From Spirochaetales bacterium (GTDB taxonomy: Bacteria > Spirochaetota > Spirochaetia > SZUA-6 > JAFGRV01): a stretch of 48,470 bases of DNA. Under the pieces are notes generated by a model, which was given only the letters and a program-made list of their open reading frames with translations, made no database searches and was not told the origin of the DNA. The stretch covers positions 1 to 48,470 of the forward strand of contig JAFGHO010000081.1 of NCBI GenBank assembly GCA_016930085.1. Reading direction: 5' to 3'. Positions within the stretch are counted from its first letter, which is position 1, and each line of letters begins with the position of its first letter. Below are positions 1 to 48,470 of this stretch, piece after piece. The translations under genes and the position numbers were made by a program.

Positions 1-56
1 CTATTCCATCTAATTCGTTATAATAAAAGAAACTGACAAACTCATTACAATCGGAA

Positions 57-85
57 ATACTGACAATTTAATTAATTGTCAGTAT
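57..85. repeat. Near-perfect palindrome (12-bp stem TACTGACAATT.. / ..AATTGTCAGTA, 5-nt loop). It lies just 3' of the minus-strand lipoprotein gene, with no clear T-tract.
   Basis: Read directly: atactgacaatt-taatt-aattgtcagtat. Confidence 0.5.
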
Positions 86-139
86 AACTTATCTGCCGGT
101 TATATGTACTGCATCCCGGGGAAAACATCGTTATTGACA

Positions 140-1213
140 TTAATGTTCGATTCCAATTCCTTGATCGCCGCTTGTGTTTTTTGAACCGACAAGAAAATAT
201 CCGACAAAATAATCATATGTAGTAGTATCTGTATTTTTAACTGGATGTGTTGGACTACCTTGAGGAGGGAAAGAATTGTAAGTCCAATGTATAATGGAGG
301 GATTGGATATTTCGTTACCACTTAGATAGTTTACTCCATCGAGATTAGCAGCAATTGCCGGGCCATGCTTATGAGACCAATAACCATTTCTATCCAATCT
401 ATAAAAATGGTAATTGGAATATTTTTCAGTTTCTGTAATACTGGATTGTAAAACAAGTGCGATAACAGCCTGATTTTTTCCGGGAATAGGAATGGCATCG
501 TTGCCCATGTAAGGCAATTTGGTATTATCTTCCATCCAATCAATCATTTGATCTTTTGTATAATTACCGGACTGATATCCTTTAGGGTTTGTCCACGTAG
601 TTTTTATGATATTACGAGCATAATTATAACAATTATTATTCTGTATAGTCCCATTTTTATTCCATACATCAGGATCATATGATGGCGAATAAGAAAGATC
701 AAATGTCTTTGTATCTGTCTTTTTTGGACCGGTTTTCCATTTTCTGCTCCAAAAATATGCAGAGTAATATTCCCTGGCATATATTATAACAGTAAACTTA
801 TTTTTAGCTAATTCATCGGGTGATAAATCAATATGATATGTTTTATTATCGCCGGATCCCTCGACAACACCCTTAATGCTATACGTATCGATATATTTCT
901 CGACGATAACCTCCTTGGTCTCATTGTATCCCCATTGATTTGTTTTTGTTATTGTTTCACGCTCATAAGTTATTTCAGGTGATGTGTACCATACTTCTGA
1001 ATAATAATGTCTATAGTCGGTGTTATCATATGGTACATCCCAATGAAGACAATAGTGCGTTGCCGAACCTTTTGTTTTCTGATCGGGAATAGATGTATCT
1101 GTTTTATCATTATCATCCATTTTTTCGAGCTGACAACTCAACAGCAAAAGGAATAAATAACCAATCGATACTGCATTTCCCATAATCATAATCACCCTTT
1201 TTTTTCTTTTCAT
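140..1213 (-). CDS. Secreted protein, probable lipoprotein, in an AT-rich segment. Conserved Cys...His residues suggest a possible Cys/His hydrolase, function unknown.
   Basis: ORF 140..1288. Preferred start is the internal ATG at 1213, preceded by AGGAG (tttaaaggagtttttATG). The N-terminus MKRKKRVIMIMGNAVSIGYLFLLLLSC is a signal peptide with a lipobox-like LLSC. Confidence 0.6.
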   Translation of the reverse strand: MKRKKRVIMIMGNAVSIGYLFLLLLSCQLEKMDDNDKTDTSIPDQKTKGSATHYCLHWDVPYDNTDYRHYYSEVWYTSPEITYERETITKTNQWGYNETKEVIVEKYIDTYSIKGVVEGSGDNKTYHIDLSPDELAKNKFTVIIYAREYYSAYFWSRKWKTGPKKTDTKTFDLSYSPSYDPDVWNKNGTIQNNNCYNYARNIIKTTWTNPKGYQSGNYTKDQMIDWMEDNTKLPYMGNDAIPIPGKNQAVIALVLQSSITETEKYSNYHFYRLDRNGYWSHKHGPAIAANLDGVNYLSGNEISNPSIIHWTYNSFPPQGSPTHPVKNTDTTTYDYFVGYFLVGSKNTSGDQGIGIEH

Positions 1214-1536
1214 AAAAACTCCTTTAAAAACTATTTTATATTTCCCGCCCGGAATAACAGGAGGAATATATAATTTCGTGAAAATCATCGGCTACCATTT
1301 TGATGCTTGTATGGAAATAGTATCTCAAAGGGAAATCACTCTCTTTTCACTTAATATTTATTATACAAGGGATTGAATTGAATAATTGCACGGCATCTTT
1401 CATAAATATATAAACAGCAGAGTACGACAAACGCTTGCTCCGCTATAAAAAACCTTTGGCTTTTAGGGAGGCAACTCCACCCTGAATTATTTACAGGACG
1501 GGGTAATTTACTTGTTTTGAAGGCAAATGATTTCTT

Positions 1537-3174
1537 TCAGCAAAAACGCGAGATAAGGCCGACGTAATATTGCGCGATTCGTAAAGCATCGACGATATCG
1601 ACATCACCGTCACAATCCGCGTCTGCGGGCGCCGGATTGAACGCGGCCGGGTTCAGTCCCACGTAATACTGGGCGACAAGGAGGGCGTCGACAATATTTA
1701 TCACCCCGTCGGAGTTCGTATCCCCGATCATGCCGGTACCCGGGGGTGTGGTCGCACTGCTTCCGCCATAATATTCAAAGGCACCGATATCGGGGCCGCC
1801 GCCGTTCGGGCGGGTTCTGTCAAAATAATCGAACTGGTTGTCCAGATGCATAACCCCCGTGTCGACGGCCGGGCTTCCCTGCCTTGTCAGATCGAAATCG
1901 CCGGCCTCGTTCCCCGCGATGTTGGCAAACCCCAGATCGTTGTAGTCGGCGTCTCCCGTGCCGGAATACGTCCGGACGATATTGTTTTGGGAATTGAAAT
2001 TCTCGTGAATCTGGAATTGCGGGTCGGGAGTTACGCGGTCGAGGACAAACAGATTGTTGGTGAGAAACACCGTGTCCCTGTCCACGACGCCCCCCGTGAA
2101 TCCGGACGATGTGGCGGTGAATATGCTCCATAACATCCCTTCGTTGACGGACCCCGGGCGCTGAATGAGGGTGTTGTTGTAGAACTGCACGTTTCGGAGG
2201 ATCGTGTTGTTTACCTGAAGCAGCCCCATCCACCCGCTGTCGATAATGACGTTATCGTGCAGTGAAATATCTCTTACCGTGCCCCTTCTGTTCTGACCCG
2301 AGTCGTCAAAGAAAGAGGCCACCTCGAAAAACCCGCAGCAATTGTATGAATAGTTATGGTGTATGTGCACATTGTAAATATTGGCATTGGGATCGTCGGT
2401 GGCCTGGGCGGAGATTTCGGTGGCGCCGCCGTCACAGTCGACGAACCCGCCGACCCACCTGGCAGGCCCCGTGCAGTTGACGAAGCTGTTGTAGCACACT
2501 TCGCAATTGGCCGTGTTGACGAAAATTCCCTCGGCACCGCCCACCAGATTGGGATCGACGCCGGGTTCCTCGTCGATGCCCATGATCAGGTCGTGGACGT
2601 AGTTGCCCTTCACGAGCGTGTTCTGGCCGGCCACCATAATACCGATATCACTATCGTCTATCTCATTGTTGATAAATGTTGTGGCTCCCCCTAAAAACGC
2701 GGCGACACCGCCGACGATACCGTCGATTTTTCCGTTCGAATCCGGGGTAAAATCATGGACCATGGTGTTGTCCCCCCGTGCGCCGGACAAATACAGACCG
2801 TCGAAGGTAATCGGGCCCTTGAAGGTGATGATCACCGGACCCTGCCCCGGATCGTGCGAGACCATAAAGTGGGGGAGGGGATCGGTCGCCCTTCCGTAAT
2901 TGGTGTAGACCTGAATATTGGATGAGTACGGAATATCGAGCCGTCCCTGATACACGCTGCCCCGCTTGAAGCGGACGACCGCGCAATCCGACGGGACGGC
3001 GGCGAGTGTTCTCTTCGGCGAAGATTCCGAAAGTCCGTCATTGCCGTCATTGCCGTTCGAGCTGTCGACATAGCAGGTGCGGCCGAGAGAGTCGTAGTTC
3101 TGTGCGGAGAGAACCGCCGCCGGCAAAAAGAAGATCAGCATGATACATAATGTTGCTTTTGTTTTCATAGTCAC
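1537..3174 (-). CDS. Secreted right-handed parallel beta-helix (pectate-lyase-fold) protein with a C-terminal type-I dockerin repeat pair.
   Basis: Signal peptide MTMKTKATLCIMLIFFLPAAVLSA. Gly/Asn/Asp-rich beta-helix-like repeats (NxxG, HDN). C-terminal duplicated Ca-binding dockerin motif DTNSDGVINIVDALLVAQYYVG ... DADCDGDVDIVDALRIAQYYVG. AGGAG RBS 6 nt upstream. Confidence 0.75.
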   Translation of the reverse strand: MTMKTKATLCIMLIFFLPAAVLSAQNYDSLGRTCYVDSSNGNDGNDGLSESSPKRTLAAVPSDCAVVRFKRGSVYQGRLDIPYSSNIQVYTNYGRATDPLPHFMVSHDPGQGPVIITFKGPITFDGLYLSGARGDNTMVHDFTPDSNGKIDGIVGGVAAFLGGATTFINNEIDDSDIGIMVAGQNTLVKGNYVHDLIMGIDEEPGVDPNLVGGAEGIFVNTANCEVCYNSFVNCTGPARWVGGFVDCDGGATEISAQATDDPNANIYNVHIHHNYSYNCCGFFEVASFFDDSGQNRRGTVRDISLHDNVIIDSGWMGLLQVNNTILRNVQFYNNTLIQRPGSVNEGMLWSIFTATSSGFTGGVVDRDTVFLTNNLFVLDRVTPDPQFQIHENFNSQNNIVRTYSGTGDADYNDLGFANIAGNEAGDFDLTRQGSPAVDTGVMHLDNQFDYFDRTRPNGGGPDIGAFEYYGGSSATTPPGTGMIGDTNSDGVINIVDALLVAQYYVGLNPAAFNPAPADADCDGDVDIVDALRIAQYYVGLISRFC

Positions 3175-3339
3175 TCCTTTGCCGCTCCTTTTTTTACCGG
3201 TTAATTATGAAAGGGAAGCTGTACAATCGAAACCATAGCGGAACATGAGTAATGCGGATTTACCTTTTTTCCCTTCGGGCTTAATGTTATATCACTTTCA
3301 TATCCTTTACAACAGATATTTTTCATAATAATCCAAAGC

Positions 3340-4440
3340 ATGTTGAGATTATGTACATCAGTCTTCACAACATCGGTCTTTTTCTGTATTATGGAAGCCG
3401 AAAGGGTTCATGCTGTGAAAACACCGGCGCGATTACTTCGGCCGCAGGTTAAACGACTCATCGGGCTTTTTCTGATTCTCTTTGCGGCGGGGGGACTGCT
3501 GCTTCTTTTTTTTCTGCCCGGCGTACTGGCGATGGTCATTTCCGGTTGTATCGTCCTTTGCTGCTGCGCGGTCCCGGTCGTGACGGCCGTCGTTTTTTCG
3601 TCGAGCCCCGTTCTTTCGCCCAAAAAATTGTTGTTCGGAACAGCCGCGCCCGTATTCGGCCTTCTTTTTCTCGTTATCGCCCTGCCTGGTGTTCCGGATG
3701 CCGTACGCCCGTTCGGCGGTATTTTCTGCCCCGACGGGTATTCAGGTTATATCCCGTCGGCCTTGCCCCAACGCGACCGGTCTTCAGGTGAATCCGGTCC
3801 CGCTGCATCCCGGATCGACGGCACCTGCAGGAGTGAATACGGAACGGCGCATGTCGGGGGCAGGACGGTCCTTATCGGGATGGCGGCGGTCTATTTGTTT
3901 TTCTCTTTTTCGGTAATCGGGATTTCTCTTGCGGTACGGCGTTTCACTCATAACAGGCTTTCTGCGGCGAAACGGGTGGTCGTGTTTTCGATTGCCGCCG
4001 TCCTGTTTGCGGGATTTTGTTATTTTCCCGTTTCCCGGCTCATCAATGGCTTTCTTTACGCGGGAACGTCTCACCTTCTCGTTTCGGCGGCAGCGTATGA
4101 CGACCGCGATACGATCATCATGCTTCTGCAGAAGGGGGTGAGCGTCGATTCGGTCGATGAAGGAGGGAAAACGGCGCTTCATGCCGCCGCCCGAATCGGC
4201 AATACCGGGCTTGTTAAGTTTTTACTGAATAACGGCGCCTGTCCCGACAGCCGGGACTATAACGGGGAAACGCCGTTGATGGATGCCGTGTATGGACGGA
4301 AAGCGGAAGCGATACGTCTTCTTCTCGCTTATGGAGCGGATCCGGGGTTACGAAACAAAGCGGGAATGACGGCGTTCGATCTGGCGGTCTCGGAAAAAAA
4401 TACCGAACTCATCGGTATATTGAATCCTGCCGGGGGATAG
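3340..4440 (+). CDS. Integral membrane protein with C-terminal ankyrin repeats.
   Basis: Several hydrophobic helices at the N-terminus. C-terminal ANK repeats (TALHAAARIGNTGLVKFLLNNGACPDSRDYNGETPLMDAV...LLLAYGADPGLRNKAGMTAFDLAV). The start codon is uncertain; an internal Met is possible. Confidence 0.65.
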   Translation: MLRLCTSVFTTSVFFCIMEAERVHAVKTPARLLRPQVKRLIGLFLILFAAGGLLLLFFLPGVLAMVISGCIVLCCCAVPVVTAVVFSSSPVLSPKKLLFGTAAPVFGLLFLVIALPGVPDAVRPFGGIFCPDGYSGYIPSALPQRDRSSGESGPAASRIDGTCRSEYGTAHVGGRTVLIGMAAVYLFFSFSVIGISLAVRRFTHNRLSAAKRVVVFSIAAVLFAGFCYFPVSRLINGFLYAGTSHLLVSAAAYDDRDTIIMLLQKGVSVDSVDEGGKTALHAAARIGNTGLVKFLLNNGACPDSRDYNGETPLMDAVYGRKAEAIRLLLAYGADPGLRNKAGMTAFDLAVSEKNTELIGILNPAGG

Positions 4441-4635
4441 TGTCTCCGGCAGACGTCATGGAATCGCTTTTTCGTAAAAAAGGCATGCATTAATTACCGT
4501 ATGCAGGCCGCATCCTTTCAAGGCGGCATTTTACCGTTTATTCCTCTTTCCATTAAACAGCTATTTGTATATAATGTGCCCCGGTGCAGGAAGGTGCTAT
4601 TTACTTTTCAGGAAGAAAACTGGAGGGAATACAAA

Positions 4636-5402
4636 TGGAAGAAAAGATTTCACAGTCGATTATTCAAGGGTATTTCAAAAAACTGACGGATCACCTGCAT
4701 GTCGATGTAGCGATTGCGGGGGCGGGTCCGTCGGGGCTGGTAGCCGCGTTCGATCTCGCGAAAAAGGGCAGAAAAGTGGCTGTTTTTGAACGAAAGCTTG
4801 CACCGGGGGGCGGGACATGGGGCGGAGGAATGTTATTCAACGAGATCGTCGTTCAGGAGGATGCGTGCCGCATTCTGGATGATTTTGATATCCGTTACAA
4901 GCCGGCGGGACAGGGGTATGTTACCTCCGATTCGGTCGAGTTCGCGAGCGGCCTTATCCTGGGCGCGCTTCATGCGGGAGCCGTCATTTTTAACGGCATC
5001 AGTGTGGTCGATATCGTGTTCAAGAGGAACAAGGTGTCGGGCGTTGTCATTCTCTGGACCCCCATTCACCACCTCGACATGCATGTCGATCCCCTCGTCG
5101 TCACCTCGGAAGCGGTGCTCGACGGAACCGGTCACCCCAGCGAGATTGTCAGGTACGCGACGAAAAAGGCCGGTATCAAAATCGACACGGAATCGGGGGA
5201 TATTATGGGTGAAAAACCGATGTGGGTGGAAAGCGGTGAAGCGTCGACCGTTGAAAATACGAAACGCCTCTGTGACGGACTCTATGCGTCGGGCATGGCG
5301 GCGAACAATGTAAGCGGCGGTTTCAGGATGGGACCGATATTCGGCGGCATGTTGAAGAGCGGGCGCAAAGTCGCCCAGCTTATCATGAAAGACCTCGGAT
5401 AA
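4636..5402 (+). CDS. thi4: Thiazole biosynthesis enzyme Thi4 family (thiamine thiazole synthase).
   Basis: [49 protein letters not shown] ... DGTGH, a strong Thi4-family FAD/dinucleotide signature. ATG at 4636 is preceded by GGAGGG, so the 4584 start in the ORF track looks like an over-extension. Confidence 0.85.
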
Positions 5403-5411
5403 AGAACTGAA

Positions 5412-6041
5412 ATGGAAAAAACATTCGGCCTCTATGTCATCATCTCTGACCCGGAAGGATCATACACCCGGTACGCCGAAGCCGCGGTAAAGGCGGGAGC
5501 CGGGTTTGTGCAGCTCAGGATGAAAAAGGCCCCCAGAAAGGATATTATCCGGGTTGCCGGGGAGATACGGTCGATAACGCTCGGAAGTTCCACGCGTTTC
5601 ATTGTGAATGACGATGTTCTTGCCGCGGCAGCGGTCGACGCGGACGGAGTTCACCTGGGACAGGATGATATGCCGCTTCATATCGCCCGCGCCATATGGA
5701 ACGAGCCGCGTAAATTGTACGGGCTTTCGACACACAACCTGGCCCAGGCCCGGGCGGCGGCCGCATTGAAGCCGGATTACATCGGTGTGGGACCTGTATT
5801 TCCAACGCCAACAAAAGAACACCCCGATCCGGTGCTGGGCCTTTCGGCCATGGGAGATATCGTCAGGGAAATACCGCTCGTCGCCGTTGCGATCGGCGGC
5901 ATCACGATCGAGAACGTCCGGGACGTGCTCGAGCATGGTGCCGTCAATTTTTGCGCGGTGAGGGCGATCATGCGGAGTAATGATCCCTTCGGAACGATGA
6001 TTGCCTTCAGAGAGATCTGGGAGGAGATGACGGCTTTCTGA
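5412..6041 (+). CDS. thiE: Thiamine-phosphate synthase.
   Basis: Matches ThiE TIM-barrel motifs (FVQLRMKK, VHLGQDDMP, IGVGPVFPTPTK, AIGGI). It lies immediately downstream of thi4. Confidence 0.85.
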   Translation: MEKTFGLYVIISDPEGSYTRYAEAAVKAGAGFVQLRMKKAPRKDIIRVAGEIRSITLGSSTRFIVNDDVLAAAAVDADGVHLGQDDMPLHIARAIWNEPRKLYGLSTHNLAQARAAAALKPDYIGVGPVFPTPTKEHPDPVLGLSAMGDIVREIPLVAVAIGGITIENVRDVLEHGAVNFCAVRAIMRSNDPFGTMIAFREIWEEMTAF

Positions 6042-6134
6042 AACATCGTGTCTCTCATGCCCGCATAAAAAAAAGACAATCCATGCAATAATTCTCACCG
6101 TATTATCGTCATAAAGAAATAAGGAGGAATAAGT

Positions 6135-6674
6135 ATGGAAACGGTGATGAACGGCCTGGATTACCGGCTGATGGCGATTATATTCGGACTTCGCGATATG
6201 ATCAAACCGCCTCAGCGGGTACTGGAAGAAGCCCGCGTGCGGGCGGGACAACAGATTCTCGATTACGGCTGCGGTCCCGGAAGTTATTCGATTGCGGCGG
6301 CCCGATTGACGGGGAAAAGGGGGACGGTGTATGCCCTCGATGTGAATCCCCTTGCGATACGGAGTGTGCAAAAAAAATCCGCCGGAAAGGGACTTCCGAA
6401 TATCGTGACGATACAAAGCGATTGCAGAACGGGACTCGGCGATAAAAGTATCGATCGTGTTCTCTTATACGACATCTACCACATCCTCACCGATCCCCGC
6501 CCGATTTTAAAAGAGATATACAGGGTCATGAAGGATGATGCCGAACTCTCTTTCAGCGACCATCATATGACGACAAATCAGATTATCCGGAACGACCGGC
6601 TTATCGGATATTTCGAACCGATACGGTTCTCCGACAGCTCCATCGCATTCAGAAAAAGGGAATCCGTATTATAG
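6135..6674 (+). CDS. Class I SAM-dependent methyltransferase.
   Basis: Motif I ILDYGCGPGSYS and post-I acidic residue YALDVNP. AAGGAGGA RBS. Confidence 0.75.
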   Translation: METVMNGLDYRLMAIIFGLRDMIKPPQRVLEEARVRAGQQILDYGCGPGSYSIAAARLTGKRGTVYALDVNPLAIRSVQKKSAGKGLPNIVTIQSDCRTGLGDKSIDRVLLYDIYHILTDPRPILKEIYRVMKDDAELSFSDHHMTTNQIIRNDRLIGYFEPIRFSDSSIAFRKRESVL

Positions 6675-6795
6675 GACGATTGCATTGAGGCCTATGACCC
6701 GGCTGACCGCCGGCCCTATAATGAAGACGCGGCCGGCTCATCCCATGTCATACAAATATGGCGTATCCGGTGAATCGGAACAGGCAGCTTTCCTT

Positions 6796-6844
6796 TAAGG
6801 GCACTTCTAAAAACCTGCAAAGCAGATTTTTAGAAGTGCCCTTA
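6796..6844. terminator. 18-bp perfect inverted repeat (TAAGGGCACTTCTAAAAA / TTTTTAGAAGTGCCCTTA) with a 13-nt loop, followed by TTTTAT. It looks like a strong, possibly bidirectional, intrinsic terminator-like hairpin.
   Basis: Read directly from the sequence. It lies inside the N-terminal extension of ORF 6758..8074, which argues that that ORF really starts downstream. Confidence 0.55.
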
Positions 6845-6931
6845 TTTTATCTATTGATATTTCATTCCGGATACATATACTTTAGCCTATACCAATCAAG
6901 GGAGGATGAAGAATCCTGTTTACAGGTAATT

Positions 6932-8074
6932 ATGATTCATGTTTTTTTGATTCTGGATCAGTTTAGCGTCAGGGGAGAAGTGTTCGCATTCGATGCTTCT
7001 CTTTTTAAAGTTCACCGTATATATTGTACCGATCTCGATTCATACCTTTCAAGGCAGGCCGCCAAAGTAAAAAAAACAAACGACGGGGTTGTCTTTATCG
7101 ATTCCTCTTTTTTCGATAAGGAAAAAGTGGCTGGAATCGACCGGATTTTTGAAAAATACGGCCGCCGTACCAGGCTGCCGATTATCGTTTTCTGTCCCCC
7201 GGAGAAACTTCGCGTCAACCGTGAATACAAACTCTCCAACAGGGATTTTACCTATTGCCTGCAGACGAATGAAGCCGGATACAGCGAGGTCTATTTAAAA
7301 AATCTCAGCCAGTTTATAACGATTATTCTGGAAATTTCGCTTTGGCATGAACGGATTAATGATTTCATTATCAATTCATTCAGGATCAATGTCGATCACG
7401 TGTCTATCAGCCGGCAGAAACTCGAGATAGAGAAACTCAACAGGGAACTCATAAAACTGAGTACGATTGATTATCTCACATCGGTATTAAACCGGAGGGC
7501 CTTTTTCGAATCCATGGAAAGAGAACGGAAGCGTGTTCTTCGATTCTTATGGAGATTGGAGAACGAAGGCAATGACAAAATAAAAAAAGAAAGAAGAGCG
7601 ATATATAAACATAAACCCATCGGGACAATCAAGGATCATTGCTGTAAATTTTCCCTCGTTATTATCGATATCGATAATTTCAAATCGGTCAACGATACGA
7701 GAGGCCATATCGTCGGTGATATGGTACTCAAACGGGTCGCGGAAACCCTCCTCTCACCCGATCTGCTGCGTGAAACCGATTCGACGGGAAGGTACGGTGG
7801 GGAAGAGTTCACCATTTTGCTCGCCGACACAAACGAGCGGAACGCCTTTATTGTTGCCGAGCGGATTCATTCGCGAATCAACAATCTGGAGTTTTTGGAT
7901 TCGGATAAAAAAAACTTTTCGATTACCGTCAGTATAGGGATTTCGGAATTCAATACGAATGATGAAAATATCGAAGCGATTATAAAGAGAGCGGATGATG
8001 CCCTTTATTATGCAAAAAACCATGGGAAAAACCGGATTATCCGCTATAGTGAGATTTGTGAGGGAATGACATAA
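6932..8074 (+). CDS. GGDEF-domain diguanylate cyclase with an N-terminal degenerate receiver-like/unknown domain and an insertion inside the GGDEF domain.
   Basis: RRAFFESMERE ... DIDNFKSVND ... GRYGGEEF ... ADDALYYAKNHGKNR are canonical GGDEF motifs. The start at Met 6932 was chosen because the upstream part of ORF 6758 contains the hairpin. Start uncertain. Confidence 0.75.
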   Translation: MIHVFLILDQFSVRGEVFAFDASLFKVHRIYCTDLDSYLSRQAAKVKKTNDGVVFIDSSFFDKEKVAGIDRIFEKYGRRTRLPIIVFCPPEKLRVNREYKLSNRDFTYCLQTNEAGYSEVYLKNLSQFITIILEISLWHERINDFIINSFRINVDHVSISRQKLEIEKLNRELIKLSTIDYLTSVLNRRAFFESMERERKRVLRFLWRLENEGNDKIKKERRAIYKHKPIGTIKDHCCKFSLVIIDIDNFKSVNDTRGHIVGDMVLKRVAETLLSPDLLRETDSTGRYGGEEFTILLADTNERNAFIVAERIHSRINNLEFLDSDKKNFSITVSIGISEFNTNDENIEAIIKRADDALYYAKNHGKNRIIRYSEICEGMT

Positions 8075-8108
8075 CCGCGTACCCCGATCGATTTCCGATC
8101 CGGGCAAA

Positions 8109-8516
8109 TCAGACTGATTCCTGTTTTGTAATAATAAAAAGATCCTTACTCAGATTGTGAAGCATACTGAAGCTACTGGTATGCCAGACATTCGCTTTAT
8201 TGCAGACAAACTCGATCGTGTATTTCAGATTATCCGGTAACCGCATATCGTCCCGTGCCCATTTGATAAAAAGACTTATACCGGATGAGTTGATATAATC
8301 CAGCGCGGTGATATCGATCCGGATATGTTTTATGTTTTTCCTGATTATCTCGTCGTGTATCCTGCCGAGGATGGGGCTCATTTCATTGACGATATCGATA
8401 ATATCGATATTTCCGGAAAATGATATTGTCGTTCCTTCGACCCTTATCAGGGCTTTCTGATTTTGATATGACTTTTCTTCTAGCAAGGACTCTCTATTGC
8501 CGCGCCGCTCGTTCAT
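8109..8516 (-). CDS. STAS-domain protein (SpoIIAA-like anti-sigma-factor antagonist family).
   Basis: HIRIDITALDYINSSGISLFIKWARD resembles the STAS core (DLS-v-fiDSSG). Size 135 aa. Confidence 0.5.
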   Translation of the reverse strand: MNERRGNRESLLEEKSYQNQKALIRVEGTTISFSGNIDIIDIVNEMSPILGRIHDEIIRKNIKHIRIDITALDYINSSGISLFIKWARDDMRLPDNLKYTIEFVCNKANVWHTSSFSMLHNLSKDLFIITKQESV

Positions 8517-8548
8517 GATAGTATCACTTTAAAGATAAGGTACCCGCA

Positions 8549-9913
8549 TTAATCTGTCAAGGAAAATGCATTCGGAGTATCGGGAAAAACGTCTGTATCT
8601 TTTTTCGATATGAATAATGCCCGTATCTCCGAAACCATGTAAAACGAGCCGGTCACCAGTATCGGTATTTTTTTATCCGAATAAAGCAGCGCCGTTTTCA
8701 GTGCGTCTGCAGGATGCTTCTTTAATATGGTGTTGGGGTTCAATGTTAAAAAAAGACGATAGAGGGCATCGGGGTCGCTTTCTTTGAATGAACCGGGTTT
8801 CGAAACGATGATCGTCCTGAAGGCAGAGGCACAGATTTCCGCCATCTTCCGGTGGTTTTTTCCTTTAATGGAGCCGAAGATAAGAATTCCGGCTTCCGGG
8901 TAAAGGGTCCTGAAACTCTGCAAGGCTTTTTCAACGGCAAAGGGCGTGTGGGCGCCGTCGATGACCAGGGGCGGTGAGTGTTGCATGATTTCCATCCGGC
9001 CGGGAAGAAAGGCTTTTTTTAGTCCTTCTTGATAACACCGTGAGTTGATATCCGGAAGTATTGTCCGTAATGTCAAAACGGCGAGGGCGGCATTTTCAGC
9101 TTGAAAGCACCCGATCATGGACAGGAAACAGGAGAAGGGAGAAGATTCCCTGAATTTCATGCTGACCTCTGTTCCTTCTTCGGATAATGAGGAGGAAAGC
9201 TCTTCTATGGATTCATCAAGGGAGTAAAAGGGTGCGTGCATTGAACGGCTTTTCTCCTTTATTATATTTCCGACCGCCGGCTGCTGGAAGCCTGAAAAAA
9301 CGGGGATTCCGGGTTTGATGATCCCTGCTTTTTCCGAGGCTATTTCCGTGATTGTCGAACCAAGGACATCGGTATGTTCGAGTTCGATGGGAGTAATGAC
9401 GGCGGCTTCGGGGAGGACCACATTCGTGGCATCGAGTCTGCCGCCGATCCCGACCTCGATCACGGCGATATCGCAGTGTTGGTGCCTGAACACACAAAAC
9501 GCAAGCAGGGTAAGCATTTCGAATGTGGTGGGCAGTATGTTACCGGTATGAGCGATTGTATCGCATATATTGTTTGCGATCGAGACGATGATATCGTCGG
9601 CGATCGTTTTTCCGTTGACGGTGATTCGTTCGTCATAGGTAGATACGTGGGGTGATGTATAGAGTCCTGTTTTAAAACCCCCGGCGCCCAATATGGATGC
9701 GATAAAAGCGGCGGTGGAGCCTTTTCCTTTTGTCCCCGCGACATGAATCGTTTTACAGCCGAGGTGCGGATTGAAAAAAGCATCGAGCAGGGCTAACATA
9801 TGTTCGGGGCGGTAATGACGGTGAGAGAAATCGCCCGACCGTTCGAGGTTGGTCAATGATTCGAAATACTCAAAGACATCCGTCTTGCGGTTAAAATGCA
9901 CGTCCTGTTTCAT
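8549..9913 (-). CDS. folC: Folylpolyglutamate synthase / dihydrofolate synthase (Mur ligase family).
   Basis: RPEHMLALLDAFFNPH, P-loop HVAGTKGKGSTAAF, TSPHV and DATNVV are typical FolC motifs. Confidence 0.85.
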   Translation of the reverse strand: MKQDVHFNRKTDVFEYFESLTNLERSGDFSHRHYRPEHMLALLDAFFNPHLGCKTIHVAGTKGKGSTAAFIASILGAGGFKTGLYTSPHVSTYDERITVNGKTIADDIIVSIANNICDTIAHTGNILPTTFEMLTLLAFCVFRHQHCDIAVIEVGIGGRLDATNVVLPEAAVITPIELEHTDVLGSTITEIASEKAGIIKPGIPVFSGFQQPAVGNIIKEKSRSMHAPFYSLDESIEELSSSLSEEGTEVSMKFRESSPFSCFLSMIGCFQAENAALAVLTLRTILPDINSRCYQEGLKKAFLPGRMEIMQHSPPLVIDGAHTPFAVEKALQSFRTLYPEAGILIFGSIKGKNHRKMAEICASAFRTIIVSKPGSFKESDPDALYRLFLTLNPNTILKKHPADALKTALLYSDKKIPILVTGSFYMVSEIRALFISKKDTDVFPDTPNAFSLTD

Positions 9914-10076
9914 AAACGCGTGTCCATATCATCCTCCTGCGTGAGGGGGCGGATTCTTTTGGCGGGAAACGCCGGATCGCAGGCCGGCAGGACATCGCCT
10001 TTTTCGTGCATACGATTAATACCGGCTTCATCAAGCGTGAATAATCGTATCGATAAAACGGCAGGTCCCAAAGTGG

Positions 10077-12092
10077 TCAGCCAAAGAATTTCCTGTTTAT
10101 CGTTTCGATATCGAATTCTTCCGGATCGAAATCCGCCGCCCATTTTCTCATTTTCTCGTAGTGAGTATGCGAGGGGTTTTTGAGAATCTCAACGAGATGC
10201 TCATAACCCGGAGGTCCGCCGCAGTCTTCCGGGGGACATGAGCGTTCGCCGTCAAGGCATTTGATGATCCGGCGATCGTCTTCGTCAAGCCGGTCGGCCG
10301 GAATGATCTCCTCGACCGTAACGGTATGGAGCCAGCTGTCACCGAAATCGTATTCATAGGTGATCGAGGTTCCCTCTTTTCCAAGGATCCGATCGATGGC
10401 GACAGTGCTTTCATCGGCGACATCCTCAGTCTCATTATCCGAAGGATCGCCATATTCGACACCGCCGGCCCAAAAGGAGTGAAGATGGTAATTTTCCCAT
10501 CCCATTGCCGTCTGGATGGCCGAATGAAGTTCCGAAAGGGTCCTGTTCCCGGGAATACGTATTCTCCGCCATATCTCCGGTTTGATGTCCCGGAGTATGA
10601 TCTTGAGAATCAACACGGACTCAGGACTCTCCTTTTTTACAAGCTTGAGGTCCGGTTCGAATCTTTTTTCCACCGTCTCCATAATATGCCGGATCAACGC
10701 TTCCGTTTTTTCGAGTTCATCATCGAAATCGATGTCGCCGTCATTATCGAAAGCTTCGGGGTCGTTGCAGGTTTCGAGAATAATTCTCAAGGATTCAAAG
10801 CCATGCGAGACGAGGACAATATCTTCGGGGATCAGGATATTAATCGAAAATCCCCGTTCCTGCAATGTTTCTATCCATTCCATAAAATTGTTTTGCAAAG
10901 CAAGGGCTTTTTCCCGTACGATACCGGCGGCCTGGTCCTTGAAATAGTTATATTGCTTGGTAATGTCTTCCCATAATTCATCGATAAACCGATAAAACAT
11001 GTCTTCCTGAAATTGATCATAGAAGTGCAGGTCGAGGTATTGAAGACATCGTTCCACGGCATCTTCACACGAGGTTTTTCTGTGAAAAAGCTCGTTTCGC
11101 ATAAAGGCTTCAATCTCAACGGATGAGATCGGTGCATTGATATCGGTGAGAATGTCATTCAGGGAGTCGAAATCCCCTTTCATGACATGGGGGGTGCTGA
11201 TATCTTCCGTCCTGATTTCTTCATCCTTTAGCCACAGAAAGGATTTGGAGCCGATATATTTCAATTCAACCACATCATTTGAGGCGAGAAAATTTCCGAT
11301 ATTGAGGAGGGGATGTCTGATCAGTTCTTCCCCGCCAAGATAAAAGGCATAAGCGAGTTGTTCGCTTATGAGTGCCGGAAGGCCCAGTTTCGTAAAAGCA
11401 CGCAGGAAACCCGATTCGAGATCGGCTATCCACTGCTTCACCGCCCATTTTTCCTTTTCCCGCTCTTCTTTTGAAATATATGTAAACCGGTATTCACCTT
11501 TCGCCCAGTTTCCTACCGTTACGATGAAAGCGTCACCGTCCTTCATGCCGTATCTGCGATAGAGGTCCTGCATGTCAAAAACGGTTATAATCACTTCTTC
11601 CGATTCCGGGTGGTCGCAAAGAAAAATTTCGGTATTTGCTTCATCGTCATAAATAAGGTAATCCGGAATGACATCGTGCCCCAGGAGAGACAGATAAATG
11701 GTCACATCATCCAGGTTCATCCGGGTTTTTATTTTTTCCACGATGATACCGTCTTCAGGACAAAGCGTACATTCCGGCGGAAAAATTTCGGGATTACAGA
11801 ACGGGAGAAAACGGTGTCCGGGGACCAGAATGCCCGCCCCTATTTCTTCGTTTGTCGGTACGAGAAGAAACCTGGCCTTGTCGAAATAGAGCGAGCGGGG
11901 AATAAACAGGGATGTTTCATCATCGTGAAAGAGATTCCGGTCGATCTTCAGCTGATTGAGAATCCGCGTTTCACAATCAGGCACAGGGGTCGGAAGGGAT
12001 GTGCCGATTGCTTCGACTATTTCCCCGATTTCGAATTCTTTCTGAGTATTTTTGATAAACGATTTTATATTTTCTTTCAGGTGAACCGTCAT
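10077..12092 (-). CDS. Large hypothetical cytoplasmic protein (about 671 aa) with a C-terminal plasmid pRiA4b ORF-3-like domain.
   Basis: C-terminal YEYDFGDSWLHTVTVEE ... CPPEDCGGPPGYEHL matches the PRiA4_ORF3-like domain signature as I recall it. The N-terminal 500 aa have no recognisable motif. Start trimmed to Met 12092; the 12269 start would overlap the upstream GT gene by 167 nt. Confidence 0.7.
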   Translation of the reverse strand: MTVHLKENIKSFIKNTQKEFEIGEIVEAIGTSLPTPVPDCETRILNQLKIDRNLFHDDETSLFIPRSLYFDKARFLLVPTNEEIGAGILVPGHRFLPFCNPEIFPPECTLCPEDGIIVEKIKTRMNLDDVTIYLSLLGHDVIPDYLIYDDEANTEIFLCDHPESEEVIITVFDMQDLYRRYGMKDGDAFIVTVGNWAKGEYRFTYISKEEREKEKWAVKQWIADLESGFLRAFTKLGLPALISEQLAYAFYLGGEELIRHPLLNIGNFLASNDVVELKYIGSKSFLWLKDEEIRTEDISTPHVMKGDFDSLNDILTDINAPISSVEIEAFMRNELFHRKTSCEDAVERCLQYLDLHFYDQFQEDMFYRFIDELWEDITKQYNYFKDQAAGIVREKALALQNNFMEWIETLQERGFSINILIPEDIVLVSHGFESLRIILETCNDPEAFDNDGDIDFDDELEKTEALIRHIMETVEKRFEPDLKLVKKESPESVLILKIILRDIKPEIWRRIRIPGNRTLSELHSAIQTAMGWENYHLHSFWAGGVEYGDPSDNETEDVADESTVAIDRILGKEGTSITYEYDFGDSWLHTVTVEEIIPADRLDEDDRRIIKCLDGERSCPPEDCGGPPGYEHLVEILKNPSHTHYEKMRKWAADFDPEEFDIETINRKFFG

Positions 12093-12102
12093 ATATTCCC
12101 TT

Positions 12103-13272
12103 TCAAACAGACGATTTATGGGCGGTGATTGCTTTCTGATAACAGTCCAGGAGTTGAACCGTGAGTCGTCTGGATGAATACATTTCCGATACTTCTTTTG
12201 CTTCCGTCGATTTTCGATCGTACAACGCTGCGTTTCGGAGAAGCTCGACAACCCTTTTCGTGAATTCATGTTTATCCGGATCCGTGAGATATCCCCCCTT
12301 GTTATTCTTTACGATATCGATAACACCCATCGCCTTGACCGCGACAACCGGAGTACCCGCCGCCATGGCTTCAAGCAGTGACAACCCTTGTGTTTCCGTA
12401 CGGGAAGCAAAGATAAATATATCCGAAGCCGCGAGTATGTTCATGACTTCGTTCCTTGTAATATAACCGAGGAATATTACCTTGTCACCGATTCCCAATT
12501 TTTTAGCCTGGTTCTGGAGATATCCACGGACGGGCCCGTCCCCGATAAAAAGAAGAATGGTATCCGGTACCTGTTTCTGAATATGAGCAAACGCCTGGAT
12601 AAGAAAAGGAAAATTCTTTTCTTTTGTAATTCTTCCGACACAGATCAGTATTTTTTTCCGGAGGGGGATGTCGTATTTTTTTCTGGTCTCCTCGTTACGG
12701 CGGATTTTTCCGTTAAATTGTTCGATCCCGGTGGGGAGTATGATAATATCGGAAGTGACTCCGTATCCAAGTAAAACATCTTTTATAATACTCGAAGGGG
12801 ACAGGACAAAAACCGAATAATCGCAATAGAATTTGCTTAACCGGATTGCCAGCGGTGTGAGGATTTTCTTCGGCAGCGGTATGTAATGTACATATTCCGC
12901 GATATAGGTATGATATGTCTGGATAAGGGGGATTTTTAGCCGCCTGCTTAAGTATGTTGCAAAAAGCCCCATGAATAACGGTGTGTGGAAGTGGATGATA
13001 TCCAGGTTGAGGTTTTTGATTTTTTTCAGCTTTGTCGGGAAGGGGATGACGAGTTTGTATTCCCGGTAAAGGGGGTAGGACAAGGCAAAATATCGAAAGA
13101 TATTGTTTTTTTCTTCTTCTTTTCTTGATTCTGAGGTATGTCTCTTTACGATCGGACAAAATACATAGATATTGTGACCGAGTTTGATCAATTCCTTTCT
13201 GAATATTTCAATTGACGTCACAATTCCGTTTATCGATGGAAGATATGTGTCCGTGAAAATACCGATATTCAT
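12103..13272 (-). CDS. GT4-family (GT-B fold) glycosyltransferase.
   Basis: MNIGIFTDTYLPSINGIVTSI N-terminus and EAMAAGTPVVA C-terminal sugar-donor motif are typical of GT4 retaining glycosyltransferases. Confidence 0.8.
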   Translation of the reverse strand: MNIGIFTDTYLPSINGIVTSIEIFRKELIKLGHNIYVFCPIVKRHTSESRKEEEKNNIFRYFALSYPLYREYKLVIPFPTKLKKIKNLNLDIIHFHTPLFMGLFATYLSRRLKIPLIQTYHTYIAEYVHYIPLPKKILTPLAIRLSKFYCDYSVFVLSPSSIIKDVLLGYGVTSDIIILPTGIEQFNGKIRRNEETRKKYDIPLRKKILICVGRITKEKNFPFLIQAFAHIQKQVPDTILLFIGDGPVRGYLQNQAKKLGIGDKVIFLGYITRNEVMNILAASDIFIFASRTETQGLSLLEAMAAGTPVVAVKAMGVIDIVKNNKGGYLTDPDKHEFTKRVVELLRNAALYDRKSTEAKEVSEMYSSRRLTVQLLDCYQKAITAHKSSV

Positions 13273-13608
13273 ATATACAAGGTGAAAAGCTATCGTATTC
13301 GGTATAAAATGTCAATATTGTCTTCGAGTCTTTATACATGTTCGGGAAAAAGGCCTCGGAAAAGGTTTATAAAAGGCAGACGATATTGCCGTATCGACGA
13401 AAAACGGTCGATCCATGAAGGCGGACATTCCGTCTTTCCACGATACCTCCCCCGCATAATCCCTTTCTTTTTTGGAGAAAACGATAAAGAAGGGTGTGGA
13501 CAAACTCTTTTTTATTTGGTATTCTTGATCACCGTGTCGATCGCGGTCATTGCGTGGTGTACTCCAAAAAGAGAAATCTCTGTGGCCGCGTATTCAGGGT
13601 TTTTTTAT

Positions 13609-13680
13609 GGCGCCGTACCCAAGTGGTAAGGGAGAGGTCTGCAAAACCTTTATGCACCGGTTCGAATCCGGTCGGCGCCT
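13609..13680 (+). tRNA. tRNA-Cys (anticodon GCA).
   Basis: Manual fold. 7-bp acceptor stem GGCGCCG/CGGCGCC, D-arm CCC-AGTGGTAA-GGG, anticodon stem GAGGT/ACCTT with loop CTGCAAA, T-arm CACCGG-TTCGAAT-CCGGT, discriminator T. No encoded CCA. Confidence 0.85.
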
Positions 13681-13853
13681 TATTTTAATTTTCACTGATT
13701 TATTGAATACATCTTTCATCAGAATTAATAAAATAAATATATCGAACCATCGTGCGGCTGTATTTTGTGAGTTCAATAAAGGACGAATCGTTTATAATGG
13801 AAAGAAGATAACAGAAAATGCAATGACAGAAAATCAAATAATGAGGTCTCGCA

Positions 13854-14963
13854 ATGAGTTCACTCGATAGATTAACCATTAAAGGATTTAAATCAATCAA
13901 AACCCTCGAAGACTTTAGTCTCGGCAAACTCAATATATTTATCGGGGGTAATGGTGCCGGAAAAACAAATCTGATAGGCTTCTTTCGAATGCTGAGAAGC
14001 CTGATCGACGGCAACCTTGGGAATTATGTCGTACAGAACGGCGGGGCTGGCGATCTTCTTTTTAACGGTCCAAAAATAACAACTGAAATGGAGTTTACAA
14101 CCATTTTTGGCATTCGAGGATACTGTTTTACGCTGAAGCCGACGCCAAAGGATAAATGTATTATTACAGCTGAAAAACGTTTTTACAAATATGCACGTAC
14201 CGGAGGTGGATGGTGGGACCTTGGTGACGGCGATGATGACACGTCACTTCTCGTTAAAGAAGCGAAAAGCAAGCGAAAAGACAGTCAATACAGTCTGCCA
14301 GTCTATGAGGCGATCGCTTCATGGCAGATTTACCACTTTCATGATACAAGTGAAACTTCAGCAATGCGACAGTATGAAATAATTCAGGATAATAAATATC
14401 TCAGGGGAAATGCGTCAAATATCGCTCCTTATTTATTCATGTTGAAAAATAAATATTTTACTGAATATACTGAAATTCTTAATGCAGTGAGAATGGTGAT
14501 GCCTTTCTTTGACGATTTCCTTCTGGATATTACGGATTTCGGAAGAAAGCAAAAACTAAACCTTTCGTGGAAACAAAAGGGATCGGATTATCCGATGCAG
14601 CCATATCATCTGTCGGACGGTTCTCTCCGTTTTATCTGTCTTGCAACGGCATTATTACAGCCGGACCCGCCGTCGACGATCATAATCGATGAACCTGAAT
14701 TGGGTCTTCATCCGGAAGCGATATCGATTCTGTCTGAACTTATTCAGGATGCTTCAAAACGCACCCAGATTATTGTTGCAACTCAGTCTCCGGCATTGAT
14801 CGATCATTTCGGTATTGAAGACATTATTGTAGTAAAAAGAGAAAATGGAGCCTCTACTTTTCAACGATTGAATGAAGAAGATTTTAAAACGTGGCTTGAA
14901 AATTATTCCGTTGGGGAACTTTGGACCAAAAACGTTATCGACGGCGGTCCTGTTTATGAGTGA
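13854..14963 (+). CDS. ABC-type (AAA_21/AAA_15-like, OLD/SMC-like) ATPase. First gene of the candidate defence pair.
   Basis: Walker A GGNGAGKTN, YHFHD motif, ABC-signature-like LSDGSLR, Walker B TIIIDEPELGLHP, H-loop-like IVATQSP. Low GC relative to neighbours. Confidence 0.85.
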   Translation: MSSLDRLTIKGFKSIKTLEDFSLGKLNIFIGGNGAGKTNLIGFFRMLRSLIDGNLGNYVVQNGGAGDLLFNGPKITTEMEFTTIFGIRGYCFTLKPTPKDKCIITAEKRFYKYARTGGGWWDLGDGDDDTSLLVKEAKSKRKDSQYSLPVYEAIASWQIYHFHDTSETSAMRQYEIIQDNKYLRGNASNIAPYLFMLKNKYFTEYTEILNAVRMVMPFFDDFLLDITDFGRKQKLNLSWKQKGSDYPMQPYHLSDGSLRFICLATALLQPDPPSTIIIDEPELGLHPEAISILSELIQDASKRTQIIVATQSPALIDHFGIEDIIVVKRENGASTFQRLNEEDFKTWLENYSVGELWTKNVIDGGPVYE

Positions 14964-15627
14964 TTTCATTGAGATTATTGTCATCGTCGAAGGAAAAACG
15001 GAAAAAATATTCATTAATAGTATACTCAAAGATAACCTGGCTGATAGAAATATATATATGACGCCAATCATCATATCGAAACCCGGAGAGAAGGGGGGAG
15101 ATATCAAATTCAGCAGGGCTTTAAAAGACATAACCATACACATGAAACAGCGCGCCGACACGTTCGTCAGCCTGTTTATTGATTATTACGGCCTGAAGCC
15201 GGATTGGCCCGGTTTCATTAATGCAAAAAAGGAAGAAGAACCCGCAAAAATCGCTTCAATAATTAATGATTCAACTCATTTGGCGGTCAATACCGAATTA
15301 TCGGCATACAGGTCAGACATTCGTTTTATACCACATATAACCGTACATGAATTCGAAGCATTGCTTTTCAGTGATGCAAGCAGTCTTGCTTCGGAACTTC
15401 ACGTTGATAAATCAGACGTGGATAAAATTATTGATCAATTCGGTGATCCTGAAAAAATAGATGATTCTCCCGATGAAGCACCGTCGAAACGTCTGGAGCG
15501 ATTATATCCAAAATATAAAAAAACGACGACAGGCATAATAATAGCACGCAATATCGGGATCGATGCAATGAGAAAAAAATGCCGAATTTTCAATGACTGG
15601 TTGAAGCGGATTGAATCCCATTTGTAG
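14956..15627 (+). CDS. DUF4276-like / putative TOPRIM-fold protein. Second gene of the candidate defence pair.
   Basis: N-terminus MSDFIEIIVIVEGKTEKIF has a TOPRIM-like conserved Glu in EGxTE. Further acidic positions LFIDYYG and HEFEALLFSD. The ATG overlaps the ATPase stop (ATGAGTGA), suggesting translational coupling. The 14872 start in the ORF track is an in-frame over-extension into the ATPase gene. Confidence 0.7.
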   Translation: MSDFIEIIVIVEGKTEKIFINSILKDNLADRNIYMTPIIISKPGEKGGDIKFSRALKDITIHMKQRADTFVSLFIDYYGLKPDWPGFINAKKEEEPAKIASIINDSTHLAVNTELSAYRSDIRFIPHITVHEFEALLFSDASSLASELHVDKSDVDKIIDQFGDPEKIDDSPDEAPSKRLERLYPKYKKTTTGIIIARNIGIDAMRKKCRIFNDWLKRIESHL

Positions 15628-15727
15628 GTTATAAGCTAATTGAAATAAAATTCTTGATATTTCGTTGGAAAATGAAAAGTGAGTTCGCAATGTCGTCATT
15701 GGTTTTTCTTTTTGAAGTGTTTTCAGG

Positions 15728-16324
15728 TTACTGTCCGGAGTTGTAACCATCTTGTTTTTCTGCATGTATCATATACAGACTATACCAGTTATAGGAAACA
15801 ATCGTTTGCGAATTACAAAACGCCTCTTTTTTTTCCCGGATGTTCGATGCAACCTCGTCGACCGGAATAATGACGGATTCGATGATTTCGTCCGCGTCGA
15901 ACCGGGTTTCTCCCGTTGCTTCGAGACCGGTGGCCAGAAATGTGTGGCTTTGATTCGTCATGAATGAGGGGCAGGGATATGTCGAGCCGATATAGATGAG
16001 TTTTCCGGCCCGGTACCCTGTTTCTTCAATCAACTCGCGGCCTGCGGTCTCTTCCGGCGATTCATCCTCATCGACAAGTCCCGCCGGAAACTCGCACATC
16101 ACCTTTTTGTTCCCGTGACGGAATTGTTTCACCATGAGAAAACAATCGGTTCCTTCGCTGTTTTTTATCAGGGGGATGACCGTTACCCAGTCGCAGGCTT
16201 CAAGAATGTAAAAATCACTCGTCGCGCCCAGAGGAGATAACCGGTCTGAGACTTCAAGGGTAAAAATTCGGCAGTCTTTGAGGACGTCCGTTTTTATTTC
16301 TTTCCACTTAAGGTGGTCGTCCAT
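15728..16324 (-). CDS. NUDIX hydrolase (ADP-ribose pyrophosphatase-like).
   Basis: Nudix box GLVDEDESPEETAGRELIEETGY (GX5EX7REUXEEXGU). Confidence 0.8.
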   Translation of the reverse strand: MDDHLKWKEIKTDVLKDCRIFTLEVSDRLSPLGATSDFYILEACDWVTVIPLIKNSEGTDCFLMVKQFRHGNKKVMCEFPAGLVDEDESPEETAGRELIEETGYRAGKLIYIGSTYPCPSFMTNQSHTFLATGLEATGETRFDADEIIESVIIPVDEVASNIREKKEAFCNSQTIVSYNWYSLYMIHAEKQDGYNSGQ

Positions 16325-16469
16325 GGCCCACCATCATAGCCTATATTAAAAAAGGAAACAAGTGGGTGAGGGAATGCCCTGTTCATTCCCAATTGTACGG
16401 CGCGCCCTGCGATCAAAGCGGCTGTCGAAGATGACCGTACTCCGGAAATGGGGCCGGGAAAAGCAGGTG

Positions 16470-16622
16470 TCAGCCTGTTTCGTCTTTTTTCGTTTTATGC
16501 GGGACCTTTTTCTTCCCGAGTATTTCCTTATAAACCGGCAATTTCATCCATACAATGAAAATAATACATCCTATAACAATACCCGTCCATAACCAAACCT
16601 GAAGCGGGAGTCCGAGAAACAT
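16470..16622 (-). CDS. Small (50 aa) single-pass membrane protein, absent from the ORF track because it is under 60 aa.
   Basis: Minus-strand GGAGGAtaccATG. MFLGLPLQVWLWTGIVIGCIIFIVWMKLPVYKEILGKKKVPHKTKKDETG has one TM helix plus a Lys-rich tail. It lies upstream of and co-directional with the NUDIX gene. Confidence 0.5.
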   Translation of the reverse strand: MFLGLPLQVWLWTGIVIGCIIFIVWMKLPVYKEILGKKKVPHKTKKDETG

Positions 16623-16885
16623 GGTATCCTCCTTGCTGCCGCCATTATATCAATATTTTCTTCAGAGGGGAAGCGGATTACCGGCGGTGACGGCAGGCAA
16701 ACGACTTCCGGAAGGAAGCCGCTTTTTATTGGGTTTGATGTCGTTGCACGGAAAATAAAAAAATAATGAATAAGGCGTCTGTACAGAAACCTGTTGTTTG
16801 TTATAATAGTAAGGCGGGACGGCGTCGTCCTGTTTGATTTTATTATTGTCCCTGAAAGGTCAGATGAAGGGCGACGGAGGTCGTT

Positions 16886-18019
16886 TTGATTTCGGTGTTG
16901 TGCGCGGACAAACGGTACTGTTTGTTCTTGCTGGTTTGTATACATGTCTGTTTGATTATCTCCGGTACGGCCGGATTTTCTTCCCCTTTGGATGAAATCG
17001 AGATCGAACCGGGAATACGGTTCTGGGGTGCCGATGTGGGACTCAACTACCTCGGGGTACATTTTTTACCCCCGCTCGTTACGAGACTTTGTCTTTCATT
17101 TGGATGCGGGTATGAAACGGTCGGATACTACAGATATCCCGATACCTCCATTTATTATCCGCCGAAATCAGCATCGGAGGTTAATGAGGCTGTTTTTAAA
17201 CGTTTTGAAAGTGTGTGGTCGGCCGGAATCAGGCAGGGGATCTTTCTTCAGCCGGGAAAACAGGATAACCTGTTCGAGGTCCACTTTCTCTATCGCGGAA
17301 AATACAACGCTTATCTCGAACATGATTCGGGGGCGGAAGCGCTCGTTTTTTCATCCGGCCTTGCCGATGCGGAAGGTATCCTGCAGAACTCGGCGGTCAT
17401 CGGTCTTTATTATAACGATGTCGCCGTGCATGAGTCGCATCGAAAGCGGAACGGTATCCAGGCGGATCTTTCGTGCGAGGTCGCTCCTGCGTGGTTCGGT
17501 AATGATATTATCGGACTGGCCGATTTTGTCCGCGGTACCTTCGATCTCCGCGGTTTTATAACCGTCTTCGATCTCGATCCCGCGGATACAACGACGGAGA
17601 ACGCCTTCAATATCTATATCGGCGGCAGGATCGTCCTTGACTGCCTTTCAGGCGGATATATCCCGCTTAATGCCCGGCAAAGTATCGGCGGAAGAGAAGC
17701 GACAACCTCTGAAGGACTGGGCGGGGTGATGAGGGGTATCGACAATGGGCGTTTCGACGGGTACCTGAAGGCGGTCAATAACCTGGATATCAGGATGAAC
17801 CTTCCGGCACTCGGTGGTTTTGTCCCGGCGTTCATCTGCTATTTCGATACCGGTGTAAGCGATAACCTTGATTATACGCTGCGTCCCGGCCATCTGCTTT
17901 TTTCGACCGGAACCGGATGTTCGCTTTACGGATGTGGGTTTGATGTGGTTGTCTACATCAATTATTTTATTAATGAAAACAGGCTGAGTCCTTCGTTTGA
18001 TTTTTCACTATGCTTTTAA
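16886..18019 (+). CDS. Hypothetical exported protein, likely an outer-membrane beta-barrel (C-terminal ...SLCF).
   Basis: Hydrophobic N-terminus, alternating Gly/aromatic beta-strand-like pattern, C-terminal Phe. Overlapping ORFs in other frames look spurious. Confidence 0.55.
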
Positions 18020-18036
18020 AAAAGGAGGAATTAAAT

Positions 18037-19545
18037 ATGGGAATTATATATGAGGAGCTTTCAAGAACCTTCAGTGAATATATTCTCATTCCGAATCTGA
18101 CTAAAAAGGAAGACAAACAGGAAAATGTAAATCTCTCGACACCGCTGGTCAAGTTCAAGAAAGGTGAAAAGCCCGAGTTGACGTTGAATATACCGTTTGC
18201 CTCCGCCATCATGCAGGCCGTTTCGAATCATACCATGGCGATTGCGCTGGCGCGCCGCGGCGGTATCTCCTTTATATTCTGTTCGCAACCCATAGAACAG
18301 CAGGCGGAAATGGTGCGAAAGGTGAAACATTTCAAGGCGGGATTCGTCGAAAGCGATTCGAATTTGAGACCCGATCAAACCCTCGCCGACGTCCTTGCCC
18401 TAATCAGGCAGACGGACCATACGACGATGGCCATCACCGAGGACGGATCGTCAAACGGCAAGTTGTTGGGAATTCTCACCAGCAGGGATTACCGGATACA
18501 CAAATGCGACCCGGCCACAAAAATTAAGGACGTCATGACGCCGTTCGAATCGCTTATCTACGCTTTCGACGGCATACTGCTTGAAGAAGCGAATGACATG
18601 ATCTGGGAACACAAACTCAACTGCCTGCCTATTGTGGACAAGAAAAGATGTCTGCGGTATCTGGTTTTTCGAAAGGATTACGACGAGCACATGCGTAATC
18701 CTTTCGAACTCGTTGACAGGGAAAAGCGGCTTATCGTCGGTGCCGGGATTAATACTCGTGATTACCGGGAACGTGTACCCGAACTCGTCAAGGCGGGGGC
18801 GGATATTCTCTGTATCGATTCATCCGACGGATTCAGCGAGTGGCAAAAAGAGGTCCTCCGGTATGTGAAGGAAGAATACGGTGACGTCAAAATCGGCGCC
18901 GGCAATATCGTCGACAGGGAAGGCTTCCGGTACCTTGCGGATGCCGGGGCTGATTTTATCAAGGTCGGCATCGGCGGAGGCGCGATTTGTATCACCCGCG
19001 AGCAAAAAGGGATCGGACTCGGCCAGGCGACGGCCGTCATCAATGCGGCAAAGGCGAGGGATGATTATTTCGAGGACAAAGGGGTCTATATACCGATTTG
19101 TTCCGACGGGGGAATCGTGCACGATAACAATATCATGATCGCGATGGCACTGGGTGCCGATTTTGTCATGATGGGCCGTTATTTCGCACGCTTTGACGAA
19201 AGTCCGACCAAGAAGATCAAGATACACGGTAATTTTGTAAAGGAATATTGGGGGGAGGGAACTGAACGGGCGCGGAACTGGCAGCGTTACGGTTATACCG
19301 ATGACGGGAAATTCCTCTTTGAAGAAGGGGTCGATGCGTATGTCCCGTATGCGGGAAAACTGAAGGACAACCTCGATCTGACGGTAGAAAAAATCAAGGC
19401 GACGATGTGCAATTGCGGCGTCGTTACCATGGAAGATCTGCACAGAAAGGCACGGGTCGCACTGATATCATCGACGAGCTTGCGCGAGGGCGGTGCCCAC
19501 GATGTTATCCTGAAGGAAACGGATATCACGAATATTCCGACCTGA
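18037..19545 (+). CDS. guaB: IMP dehydrogenase (CBS-domain-containing IMPDH/GMPR family).
   Basis: [24 protein letters not shown] (catalytic Cys loop), CSDGGI, tandem CBS region. AAAGGAGGAattaaatATG. Confidence 0.8.
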
Positions 19546-19730
19546 CGTCGGCTCCGAACGAAGTTGTATTAGTGAGAAAATATCAGAATGTATCGGGAAT
19601 ACGACACATTCACTTGCATAAAAAATGCGTATGTACTATTAATGAAATGGCTGCTTTAAATAATGAAAGCTATGGGTGCGTTTTATTAAGCGGGAATGTA
19701 TTTTTAAAGTGATCATATCGGAGGATACAT

Positions 19731-20081
19731 ATGGTAAAGAGAAGTTCGGATATGGTGAGGGAGGTACGGGAACGGATGCGCGAGGGAACCGGACAGGTCG
19801 AAATCATACATGTTTTTAAAAAAGAAGAAATGAAAGGGAAGGTGAGACTGTTTGCCCGGCTGGTTCTGGAAAAGGAGTCATCCATAGGATTTCACCGTCA
19901 CGAAGGTGAAGAAGAGATATTCTATATCATTTCGGGTGCGGGGATCGTTGATGATAACGGGACCGAAACCCCCGTCACCGCAGGAGACGCGGTGATTACC
20001 GGTTCGGGGGAGGGGCATTCAATTATCAATAAAAAGGACGAGCCGCTTCACATTCTCGCTGTCATAGTTCTTTATGCCTGA
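19731..20081 (+). CDS. Cupin-2 domain protein.
   Basis: GFHRHEGEEEIFYIISGAG and GEGHSIIN are cupin motif 1/2. CGGAGGA RBS. Confidence 0.7.
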   Translation: MVKRSSDMVREVRERMREGTGQVEIIHVFKKEEMKGKVRLFARLVLEKESSIGFHRHEGEEEIFYIISGAGIVDDNGTETPVTAGDAVITGSGEGHSIINKKDEPLHILAVIVLYA

Positions 20082-20160
20082 CGGTGATACCGGGCACGCC
20101 CGCGGGATACACAACAGCGCTTTTACTGTATATCGGTAATAAAAAAGGAGTGGTAACATA

Positions 20161-22638
20161 ATGCTATTTTTCCGGAAAAAAGAAAAACGGGATCCGTATG
20201 AAATAATGTCCGAAAAATGGAAAACGTCATTCAGTCTGTTTGACAGGAAACGGTTTGATCGGGAGAACACCGTCACATATGAGTCCGGTGCTGCGAAAGG
20301 GAAGTATTTCCTTTTACTAAAAAAGAAGGATCATTTTGCCTGGATCCTGGATGAGCAGCACAGGTATAATAATTTTTATCTGGAAGCAGATGTTGCTTTT
20401 GATGAGGGAAACGGGCACTCGGCATTGGGATTTGTTTTCAGGTACGTCAACGAGGAGAATTTCTATTATTTTCTTATATCAAAACGGGGATTTTTCCGGT
20501 TTGACGTATTGTTCAACAGGAATCCCCTTGTCCGCATCGACTGGACGGAATCTCCGTTAATCAAGCCCGGAGAAAACTCCCTCAGGATTATCGCACAGGA
20601 TACGCATTTTTCCTTTTATATCGACGATGAATGGGTGGCGGAGCTTGAGGACGATACGCTTTCCGCCGGGTCGATAGGGTTTGCGGCGCAGAATTACAAT
20701 GAAAAAAAGGAAGCCCGTTTTTATATGAAACGTTTTCTGATCGATTCACGCCCGATCGAAGTCGACAGACATTTCGAACGATGGGTGCATCATATACCCC
20801 AGGAACCCCAGTACAGGATAGAACTCGCGAAAACGTTTTTTGCGATGGAAGCGTTCCCGGCCGCCGCAGTACAGCTGAAAAAAGCCCTGAAACACAAAAA
20901 GCCGATTGCCGATGATTATTTTTTATTCGCCGAACTCATGATCAATACGGGGATGTACGACCTCGCTCTGGAAAATATCGAACGCTGCCTCGACCTCGAT
21001 CCGGATTATATCAGGGCTGTCCGGGAAAAAGCGAATATCCTTTATTTGAAGAACAGGTTTTTGGAGGCGAGGGATTATCTTCAATCGAATTTAGAGCGCG
21101 GCGGTGATGCGGGCCCTGTTTTCAAAGATAATGCGCCGGCCTGGAATCTGCTGGGCAACTGTGAATACGCACTCGGTAACTGGGACAAGGCATTCGAAGC
21201 CTATGACAGGGCCTGCCGCATACAGCCGGATATGCCGCTTTTCTTCCTGAACGCGGCCAGGGCTTTGGAAATGCAGGGGGATAAGGACCGGTCACTGGAA
21301 TATTACAGCACATCGGCGGGATTGTTTTTCAGGCAGGAAGCATATGGGGAACTCTATCCGATATTTTCCCGTATAAAGAAATTCGATCCGCAAAACAGCG
21401 ATGTAAAAATCCTCGAAGGGAAAATACTGTTTCATGAGGAGAAATTCGAAGAAGCCGAGAAGATATTTCAACCTTTGATCGAAAAAGGAATCCCGGACAG
21501 CAGTATTTATTTTCTTTCCGGTATTATCGCCTCGAACAGGGGCGACAGAGAAAAGGCCGTTTCCCTTTTGCAGAAAGCGTGCGAACTGGAAAACTCGTTT
21601 TATCTGCATTGGCTCAAACTGGCGGAAAACAAAGCGATACTCGGCCTCGATCCCGAACAGGAATTAAAAAAGGCTTACGAGCTCGATCCCGAAGAGCCGT
21701 GGACACTCAATCAGTATGGGCTTTTTTATATGGATAAGGGTGATTACGAAAAAGCGAAGGAATATTTTTACTCGGCATACGGAAAATCTCCGTCATCTAC
21801 GGCGATCGTCATCAATCTTTCCGAGGTGCTTTCCCGAAGCAATGAAATGAAAGAAGCCTTTCAGGTATTGAATACCGAAGCCCTGAAAGATGTCCCCGAA
21901 ATCATCAATCACCGGGGTAATCTCTGTATAAAACTGGGTGATACCTCGAGCGCCATCAGGGAGTATGAGAAGGCATTGAAACTCGAACCGGACAATCCGG
22001 TCTTTCTTGAAAATTGTGCAAAAGCATGTATCGAACGCGATATGATCAAACGGGCGGAGGAAATGCTGGTCAAACTTTACGATATCTCACCGACGCCGGC
22101 TGTGTGCAACCTCATCGGCTATTGCGCGCTCATTCAGCGTGACTGGCCGCGCGCCGAAGTCGCATTCAGGGACGGGCTTGAAAAAGATCCCGAAAACATC
22201 GAAATACTCACCAACCTGGCGAGTCTCTATCTCGACCGGATGGATTGCGGCAAAGCCAAAGAGGCCGTCATGAAAGTTCTGGAAAAAGATCCGGAACATG
22301 AAGAAGGGAAAAAAATACTCTTTCGCATACGCGAAAAGTCGGAGGTGCATATTGCCTGCGTCACGTGCGGGCGGGAATGGTGGGCGCCGGAAAATGTTTC
22401 GGTGCAGTCGCGGCTTACGATTCACGGTGAACCGCCGCCGGATGCGCCGGCCGGCAAATGCGCGACATGCGGCAAAGTGTATTGCGTCGCCTGTGCGCAG
22501 CATCACGTACGTGAAAGCAGGTTCTTTTGTCCCGACTGCGATGTGTTTCTCAAGCTTTCGGATGACTGGCTCAAATACCTTCTGCTCGAAAAATTGAGGG
22601 AAGAGGAAACCCGGGAAGGGGATAAGCGGGGGACATGA
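20161..22638 (+). CDS. Large TPR-repeat protein with an N-terminal DUF1080/LamG-like domain and a C-terminal double CxxC zinc-ribbon.
   Basis: Multiple 34-aa TPR-like repeats (AxxxYxxAL, LxPD/NxxxAL patterns). C-terminal CVTCG...CATCG...CVAC...CPDC. AAAGGAG RBS. Confidence 0.75.
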   Translation: MLFFRKKEKRDPYEIMSEKWKTSFSLFDRKRFDRENTVTYESGAAKGKYFLLLKKKDHFAWILDEQHRYNNFYLEADVAFDEGNGHSALGFVFRYVNEENFYYFLISKRGFFRFDVLFNRNPLVRIDWTESPLIKPGENSLRIIAQDTHFSFYIDDEWVAELEDDTLSAGSIGFAAQNYNEKKEARFYMKRFLIDSRPIEVDRHFERWVHHIPQEPQYRIELAKTFFAMEAFPAAAVQLKKALKHKKPIADDYFLFAELMINTGMYDLALENIERCLDLDPDYIRAVREKANILYLKNRFLEARDYLQSNLERGGDAGPVFKDNAPAWNLLGNCEYALGNWDKAFEAYDRACRIQPDMPLFFLNAARALEMQGDKDRSLEYYSTSAGLFFRQEAYGELYPIFSRIKKFDPQNSDVKILEGKILFHEEKFEEAEKIFQPLIEKGIPDSSIYFLSGIIASNRGDREKAVSLLQKACELENSFYLHWLKLAENKAILGLDPEQELKKAYELDPEEPWTLNQYGLFYMDKGDYEKAKEYFYSAYGKSPSSTAIVINLSEVLSRSNEMKEAFQVLNTEALKDVPEIINHRGNLCIKLGDTSSAIREYEKALKLEPDNPVFLENCAKACIERDMIKRAEEMLVKLYDISPTPAVCNLIGYCALIQRDWPRAEVAFRDGLEKDPENIEILTNLASLYLDRMDCGKAKEAVMKVLEKDPEHEEGKKILFRIREKSEVHIACVTCGREWWAPENVSVQSRLTIHGEPPPDAPAGKCATCGKVYCVACAQHHVRESRFFCPDCDVFLKLSDDWLKYLLLEKLREEETREGDKRGT

Positions 22639-22716
22639 TAAATGTGAAAGCCGACTCACTTGACAATTACCGCCATTTTTGGAATAGTGGTATGAAATCA
22701 GTTTAAAGAGAATGTG

Positions 22717-23409
22717 ATGAAAAGCAGAAGATATTTACGAATGATCATGTATCTGTATTGTTTCGGATGCATACTCAACAGTGCCGTTGCCCAGGAAATA
22801 ATCACGGCGGACACCTATTTCGAACAGGTATCCGCGGTCTATGGCCGGGTCACGGATTATGAAGGCAGGATAACCATAACCGAAGGGGATAACGCCATGG
22901 AGGGGAATATATGGTACAAAAATCCCAATCTCCTTCTCATCAGGTTTACCTCTCCGGAAAATCAATATCTATTGGTAAACGGCGAGGCACTTACCGTCTT
23001 TGTTCCCGAGCATTCGGTTCTTCTCAAACAATATCTACCCAGACGAAGCAAGGCGTCGATTGCCGCCATGGCGAGCAGCCAGGGGCTTACCTATCTTCGC
23101 AATAACTACAAAATAGCCTATGTCTACGGTCCCGATCCGATCCCGCTTGAAGAAGGTTCGAAGGAGATGGTCGTGAAACTCAAATTTCAGTGGCGGGCGA
23201 CGGCGGAAGGTTTTAAGGATATTGAAATATCGTTTACGGATGAGGGGCTGATAAGGAGGGTGAAAGCCGTTACGGCAACGAATATCAATATACAATTCGA
23301 TTTTCATGACTTGAAAATCAACCAGGGTATCCTCGAAGAGATGTTCGATATTCCCGATCCGCCGACCGCCTATGAATATAAAAATTTTCTCTTTGGAGAT
23401 GAAGAATAG
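22717..23409 (+). CDS. LolA-like / outer-membrane lipoprotein carrier family protein.
   Basis: Signal peptide, then a periplasmic half-barrel pattern typical of LolA/LppX-like proteins (recognition is tentative). Confidence 0.5.
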   Translation: MKSRRYLRMIMYLYCFGCILNSAVAQEIITADTYFEQVSAVYGRVTDYEGRITITEGDNAMEGNIWYKNPNLLLIRFTSPENQYLLVNGEALTVFVPEHSVLLKQYLPRRSKASIAAMASSQGLTYLRNNYKIAYVYGPDPIPLEEGSKEMVVKLKFQWRATAEGFKDIEISFTDEGLIRRVKAVTATNINIQFDFHDLKINQGILEEMFDIPDPPTAYEYKNFLFGDEE

Positions 23410-23412
23410 GTT

Positions 23413-24762
23413 ATGGAATTATTTGGAGAAAAACTCCGGGAAGTCAGGGAAAGCAAGAATTATACCCTGGAGCAGGTGGCCCGGGAAACGAGAATATCCC
23501 GCCGGTATATCGAGGCCCTTGAAAGCGAGGATTTTGCAGCATTTCCGGGGGAAACCTATTTAATCGGATTCCTGCGGAGTTATGCCGAATATCTCGACCT
23601 CGATCCGGATCATTTTGTCAACCTCTACAGAAACATAAAAATACAGGAACAACCAATCCCTTTTGATGAACTGCTCAATAACAACAGAAAGATGCCCCGT
23701 TCCGTTGTCGTGCTGATCGCCGGTCTTGGCATCGTCCTGCTGGCCGGCGGTATCGCCGCCCTTTCCTTTTTTGTTATGACGAATATGGAAAAGCCGGAAG
23801 CAATGAAGGACAAAATCGAAGACCCCGCCGTTTTGAAAACGGATGAGGGAGAGGAGTTCGTCTTTAACGATGCGGAAGTCCTGACGCGGTGGTTCAGGGA
23901 ACATGACAGGATCACGATCCCCCTCGGAGAGAATACGTATCGCATGGAAATCCTGAAAGCGGAGGAACCGTTACAACTCAAAGTGATGGACAAAACGACA
24001 CTTCTTTATATCGGAAAGAAAGTGAGTTTTGATCTCAATGACGATCAAAAATTCGATGTCACCCTTGTCTTTAACGATCTCATCACCTCCGATTACGGAA
24101 ACCAGGCAAATATCGGTCTCTATAAAATTACCGTTTCAAAACCCGTTTATATAGCCGGGGAGGACGGTACGGGGGATGGAATAGAGCGTCCTTCCGGAGA
24201 ACAGAAGGGAGAGGACGAAGAAACGGAGGCGGCGGCGATAATATCGACCCCTCAGCCGGCGGTCACGCCTCTTTCCCGGGCGACGCAGGTTCAGCCGACG
24301 CCGCCTGCGGAGATGATCGAAACGGAAGATATCGCCTCGAATGAGGCAACTCTCGCCTCGAATGAGGCAACTCTCGCCTCGAATGAGGCATCCGAAACGG
24401 TTGAAACGGGAACGGAGACGACGATCCGTATCAATGAAGAGACGATCACCGTGATCGGAGAATCTGAAAAACGCGAACCGTTTGCCGTCGATATTGATTT
24501 TCGCGGTCACTGCCTTTTCCGCTACGCGCAGGACGGTGAAATGATGCCCGAACGCTTTTTCAGTAAAGGAGAAGATTTCGAGATTGAAAATGTCAAAAAC
24601 GAAGTAAAACTCTGGATTTCGAATGCGAATTCGGTAAAAGCAAAAGTATTGGGAAAAGAGCTTATCATGGGACGGGCCGGGCAAGTGGTGACAAAGCTGA
24701 TACACTGGGTCAGGAATGAGAGTTCGGGATTGTATCGGCTCGAGATCGTTTCCATCTATTAG
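23413..24762 (+). CDS. rodZ: RodZ-like cytoskeleton protein (N-terminal XRE-type HTH, TM helix, acidic linker with tandem repeats, C-terminal DUF4115-like domain).
   Basis: N-terminus LREVRESKNYTLEQVARETRISRRYIEALESEDFAAFPGETYLIGFLRSYAEYLDLD is a near-canonical RodZ N-terminus, with a TM segment VVVLIAGLGIVLLAGGIAALSFFV. Confidence 0.75.
   Translation: MELFGEKLREVRESKNYTLEQVARETRISRRYIEALESEDFAAFPGETYLIGFLRSYAEYLDLDPDHFVNLYRNIKIQEQPIPFDELLNNNRKMPRSVVVLIAGLGIVLLAGGIAALSFFVMTNMEKPEAMKDKIEDPAVLKTDEGEEFVFNDAEVLTRWFREHDRITIPLGENTYRMEILKAEEPLQLKVMDKTTLLYIGKKVSFDLNDDQKFDVTLVFNDLITSDYGNQANIGLYKITVSKPVYIAGEDGTGDGIERPSGEQKGEDEETEAAAIISTPQPAVTPLSRATQVQPTPPAEMIETEDIASNEATLASNEATLASNEASETVETGTETTIRINEETITVIGESEKREPFAVDIDFRGHCLFRYAQDGEMMPERFFSKGEDFEIENVKNEVKLWISNANSVKAKVLGKELIMGRAGQVVTKLIHWVRNESSGLYRLEIVSIY
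24334..24390 (+). repeat. In-frame 21-nt tandem repeat (GCCTCGAATGAGGCAACTCTC, 2.7 copies) encoding ASNEATL repeats in the RodZ-like linker.
   Basis: Read directly from the sequence. Confidence 0.9.
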
Positions 24763-24912
24763 CGCAATCACAATAACGGCCATGGTTGTTTCCCTGATGG
24801 TGATTCCGGCTTTTTATACAATCTCCGGTTTTCTTGCTATTAAAAAGATAGTTTTTCACGGTGTCAGTGTATTTCAGTTCCAATACTATCGAGGTGTCGC
24901 AGGGAGTGTTTC

Positions 24913-25761
24913 ATGAAAGTGAAAACATGTATATATATCGTCACAGGGGCGCTAAGCATCTGTGTCCTCGCCGTGATTTTGTTTATTGTGTCGAGTAGCC
25001 GCGACACACGGTTGCGATTTACCGTTATTGACGATGTCAGCGGCGGATGGGTCTGGGATGCAATGGTGAGAATAAAGGACAGGTATCTTGTGCTTTACTA
25101 CCAATCGGACAACGGCCCGCTCGAACAGGTATTCACCGGTCTCGAACCCGGTGAAGCGGTTCTTACCGTTTCCGCCCCGGCGTACCGGTCGCGGGAGATT
25201 CCCGTCACCCTGAACAAAGGGGATAACGGATTGGACGGCCCCGTTCGAATGATCGGATATGAGATACCGGGACTGTCCGAGATATTCGTCAGGACGGAAA
25301 TAAAAGACGGCACACTCTTTTTGAATCCGAGACCGATCGATGCCGAGGGAAGGGGTATCGGCGAGCATCCGTGCCTCCCCATGTGGTTTGGACTGAGGAT
25401 TTCAGTCCAGGTAAAAAATGGAATTCCTGTTGTCGAACCTGTCGAGTCGGGGAGCGGGCGAGGCGAAGAGCTTTTTCGCGGCACACTCGAGGCCGAATGG
25501 GATATGCATCCGGATACCTATTACCGGTATTCTCTTCAGGTTCCGGCATCGGCGATCAAAAAACATAATGCCCCGTATCGTGTCTATGATTATATCATCG
25601 TTTTTCCGATTCCCGGTAAAATGACAAAAGAAGAACTCGATGCCGAAATGGAACCGGTAATGAGGCTGGATAAACTCGAATCGATCAAAAACATCCTCGA
25701 TGGTATGGGTGATCGTGTCGACTATTTTATCAGCGCAAGCTGGAACCAGACGGCTTCCTGA
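24913..25761 (+). CDS. Hypothetical membrane-anchored protein upstream of the ABC-2 transporter.
   Basis: N-terminal TM helix. GGGAG RBS. No recognisable motifs. Confidence 0.6.
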   Translation: MKVKTCIYIVTGALSICVLAVILFIVSSSRDTRLRFTVIDDVSGGWVWDAMVRIKDRYLVLYYQSDNGPLEQVFTGLEPGEAVLTVSAPAYRSREIPVTLNKGDNGLDGPVRMIGYEIPGLSEIFVRTEIKDGTLFLNPRPIDAEGRGIGEHPCLPMWFGLRISVQVKNGIPVVEPVESGSGRGEELFRGTLEAEWDMHPDTYYRYSLQVPASAIKKHNAPYRVYDYIIVFPIPGKMTKEELDAEMEPVMRLDKLESIKNILDGMGDRVDYFISASWNQTAS

Positions 25762-25779
25762 AATCAGGGAGGAGCATGC

Positions 25780-26733
25780 GTGATTGTAACAAAGGATTTG
25801 ACAAAAAAATATGGTTCTTTTTGCGCCGTGGATCATGTAAATCTGAATATACAGGCGGGCGAGATTTACGGATTTCTCGGACCCAATGGTGCGGGAAAAA
25901 CATCGACAATAATGATGCTTCTCGGTGTCATCGAGGCCACTGAAGGAGAAATATATCTCTTTAACGAACGGTATTCGCCTTCCATGATCGATGCAAGAAA
26001 GCGGATCGGGGTGGTCCCCGAAAAACACCCCAGTGGAATGTGGAAGTGGATGACCGCCTATGAGTATTGTGATTTTTTCGCTGACTTTTTCGAGGTGAAA
26101 AACAAGGAGGATCGGATTCTTTCACTGCTTGAAAAAGTGGAATTAAAAGACTCAGCGTATAAAAAGATAGACGGCTTTTCACGGGGAATGCTTCAGAAAC
26201 TCAGTATAGTACGGGCGATCCTCCACGATCCCGATATTCTCTTCATGGACGAACCGATTTCCGGACTGGACCCGATTGGTATAAAAAAGGTGAGGGACCT
26301 TATCTTCGAGGAAAATCGGGACGGGCGGACGATATTTATTTCATCCCACCTCCTTTCCGAAATGGAAAAGCTCTGTCACAGGGTCGCCATAATCCACAAA
26401 GGCAAGCTGATCGCGGAAGACCGGGTGGGAAATCTGTTTTTCAAATTACAGAAAGAAAAAGAGATCCTCGTCGAACTCGACCACATACCGGAGAACCTTG
26501 ACAGGGAGATATCGGCCCTCGATTTTGTCACCCGCGCATCCGTTTCCGGGGTGACGCTTTCGGTGAGTGTATCGAAGGATGGTGATTACAGAAAAGCCGT
26601 TTCACGATTTCTCATCGACAGGGGACTCGTCCCGTTGAAAATCCAGGAAAAGGCGATGTCGCTCGAAGATGCCTTTTCCGCCATTACCGGTGAGAATGTC
26701 GAAATGCTCGCGGGAATCGGAGGGGCCCGATGA
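25780..26733 (+). CDS. ABC transporter ATP-binding protein (ABC-2/CcmA-like).
   Basis: Walker A GPNGAGKTS, signature FSRGMLQKL, Walker B ILFMDEPISGLD. GTG start after GGGAGGAG. Confidence 0.85.
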   Translation: MIVTKDLTKKYGSFCAVDHVNLNIQAGEIYGFLGPNGAGKTSTIMMLLGVIEATEGEIYLFNERYSPSMIDARKRIGVVPEKHPSGMWKWMTAYEYCDFFADFFEVKNKEDRILSLLEKVELKDSAYKKIDGFSRGMLQKLSIVRAILHDPDILFMDEPISGLDPIGIKKVRDLIFEENRDGRTIFISSHLLSEMEKLCHRVAIIHKGKLIAEDRVGNLFFKLQKEKEILVELDHIPENLDREISALDFVTRASVSGVTLSVSVSKDGDYRKAVSRFLIDRGLVPLKIQEKAMSLEDAFSAITGENVEMLAGIGGAR

Positions 26734-27602
26734 GGTCACGAATCAAGGCCGCTTACATTATGGGAAAGCGGGAACTGTTTGAAGTATGTATTACACCGGG
26801 GGTGTATATCGCCCTGACGCTCGGTCTCGTTACCGGATTTTTGCTCGTGGCCGGTTTTATCCATTCGATCGGTTCCAGCGGGCTTGATTATAACAACCTG
26901 AATCCCGCCTATGATATGATTTTCAAATCATTGTCCGGGGCGTTCGGCGGCACCTTTGTCGACAAACTGTTTTCCGAAGGGCCGTTTTTTTTCGCCCTTG
27001 TTCTTTCATTTCTTCCCGTTCTCGTCTACCTCTCGGTGTCCTCGGTGTTCAAGTTCGGGTTCGAAAAGAATACCGGTGTCATCGAACTGATCTCCTATGG
27101 CCCCGCCGACGGAACATCTTATTTCCTCGCTTCATTCGCGAAGAATTGTATTGTTACCGGGCTATCGCTCGCCGCGCTGTTTCTCTTTTACTCGCTTGCC
27201 TCCCTGATCGGTAATCTCGTACTCGGTCCCACGTTCGTTTTCGCCCTCTTTCTTCTCTTTTTTTTCTCCTGCGCATGCTACGGGTATGTCGTTTTCGTTT
27301 CCGTTGTCGCGCATAACGCCGCGTCCGCGGTAGCGGCGTTTATCGCCATTTTCACCGCGTTCGTGCTTCTTCACCTCATGTCCTTAGCCATGGTCGCCGG
27401 TTATGTAAAAAGTTTTTCCGGGATCATCGCATGGGCCCTCAGGTGGTTTTCCCCGGTTTTTTACTGGAGTTTCGGCCTCGATTCGGTCGACTATGGAAAC
27501 ATCGGCGGTTTCTTTCTGAGTGTGCTGCTTCTCCTTGTCCTTTCGGGGGCGCTTTTGGGAGCTTCTCACACGGTACTGGGAAAGAAAGGAGTCCGCGGAT
27601 GA
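26730..27602 (+). CDS. ABC-2 family transporter permease.
   Basis: Six predicted hydrophobic helices. Start overlaps the upstream stop (ATGA). Confidence 0.7.
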   Translation: MRSRIKAAYIMGKRELFEVCITPGVYIALTLGLVTGFLLVAGFIHSIGSSGLDYNNLNPAYDMIFKSLSGAFGGTFVDKLFSEGPFFFALVLSFLPVLVYLSVSSVFKFGFEKNTGVIELISYGPADGTSYFLASFAKNCIVTGLSLAALFLFYSLASLIGNLVLGPTFVFALFLLFFFSCACYGYVVFVSVVAHNAASAVAAFIAIFTAFVLLHLMSLAMVAGYVKSFSGIIAWALRWFSPVFYWSFGLDSVDYGNIGGFFLSVLLLLVLSGALLGASHTVLGKKGVRG

Positions 27603-28951
27603 CAATAAAGGCGTTTATCATCACCGTGCTTGTCCTGATCGTTTCGCTGAATGCATCTGGCGACATTCCGGTAAAGCAGGAAGATGTCATCTATACGGTC
27701 ACCGCTTTCAACGGACTTCATTTTTCGAGGACTTTCTGCCGGAGCGACGATTCGACCATCTACCTGCTTCACGATGTCGATAATTTTCTACTCCCGAGGA
27801 AGGCCTTTATCTATTTCTGGCCGCTTTCCGGCAAATGGATGGCTGAACCGCTCGATGTCCGCAAACCGGAAAAGATATCCGCCTTTGATGGGACATTGGT
27901 GATCGAACGGGACGGGGCAACCGTGGAGCGGCTTCAAAGCGAATTGTACATCATCTACAATGTAAGCGGAAAATACTCGAACGACTGGAAGGTGTTCGTC
28001 GGTAAAGCGGCGGAAACGGAGGCCGACAGACTCAAGCGGGAATTGTCCGAATATGAAAAACGATACGAAGCGTACAAAATAAAATTCGATATCTACACGA
28101 AAGCAAAAGAAAAACTCGTGGAAAAAATGAAGGTGTACAACGACGCCGGAAAGGATACCGGAACCCTTATCGGACAATACAAGGCCCTCGAAGAACCGGT
28201 GATGCCTGTCAATCCCACGCCGCAGGAACTCAGCATGGGAAAACAGTTCCATGTCGTTCTCCCTGAGGGGACCTACAGGACCAGGCTGGAAAACCGCGAC
28301 GGACTTACGCTTCAAGGTTCCGAAAAGACGCTTTTGGTCTTCGGGGAACGTCGAAGGAAAAACGTGGGATACAGGATCGTCCCCGGTGATAAATGGACGA
28401 AACCGATTAAATCATATTCTCCGTTTCATGTGCTGTATGTGGATGCGACGACGGACATCTACCTCGTCCCCTTTCTTGAAAACGAGTACAATGACCTCTA
28501 TTACAACAAGCTTCTGCAGAATGACAGCAGGGGGAACGTGAGTATGTACCGGTGGGAGGAAGTGAAGGAATTACCCGATTCGCTTTTGGAAATTTCAAGC
28601 AGGAATGTGAGCATCTCGACCGAACAGGAAAAGTATTATGTCGAGCCGCTAAAGGGCGGGGCGAGTCTCGGATACAAAATAGTCCCCTACGATCCGGAGG
28701 GGGAGCACAAGGACAGAAATTACGAGTTTTCCGGATTCAGGGTACCGATCGGAAGGAACGAAACTGCCGTACGAATCAGGCTGCAGGACGTCAATGGCAA
28801 CTATTACCCGTCCGGCGGACGCGAGATTCGGATCGTCGGACCGGCGTCTCCTGTTTTTATACTGCTTTTCCCCGCCCTGCTGCCTCTTTTGGCCATGATA
28901 ATCGTTATCGGATACCGTAGAACGCACTACGGGGTGAAAGCCCGACAATAG
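27599..28951 (+). CDS. Hypothetical exported protein with a coiled-coil region and a C-terminal TM anchor. Accessory gene of the ABC-2 operon.
   Basis: Start taken at Met 27599 (AAAGGAG RBS, ATGA overlap with the permease stop). The 27431 extension lies inside the permease gene. C-terminal PVFILLFPALLPLLAMIIVIGYRR. Confidence 0.6.
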   Translation: MTIKAFIITVLVLIVSLNASGDIPVKQEDVIYTVTAFNGLHFSRTFCRSDDSTIYLLHDVDNFLLPRKAFIYFWPLSGKWMAEPLDVRKPEKISAFDGTLVIERDGATVERLQSELYIIYNVSGKYSNDWKVFVGKAAETEADRLKRELSEYEKRYEAYKIKFDIYTKAKEKLVEKMKVYNDAGKDTGTLIGQYKALEEPVMPVNPTPQELSMGKQFHVVLPEGTYRTRLENRDGLTLQGSEKTLLVFGERRRKNVGYRIVPGDKWTKPIKSYSPFHVLYVDATTDIYLVPFLENEYNDLYYNKLLQNDSRGNVSMYRWEEVKELPDSLLEISSRNVSISTEQEKYYVEPLKGGASLGYKIVPYDPEGEHKDRNYEFSGFRVPIGRNETAVRIRLQDVNGNYYPSGGREIRIVGPASPVFILLFPALLPLLAMIIVIGYRRTHYGVKARQ

Positions 28952-28962
28952 ACAAACGGGGT

Positions 28963-29616
28963 ATGATAATGAACGCGGATATTTCAAAGACACGATTGCT
29001 TTTTATCAGACACGCGGAACGCTACAATGTTGAGCGGCTCGAAACGCAACATGAAGCCCTGTTGACGGAACAGGGGAAAGAGGACGCGTACCGGTTGGGA
29101 ACAGTGATCGGGAAATGCCATGAAAAAGCGATCGTGTTTCACAGCCCCATCAAACGTTGTATCCAGACGGCGGAGTATATCAGCCGGGGGATCGGCGCCG
29201 GCGGTCATTGCACGATCGGCGGGACGGTATCCCTTCTGGGGGGCGATACAATTGCCAGAAATCCTGAAGCGGTCTCGGATTATTTCACACGATACGGCAA
29301 CATCGCCCTCATAAAAAGGTGGTTCGACGGGGGGTTCGGCGATGATATCATCATTCCCCATGGGGATCTGGCCCGTAAGGAAATGAAGCTGATCGCCGGA
29401 CAAATGTCGGCACACACCGGGTTGATCATCGATGTCACCCATGACTGGATCATCATGGTAATGCTGAAGTATTATCTCGAGTTGGGCCCGGAGGTGACGG
29501 GAATACCGGAATATCTCGACGGGATTGCGGTGGTCGATGAGGGGTCCGCATTGTCGCTGCATTATGGAGAATATATGGTACGTATCGATAAAGGGGATGC
29601 GGGAATGAAATTGTAA
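28963..29616 (+). CDS. Histidine phosphatase superfamily protein (phosphoglycerate-mutase-like).
   Basis: LLFIRHAER is the RHG/RHA catalytic motif. Downstream His is present. Confidence 0.65.
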   Translation: MIMNADISKTRLLFIRHAERYNVERLETQHEALLTEQGKEDAYRLGTVIGKCHEKAIVFHSPIKRCIQTAEYISRGIGAGGHCTIGGTVSLLGGDTIARNPEAVSDYFTRYGNIALIKRWFDGGFGDDIIIPHGDLARKEMKLIAGQMSAHTGLIIDVTHDWIIMVMLKYYLELGPEVTGIPEYLDGIAVVDEGSALSLHYGEYMVRIDKGDAGMKL

Positions 29617-29712
29617 TATCGAAAGACCCCGGGTTGTATTTTCATTGATGGTCATGCTTTTTTTACTCGGCATAGATTGTAAAAAGCCGCCCGTAAAACA
29701 GGCGGCTTTCTT

Positions 29713-31161
29713 CTATTTGAGGGTAAAGGATTCGAAATCGGGGTACCCTTCCATACCGTGCTCGGAAATATCGAGACCGCGTAATTCCTCTTCCCGGCTG
29801 ACACGGATGCCGATCGTCGATTTGACGATTATCCACAGTACCCAGCTGATTATGAACGTAAACGCCCCCACGGAGACGATACCGACCAGCTGATCCGCCA
29901 GCGGAGAGATTCCTCCACCGAAAAAAAGACCGACCGGCGGTTGTCCCTCGCCTCCGGCGTACGGCGGTGAGGCAAAGAGGGCGACCGCGATGGTTCCCCA
30001 GATACCATTGACAAGGTGTACCGAGGTGGCTCCGACCGGATCGTCGATTCCCCACCGGTCGAATCCGATGACAAAAAGAACGACGAGAATTCCGCCGATA
30101 AATCCGATAAGCAGAGCAGAGGCCGGACTCACGTATGCGCAGGGGGCGGTGATAGCCACGAGGCCCGCGAGGGACCCGTTGAGGATCATCGAGAGATCCG
30201 GTTTGCCGATGGCGATCCATGAGGTGATGGTCGCGGCGATGGTTCCGGACGCGGCCGCCAGTGTTGTCGTGACCGCGATTCTCGCAATGTCTTCCGGAAC
30301 GGCCGCCATGGTCGAACCGGGATTGAACCCGAACCAGCCGAACCAGAGGACGAAAACACCGAGAGTCGCCAGCGTCATGCTGTGGCCGGGAATGGGATTG
30401 ACGCTTTGATCAGGATTGTATTTCCCGATCCGCGGCCCCAGAACCAACGCTCCGGCGAGCGCCGCCCAACCGCCGACAGAGTGAACGACCGTCGAACCGG
30501 CGAAATCCCAGAACCCGCGCTCCTGCAGCCAGCCGCCGCCCCATATCCAGTGGCCTGTGATCGGATACATGATGCCGACGAGGATAAAGGAAAAAATGAT
30601 GAAGGCCCCGAATTTGATCCTTCCGCCGACGCTTCCGGAAACGATCGTCGCGGCGGTCGCCGCGAAGACAAGCTGAAAGAAAAACTTCGCGATGAGCGGC
30701 ACTCCCGCCCAACTCAGCGCGCCGTAAACGCCGCCGTATGCATCGCCGGTAAGCGGGCTGTTATCCTGTCCGCCGAGCATGAGAATTCCCTTGAATCCGA
30801 GGAACCCGTTCCCGTCACCGAACATGAGGCCCCAACCGATGAACCAGAAAGCGATCGAGGCGATCGCGAACACGACAAAGTTTTTTGCGGAGATGTTGAC
30901 GGAGTTCTTGGCCTGCTGTAACCCCGCTTCCACCATGCCGAAACCGAGATTCATGAAGAATACAAGCGCAGCTGCGATGATGACCCAGACGGTATCGGCG
31001 GCCACACGGCTTTCTAAGATTTGTTTTCCGAGCGATTCGATTTTTGCCGTCAGTGCCGATATTTCAGTGGTATCAGTCCCGCCGTCATCTTCGGCTGCTG
31101 CCGTCATTGCCGCGAGGAAGAAAAACAGGATGACCGCTACCGTTTTTTTCACATATTTCAT
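29713..31161 (-). CDS. amt: Ammonium transporter (Amt/MEP family).
   Basis: FDFAGSTVVHSVGGWAALAGALVLGPRIGKY and other Amt signatures. Start trimmed to Met 31161 with a GGAGGA RBS and signal peptide MKYVKKTVAVILFFFLAAMTAAA. Confidence 0.85.
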   Translation of the reverse strand: MKYVKKTVAVILFFFLAAMTAAAEDDGGTDTTEISALTAKIESLGKQILESRVAADTVWVIIAAALVFFMNLGFGMVEAGLQQAKNSVNISAKNFVVFAIASIAFWFIGWGLMFGDGNGFLGFKGILMLGGQDNSPLTGDAYGGVYGALSWAGVPLIAKFFFQLVFAATAATIVSGSVGGRIKFGAFIIFSFILVGIMYPITGHWIWGGGWLQERGFWDFAGSTVVHSVGGWAALAGALVLGPRIGKYNPDQSVNPIPGHSMTLATLGVFVLWFGWFGFNPGSTMAAVPEDIARIAVTTTLAAASGTIAATITSWIAIGKPDLSMILNGSLAGLVAITAPCAYVSPASALLIGFIGGILVVLFVIGFDRWGIDDPVGATSVHLVNGIWGTIAVALFASPPYAGGEGQPPVGLFFGGGISPLADQLVGIVSVGAFTFIISWVLWIIVKSTIGIRVSREEELRGLDISEHGMEGYPDFESFTLK

Positions 31162-31177
31162 GATAGATCCTCCGTTT

Positions 31178-32647
31178 CTATATCTCATAATAGAGTGAAT
31201 ACTCCCAGGGATGCGGGCGCAGCGCAACCTGGTCGATTTCGTTTTTCCGTTTGTAGGAGATGTAACTCCCGATGAGTGCTTCCGAAAAGACATTGCCTTC
31301 GAGGAGGAAACCGTAATCCTCTTCGAGCCCGTCGATGACTTCTTTCAGACTGCCCGGTGTCGAGCGGATGCCGGCCTTTTCTTCAGGGGTCAACTCATAG
31401 ATGTCGTCATCGATGGGAGGCGGCGGAGTGATTTTATTCAGAATGCCGTCGATGCCGGCCATGATCATCGCGGAGAAGGCGAGGTACGGGTTGCATGAAG
31501 GATCGGGACAACGGAATTCGATACGTTTCGCCTTTTCACTCGCGCTGTACATCGGTATTCGCACCGCAGCCGAACGGTTCCGTGCCGAATACACGAGGTT
31601 GATCGGGGCTTCATAGCCGGGGACGAGGCGCCTGTACGAATTGGTGATGGGAGCTGCAAAAGCCAGCACCGCCTTTATGTGCGAAAACAGGCCTCCGATG
31701 AAATACTGCGCCGTCTCACTTAAATCGGCGTAATTGCCGAACGAATAGAAGGTGTTTGTTCCTTCTTTCCACAGGCTGATGTGTATGTGCATTCCCGAGC
31801 CATTGTCCATGAATATCGGTTTCGGCATAAAGGTGACCGTCTTGTTGTAGCGATGCGCAACGTTCTTGATGATATACTTGTAATGAAGAAGGGTGTCCGC
31901 CTGATGAACGAGGTCGGACACCTCGAGTCCGATTTCCGTCTGGCCGGCGGTTGCGACCTCGTGATGGTGGAGATTGACCTGGATACCGCAGCTTCGCAAT
32001 ATTTCGACCATTTTCGAACGGAGGTTGTGCAGTTGATCGTGCGGCGAGGTGGGAAAATATCCCTGTTTATAAGGAATCTTGTAGCCGAGATTTTCGGTCT
32101 CCTTGCCCGCATTCCAGTATGCTTCGGATGAATCGACTTCATAGAAGGCCTTGTTGTGCGTTTGATCGTATTTAACCGAATCGAAAATGAAGAACTCCGG
32201 TTCCGGGCCGAAATAGGCGGTATCGGCGATTCCCGTGCTTCTCAAATATTCAATCGTCTTCTGGCCGATAAAGCGGGGATCCTTGGGATACCGTTCGCGT
32301 TTGACCGGGTCGATGATATCGCAGATAAAACTCAATGTCCTGTGGTCGAAAAAAGGATCGATAAAGGCGGTCGAGGGATCGGGCCGCATAAGCATGTCGC
32401 TTTCATTGATTTTCTGAAATCCGCGGATCGAGGAGCCGTCAAAACCGGTTCCCACCGAAAAGAGATCTTCATCCGCCTTGTCCGCGGTCAGCGTATAGTG
32501 CTGGAATCTTCCGAAGAGATCGCTGAATTTGAGATCGAGGAACTCGATATGCTTCTCCTTGATGATCGATAGAATCTCCGATATGGGTATATAATCCTTC
32601 TCCCCGTTCACCGTATATATTTTTTCAAAAATAGCTTCCATCATCAT
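31178..32647 (-). CDS. glnA: Glutamine synthetase (type I-like).
   Basis: KPIFMDNGSGMHIHISLW signature, N-terminal beta-grasp and catalytic domain motifs. Confidence 0.85.
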   Translation of the reverse strand: MMMEAIFEKIYTVNGEKDYIPISEILSIIKEKHIEFLDLKFSDLFGRFQHYTLTADKADEDLFSVGTGFDGSSIRGFQKINESDMLMRPDPSTAFIDPFFDHRTLSFICDIIDPVKRERYPKDPRFIGQKTIEYLRSTGIADTAYFGPEPEFFIFDSVKYDQTHNKAFYEVDSSEAYWNAGKETENLGYKIPYKQGYFPTSPHDQLHNLRSKMVEILRSCGIQVNLHHHEVATAGQTEIGLEVSDLVHQADTLLHYKYIIKNVAHRYNKTVTFMPKPIFMDNGSGMHIHISLWKEGTNTFYSFGNYADLSETAQYFIGGLFSHIKAVLAFAAPITNSYRRLVPGYEAPINLVYSARNRSAAVRIPMYSASEKAKRIEFRCPDPSCNPYLAFSAMIMAGIDGILNKITPPPPIDDDIYELTPEEKAGIRSTPGSLKEVIDGLEEDYGFLLEGNVFSEALIGSYISYKRKNEIDQVALRPHPWEYSLYYEI

Positions 32648-32652
32648 CCTCC

Positions 32653-33930
32653 CTATTCGAGCTCCTTTTTAACCGGCATTCCGCGGCCGTTTCCCAGTAT
32701 CTGTGTGAGGTCGATGCCGGCGACGGTTTTTATCTGTTCCAGAAAAGAGAGGACGCTCGAGGTGACGTCCCCGACATGTTTCGGCAGTCCGCCGTCGCCC
32801 ATGATCACGAGTTTTTCGACCTTGAGGTTGTCCGCGATCACATTGGAAACGCTGTCGACGATATTGGGGAGGATGTGCAGCATGAAAAGTTCCTTGCTCG
32901 CACCCCCGTCCCATTCTTTTTTCATCAGTTTGACGGCATCCGCCATCGCGAGCCCCTGTTCCTTGAGATAGGATGCCTTACCGATCGCTTTCATCTCATC
33001 CGCCTTTTTTTCGGCATTGGCGGGTATGATCACATCGGCATTATATTTTTTTGTATTGACCTCTTCCTTTATTTCCTGGAGCGATTTTTCCTGGCGCAAT
33101 GTTTCGATGTGCCGGGAATATTCCGCCTTCGCCTCGAGCCGGGAAGCCGCCTCGTCCAGTTCCGCTTTTCGCTTTCTGTAAGAAACTTCATATTCTTCCA
33201 TCGCGGATTTGGCCTGGAATTCGATGTCAGAAGCCTTTTTGCGCGATGTCGTTTCGGCGATAACCGCTTCCGCTTCGGATTCGGCCTCCGTGATGCGTGC
33301 GTCCCGCTGCACGAGTGCGTTTCTGCGGCGTCCGACCGCATCGAGGTACCCCTGGGTGTCCTTGAGGTTTTCAATCTTAATGGAATCGAGGGTAAAACCG
33401 AGATTGGTCAGTTCTTCCTTCGTCTTGAGATAAATATCCTGTTCCAGCTCAAGCCTGCGATAATTTGCGTCTTCGGGGGTATAGGTCGCGAGAACGCCAC
33501 GTATCGTTCCTTCGATGGTATGGCGTGCGATCGTTTCGATCTCCGTCTCCGATTTTCCGAGCAGGCGCTCAACGGCATTTTCGAGTCCGGCACCCTCCCT
33601 TGAAGAAATTTTTACATGGGCGATTGCCGTAATGGTGAGGGGAATCATACCATTGCTCAACGCCCGTTCTATCTCGATCGTAATAGGAATGGTCGCGAGT
33701 GAAAGCCGGGAAACGCGTTCGAGAAGCGGGGTTCTGAGTCCGATACCGCCGCGGACGAAACGGTACCCCACGATATCGCCGGTTTTGAGTTTTCTCTTTT
33801 TTCCCGAGAAGACTAAAATCTCGTTTGGTTCGCAGATTTTCAGATTCGCTTTGAGATAGATAAGCAGCGCGGCGACCGCCAGAATTGAAAGTGAAATAAC
33901 GAGAGGCAGATCGATATTGGATAAAAACAT
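32653..33930 (-). CDS. Flotillin-like SPFH/band-7 membrane protein.
   Basis: N-terminal TM helix, SPFH core, long charged coiled-coil (EAESEAEAVIAE...). YqiK/flotillin-like architecture. Confidence 0.7.
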   Translation of the reverse strand: MFLSNIDLPLVISLSILAVAALLIYLKANLKICEPNEILVFSGKKRKLKTGDIVGYRFVRGGIGLRTPLLERVSRLSLATIPITIEIERALSNGMIPLTITAIAHVKISSREGAGLENAVERLLGKSETEIETIARHTIEGTIRGVLATYTPEDANYRRLELEQDIYLKTKEELTNLGFTLDSIKIENLKDTQGYLDAVGRRRNALVQRDARITEAESEAEAVIAETTSRKKASDIEFQAKSAMEEYEVSYRKRKAELDEAASRLEAKAEYSRHIETLRQEKSLQEIKEEVNTKKYNADVIIPANAEKKADEMKAIGKASYLKEQGLAMADAVKLMKKEWDGGASKELFMLHILPNIVDSVSNVIADNLKVEKLVIMGDGGLPKHVGDVTSSVLSFLEQIKTVAGIDLTQILGNGRGMPVKKELE

Positions 33931-33952
33931 TGCTCTCCTCCTTTTTTTTTAT

Positions 33953-34294
33953 TTATCCTATGGCCCGGGAGCCTCGTTCGCCGGTCCTGATTCGAACACA
34001 TTCTTCGATGGGAAGAACGAATATTTTTCCGTCACCGGTCGATCCGGTTTTCGCTCCCCGCATAATCGCCTTTATCGTCGGTTCCGCATAATCATCGTTC
34101 ACCGCTATCTGAAGTTCCACTTTTTTGAGGAGTTTGATTTCGTGTTTCACTCCCCTGTAGGTTTCAGGATATCCCTTCTGCCTGCCCGAACCGATTGACT
34201 GGACAACGGTCATGAGATTGACGGTTGCGTCCGTCAATTCCTTTTTTACATCAGAAAGCTTCTCCGGCCGGATAACGGCAATAATCAGTTTCAT
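33953..34294 (-). CDS. glnB: Nitrogen regulatory protein P-II.
   Basis: MKLIIAVIRPEKLSDVKKEL...IGSGRQKG...RGVKHEIKLLKKVELQIAV...GDGKIFVLPIEECVRIRTGE matches PII including the T-loop region. Start at Met 34294 with a GGAGGAGG RBS. The ORF-track start at 34471 is an over-extension. Confidence 0.85.
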   Translation of the reverse strand: MKLIIAVIRPEKLSDVKKELTDATVNLMTVVQSIGSGRQKGYPETYRGVKHEIKLLKKVELQIAVNDDYAEPTIKAIMRGAKTGSTGDGKIFVLPIEECVRIRTGERGSRAIG

Positions 34295-34376
34295 AATCAA
34301 CCTCCTCCGCCAAATACAATTTCCGGACACCTTAACTGTTACATTTCTCCGGTGATTATTGGCCTTATTCTTATAA

Positions 34377-34393
34377 TGCAAGGAGTGTGCCAA
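34377..34393 (-). promoter_or_regulatory. Sigma-54 (RpoN) -24/-12 promoter TTGGCAC-N5-TTGCAT upstream of glnB.
   Basis: Minus-strand reading acgTTGGCACactccTTGCATtata. GG-to-GC spacing is exactly consensus, about 85 nt upstream of the glnB ATG. Confidence 0.7.
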
Positions 34394-34617
34394 CGTATGG
34401 ATGGCGATAAATATAGGTAATTGCCGGTTGATATAAAGAAATAATAAATTTACAGAAAAGCAGGCATACAAAAATGTATTAAAAATAAATTAAAAATACG
34501 AAGATGTAGGAAGTGGCTGCAAGAAGGTATCTGTGTGGTTGAATATTAAATTCGAAAAGCCGCCTTTCTTTTTTTTCCATAAAAAAGCGGAGTCCCGATA
34601 TTTTGTATTCGTAAAAC

Positions 34618-34646
34618 TTGACACTTATATGCAATTATTTTATAAT
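34618..34646 (+). promoter_or_regulatory. Perfect-consensus sigma-70 promoter (TTGACA-17 nt-TATAAT) immediately upstream of the HD-GYP gene.
   Basis: TTGACActtatatgcaattattTTATAAT. The predicted TSS is about 6 nt before the ATG at 34659, giving a near-leaderless transcript. Confidence 0.6.
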
Positions 34647-34658
34647 CACCTTATAAAA

Positions 34659-35693
34659 ATGGATGATTTTATATCTAGTAAAAAAGAAGATAAGGTTACA
34701 GTAAAAACAATTCTCAATTCACCGGGGGTAAAACTCTGGGCAAAGAGTTTTTTTCAAAATGATGTTCCGTTTTTTATCGTGAACAAAAGCCTGAAGATTA
34801 TATGGGTCAATCCCCGTTTTGCGGCCTTTTTTGGACCTCTCAAGGATTTCTTCGGTATGAGAATCGATAAATTCTATGCCGAATCCTTTCCACGGGAAAA
34901 ATTGCGGGTCCTGTATCAGGATTTAAGCTCCTCGAAACGTTCGTGGCAGGGTAAAGTTGAACGCCGCGGGATGAATATGAGAAGGATAATTTCCAACCTT
35001 ATTCTTTGTCCGCTTTTTAAATCACCGGAAGAAGTACGTGAACCAGTCGCCTATGCGTGTATCCTCGACAATATCGGTGAAGAATATAGAAAAATGCTCA
35101 GGTATACCTTCAAAAGCCTGCTCGAGGCATCCCGGCTGAAAGACAATGCGTCTGACGGGCATAACGAGCGGGTCAACCGGTATGCAAAAATCCTGGCGGA
35201 GAATCTGTTGGGGAAGTCCGGTTTTGAAGAAGTTGATATGACCTATGTCGAGGACATCGGTTATCTCGCCGCGATGCACGATGTGGGAAAGATAGGAACG
35301 CCGGATGATATCCTGAATAAAAGCCAACCGCTCGAAGACTGGGAGTGGAAAATAATCAAGGAGCATACGATCAACGGGGCCTATATTCTCAGCACGTACC
35401 CGAATCTGCTGGCAAAGGAAATCGCGTTATACCATCATGAACGATGGCAGGGGGACGGATATCCGTATGGGCTGAGTCAGGACATGATCCCTCTTTCTGC
35501 GAGAATCGTCGCGGTCGCGGACGTTTATGATGCCCTTCGCATGAAGCGGACGTACAGGGAAGTGGTGACGCACAGAGAGGCTAAAGTGGTGATTTTAAAC
35601 GGTAGGGGAACACAATTCGATCCTGCGATTGTAGATAATTTCCTTGATGTCGAAAAAGAGTTCGACAGGATATACCATGAATTGAAGGATTAA
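34659..35693 (+). CDS. HD-GYP domain c-di-GMP phosphodiesterase family protein.
   Basis: HDVGKIGTPDDIL, HHERWQGDGYPYGL and DVYDAL are HD-GYP hallmarks. Start uncertain (34533, 34629 and 34659 are all in frame); 34659 was chosen because of the promoter position. Confidence 0.75.
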   Translation: MDDFISSKKEDKVTVKTILNSPGVKLWAKSFFQNDVPFFIVNKSLKIIWVNPRFAAFFGPLKDFFGMRIDKFYAESFPREKLRVLYQDLSSSKRSWQGKVERRGMNMRRIISNLILCPLFKSPEEVREPVAYACILDNIGEEYRKMLRYTFKSLLEASRLKDNASDGHNERVNRYAKILAENLLGKSGFEEVDMTYVEDIGYLAAMHDVGKIGTPDDILNKSQPLEDWEWKIIKEHTINGAYILSTYPNLLAKEIALYHHERWQGDGYPYGLSQDMIPLSARIVAVADVYDALRMKRTYREVVTHREAKVVILNGRGTQFDPAIVDNFLDVEKEFDRIYHELKD

Positions 35694-35880
35694 CCCGCCG
35701 TAAACATAACGGTTTCCCCTCAGACTATTGGACCGGACCGGTTCCCGACCCGCACCCCCAGGTATTACCGCACAATACATAACTCTCAATAATCCGGCGG
35801 ACCGGCAGCTTATCTATCGGTCTTTCCCTGTCGATAGAAAAAATAGAACCGTCTCATGGACCTGCATGAAAGGAGTGCGA

Positions 35881-36028
35881 TATGAAAAACAGATTTTCAG
35901 CCATCGATCAGGAAGTCCTTGATAGAATAATTACGGAAAACAGATACAGGACGATCGAGGAACTTGCCTCAATTATTGAAAAAACTGGAGGCAAGGACTT
36001 TCAGGCGAAAAAGGAAACAGGCAAGTAA
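35881..36028 (+). CDS. Small (49 aa) hypothetical protein with an HTH-like segment, not in the ORF track.
   Basis: gaaAGGAGtgcgatATG RBS. MKNRFSAIDQEVLDRIITENRYRTIEELASIIEKTGGKDFQAKKETGK. Confidence 0.35.
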
Positions 36029-36091
36029 CCGTTTACCCGCACGGATGCTGTCTTCCGCCTGCGGTCTGGTTCTTTCGGTAATATAAAGGAC

Positions 36092-37252
36092 CTATGCGCC
36101 CGCTTTCTTTTTTCCGTATCGCAACCGGATAAACAATAACCCGGCTGCCAATCCCGCGGCGATTCCCGCGATATCGATAAACAAATCGATTAGCGACATG
36201 GAGCGTGAAAACGTAAAATATTGAAGTAGTTCCGTTGCAACGGCCAATATGGTGAGAGTGATGATATGAAGCAGAAGGTATTGCCGGCTGTTTTTATACG
36301 AGAACATATCCCTTTTTGTAAATAACAGCAGACTGAGTATAAAAAACAGGAGAAAATGACCGCCATCCTCAATGAACGATTTTAAAAAAGGAGAGGTACT
36401 GATAACCGGGTAATAAAACCGTTTCGGCAGCAGAACGCCTGAAGTAATGAAAAGGCAGATGAGGATTTGTTTCCAGAATAGCCGTGTGTATGTGTGAAAT
36501 TTTATCAGAATAAACATACCGGAAACGAAAACCATTGCGCCGAGGATAATTCTGTAAAGGCCGAAAGAAGGATTGATGCGTGACGGGGTCAATCTCAAGC
36601 TGTCGATAAGCAGACGGCCGGTGACGTTTTCGGTGGTAAGGCGCAGGTGAATTTTTTCCGTTTCGGCGGGGATATAAAAATAGCGGTCGATTCTCTGCCA
36701 AAAGGTGAACCGGTGTTGCAGCGATATGAAGTGCCTGATATTCCAGTTCTTTTTTCCGTTCCCGTCCTCGCAATAAAGCCAGATTCGGGGATATTTTTTC
36801 TCTTCGGGAACCACATCGATCAGCCGGACATCACATGAAAGCTCAAGATATTCCATGGTATTGTTTTTCGGTAGTATCCAGTAGACGAAAGCCGCCTTTG
36901 TCTCCGATCCTTCAAGCATTAAAACCGATTTTTTTTCAGATCCGCTTTCGATAATCCCGGCACCGTTTTTAGAGGTGTCGGGGTCCGGTAAATCGTCACG
37001 GTGAAGGTATGTATGCAGATCTTTCTTTGTTTCAAAGTCGTAATCGAGAATGTGATTTCCATTTGGAATGAATTTGGGAATAAAAAGGCCCGAAGCGGTG
37101 ATGGCGAGTACGACAATTGTCGCGCAGCCGAGAGAAAACACAAGGACATGATGCAGCTTGATTTTTTCAGGCACGGGCGGTAATCCCTTTCTGTCGGGTA
37201 TTGTCGAACGAAGGCGATACACAACAATATCCTCATTCACAGAATTATTCAA
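36092..37252 (-). CDS. Membrane protein with an N-terminal anchor, a periplasmic domain and a C-terminal VanZ-like multi-TM domain.
   Basis: Hydrophobicity pattern. C-terminal ELLQYF...LIDLFIDIAGIAAGLAAGLLF resembles the VanZ-like family. Confidence 0.6.
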   Translation of the reverse strand: MNNSVNEDIVVYRLRSTIPDRKGLPPVPEKIKLHHVLVFSLGCATIVVLAITASGLFIPKFIPNGNHILDYDFETKKDLHTYLHRDDLPDPDTSKNGAGIIESGSEKKSVLMLEGSETKAAFVYWILPKNNTMEYLELSCDVRLIDVVPEEKKYPRIWLYCEDGNGKKNWNIRHFISLQHRFTFWQRIDRYFYIPAETEKIHLRLTTENVTGRLLIDSLRLTPSRINPSFGLYRIILGAMVFVSGMFILIKFHTYTRLFWKQILICLFITSGVLLPKRFYYPVISTSPFLKSFIEDGGHFLLFFILSLLLFTKRDMFSYKNSRQYLLLHIITLTILAVATELLQYFTFSRSMSLIDLFIDIAGIAAGLAAGLLFIRLRYGKKKAGA

Positions 37253-37387
37253 GCGGCAGAAGCCGGCCGGGCGCAGGCAGTGTCTTTACTGGTTCGAAAA
37301 TACAGCCGGATGGGGTGTTCCTCGGCAAAAAATGGCTGTGAGCGATAATATCGGCGAAAATAGCATGTATTTTTTTTATAAAAGTCC

Positions 37388-37416
37388 TTGACACAATTGT
37401 ATTACTGTACTATATT
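37388..37416 (+). promoter_or_regulatory. Sigma-70-like promoter (TTGACA-17 nt-TATATT) for the GntR-led operon. The palindrome CATTGgtaCAATG overlaps the start codon.
   Basis: TTGACAcaattgtattactgtacTATATT, read directly. Confidence 0.5.
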
Positions 37417-37441
37417 ATTATTGTATTAGGACATTGGTACA

Positions 37442-37864
37442 ATGAATAATGACGATCATCATACATTGGAGTTTACCCTTGATCCCAAAAGCGGGGTTCC
37501 GTTCTATAAACAGATTATTCTTCAGATAGAGATGGCGATTGCAGACGGAAGACTCGTCTGCGGAGACCAGCTCCCGACGGTTCGCGGACTTGCGGTGGAT
37601 CTTCAGATCAATCCGAATACGGTCGCGCGTGCGTACAGCGAACTCGAGATTCGGGGGATTATAACGAGTCAACAGGGAAGCGGGTCGTTTATCAGTGATA
37701 AAAAGATCGAACTCAGCGAGATCGAGCGGGAGAAAATACTCGCTGAATTGACACGGACATTCATTACAAAAGCAGCTTCCTACGGGTTCTCCCTTGAAGA
37801 AATCCTTCATTATTTACAGGATTTCGCGAAGGTGGTATCCGAGGAGGAAGGAGAGGGAGTATGA
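37442..37864 (+). CDS. GntR-family (YtrA-like short) transcriptional regulator.
   Basis: Winged HTH LPTVRGLAVDLQINPNTVARAYSELEIRGIITSQQGSGSFI with a short C-terminal tail. Confidence 0.8.
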   Translation: MNNDDHHTLEFTLDPKSGVPFYKQIILQIEMAIADGRLVCGDQLPTVRGLAVDLQINPNTVARAYSELEIRGIITSQQGSGSFISDKKIELSEIEREKILAELTRTFITKAASYGFSLEEILHYLQDFAKVVSEEEGEGV

Positions 37865-39000
37865 TAAATGTAATAAAAAACAAATACGAACGGATTAAAA
37901 ACCTGCCGGTATTCAAGCTTCCCCGTGATTTCGGCTATAACGCTTTTTCCTATCTCGTGCTGGGAATTTTTATGGGAGTGGGAATCGCGGTTCAGTACTA
38001 TACACAGGGACCGATCGAGACGGAAACCCTTGTCGCCGTCGTTATCGGCACGATAATCATGGGGGGATTCCTTACGATATTTCCCCTCTGGATCACGGTG
38101 ATCCAGTTTCTCATTCTTTCCTGGGTGGGCATGTACGCGAAAGCGGGCGGCAGTTTCTATCCGCTTTACAGTTTTATCGCGGCCGGACTTGTTTTTTCAC
38201 CCGCTTTTCAACTGGTTCAGCATTGGGACAAGGTGGTGATCCTCCGGTTCGGAAAGTTCAGGAAGGCCCGGGGACCGGGGTTGTTCATGCTTTTCCCGAT
38301 CATCGACAGGGTGACCGCGTTTGTCGATACCAGGATACGGGCGACCGATTTCAGCGCTGAAAAAACATTGACGATGGATACGGTTCCCGTCCACGTTGAT
38401 GCGCTTTGTTTCTGGATGGTGTGGGACGCAAAAAAGAGTGTGCTCGAGGTCGAAAATTTTATCGAGGCCGTGGTTCTGTCTGCGCAAACGGCACTCCGGG
38501 ACGGTATCGGAAAGCACGAACTCGCAGACCTCCTTTCGGAACGGGAACATATCGGCAAGGAGATTCAGCAGATTCTCGACGCAAAGACGAATCCCTGGGG
38601 GATCAGCATACTGTCCGTCGAAATTACCGATATCATCATCCCGCGTGAACTCGAAGACGCGATGTCGAAACGCGCTCAGGCTGAACGCGAGCGCCAGTCC
38701 AGGGTTATTCTGGGTTCCGCGGAAGTCGAGGTCGCGGAAAAATTCGAACAGGCGGCGAAACGCTACAAGGACAATCCGACCGCGCTTCATCTGCGGGCCA
38801 TGAATATGATCTACGAGGGGATCAAGAAGCACGGGTCGATCATGCTCCTTCCGTCGACGGCACTTGAGTCGATGTCGCTGGGTACGGTAATGGGAGCCCT
38901 CGCACTCGGAAAGGAAAAGGGAATCGTTCCCAAAGGAAAGGCGGCCGGAGCGGCCGATTCCGAAGAAGACGGGAATGTAGGGGAGGATAACGGGGAATGA
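37861..39000 (+). CDS. SPFH/band-7 (stomatin-like) membrane protein with an extended N-terminal multi-TM region.
   Basis: Stomatin-like core VVILRFGKF...GPGLFMLFPIIDRV...ISILSVEITDIIIPRELEDAMSKRAQAERER. Start overlaps the GntR stop (ATGA). Confidence 0.8.
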   Translation: MINVIKNKYERIKNLPVFKLPRDFGYNAFSYLVLGIFMGVGIAVQYYTQGPIETETLVAVVIGTIIMGGFLTIFPLWITVIQFLILSWVGMYAKAGGSFYPLYSFIAAGLVFSPAFQLVQHWDKVVILRFGKFRKARGPGLFMLFPIIDRVTAFVDTRIRATDFSAEKTLTMDTVPVHVDALCFWMVWDAKKSVLEVENFIEAVVLSAQTALRDGIGKHELADLLSEREHIGKEIQQILDAKTNPWGISILSVEITDIIIPRELEDAMSKRAQAERERQSRVILGSAEVEVAEKFEQAAKRYKDNPTALHLRAMNMIYEGIKKHGSIMLLPSTALESMSLGTVMGALALGKEKGIVPKGKAAGAADSEEDGNVGEDNGE

Positions 39001-39034
39001 ATTATTACAACAGCAAACCTGAGGAGGTAAGGCG

Positions 39035-39712
<678 letters not shown>

Positions 39713-39715
39713 ACT

Positions 39716-41092
39716 ATGTCGGCGACACATAAAAAGCCGTTTATTTTGTTTCAGCCGTTTGTCTGGCTGTTCAATGTAATAAAATTCTGGATCGTGACGG
39801 TCTTCTGGGAGGTAATTGTCCGGGAGATCATTCTTAATAAAAACAATCAACGGGGGTTCGCTCTGGGACTCGGTATAAAGAACCTCTTCCGGTACAAGAA
39901 ACGGACCTTTATCACCTGTATCGCCATCGCCGTCGGAATCGCGATCTACGTCTGGGTCGATGCCTTCATGATCGGGTTCGAGGAGGATTCGAACAGGAAC
40001 CTCATCGATTTTGAAACGGGGACGGCGCAGATCATGAATGCGGAATATGCGGAAGAAAAGGATTTTCTTCCCCTCAATTATACGATAGAAAAACCGGATG
40101 AAATTATCGCCCTCCTGAAAAAAAACGGTATCCCGGCCACAAAACGCGTGCTGTTCGGGGGAGAAATGTTTTTCGAAGTGGGCTCGAAACAGGTGAAGGT
40201 TTTCGGTATCGATACGGAAACAAACGGCGATGTTTTCGACCTGAATGACAAAAAATATCTGACGGAAAACTCCTCGTTTGTGAAACCCGGTATACGTGAA
40301 ATAGTGATCGGGGCATGGCTTGCGGATACCATGAAAATTTCTCTCGGTGACACCGTCGACATCAGGGCGAGAACAAAAACCGGCGGCATCACCACCCTTA
40401 CCCTCACGGTTTCAGGCATTCTGAATACGGAAAATCCCGCTGTGAACAATACCGGCGTTTTCATGCCCCTCGATATCGTCGATGACGCCCTGCAGATGAA
40501 CGGGGAGGTGACCGATATTCCGATGAAGTTCGGCGAATGGAAGAACATCGACAGGGAAATCGAAAAGGTGAACGCCCTGATCGCCGGCGATTATCCGCAC
40601 ATGGTGGTGCGGAGTTATATCGAGCTTTTCGGGGGCGGGGCGATCATGGAATCAAAACGGAGCGTTATCAGCTTAATGCTCTTTCTGGTATTTGTGATCG
40701 CGGCGGTGGGGATTACCAATACCATGCTGATGGCCGTTTTCGAACGAATCAGGGAGATCGGAATGATGCGTGCCATGGGTATGAAGGATTCGGGAATACG
40801 GCTTACCTTCATGTTCGAAGCCGCCGGGATAGGGCTGCTCGGAGGACTCATCGGTCTTGCCCTGGGCGCACTGGCGAACTCATATACGTATTTTATCGGG
40901 CTGGACTTTACCGGCATTATGGGGAAAATGGAATTCGGATACCGGATGATCAATATATTCAGATCGACATGGAACCCCCAGACCATGATCGGGGCGTTTT
41001 TCGCGAGCATCCTGTTTGCCATGGGGGCTTCATTTATCCCGTCGTCAAGGGCGCTGAAAATGGAAGTCACCGAGTGCCTGCGGTACCAGTAA
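39716..41092 (+). CDS. FtsX-like (MacB-type) ABC transporter permease.
   Basis: N-terminal TM, large periplasmic domain, C-terminal 3-TM FtsX bundle. AAAGGAGG RBS. Confidence 0.75.
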   Translation: MSATHKKPFILFQPFVWLFNVIKFWIVTVFWEVIVREIILNKNNQRGFALGLGIKNLFRYKKRTFITCIAIAVGIAIYVWVDAFMIGFEEDSNRNLIDFETGTAQIMNAEYAEEKDFLPLNYTIEKPDEIIALLKKNGIPATKRVLFGGEMFFEVGSKQVKVFGIDTETNGDVFDLNDKKYLTENSSFVKPGIREIVIGAWLADTMKISLGDTVDIRARTKTGGITTLTLTVSGILNTENPAVNNTGVFMPLDIVDDALQMNGEVTDIPMKFGEWKNIDREIEKVNALIAGDYPHMVVRSYIELFGGGAIMESKRSVISLMLFLVFVIAAVGITNTMLMAVFERIREIGMMRAMGMKDSGIRLTFMFEAAGIGLLGGLIGLALGALANSYTYFIGLDFTGIMGKMEFGYRMINIFRSTWNPQTMIGAFFASILFAMGASFIPSSRALKMEVTECLRYQ

Positions 41093-41104
41093 AGGAGGAA
41101 ACCG

Positions 41105-42727
41105 ATGAAGTTACGCGTCATAGCATTCAGAAATATATTACGAAACAAACGAAGGAGCGTTCTTTCGGGCGTGGCGATTGCGATCGTCGCCATGATGATC
41201 ACGGTATTGCTGAGTCTGTACACCGGCATAGGAAAAGACATGAAAGACAATGTCTTTTCATACTTTACCGGACATATTCGAATCCGGCATAACAAATACA
41301 ATGAAAACGAGGAACTCATCCCGTTGCAGTTCGGTATCGATAATTACACCGCCGTCATGGCCGGCACGGAGAACATCGATACGGTGAAAGCGGTCGCGCC
41401 CCGCATCCAGTTCGGAACGGCATTGTACGGCTCGCCGCGGCTTTACATCAACGATATAATGGACTGGGATACATTCCTGAGCCTTTTAAAATCGGGAGAC
41501 GATCCCGTCTTTTCCTTTCTCAGGGAAAAATATATCTATGTCAGGGAACGGCTTGCCTCGCTCGGAACGGAAATCCCCGGTCTCGCCGGCGTTGATGCCG
41601 AAAGCGATAAAATAGTGTTGGGCGATGTATTGTTCGGATTGAATGAAGCGCTCGAGCGCTACGTCGTTTACAATCCGGAACGCGACGCCGGTATTACGCT
41701 TTCGGAAGAAACCCGGCGGTTTACCGGGAGATCAGTCGCGTTCGAAGAAAGGATCCTGTTCAATCGATATTTCCTGGAAGACGCGTTTCCCGACCTGATC
41801 ATGAAGAATCTCCGGGAAGGGAAAATGATCATCGGTATGGGCGTGGGCATGGATTTCGAAAGAGACAGGGCCTTTATCGATCTCGGGAAAAGATTACAGA
41901 CAGGCGGACTGCCCCCGGTGGGAAAAGAGGCGAAAGAAATGGTACTCACGGCCGGACTCGCCGAAAAGCTGAACGCGACGGTCGGGGACAGAATCACCAT
42001 GTCGACAAAGACAAAATACCAGGGGATGAACGGCATCACCCTCATCGTCACCGGTATCGTGAAACTTCCCATCGCGATGTTCAACGCGAGGGGTTTCTAT
42101 CTCCCCATTGACACGGCGCAGGAACTGCTCAAGATGGGAAACTCCGTCACCGATATCCTCGTGCTGCTCAAAAGCGAGGGCGACATCAAAAAGACCGTTC
42201 CCCTCGTCAATAATGTCATCGGGGAAGCGCACCTCACCGACGTCGAAGCGCGTCCGTGGACGACCATCGATATGTATCCCGATTACATCACCCTCATCGA
42301 TTATATCGGCTATATTATGGGGATGTTCTTTTTTCTGCTCGGCTCGACCGTCATCATCACCACGACGATGATGGTGATCTACGAACGAATGAGAGAAATA
42401 GGGACCGTGGCGGCGATGGGAATGACCGGCGGCCAGATCGTGAAGCTTTTCTTTCTCGAATCGTTCTATATCGGGGCGATCGCCTCTTTTGCCGGGGTGC
42501 TGCTCGGTTCGGTGGTGGCGATAGTCCTGGGAATCGTCGGGCTGGACTGGACGAAGGCATTCGAGACGATGGATTTCGCGATGTCCGGCCTTCTGAAACC
42601 GGCATGGGATATCGGGCTAGCCTCGATCGTATTCGTCTACTCGACCGCGGTCGCATCCATCGCTTCATTCTTCCCGTCGTGGAAGGCGGCGAAAATACAG
42701 CCGGTCGAAGCATTGAGGGCGGTATAA
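41105..42727 (+). CDS. Second FtsX-like ABC transporter permease.
   Basis: Same architecture as the first. AAAGGAGG RBS. Confidence 0.75.
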   Translation: MKLRVIAFRNILRNKRRSVLSGVAIAIVAMMITVLLSLYTGIGKDMKDNVFSYFTGHIRIRHNKYNENEELIPLQFGIDNYTAVMAGTENIDTVKAVAPRIQFGTALYGSPRLYINDIMDWDTFLSLLKSGDDPVFSFLREKYIYVRERLASLGTEIPGLAGVDAESDKIVLGDVLFGLNEALERYVVYNPERDAGITLSEETRRFTGRSVAFEERILFNRYFLEDAFPDLIMKNLREGKMIIGMGVGMDFERDRAFIDLGKRLQTGGLPPVGKEAKEMVLTAGLAEKLNATVGDRITMSTKTKYQGMNGITLIVTGIVKLPIAMFNARGFYLPIDTAQELLKMGNSVTDILVLLKSEGDIKKTVPLVNNVIGEAHLTDVEARPWTTIDMYPDYITLIDYIGYIMGMFFFLLGSTVIITTTMMVIYERMREIGTVAAMGMTGGQIVKLFFLESFYIGAIASFAGVLLGSVVAIVLGIVGLDWTKAFETMDFAMSGLLKPAWDIGLASIVFVYSTAVASIASFFPSWKAAKIQPVEALRAV

Positions 42728-42747
42728 TGAAAGGAGGAATTGAAATC

Positions 42748-43500
42748 ATGAAAACATCGGCATTTATCATATGTATGGTTCTGATTATGGCGCAGGGCCT
42801 GTTCGCGATTACCGCGGAGGAGATCGTCGGAAAAATCGAGGAGAACGAAAACATCTCCTCGTATTCGGAAGGAAGATTCGAAATTACGGACAACCTGGGG
42901 AAACGGGTGACGACCTTCAAAAGCTATCAGAACAAAGACGGGGACCTGCTGCTCGAGTTTACCAATCCGGAGGACGCGGGTCAGAAAATTCTCCGGCTCG
43001 AAAACGAGATCTATCTCTATTTTCCCGACGCGGTGGAAATCATTCACCTTCAGGGCGACGCCCTGAAGGACCGCGTGATGGGCTCCGATTTTTCGTACGA
43101 GGACCTCAGGGGAGGGAAAAGCCTGCTGGATAAATACGCGGCGGAACTCGGGGGAACGGAAACGGTTGACGGCCGCGAATGCTACAAGCTCGTTCTCACG
43201 GAAAAACCCGGCGCGAAGGACGTCATTTATCCGAAACAGGTGCTATGGGTCGACGTGGAATTGTTCGCTTACAGAAAAGGGGAGCTGTATTCGTATACGA
43301 ACCGTGAAGGCGAATACCGCCTGATAAAGGAGATGTCGGTATCGGATATTCGCCGGATATCCGGCAGAAGCATTCCGTTTTACATGGAGATGACCGATAC
43401 GATGAAGAAAAACTCTATCACCGTTTTCGAACTCGGTGAGATGAAAATCGATATCAAGATCGATCCGAACATCTTCTCTCTCGAGGAACTGACATGGTAG
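42748..43500 (+). CDS. LolA-like outer-membrane lipoprotein-sorting family protein (periplasmic).
   Basis: Start at ATG 42748 after AAAGGAGGA; the ORF-track 42256 start is an extension into the permease gene. Signal peptide MKTSAFIICMVLIMAQGLFA. Confidence 0.6.
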   Translation: MKTSAFIICMVLIMAQGLFAITAEEIVGKIEENENISSYSEGRFEITDNLGKRVTTFKSYQNKDGDLLLEFTNPEDAGQKILRLENEIYLYFPDAVEIIHLQGDALKDRVMGSDFSYEDLRGGKSLLDKYAAELGGTETVDGRECYKLVLTEKPGAKDVIYPKQVLWVDVELFAYRKGELYSYTNREGEYRLIKEMSVSDIRRISGRSIPFYMEMTDTMKKNSITVFELGEMKIDIKIDPNIFSLEELTW

Positions 43501-44657
43501 GTAAGGCCTTCTTTGCGTGGTCTATTGTACTGCTCGCAGTTTCCGCCCCGTTTGCCGGGGCGGAGATGATGCAGACGATTACGATCTCCGATTATTTTTC
43601 CCTCTCGCATACGGCCGATGACGATATTTCCCTCGCCAATCTTCTCAAGAACAGGTGGGATTTCAGATCGACAGGCAACGCGAACGTGAAAGCCCAGTTC
43701 CAGATCGATACATGGCTTTTGGGTCTGGATGCGTCAACGGGAATGCCGGCCATGCTGCTCGATATTCCGCGCGCCTATATCAGGGTCCGCTTTCCCGGAT
43801 TCAGGGCGGAGGCCGGGAAAACGAGGGTGTCATGGGGTGAGGGCTTTCTCTTCAACGCGGGCGATGTCATTTTCGGTGGTATGAGCCTTCCGGCCGATAT
43901 ATCGGCCGCAGAGTTGAGGGATGAAACCGATCTGTTCGCATCGGTCTATATCCCCCTGGGAAGATTTTCTTTTTTCGAGACGGTCTTTCTGCCAAACCCG
44001 GAAGCGGCGGCGGCCGGTCCGGGATTCTATCTGCCCGAGGCGATCGACATCTCGGACGCGTCGGCGGGAGGCAGGATATATTTCGAGATAAAACCGATCG
44101 CGACCGCCTTCGAAATCGGGTACCTCTATGACGGGGAAGCGCGGACGCACCGGCCATACACGAGCCTTCACGGGCACCTCCTCCTCGACTGGAACCTCTC
44201 GGCGGCGCTATCCGTTCCGCATACGGAGATCGATCCCGCGGTCATCGCGGAAGACCTCGACCTTTCTTTCGGCCTTTTTCACATGATCGGTCTCGAAGGC
44301 GACAGCAGCCTCACGCTGAGACTCGAGACCGCGCTTCAACCCGCGCAGAGATGGAAAGAGGAGGCGACGGCCGTCACCGGCCCCGGAATCATCGAACAGC
44401 CGGTTTACGGTATTTACCTCTATCCGGAAATCGTCTACTCGCCCGACAGCGCGTTGAGCTGCCAGCTCCGCTCCGTCATATCTCCCGTCGACGGGAGCGC
44501 GGTCGTTTTCGGCGGAATGAGCTGGAACATGTACCAGGGTTTTACCGTCGGTTGCATGCTGAGCGGGATGATCGGCGACGAAAACGACCACTTCGGATGG
44601 GGGAGGGACGGCGATCTGAGTCTGACCTTGAGCGTGGAATACATATTCGGGGAATAG
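43494..44657 (+). CDS. Hypothetical exported protein (possible outer-membrane component).
   Basis: Signal peptide MVGKAFFAWSIVLLAVSAPFAGA. Start overlaps the upstream stop (ATGGTAG). Confidence 0.6.
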   Translation: MVGKAFFAWSIVLLAVSAPFAGAEMMQTITISDYFSLSHTADDDISLANLLKNRWDFRSTGNANVKAQFQIDTWLLGLDASTGMPAMLLDIPRAYIRVRFPGFRAEAGKTRVSWGEGFLFNAGDVIFGGMSLPADISAAELRDETDLFASVYIPLGRFSFFETVFLPNPEAAAAGPGFYLPEAIDISDASAGGRIYFEIKPIATAFEIGYLYDGEARTHRPYTSLHGHLLLDWNLSAALSVPHTEIDPAVIAEDLDLSFGLFHMIGLEGDSSLTLRLETALQPAQRWKEEATAVTGPGIIEQPVYGIYLYPEIVYSPDSALSCQLRSVISPVDGSAVVFGGMSWNMYQGFTVGCMLSGMIGDENDHFGWGRDGDLSLTLSVEYIFGE

Positions 44658-45132
44658 CACGCATCGGGCGAAGAGTATAGGATATCGGATTATATTGCGC
44701 TGAAAATCCACGATAAATTACGGGAATATGAGCGGAAACCGGAAAACGGCCGGATCCGTCGAGTACGCCGGAAAACCTCATCAATGAAAATAATAGATCA
44801 AACGTAAGGAACGACTCGGATGCGCCGCCCGTCGACTTCGGTAACGATCTGATGTGTTTTAACCTCTTTAAACAATTAAAAATTTCGTATATAATAGACC
44901 GATTATATTATCGTTACCGGTTTGGTAATATATATCTCTCCTTGTGAGAAAAAGAAAGGATGAGAGCCGGCATTTATCTTGAGAAAAATGGGCAATCGAA
45001 AACGGATATTTTCTCAATAGCACGTATCATTTTTCTCTTTATATCGATTATACTGTTCATGATCGATCGGTTTAACAATACCCGGAAATACCCGGATATG
45101 TATATTTATATAAAAACGGAGGAAGAAAAATA

Positions 45133-45453
45133 ATGATTAATGTCAAGGATAAAGTCAATAAAATAAAATCCGAATTGACTGAGATGTACGGTGAAGAGAA
45201 TGTCAAATATCAAACGGAAAAAGACAACGATGATGTTGCATTTGATATCGTCAATCGTGTTTACCGATTCATAATCGATACGGGGAGAGGCGAATGTATA
45301 TTGACAATTACCTATGAATATTTACGGGATAGAGAAATGGGTGAAATATCAAGGATTATTCTTAAAACAGGCTATATGGGTAAATTACTGGAATCCGAGA
45401 CGCCGCCAAAAGAAATACGTTTCACCACGAACGGCATAAAAAAAATTGAGTAA
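45133..45453 (+). CDS. Hypothetical small protein (106 aa).
   Basis: ACGGAGGAAG RBS. No recognisable motifs. Confidence 0.5.
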   Translation: MINVKDKVNKIKSELTEMYGEENVKYQTEKDNDDVAFDIVNRVYRFIIDTGRGECILTITYEYLRDREMGEISRIILKTGYMGKLLESETPPKEIRFTTNGIKKIE

Positions 45454-45665
45454 TTCTTTGTATCGTTTTCCATTATATTGCCGTATCAGAATAACACCGA
45501 TGTTTTCGGCTTTGAAGTCCGGGATTATTACCGTCCTTCCGCGCCGTCATCCCCGTGGCATAAAAAAGGGGCGGCCCGGGGGGCTTTGAACGTGTTTTTT
45601 CAAAGCGCGCGGCCGTATCGTGCAGAAAACGTTTATACCCCGCGCCGCCCGAAGCGTCACAATAC

Positions 45666-45905
45666 CTAAAGCCGCATCACCTTTGAGTCGCCGCATATGA
45701 AAATATCAATCTTGCCCGGAGAGTCCGGGAAGCGGCGCCGCATGAGGTCCGCGATGACCGGCACATTATCATCGCAGGCGGTATGGATCGTCAATTCGTT
45801 TCCTCTCCAGTCGTATAGAATGATCCGCAGCCCGTCATACGCCATTTTCCTTATATGGCTCGAAATTCTTGCTTTTAAAGTGTTGTACGTTCTTTCTTTC
45901 ACCAT
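45666..45905 (-). CDS. Hypothetical small protein (79 aa), convergent with the previous gene.
   Basis: GGAGGG RBS on the minus strand. It overlaps a plus-strand ORF 45697..45945 that lacks an RBS. Confidence 0.4.
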   Translation of the reverse strand: MVKERTYNTLKARISSHIRKMAYDGLRIILYDWRGNELTIHTACDDNVPVIADLMRRRFPDSPGKIDIFICGDSKVMRL

Positions 45906-46104
45906 GATTTCGCCCTCCCTCTCGACCGTTACATTGTCATACTAATGCATCGTTTTCAGTGCATTCAAATTTTATCGGGGAAAACAAGGAAGGCATTAAC
46001 CGGTACAAAACAGGTATGAAGCCGGTATAGGGTGTATTGCCGTGGATAATGTGGCCGGTAGCAGGGGGTGTCTGGATAATGTCAGTAATAATTGCTTCCG
46101 CTGG

Positions 46105-46434
46105 TTAATTTATCAGGAGGCCTGGAAGCCGGGGGAAATTGTGGTATATGGCTTCATAACCTGTTACAATTCGACGGAGATATGACGCATTTATGAATTG
46201 TCCGGGCTTCACGACGACATGACTGTAATACCGGCTGATCGTTCGGATATCCGCGTGGCCGGCCATGATGTGGACTTTTTTGAGTGATAAGCCTTGTTCG
46301 AGGCTGTGAGTGTAAAACGTCTTCCGCAGAATGTGTGACACGCTCTGCTGGCGGACATCCTGCAGGAGGATGTAAGCGGCCCCTCCCCCGGCAAGCGGAG
46401 AAGCAAAGAGTATGGCGGAAAAAAACGAGAGTAA
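46105..46434 (-). pseudogene. 3' remnant of a tyrosine recombinase/phage integrase (catalytic C-terminal box only).
   Basis: HILRKTFYTHSLEQGLSLKKVHIMAGHADIRTISRYYSH matches the integrase HxxR...LGH...T..Y box (Arg, His and the Tyr nucleophile). The frame is closed by a stop about 96 nt upstream, so at least 250 aa of N-terminal and core domains are missing. Confidence 0.65.
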
Positions 46435-46748
46435 TCAGCAATCGTGAAAGGAGACGATGAAGGATAAAAAAGGCATAAAGAAAAACAGCCAATAGTCGAT
46501 CAGAAGAAGCGATAAACGTATAACGGTTGACTCATCGGTAGAAAAGGTTTTTTAATGATGATATACGCCGTATCCCAGACAAGCGGCTTTGCGATGGAAT
46601 GCAGGAAGAGGTGAAAGAACGCCGCTTTATTACGGAGCGGCGGATGAAAGAGATAAAGAAAAGTGTATTGATCGATAATTTAAATAAGGCGTTCCTTTGG
46701 AGGCAGATAATTCTTGAATTGTTCTCTTTTTTTTGATATAGTTGTACT

Positions 46749-47288
46749 ATGGCACTGACGAAAGTGAAATTGACATACCGGGATTTCATTCTCTTCCCCG
46801 ATAATGGAAAGCGGCATGAGCTTATTGATGGAGATCATTTTATAACCCCTGCACCATCCATACGGCATCAAATCGTATCAAAAAATATTGAATATCTTTT
46901 TGAACGATATTTCAGAAACAGCGATACCGGCATTATTCTGGATGCACCGGTCGATGTGTATCTGTCTGATTTTGATATTGTCGAGCCGGATCTCATCATC
47001 ATAAAAAAAGAGAATCAGAAGATTATCAGGGACAACTACATTAAGGGACACCCCGATATGGTGGTTGAAATAATCTCTCCCTCAACTCAAAAAAACGACA
47101 TTGAATTGAAAAAACATCTCTATGAAAAATATGGCGTAGAAGAGTACTGGATAGTCGATCCTGATAATAATGAAGTGCAGCAGTATGTATTACGTGAAGG
47201 AACGTATATGAAGCGCGGAACGTTCACCGACGGCATTACCGCACATATATTGCCGGATTTATCAATCGATTTAAAAAAGATATTTTAG
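46749..47288 (+). CDS. Uma2-family (DUF820) PD-(D/E)XK putative endonuclease.
   Basis: YRDFILFPDNGKRHELIDGD ... SPSIRHQ ... DAPVDVYLSDFDIVEPDLIII is the typical Uma2 signature. Confidence 0.75.
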   Translation: MALTKVKLTYRDFILFPDNGKRHELIDGDHFITPAPSIRHQIVSKNIEYLFERYFRNSDTGIILDAPVDVYLSDFDIVEPDLIIIKKENQKIIRDNYIKGHPDMVVEIISPSTQKNDIELKKHLYEKYGVEEYWIVDPDNNEVQQYVLREGTYMKRGTFTDGITAHILPDLSIDLKKIF

Positions 47289-47362
47289 GAAAATATTTTT
47301 ATTCCGGTTTTCACGACGAACATAAAAGACAGTACCCTCGATGAATATGAAAAAGAATCGAT

Positions 47363-47560
47363 ATGAATGTAGCGGTGAAGAAAATAATTCAATACATGCA
47401 GCGGCATGGTTTGTCAAAAATCATGCTTGCAGAAAGAATCGGCATGAATCGAAGTCAGATAACCAGATGTCTTGCGGGGGATTTTACACCGTCCCTGGGA
47501 TTTCAAAAAAGGATTAATCGTGTATTCGGTATTAATAATGACTGGATAGACTCTCCCTAA
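47363..47560 (+). CDS. Small XRE-type HTH protein.
   Basis: LSKIMLAERIGMNRSQITRCLAG is an HTH_3-like segment. Weak RBS. Confidence 0.45.
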   Translation: MNVAVKKIIQYMQRHGLSKIMLAERIGMNRSQITRCLAGDFTPSLGFQKRINRVFGINNDWIDSP

Positions 47561-47636
47561 CGAATCACCTTTGTTATACCAGACACGAACAGTGAATCTC
47601 AACTATGGTAGAAAAAGTAGAAAGAGAATTTGAAAT

Positions 47637-48194
47637 ATGAAGGAAATAGAAAAATTAGATAAAAGATTAACTACTATTATTAATAAACTTAAAAATGGAA
47701 TGATTATTGATGAAATTATTAAGCAGTTGAATGATTCAAATCCAATTGAATTTACGGCTGCGAGTAATGAAAATGTATTTGAAAAATTTTCAGAAAAAGC
47801 TGGTATTTATCTATTTGAGATAAAAAATAGTTCCAAGAAAAAAACTATAAAAGATTGGTTTGAAGAATTATGGAATACAACAGACATAAAAAATTTTCAA
47901 CATTCTCCCGCGATAATTAAAAAAAGAATAGCTGACAAAAAAGAAAAAGAATGGATAGAGTTATATTTAGGGAAAAGCAAAAATGTCTACAAGCGAATAT
48001 TGGAACATTATAATCTTGAAGCTGATAAAAAAACTTTCGGATTGAAATTACGAGCAAGAGGTGTAAAATTGAAGAAACAGAAGTTTAGAGTTAAGTGGTT
48101 TTATTTTGGAGATATTGAAGAATATATAACAATCTCTACAATAATTGAATCGTGTGTAAGAAATAAATTAAAACCAATAACTGGAAGGCAATAA
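47637..48194 (+). CDS. Lys-rich hypothetical protein with weak GIY-YIG/T5orf172-like motifs.
   Basis: GIYLFEI ... YLGKSKNVYKRILEH. The GIY and YIG-like elements are separated by about 50 aa, which is non-canonical. Very low GC. Confidence 0.5.
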   Translation: MKEIEKLDKRLTTIINKLKNGMIIDEIIKQLNDSNPIEFTAASNENVFEKFSEKAGIYLFEIKNSSKKKTIKDWFEELWNTTDIKNFQHSPAIIKKRIADKKEKEWIELYLGKSKNVYKRILEHYNLEADKKTFGLKLRARGVKLKKQKFRVKWFYFGDIEEYITISTIIESCVRNKLKPITGRQ

Positions 48195-48470
48195 TATGAC
48201 TGTGATGCAGGGTATTATGGTATTAAATAAGCGAAAATCCATAAATTGATAAGCAATATGAGTAAAATATTTCAATCTGAAAATCATTTAAAAAAGTCGC
48301 CGATCGATAATTTCCAATGTATATTATACATATAAGTTCGCCAACAATTATCGTGTTTCATTATAAAAAGATACAGAATATATAAATGTCAGATCGAATA
48401 TATAAACACAAATAACAGAAAGACAGTGCAAACAGAGACCATAAAAAAGGGAGCATCTGTTATGAAAGTA

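Follow-up and report, generated by a model that had tools for sequence, protein, structure and literature searches.

What is the two-gene unit that occupies positions 13,854–15,627 on the forward strand of this Spirochaetales DNA (the window, 48,470 nucleotides in all), and is it, as a sequence-only reading had proposed, an undescribed or poorly described anti-phage defence system? Gene A (HEC-01A; 13,854–14,963, 369 residues, 41.8 kDa) and gene B (HEC-01B; ATG start at 14,956, extending to 15,627, 223 residues, 25.5 kDa) both lie on the + strand, as do their motifs, the leader and the tRNA gene described below. With a probability of roughly 0.7, we consider the pair to be HEC-01, a candidate system directed against phages or mobile elements, here in a stand-alone copy that the Spirochaetales bacterium acquired horizontally.

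Assignment to HEC-01 and comparison with related systems

The assignment draws on the PADLOC profile models together with gene adjacency. Gene A matches HEC-01A (PDLC04175) at 5e-139 and 461 bits, with residues 2–366 covering profile positions 4–362 of 363, and gene B matches HEC-01B (PDLC04188) at 4.6e-71, with residues 4–221 covering positions 12–225 of 230. Both models are thus matched over their full length, and the two genes are adjacent on the same strand, as the definition of HEC-01 asks, in the order ABC ATPase then TOPRIM-like protein and with an overlap of 8 nt. The recognition of both proteins by these models agrees with the earlier suggestion of a candidate defence system. HEC-01 (Hma-embedded candidate 01, PADLOC-DB v2) goes back to Payne et al. 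(bioRxiv 10.1101/2024.01.29.577857), who defined it, found it as a cassette embedded in Hma and described its TOPRIM metal site; their representative, cloned alone in E. coli, gave no protection against any phage tried. In a spot assay from a 2026 cold-seep study, whose text gives no effect size, a different representative expressed by itself was protective against at least one of the phages T4, T5 and T7; the same study counts HEC-01 as one of the 12 candidate system types with the highest abundance in microbial genomes from cold seeps. Earlier work had assigned DUF4276, the family of gene B, to the Toprim superfamily and connected it with Mad4 and Menshen. Of the earlier wording, 'poorly described' therefore stands and 'undescribed' does not: the gene pair is an ordinary further member of a catalogued candidate system. 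It differs from HEC-01 as described in standing alone beside a tRNA-Cys gene in a Spirochaetales MAG, and it is not one of the experimentally tested representatives; its anti-phage activity is putative.

Several known systems combine similar components. The Mad3–Mad4 part of the methylation-associated defence system MADS likewise consists of an AAA_15/21 ABC ATPase and a DUF4276 Toprim protein (Mad4 is a DUF4276 homologue), and gene A partially matches the mad3 and MADS3 models. However, gene A reaches 91.5 bits against NCBIfam MADS3 (NF047739), far below the cut-off of 420, gene B does not match the PADLOC mad4 model, and the scanned ORFs, from the flanks and a selection from the window, did not include the methyltransferase expected of MADS, their only defence match being PDC-S03; the pair is not assigned to MADS. 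PARIS joins the AriA ABC ATPase to AriB, a TOPRIM nuclease of the DUF4435 type, whereas gene B is a DUF4276 protein that has no match to DUF4435 (Pfam, E-values up to 1) and no AriB among its PADLOC matches. Gene A is shorter than AriA (369 versus 464 residues) and only marginally similar to it in sequence (1.9e-5 over the C-terminal lobe), and its PADLOC 'AriA' match coincides in its coordinates with the generic AAA_21 match from Pfam; PARIS is rejected on these grounds.

The OLD family (P2 Old, class 1 TsOLD, class 2 BpOLD and GajA) resembles the pair in several respects: among them, the VEGKTE of gene B is common to P2 Old, and gene A finds its best PDB sequence match in the TsOLD ATPase (2.1e-7). 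In OLD and GajA, however, the ATPase and TOPRIM parts are fused, whereas here they are separate genes; in addition, the second Asp of the DxD motif is a Tyr in gene B, and the match of its IVEGKTE segment to OLD-like_TOPRIM (PF20469) is sub-threshold (17.1 bits; cut-off 23.2). We do not, therefore, class the pair among the OLD-family nucleases. To other PADLOC ATPases gene A shows weak, domain-level similarity (GajA, 2.9e-13; PtuA, 5.3e-15; AbiLi, 2.7e-24; NsnB, 3.8e-21), and the ORFs adjoining the pair include neither a UvrD-like helicase such as the GajB partner of Gabija, nor the PtuB HNH protein, nor AbiLii, so that Gabija, Septu and AbiL are also set aside. Menshen, in its NsnC variants with a DUF4276 C-terminal domain, and AbiL do place DUF4276/RloB Toprim-like predicted effectors beside AAA_15/21-type ATPases, but their gene sets (NsnA/B/C or an RloB-type AbiLii) contain other genes that are absent here, and gene A scores far higher on the HEC-01 models.

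The ATPase and its TOPRIM-like partner

Gene A matches Pfam AAA_21 from end to end (2.6e-36), as well as AAA_15, and SMC and Rad50 heads are the best structural matches of its predicted fold. The protein has a Walker A motif, a signature motif, a Walker B motif with D-loop and an ABC head fold; the complete set of ABC/SMC-type motifs claimed from sequence was located residue for residue, and conservation was scored across 35 homologues. In the Walker A motif or P-loop, GGNGAGKTN (residues 31–39; 13,944–13,970), Gly31, Asn33, Gly34, Gly36 and Lys37 are invariant. The YHFHD motif spans residues 160–164. The ABC signature-like LSDGSLR (residues 253–259; 14,610–14,630), with invariant Ser254, Asp255, Gly256 and Arg259, sits at the N-side of a helix that comprises residues 255–267 in the model. 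It is followed by the Walker B and D-loop segment IIIDEPELGLHP (residues 276–287; 14,679–14,714), invariant from Asp279 through Pro287, and by IVATQSP at the H-loop position (residues 307–313; 14,772–14,792), in which Ala309, Thr310, Gln311 and Ser312 are invariant. Histidine is the usual residue at the H-loop position of ABC ATPases, and is replaced here by Gln311. Gene A is a compact ABC ATPase of the SMC/Rad50-head type without a coiled coil.

The C-terminal tail of gene A (residues 353–369; 14,910–14,960) has a pLDDT below 50 and is predicted to be disordered. Nine of its residues (Gly354, Glu355, Leu356, Trp357, Lys359, Asn360, Val361, Gly364 and Gly365) are invariant, and Pro366 and Glu369 are conserved in at least 90% of homologues. 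Because the tail is nearly invariant yet predicted to be disordered, we infer that it may be a docking peptide, for gene B protein or for another A protomer.

Gene B matches Pfam PF14103 (DUF4276) from end to end (7.8e-53); the families that had been expected for the two proteins, AAA_21/AAA_15 for A and DUF4276 for B, were both recovered. The protein is divided into a TOPRIM-like core (residues 1–130) and a helical domain (residues 131–223). Its predicted fold is a TOPRIM fold, and its top structural match by two search methods is the TOPRIM-plus-helical region of a Burkholderia OLD nuclease (BpOLD), in accordance with the OLD/TOPRIM kinship suggested earlier. A profile search of the PDB with the gene B alignment gave chance-level matches only (e.g., RNase HII and Cas1), and hhalign against P2 Old aligned VEGKTE to LLVEGKTE, but with a probability of 4.6%.

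Among 67 diverse representatives (30–55% identity), Glu12, Glu16, Glu132, Glu134 and Glu166 of gene B are invariant and Asp76 is conserved in at least 90%. The protein opens with MSDFIEIIVIVEGKTEKIF, the glutamate motif that the sequence-only reading had recognized. The segment IIVIVEGKTEKIF (14,974–15,012) comprises strand β1 and the ExxxE pair of Glu12 and Glu16. Glu12 directly follows the strand formed by residues 5–11 in the model and is the TOPRIM glutamate, the conserved Glu of the superfamily. The spacing of the pair equals that of Glu400 and Glu404 in BpOLD, and we propose Glu16 as the counterpart of the second, metal-B-associated glutamate of OLD nucleases. At the end of strand β3 (residues 69–76 in the model), FIDYYG (15,175–15,192) places Asp76 at the first-Asp position of the TOPRIM DxD motif, which here reads D-Y-Y; Tyr78, in place of the second Asp, is invariant in two of the alignments (A1 and A3). 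The second DxD Asp of BpOLD touches metal A via water only. The helical domain starts with the HEFE motif (15,346–15,357), where the model has a helix (residues 132–137) after strand β4; by comparison with Thr506 and Glu508 of BpOLD, Glu132 and Glu134 are candidate metal-B ligands. Gene B presumably encodes a divergent TOPRIM nuclease of OLD-like type that also has a helical domain, and is the presumed effector of the pair. Catalytic competence of both proteins is assumed rather than concluded, since the DxD motif of B is incomplete (D-Y-Y) and the H-loop His of A is replaced by Gln.

Locus, relatives and rival explanations

The low-GC insert has a tRNA-Cys(GCA) gene (13,609–13,680; ARAGORN) as its left flank, 173 nt upstream of gene A. 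The intervening AT-rich leader (13,681–13,853, 173 nt) has GAGG 8 nt ahead of the ATG and presumably provides the promoter and ribosome-binding region; the promoter is only putative because a consensus scan of the leader found no strong site. Between the genes, the 8-nt overlap ATGAGTGA (14,956–14,963) contains the stop of A and the start of B. The overlap reported in the earlier reading is thus real, but it is the start of B that overlaps the stop of A and not one start codon the other, and the 'obligate stoichiometric pair' drawn from it goes too far: the conserved overlap argues for translational coupling of the genes and nothing beyond.

In base composition, the pair is set apart as the earlier reading had held (GC of 0.401 against 0.477 for the whole window, at the 4th percentile of equal-size windows; GC3 of 0.38–0.40 against 0.49–0.61 in the flanking genes). 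We note that equally low GC is also present elsewhere in the window, at 1–1500, at about 34–35 kb and at 44.5–48 kb. The flanking genes encode a GT4 glycosyltransferase, a PRiA4_ORF3 protein, a NUDIX hydrolase and IMPDH, all unrelated to the pair; the absence of metabolic partner genes also holds. The position beside tRNA-Cys is confirmed as well, but an integrated island is not: no repeat of the tRNA-Cys 3′ end was found downstream of gene B, searches of 13,400–16,400 for direct repeats of that 3′ end and for inverted repeats flanking the pair returned short, chance-level matches, and no integrase was found among the ORFs from 10 to 20 kb. The tRNA position thus does not demonstrate a tRNA-integrated genomic island. 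Adjacency alone does not show that the tRNA is a functional part of the system, and tRNA genes, of differing kinds, lie within 8–10 kb in only three of about 45 related loci, for which reason we also rejected the adjacency as a hint of a tRNA substrate.

In the empty-site comparison, the nearest relatives available did not show conserved synteny. The closest NUDIX orthologues (62% and 48% identity) are both in rearranged contexts, and in two MAGs tRNA-Cys and NUDIX are 3.5 kb apart, separated by DcuC and an M20 peptidase. NUDIX homologue loci (48–62% identical) in other metagenomic and MAG contigs lack the pair; the NUDIX gene, which is convergent, of normal GC and present without the pair in relatives, is rejected as a member of the system. 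A defence island around the pair was not found either, as ten selected window ORFs compared with PADLOC gave only PDC-S03, 31 kb away.

The wider locus survey combined a metagenome scan with contigs that encode homologues; a scan of genome contigs with overly specific peptide patterns from a single B protein yielded three loci. A homologue of A lies directly upstream of B in all 80 metagenomic loci with room for it, and the two are adjacent in all 85 related loci that hold both, with an identical 8-nt overlap in 75. The surroundings vary: about one quarter of loci are inside methylase–helicase restriction operons and about three quarters stand alone in unrelated contexts, including those of two other Spirochaetales MAGs, where the pair is in unrelated loci. 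One of the embedded loci is from Vibrio vulnificus. Some pairs are beside Wadjet, GmrSD or Cmr. The contexts, often rich in restriction or defence genes, are thus not those of a syntenic housekeeping locus, as the sequence-only reading had anticipated. Some copies adjoin integrases or replication-initiator genes. The patchy distribution across unrelated phyla at 67–80% gene A identity indicates, at the level of sequence, that the pair spreads horizontally, and its atypical GC and GC3 for the window also support horizontal acquisition. A search of viral contigs with two peptide patterns taken from the B alignment turned up one locus, and phage-borne spread was not detected at that sensitivity.

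The embedded copies raise the question of whether the pair is instead an accessory or guard module that needs a methylase–helicase partner (Hma, or a type III or type I restriction-like system) and might fire when that partner is inhibited, in which case a stand-alone copy would be orphaned and hardly, or not at all, active. In the quarter of loci concerned, which include type III-like operons, the pair is flanked, on its own strand, by an N6_N4 methylase on the upstream side and by a DEAD/ResIII helicase or restriction subunit on the downstream side; the immediate upstream neighbour is such a methylase in 7 of 33 loci, and the immediate downstream neighbour a DEAD/ResIII helicase in 9 of 35. 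HEC-01 was also discovered within Hma and did not defend when cloned alone (Payne et al., bioRxiv 10.1101/2024.01.29.577857), and the related Mad3–Mad4 belongs to the multigene MADS. Yet in the three quarters of loci without such partners both genes are intact and the overlap is conserved, the Spirochaetales copy keeps every invariant residue, and a HEC-01 cassette alone was reported to be protective in the cold-seep study. We regard dependence on a partner as unlikely for this pair.

In a selfish, toxin–antitoxin-like addiction cassette, the toxic nuclease would be B and the ATP-dependent antidote A, and persistence would come from post-segregational killing and not from phage protection. Tight gene coupling, horizontal spread, low GC and the integrase or replication-initiator genes beside some copies would suit such a cassette, and Pfam labels AAA_21 'putative AbiEii toxin, Type IV TA system'; that label, however, is a historical domain annotation and not evidence on the A/B pair. 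The rarity of the family on viral contigs (one locus with the two B patterns), the recurrent embedding in restriction operons, which fits immunity better, and the one reported defence phenotype make addiction quite improbable. A housekeeping role in DNA repair or chromosome maintenance, as a RecF/SMC-like ATPase with a TOPRIM partner, is largely refuted and retains very little probability: some databases do name homologues 'recombinase RecF' or 'chromosome segregation protein SMC', and gene A is structurally closest to SMC and Rad50 heads, but the protein has no coiled coil and scores 24.7 bits against NCBIfam RecF (cut-off 172), and the pair is patchily distributed, atypical in composition, differently placed even within Spirochaetales and missing from NUDIX-homologue loci elsewhere.

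Proposed mechanism and implications

For the preferred reading, a HEC-01 defence pair, the analogy with PARIS, OLD and Gabija suggests, as the most likely mechanism, that A would be an ATPase sensor and would control B as a two-metal TOPRIM nuclease. Gene A protein would oligomerise through ATP-sandwich dimerisation of its heads and would bind B, possibly via the invariant, disordered C-terminal tail, holding the nuclease inactive. An infection cue, for which a phage protein (e.g., an anti-restriction factor) and a foreign nucleic-acid structure are candidates, would then act on A, and ATP binding or hydrolysis would release or activate B. The two-metal site of B, formed from Glu12, Glu16, Asp76 and Glu132/Glu134, would cut nucleic acid (DNA, or tRNA/RNA), and phage replication would be stopped directly or by abortive infection. 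Formation of the A–B complex, the trigger, the substrate and the outcome are all inferred.

A more specific version, which we hold to be possible but doubtful, is that HEC-01 acts as a PARIS-like guard that senses the inhibition of restriction-type immunity, or another conserved cue of infection, and that its TOPRIM might cleave tRNA/RNA and not DNA. Such a guard would fit the embedding in methylase–helicase operons, the unusually high conservation of the ATPase (67–80% identity across phyla) and the invariant, disordered tail of A. The TOPRIM of gene B is atypical in its ExxxE, D-x-Y and HEFE motifs. If the guard and RNA version were true, the stand-alone pair beside tRNA-Cys would represent an RNA-targeting abortive-infection module that is minimal and portable and has a new active-site variant.

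For annotation, HEC-01 is the appropriate label for the pair, which does not count as a new system. The family is widespread, with about 3,960 clusters of gene B at 50% identity, and its two published tests, made with different representatives, disagree, one being negative and one positive. Three points could guide experiments: the near-universal 8-nt overlap of A and B, the acidic set of B (Glu12, Glu16, Asp76, Glu132, Glu134 and Glu166) without the second DxD Asp, and the invariant yet disordered C-terminal tail of the ATPase. The Spirochaetales locus offers a clean, minimal, stand-alone example of HEC-01 with its native leader.

A catalogued ATPase and DUF4276 gene pair

Gene A (13854–14963, + strand) encodes a protein of 369 residues (41.8 kDa) and gene B (14956, the ATG, to 15627, + strand) one of 223 residues (25.5 kDa), according to both the ORF listing and direct reading. 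The two genes are co-directional and overlap by 8 nt at 14956–14963, where the octamer ATGAGTGA contains the start codon of B and the stop codon of A. The N-terminus of B is MSDFIEIIVIVEGKTEKIF, and all five ATPase motifs quoted in the sequence-only reading are located in A (residues 31–39, 160–164, 253–259, 276–287, and 307–313). A tRNA-Cys(GCA) gene, the sole tRNA gene found in the window by ARAGORN, occupies 13609–13680, 173 nt upstream of A. The GC content of the pair is 0.401 versus 0.477 for the window (4th percentile among equal-sized windows), and its GC3 is 0.38–0.40 versus 0.49–0.61 for the flanking genes. The two-gene arrangement, its overlap, the position of the tRNA and the low GC all stand as originally described. 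Several comparably AT-rich stretches are found elsewhere in the window. Low GC (0.34–0.40) is also seen at 1–1500 and 34000–35000, where the ORFs 140–1288 (−), 33953–34471 (−), and 34533–35693 (+) match no PADLOC model and the first of these has no match in a Pfam scan.

In Pfam, A aligns end to end with AAA_21 (2.6e-36), with weaker matches to SMC_N and AAA_15, and B aligns end to end with DUF4276 (7.8e-53), its residues 7–62 also giving a sub-threshold match to OLD-like_TOPRIM; these are the families anticipated beforehand, AAA_21/AAA_15 for A and DUF4276 for B. In PADLOC-DB, full-length matches are obtained to HEC-01A (PDLC04175, 5e-139) and HEC-01B (PDLC04188, 4.6e-71), and the AriA, mad3, AbiLi, NsnB, Old, PtuA, and GajA models score far below them. 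Among NCBIfam models, none is found for B, and A reaches only 91.5 bits with MADS3, short of the cut-off of 420; the NCBI names in place are 'AAA family ATPase' and 'DUF4276 family protein'. Pfam and PADLOC-DB thus bear out the proposed architecture of an ATPase paired with a DUF4276/TOPRIM-like protein, and the pair is an ordinary stand-alone member of the catalogued candidate anti-phage system HEC-01. Of the suggestion that it was undescribed or poorly described, the first part falls, because the cassette is catalogued, and the second holds for its mechanism.

HEC-01 was defined as an Hma-embedded ABC ATPase and TOPRIM cassette, with a metal site conserved with the Burkholderia OLD nuclease BpOLD by structure prediction, and the representative tested failed to protect E. 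coli (Payne et al., bioRxiv 10.1101/2024.01.29.577857). In a cold-seep study (Nature Communications 2026), one HEC-01 cassette is reported to have protected E. coli B in spot assays from one or more of the phages T7, T5, and T4, the effect size being absent from the text; a wastewater study still regards HEC-01 as unvalidated. In the PARIS paper, the AAA15/21-plus-TOPRIM systems listed include MADS3-4 and DUF4276, and the Menshen paper assigns DUF4276 and RloB to the Toprim superfamily, with Mad4 as a DUF4276 homologue.

Conserved residues in the predicted structures

The AlphaFold2 models are confident (pLDDT 92.3 for B and 88.3 for A). Foldseek, in agreement with a second structure-search method, ranks the BpOLD structure 6nk8 first for B (E 4.2e-3, probability 0.99, TM 0.46/0.51), a distant likeness: a profile search of PDB sequences with B returns nothing meaningful, and hhalign pairs IVIVEGKTE of B with LLVEGKTE of P2 Old at a probability of only 4.6%. 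Among 67 family representatives (30–55% identical to B), five glutamates of B are invariant (E12, E16, E132, E134, and E166), and conservation is at least 90% at G13, T15, D76, R123, F124, P126, S177, R179, and K189. The model places E12 after strand β1 and D76 at the end of strand β3, with the HEFE motif beginning the first helix past β4. The BpOLD active site comprises E400, E404, D455-x-D457, and K562 together with T506/E508, located on the helix that opens the helical domain; the +4 spacing of E400 and E404 equals that of E12 and E16. From this layout, the residue order and the secondary structure, we propose that E12, E16, and D76 would correspond to E400, E404, and D455, respectively, E132 or E134 to E508, and R179 or K178 to K562. 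In place of the second DxD aspartate, which in BpOLD touches metal A via water only, B has an invariant tyrosine.

In A, the residues invariant among 35 homologues include G31, N33, G34, G36, and K37 of Walker A, S254, D255, and G256 of the signature motif, and D279 to P287 of Walker B and the D-loop. The H-loop residue of ABC ATPases is usually histidine; the corresponding position of A (residues 307–313, 14772–14792) reads A-T-Q-S-P, with Gln311 invariant in the same homologues. The C-terminal tail YSVGELWTKNVIDGGPVYE (residues 353–369, 14910–14960) is nearly invariant across phyla, yet these last 17 residues are predicted to be disordered (pLDDT below 50), a pattern typical of peptides that fold upon partner binding, which suggests a candidate docking peptide.

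Distribution, genomic contexts and origin

At 90% identity, the B family falls into over 3,000 clusters; a profile search of 50%-identity clusters returns 3,957 at E ≤1e-3 and 891 at E ≤1e-30, and the best 150 are nearly all stand-alone proteins of ~215–245 residues, shorter entries being partial matches. Homologues from Vibrio, Desulfosarcina, Desulfovibrio, Chlorobiaceae, Brocadiaceae, Victivallaceae, Leptospiraceae, and others are 67–80% identical to A and, across the same taxonomic range, 51–70% identical to B, which points to horizontal spread of the pair. Among 80 metagenomic loci retrieved with the B alignment, an A homologue lies directly upstream of B on the same strand wherever there is room, and an identical 8-nt overlap (ATG-A-N-T-stop) occurs in 75 of the 85 loci carrying both genes. 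Two near-identical metagenomic contigs (L065 and L066) retain only fragments of A (~94 residues) and B (~125 residues), ~380 nt apart, and are probably decayed copies.

N6_N4 methylases are the immediate upstream neighbours in 7 of 33 cases, and downstream (n = 35) there are nine DEAD/ResIII helicases, three of which also carry an RE endonuclease domain, and two integrases; the remaining neighbours are heterogeneous. Thus about a quarter of the copies lie within restriction-like operons, e.g., methylase–A–B–ResIII helicase (L004) or, in Vibrio vulnificus (L013), SNF2–DUF4391–methylase–A–B–ResIII/RE_endonuc, adjoined by Wadjet and GmrSD. Such operons are what an accessory guard dependent on a methylase–helicase partner would occupy, an unlikely reading of the pair given that most copies, like that in the window, stand alone. 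At another locus (L005), the surroundings form a defence island that includes GmrSD, AAA_15/DUF3696, and Cmr genes, and two other Spirochaetales MAGs carry a stand-alone pair, amid glycoside hydrolases in one and toxin-antitoxin and helicase genes in the other. An addiction module is less probable still. A housekeeping repair function is largely excluded by distribution and context: a conserved syntenic housekeeping setting, sought as counter-evidence, was not found, the contexts being heterogeneous. In Desulfosarcina ovata (AP021876.1; 10001–11107 of locus L012), a HEC-01A homologue 70% identical to A is embedded in a type I restriction operon with HsdR, HsdM, and DUF1016/YhcG, where neither a B gene nor a B remnant is detectable; this A-only configuration is rare.

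One flank of the pair encodes a glycosyltransferase of the GT4 family and a PRiA4_ORF3 protein; the other encodes a NUDIX protein, a hypothetical protein, IMPDH, and a TPR protein. No PADLOC match was obtained for any of the flanking ORFs tested. The PRiA4_ORF3 protein (10077–12269, − strand, 730 residues) has a C-terminal plasmid pRiA4b ORF-3-like domain (3.6e-62). As listed, its ORF runs ~165 nt into the end of the glycosyltransferase ORF, so that translation probably begins further downstream. A 179-residue ORF in the AT-rich right end (46749–47288, + strand, GC 0.33–0.39) matches PDLC04832 of the single-gene candidate system PDC-S03 over nearly its full length (1.4e-44), and by this similarity the contig would hold another candidate defence gene, 31 kb from the pair.

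Horizontal acquisition of the pair is supported by its atypical composition and the family distribution. A tRNA-targeted island is not supported: no integrase was found among the ORFs from 10 to 20 kb and no repeat of the tRNA-Cys 3′ end within 13400–16400, and tRNA genes lie within 8–10 kb in only 3 of ~45 related loci. The NUDIX orthologue loci of relatives are rearranged and give no clear empty site. In two Spirochaetota MAGs (L015 and L016), the NUDIX orthologue and tRNA-Cys keep the side and orientation seen in the window but are 3.5 kb apart, with DcuC and M20 peptidase genes between them and a Y1 transposase adjoining NUDIX; this interval seems to vary within the lineage. In a Logan assembly of the window's own run (SRR13394437), a contig with an identical pair (L009) ends inside the tRNA-Cys gene, 198 nt upstream of A (~13656), which may reflect an assembly-graph branch between strains with and without the cassette.

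Proposed function

We consider the pair to be a defence module of the HEC-01 type, with a probability of about 0.7, and hold the mechanistic details with less confidence. By analogy with PARIS, OLD, and Gabija enzymes, A may serve as sensor and scaffold, driven by ATP, and hold B in check; an infection cue would release or activate B, whose putative two-metal TOPRIM site would then cut DNA or RNA. The pattern is borrowed from PARIS, in which the AriA scaffold releases AriB, which cuts tRNA.
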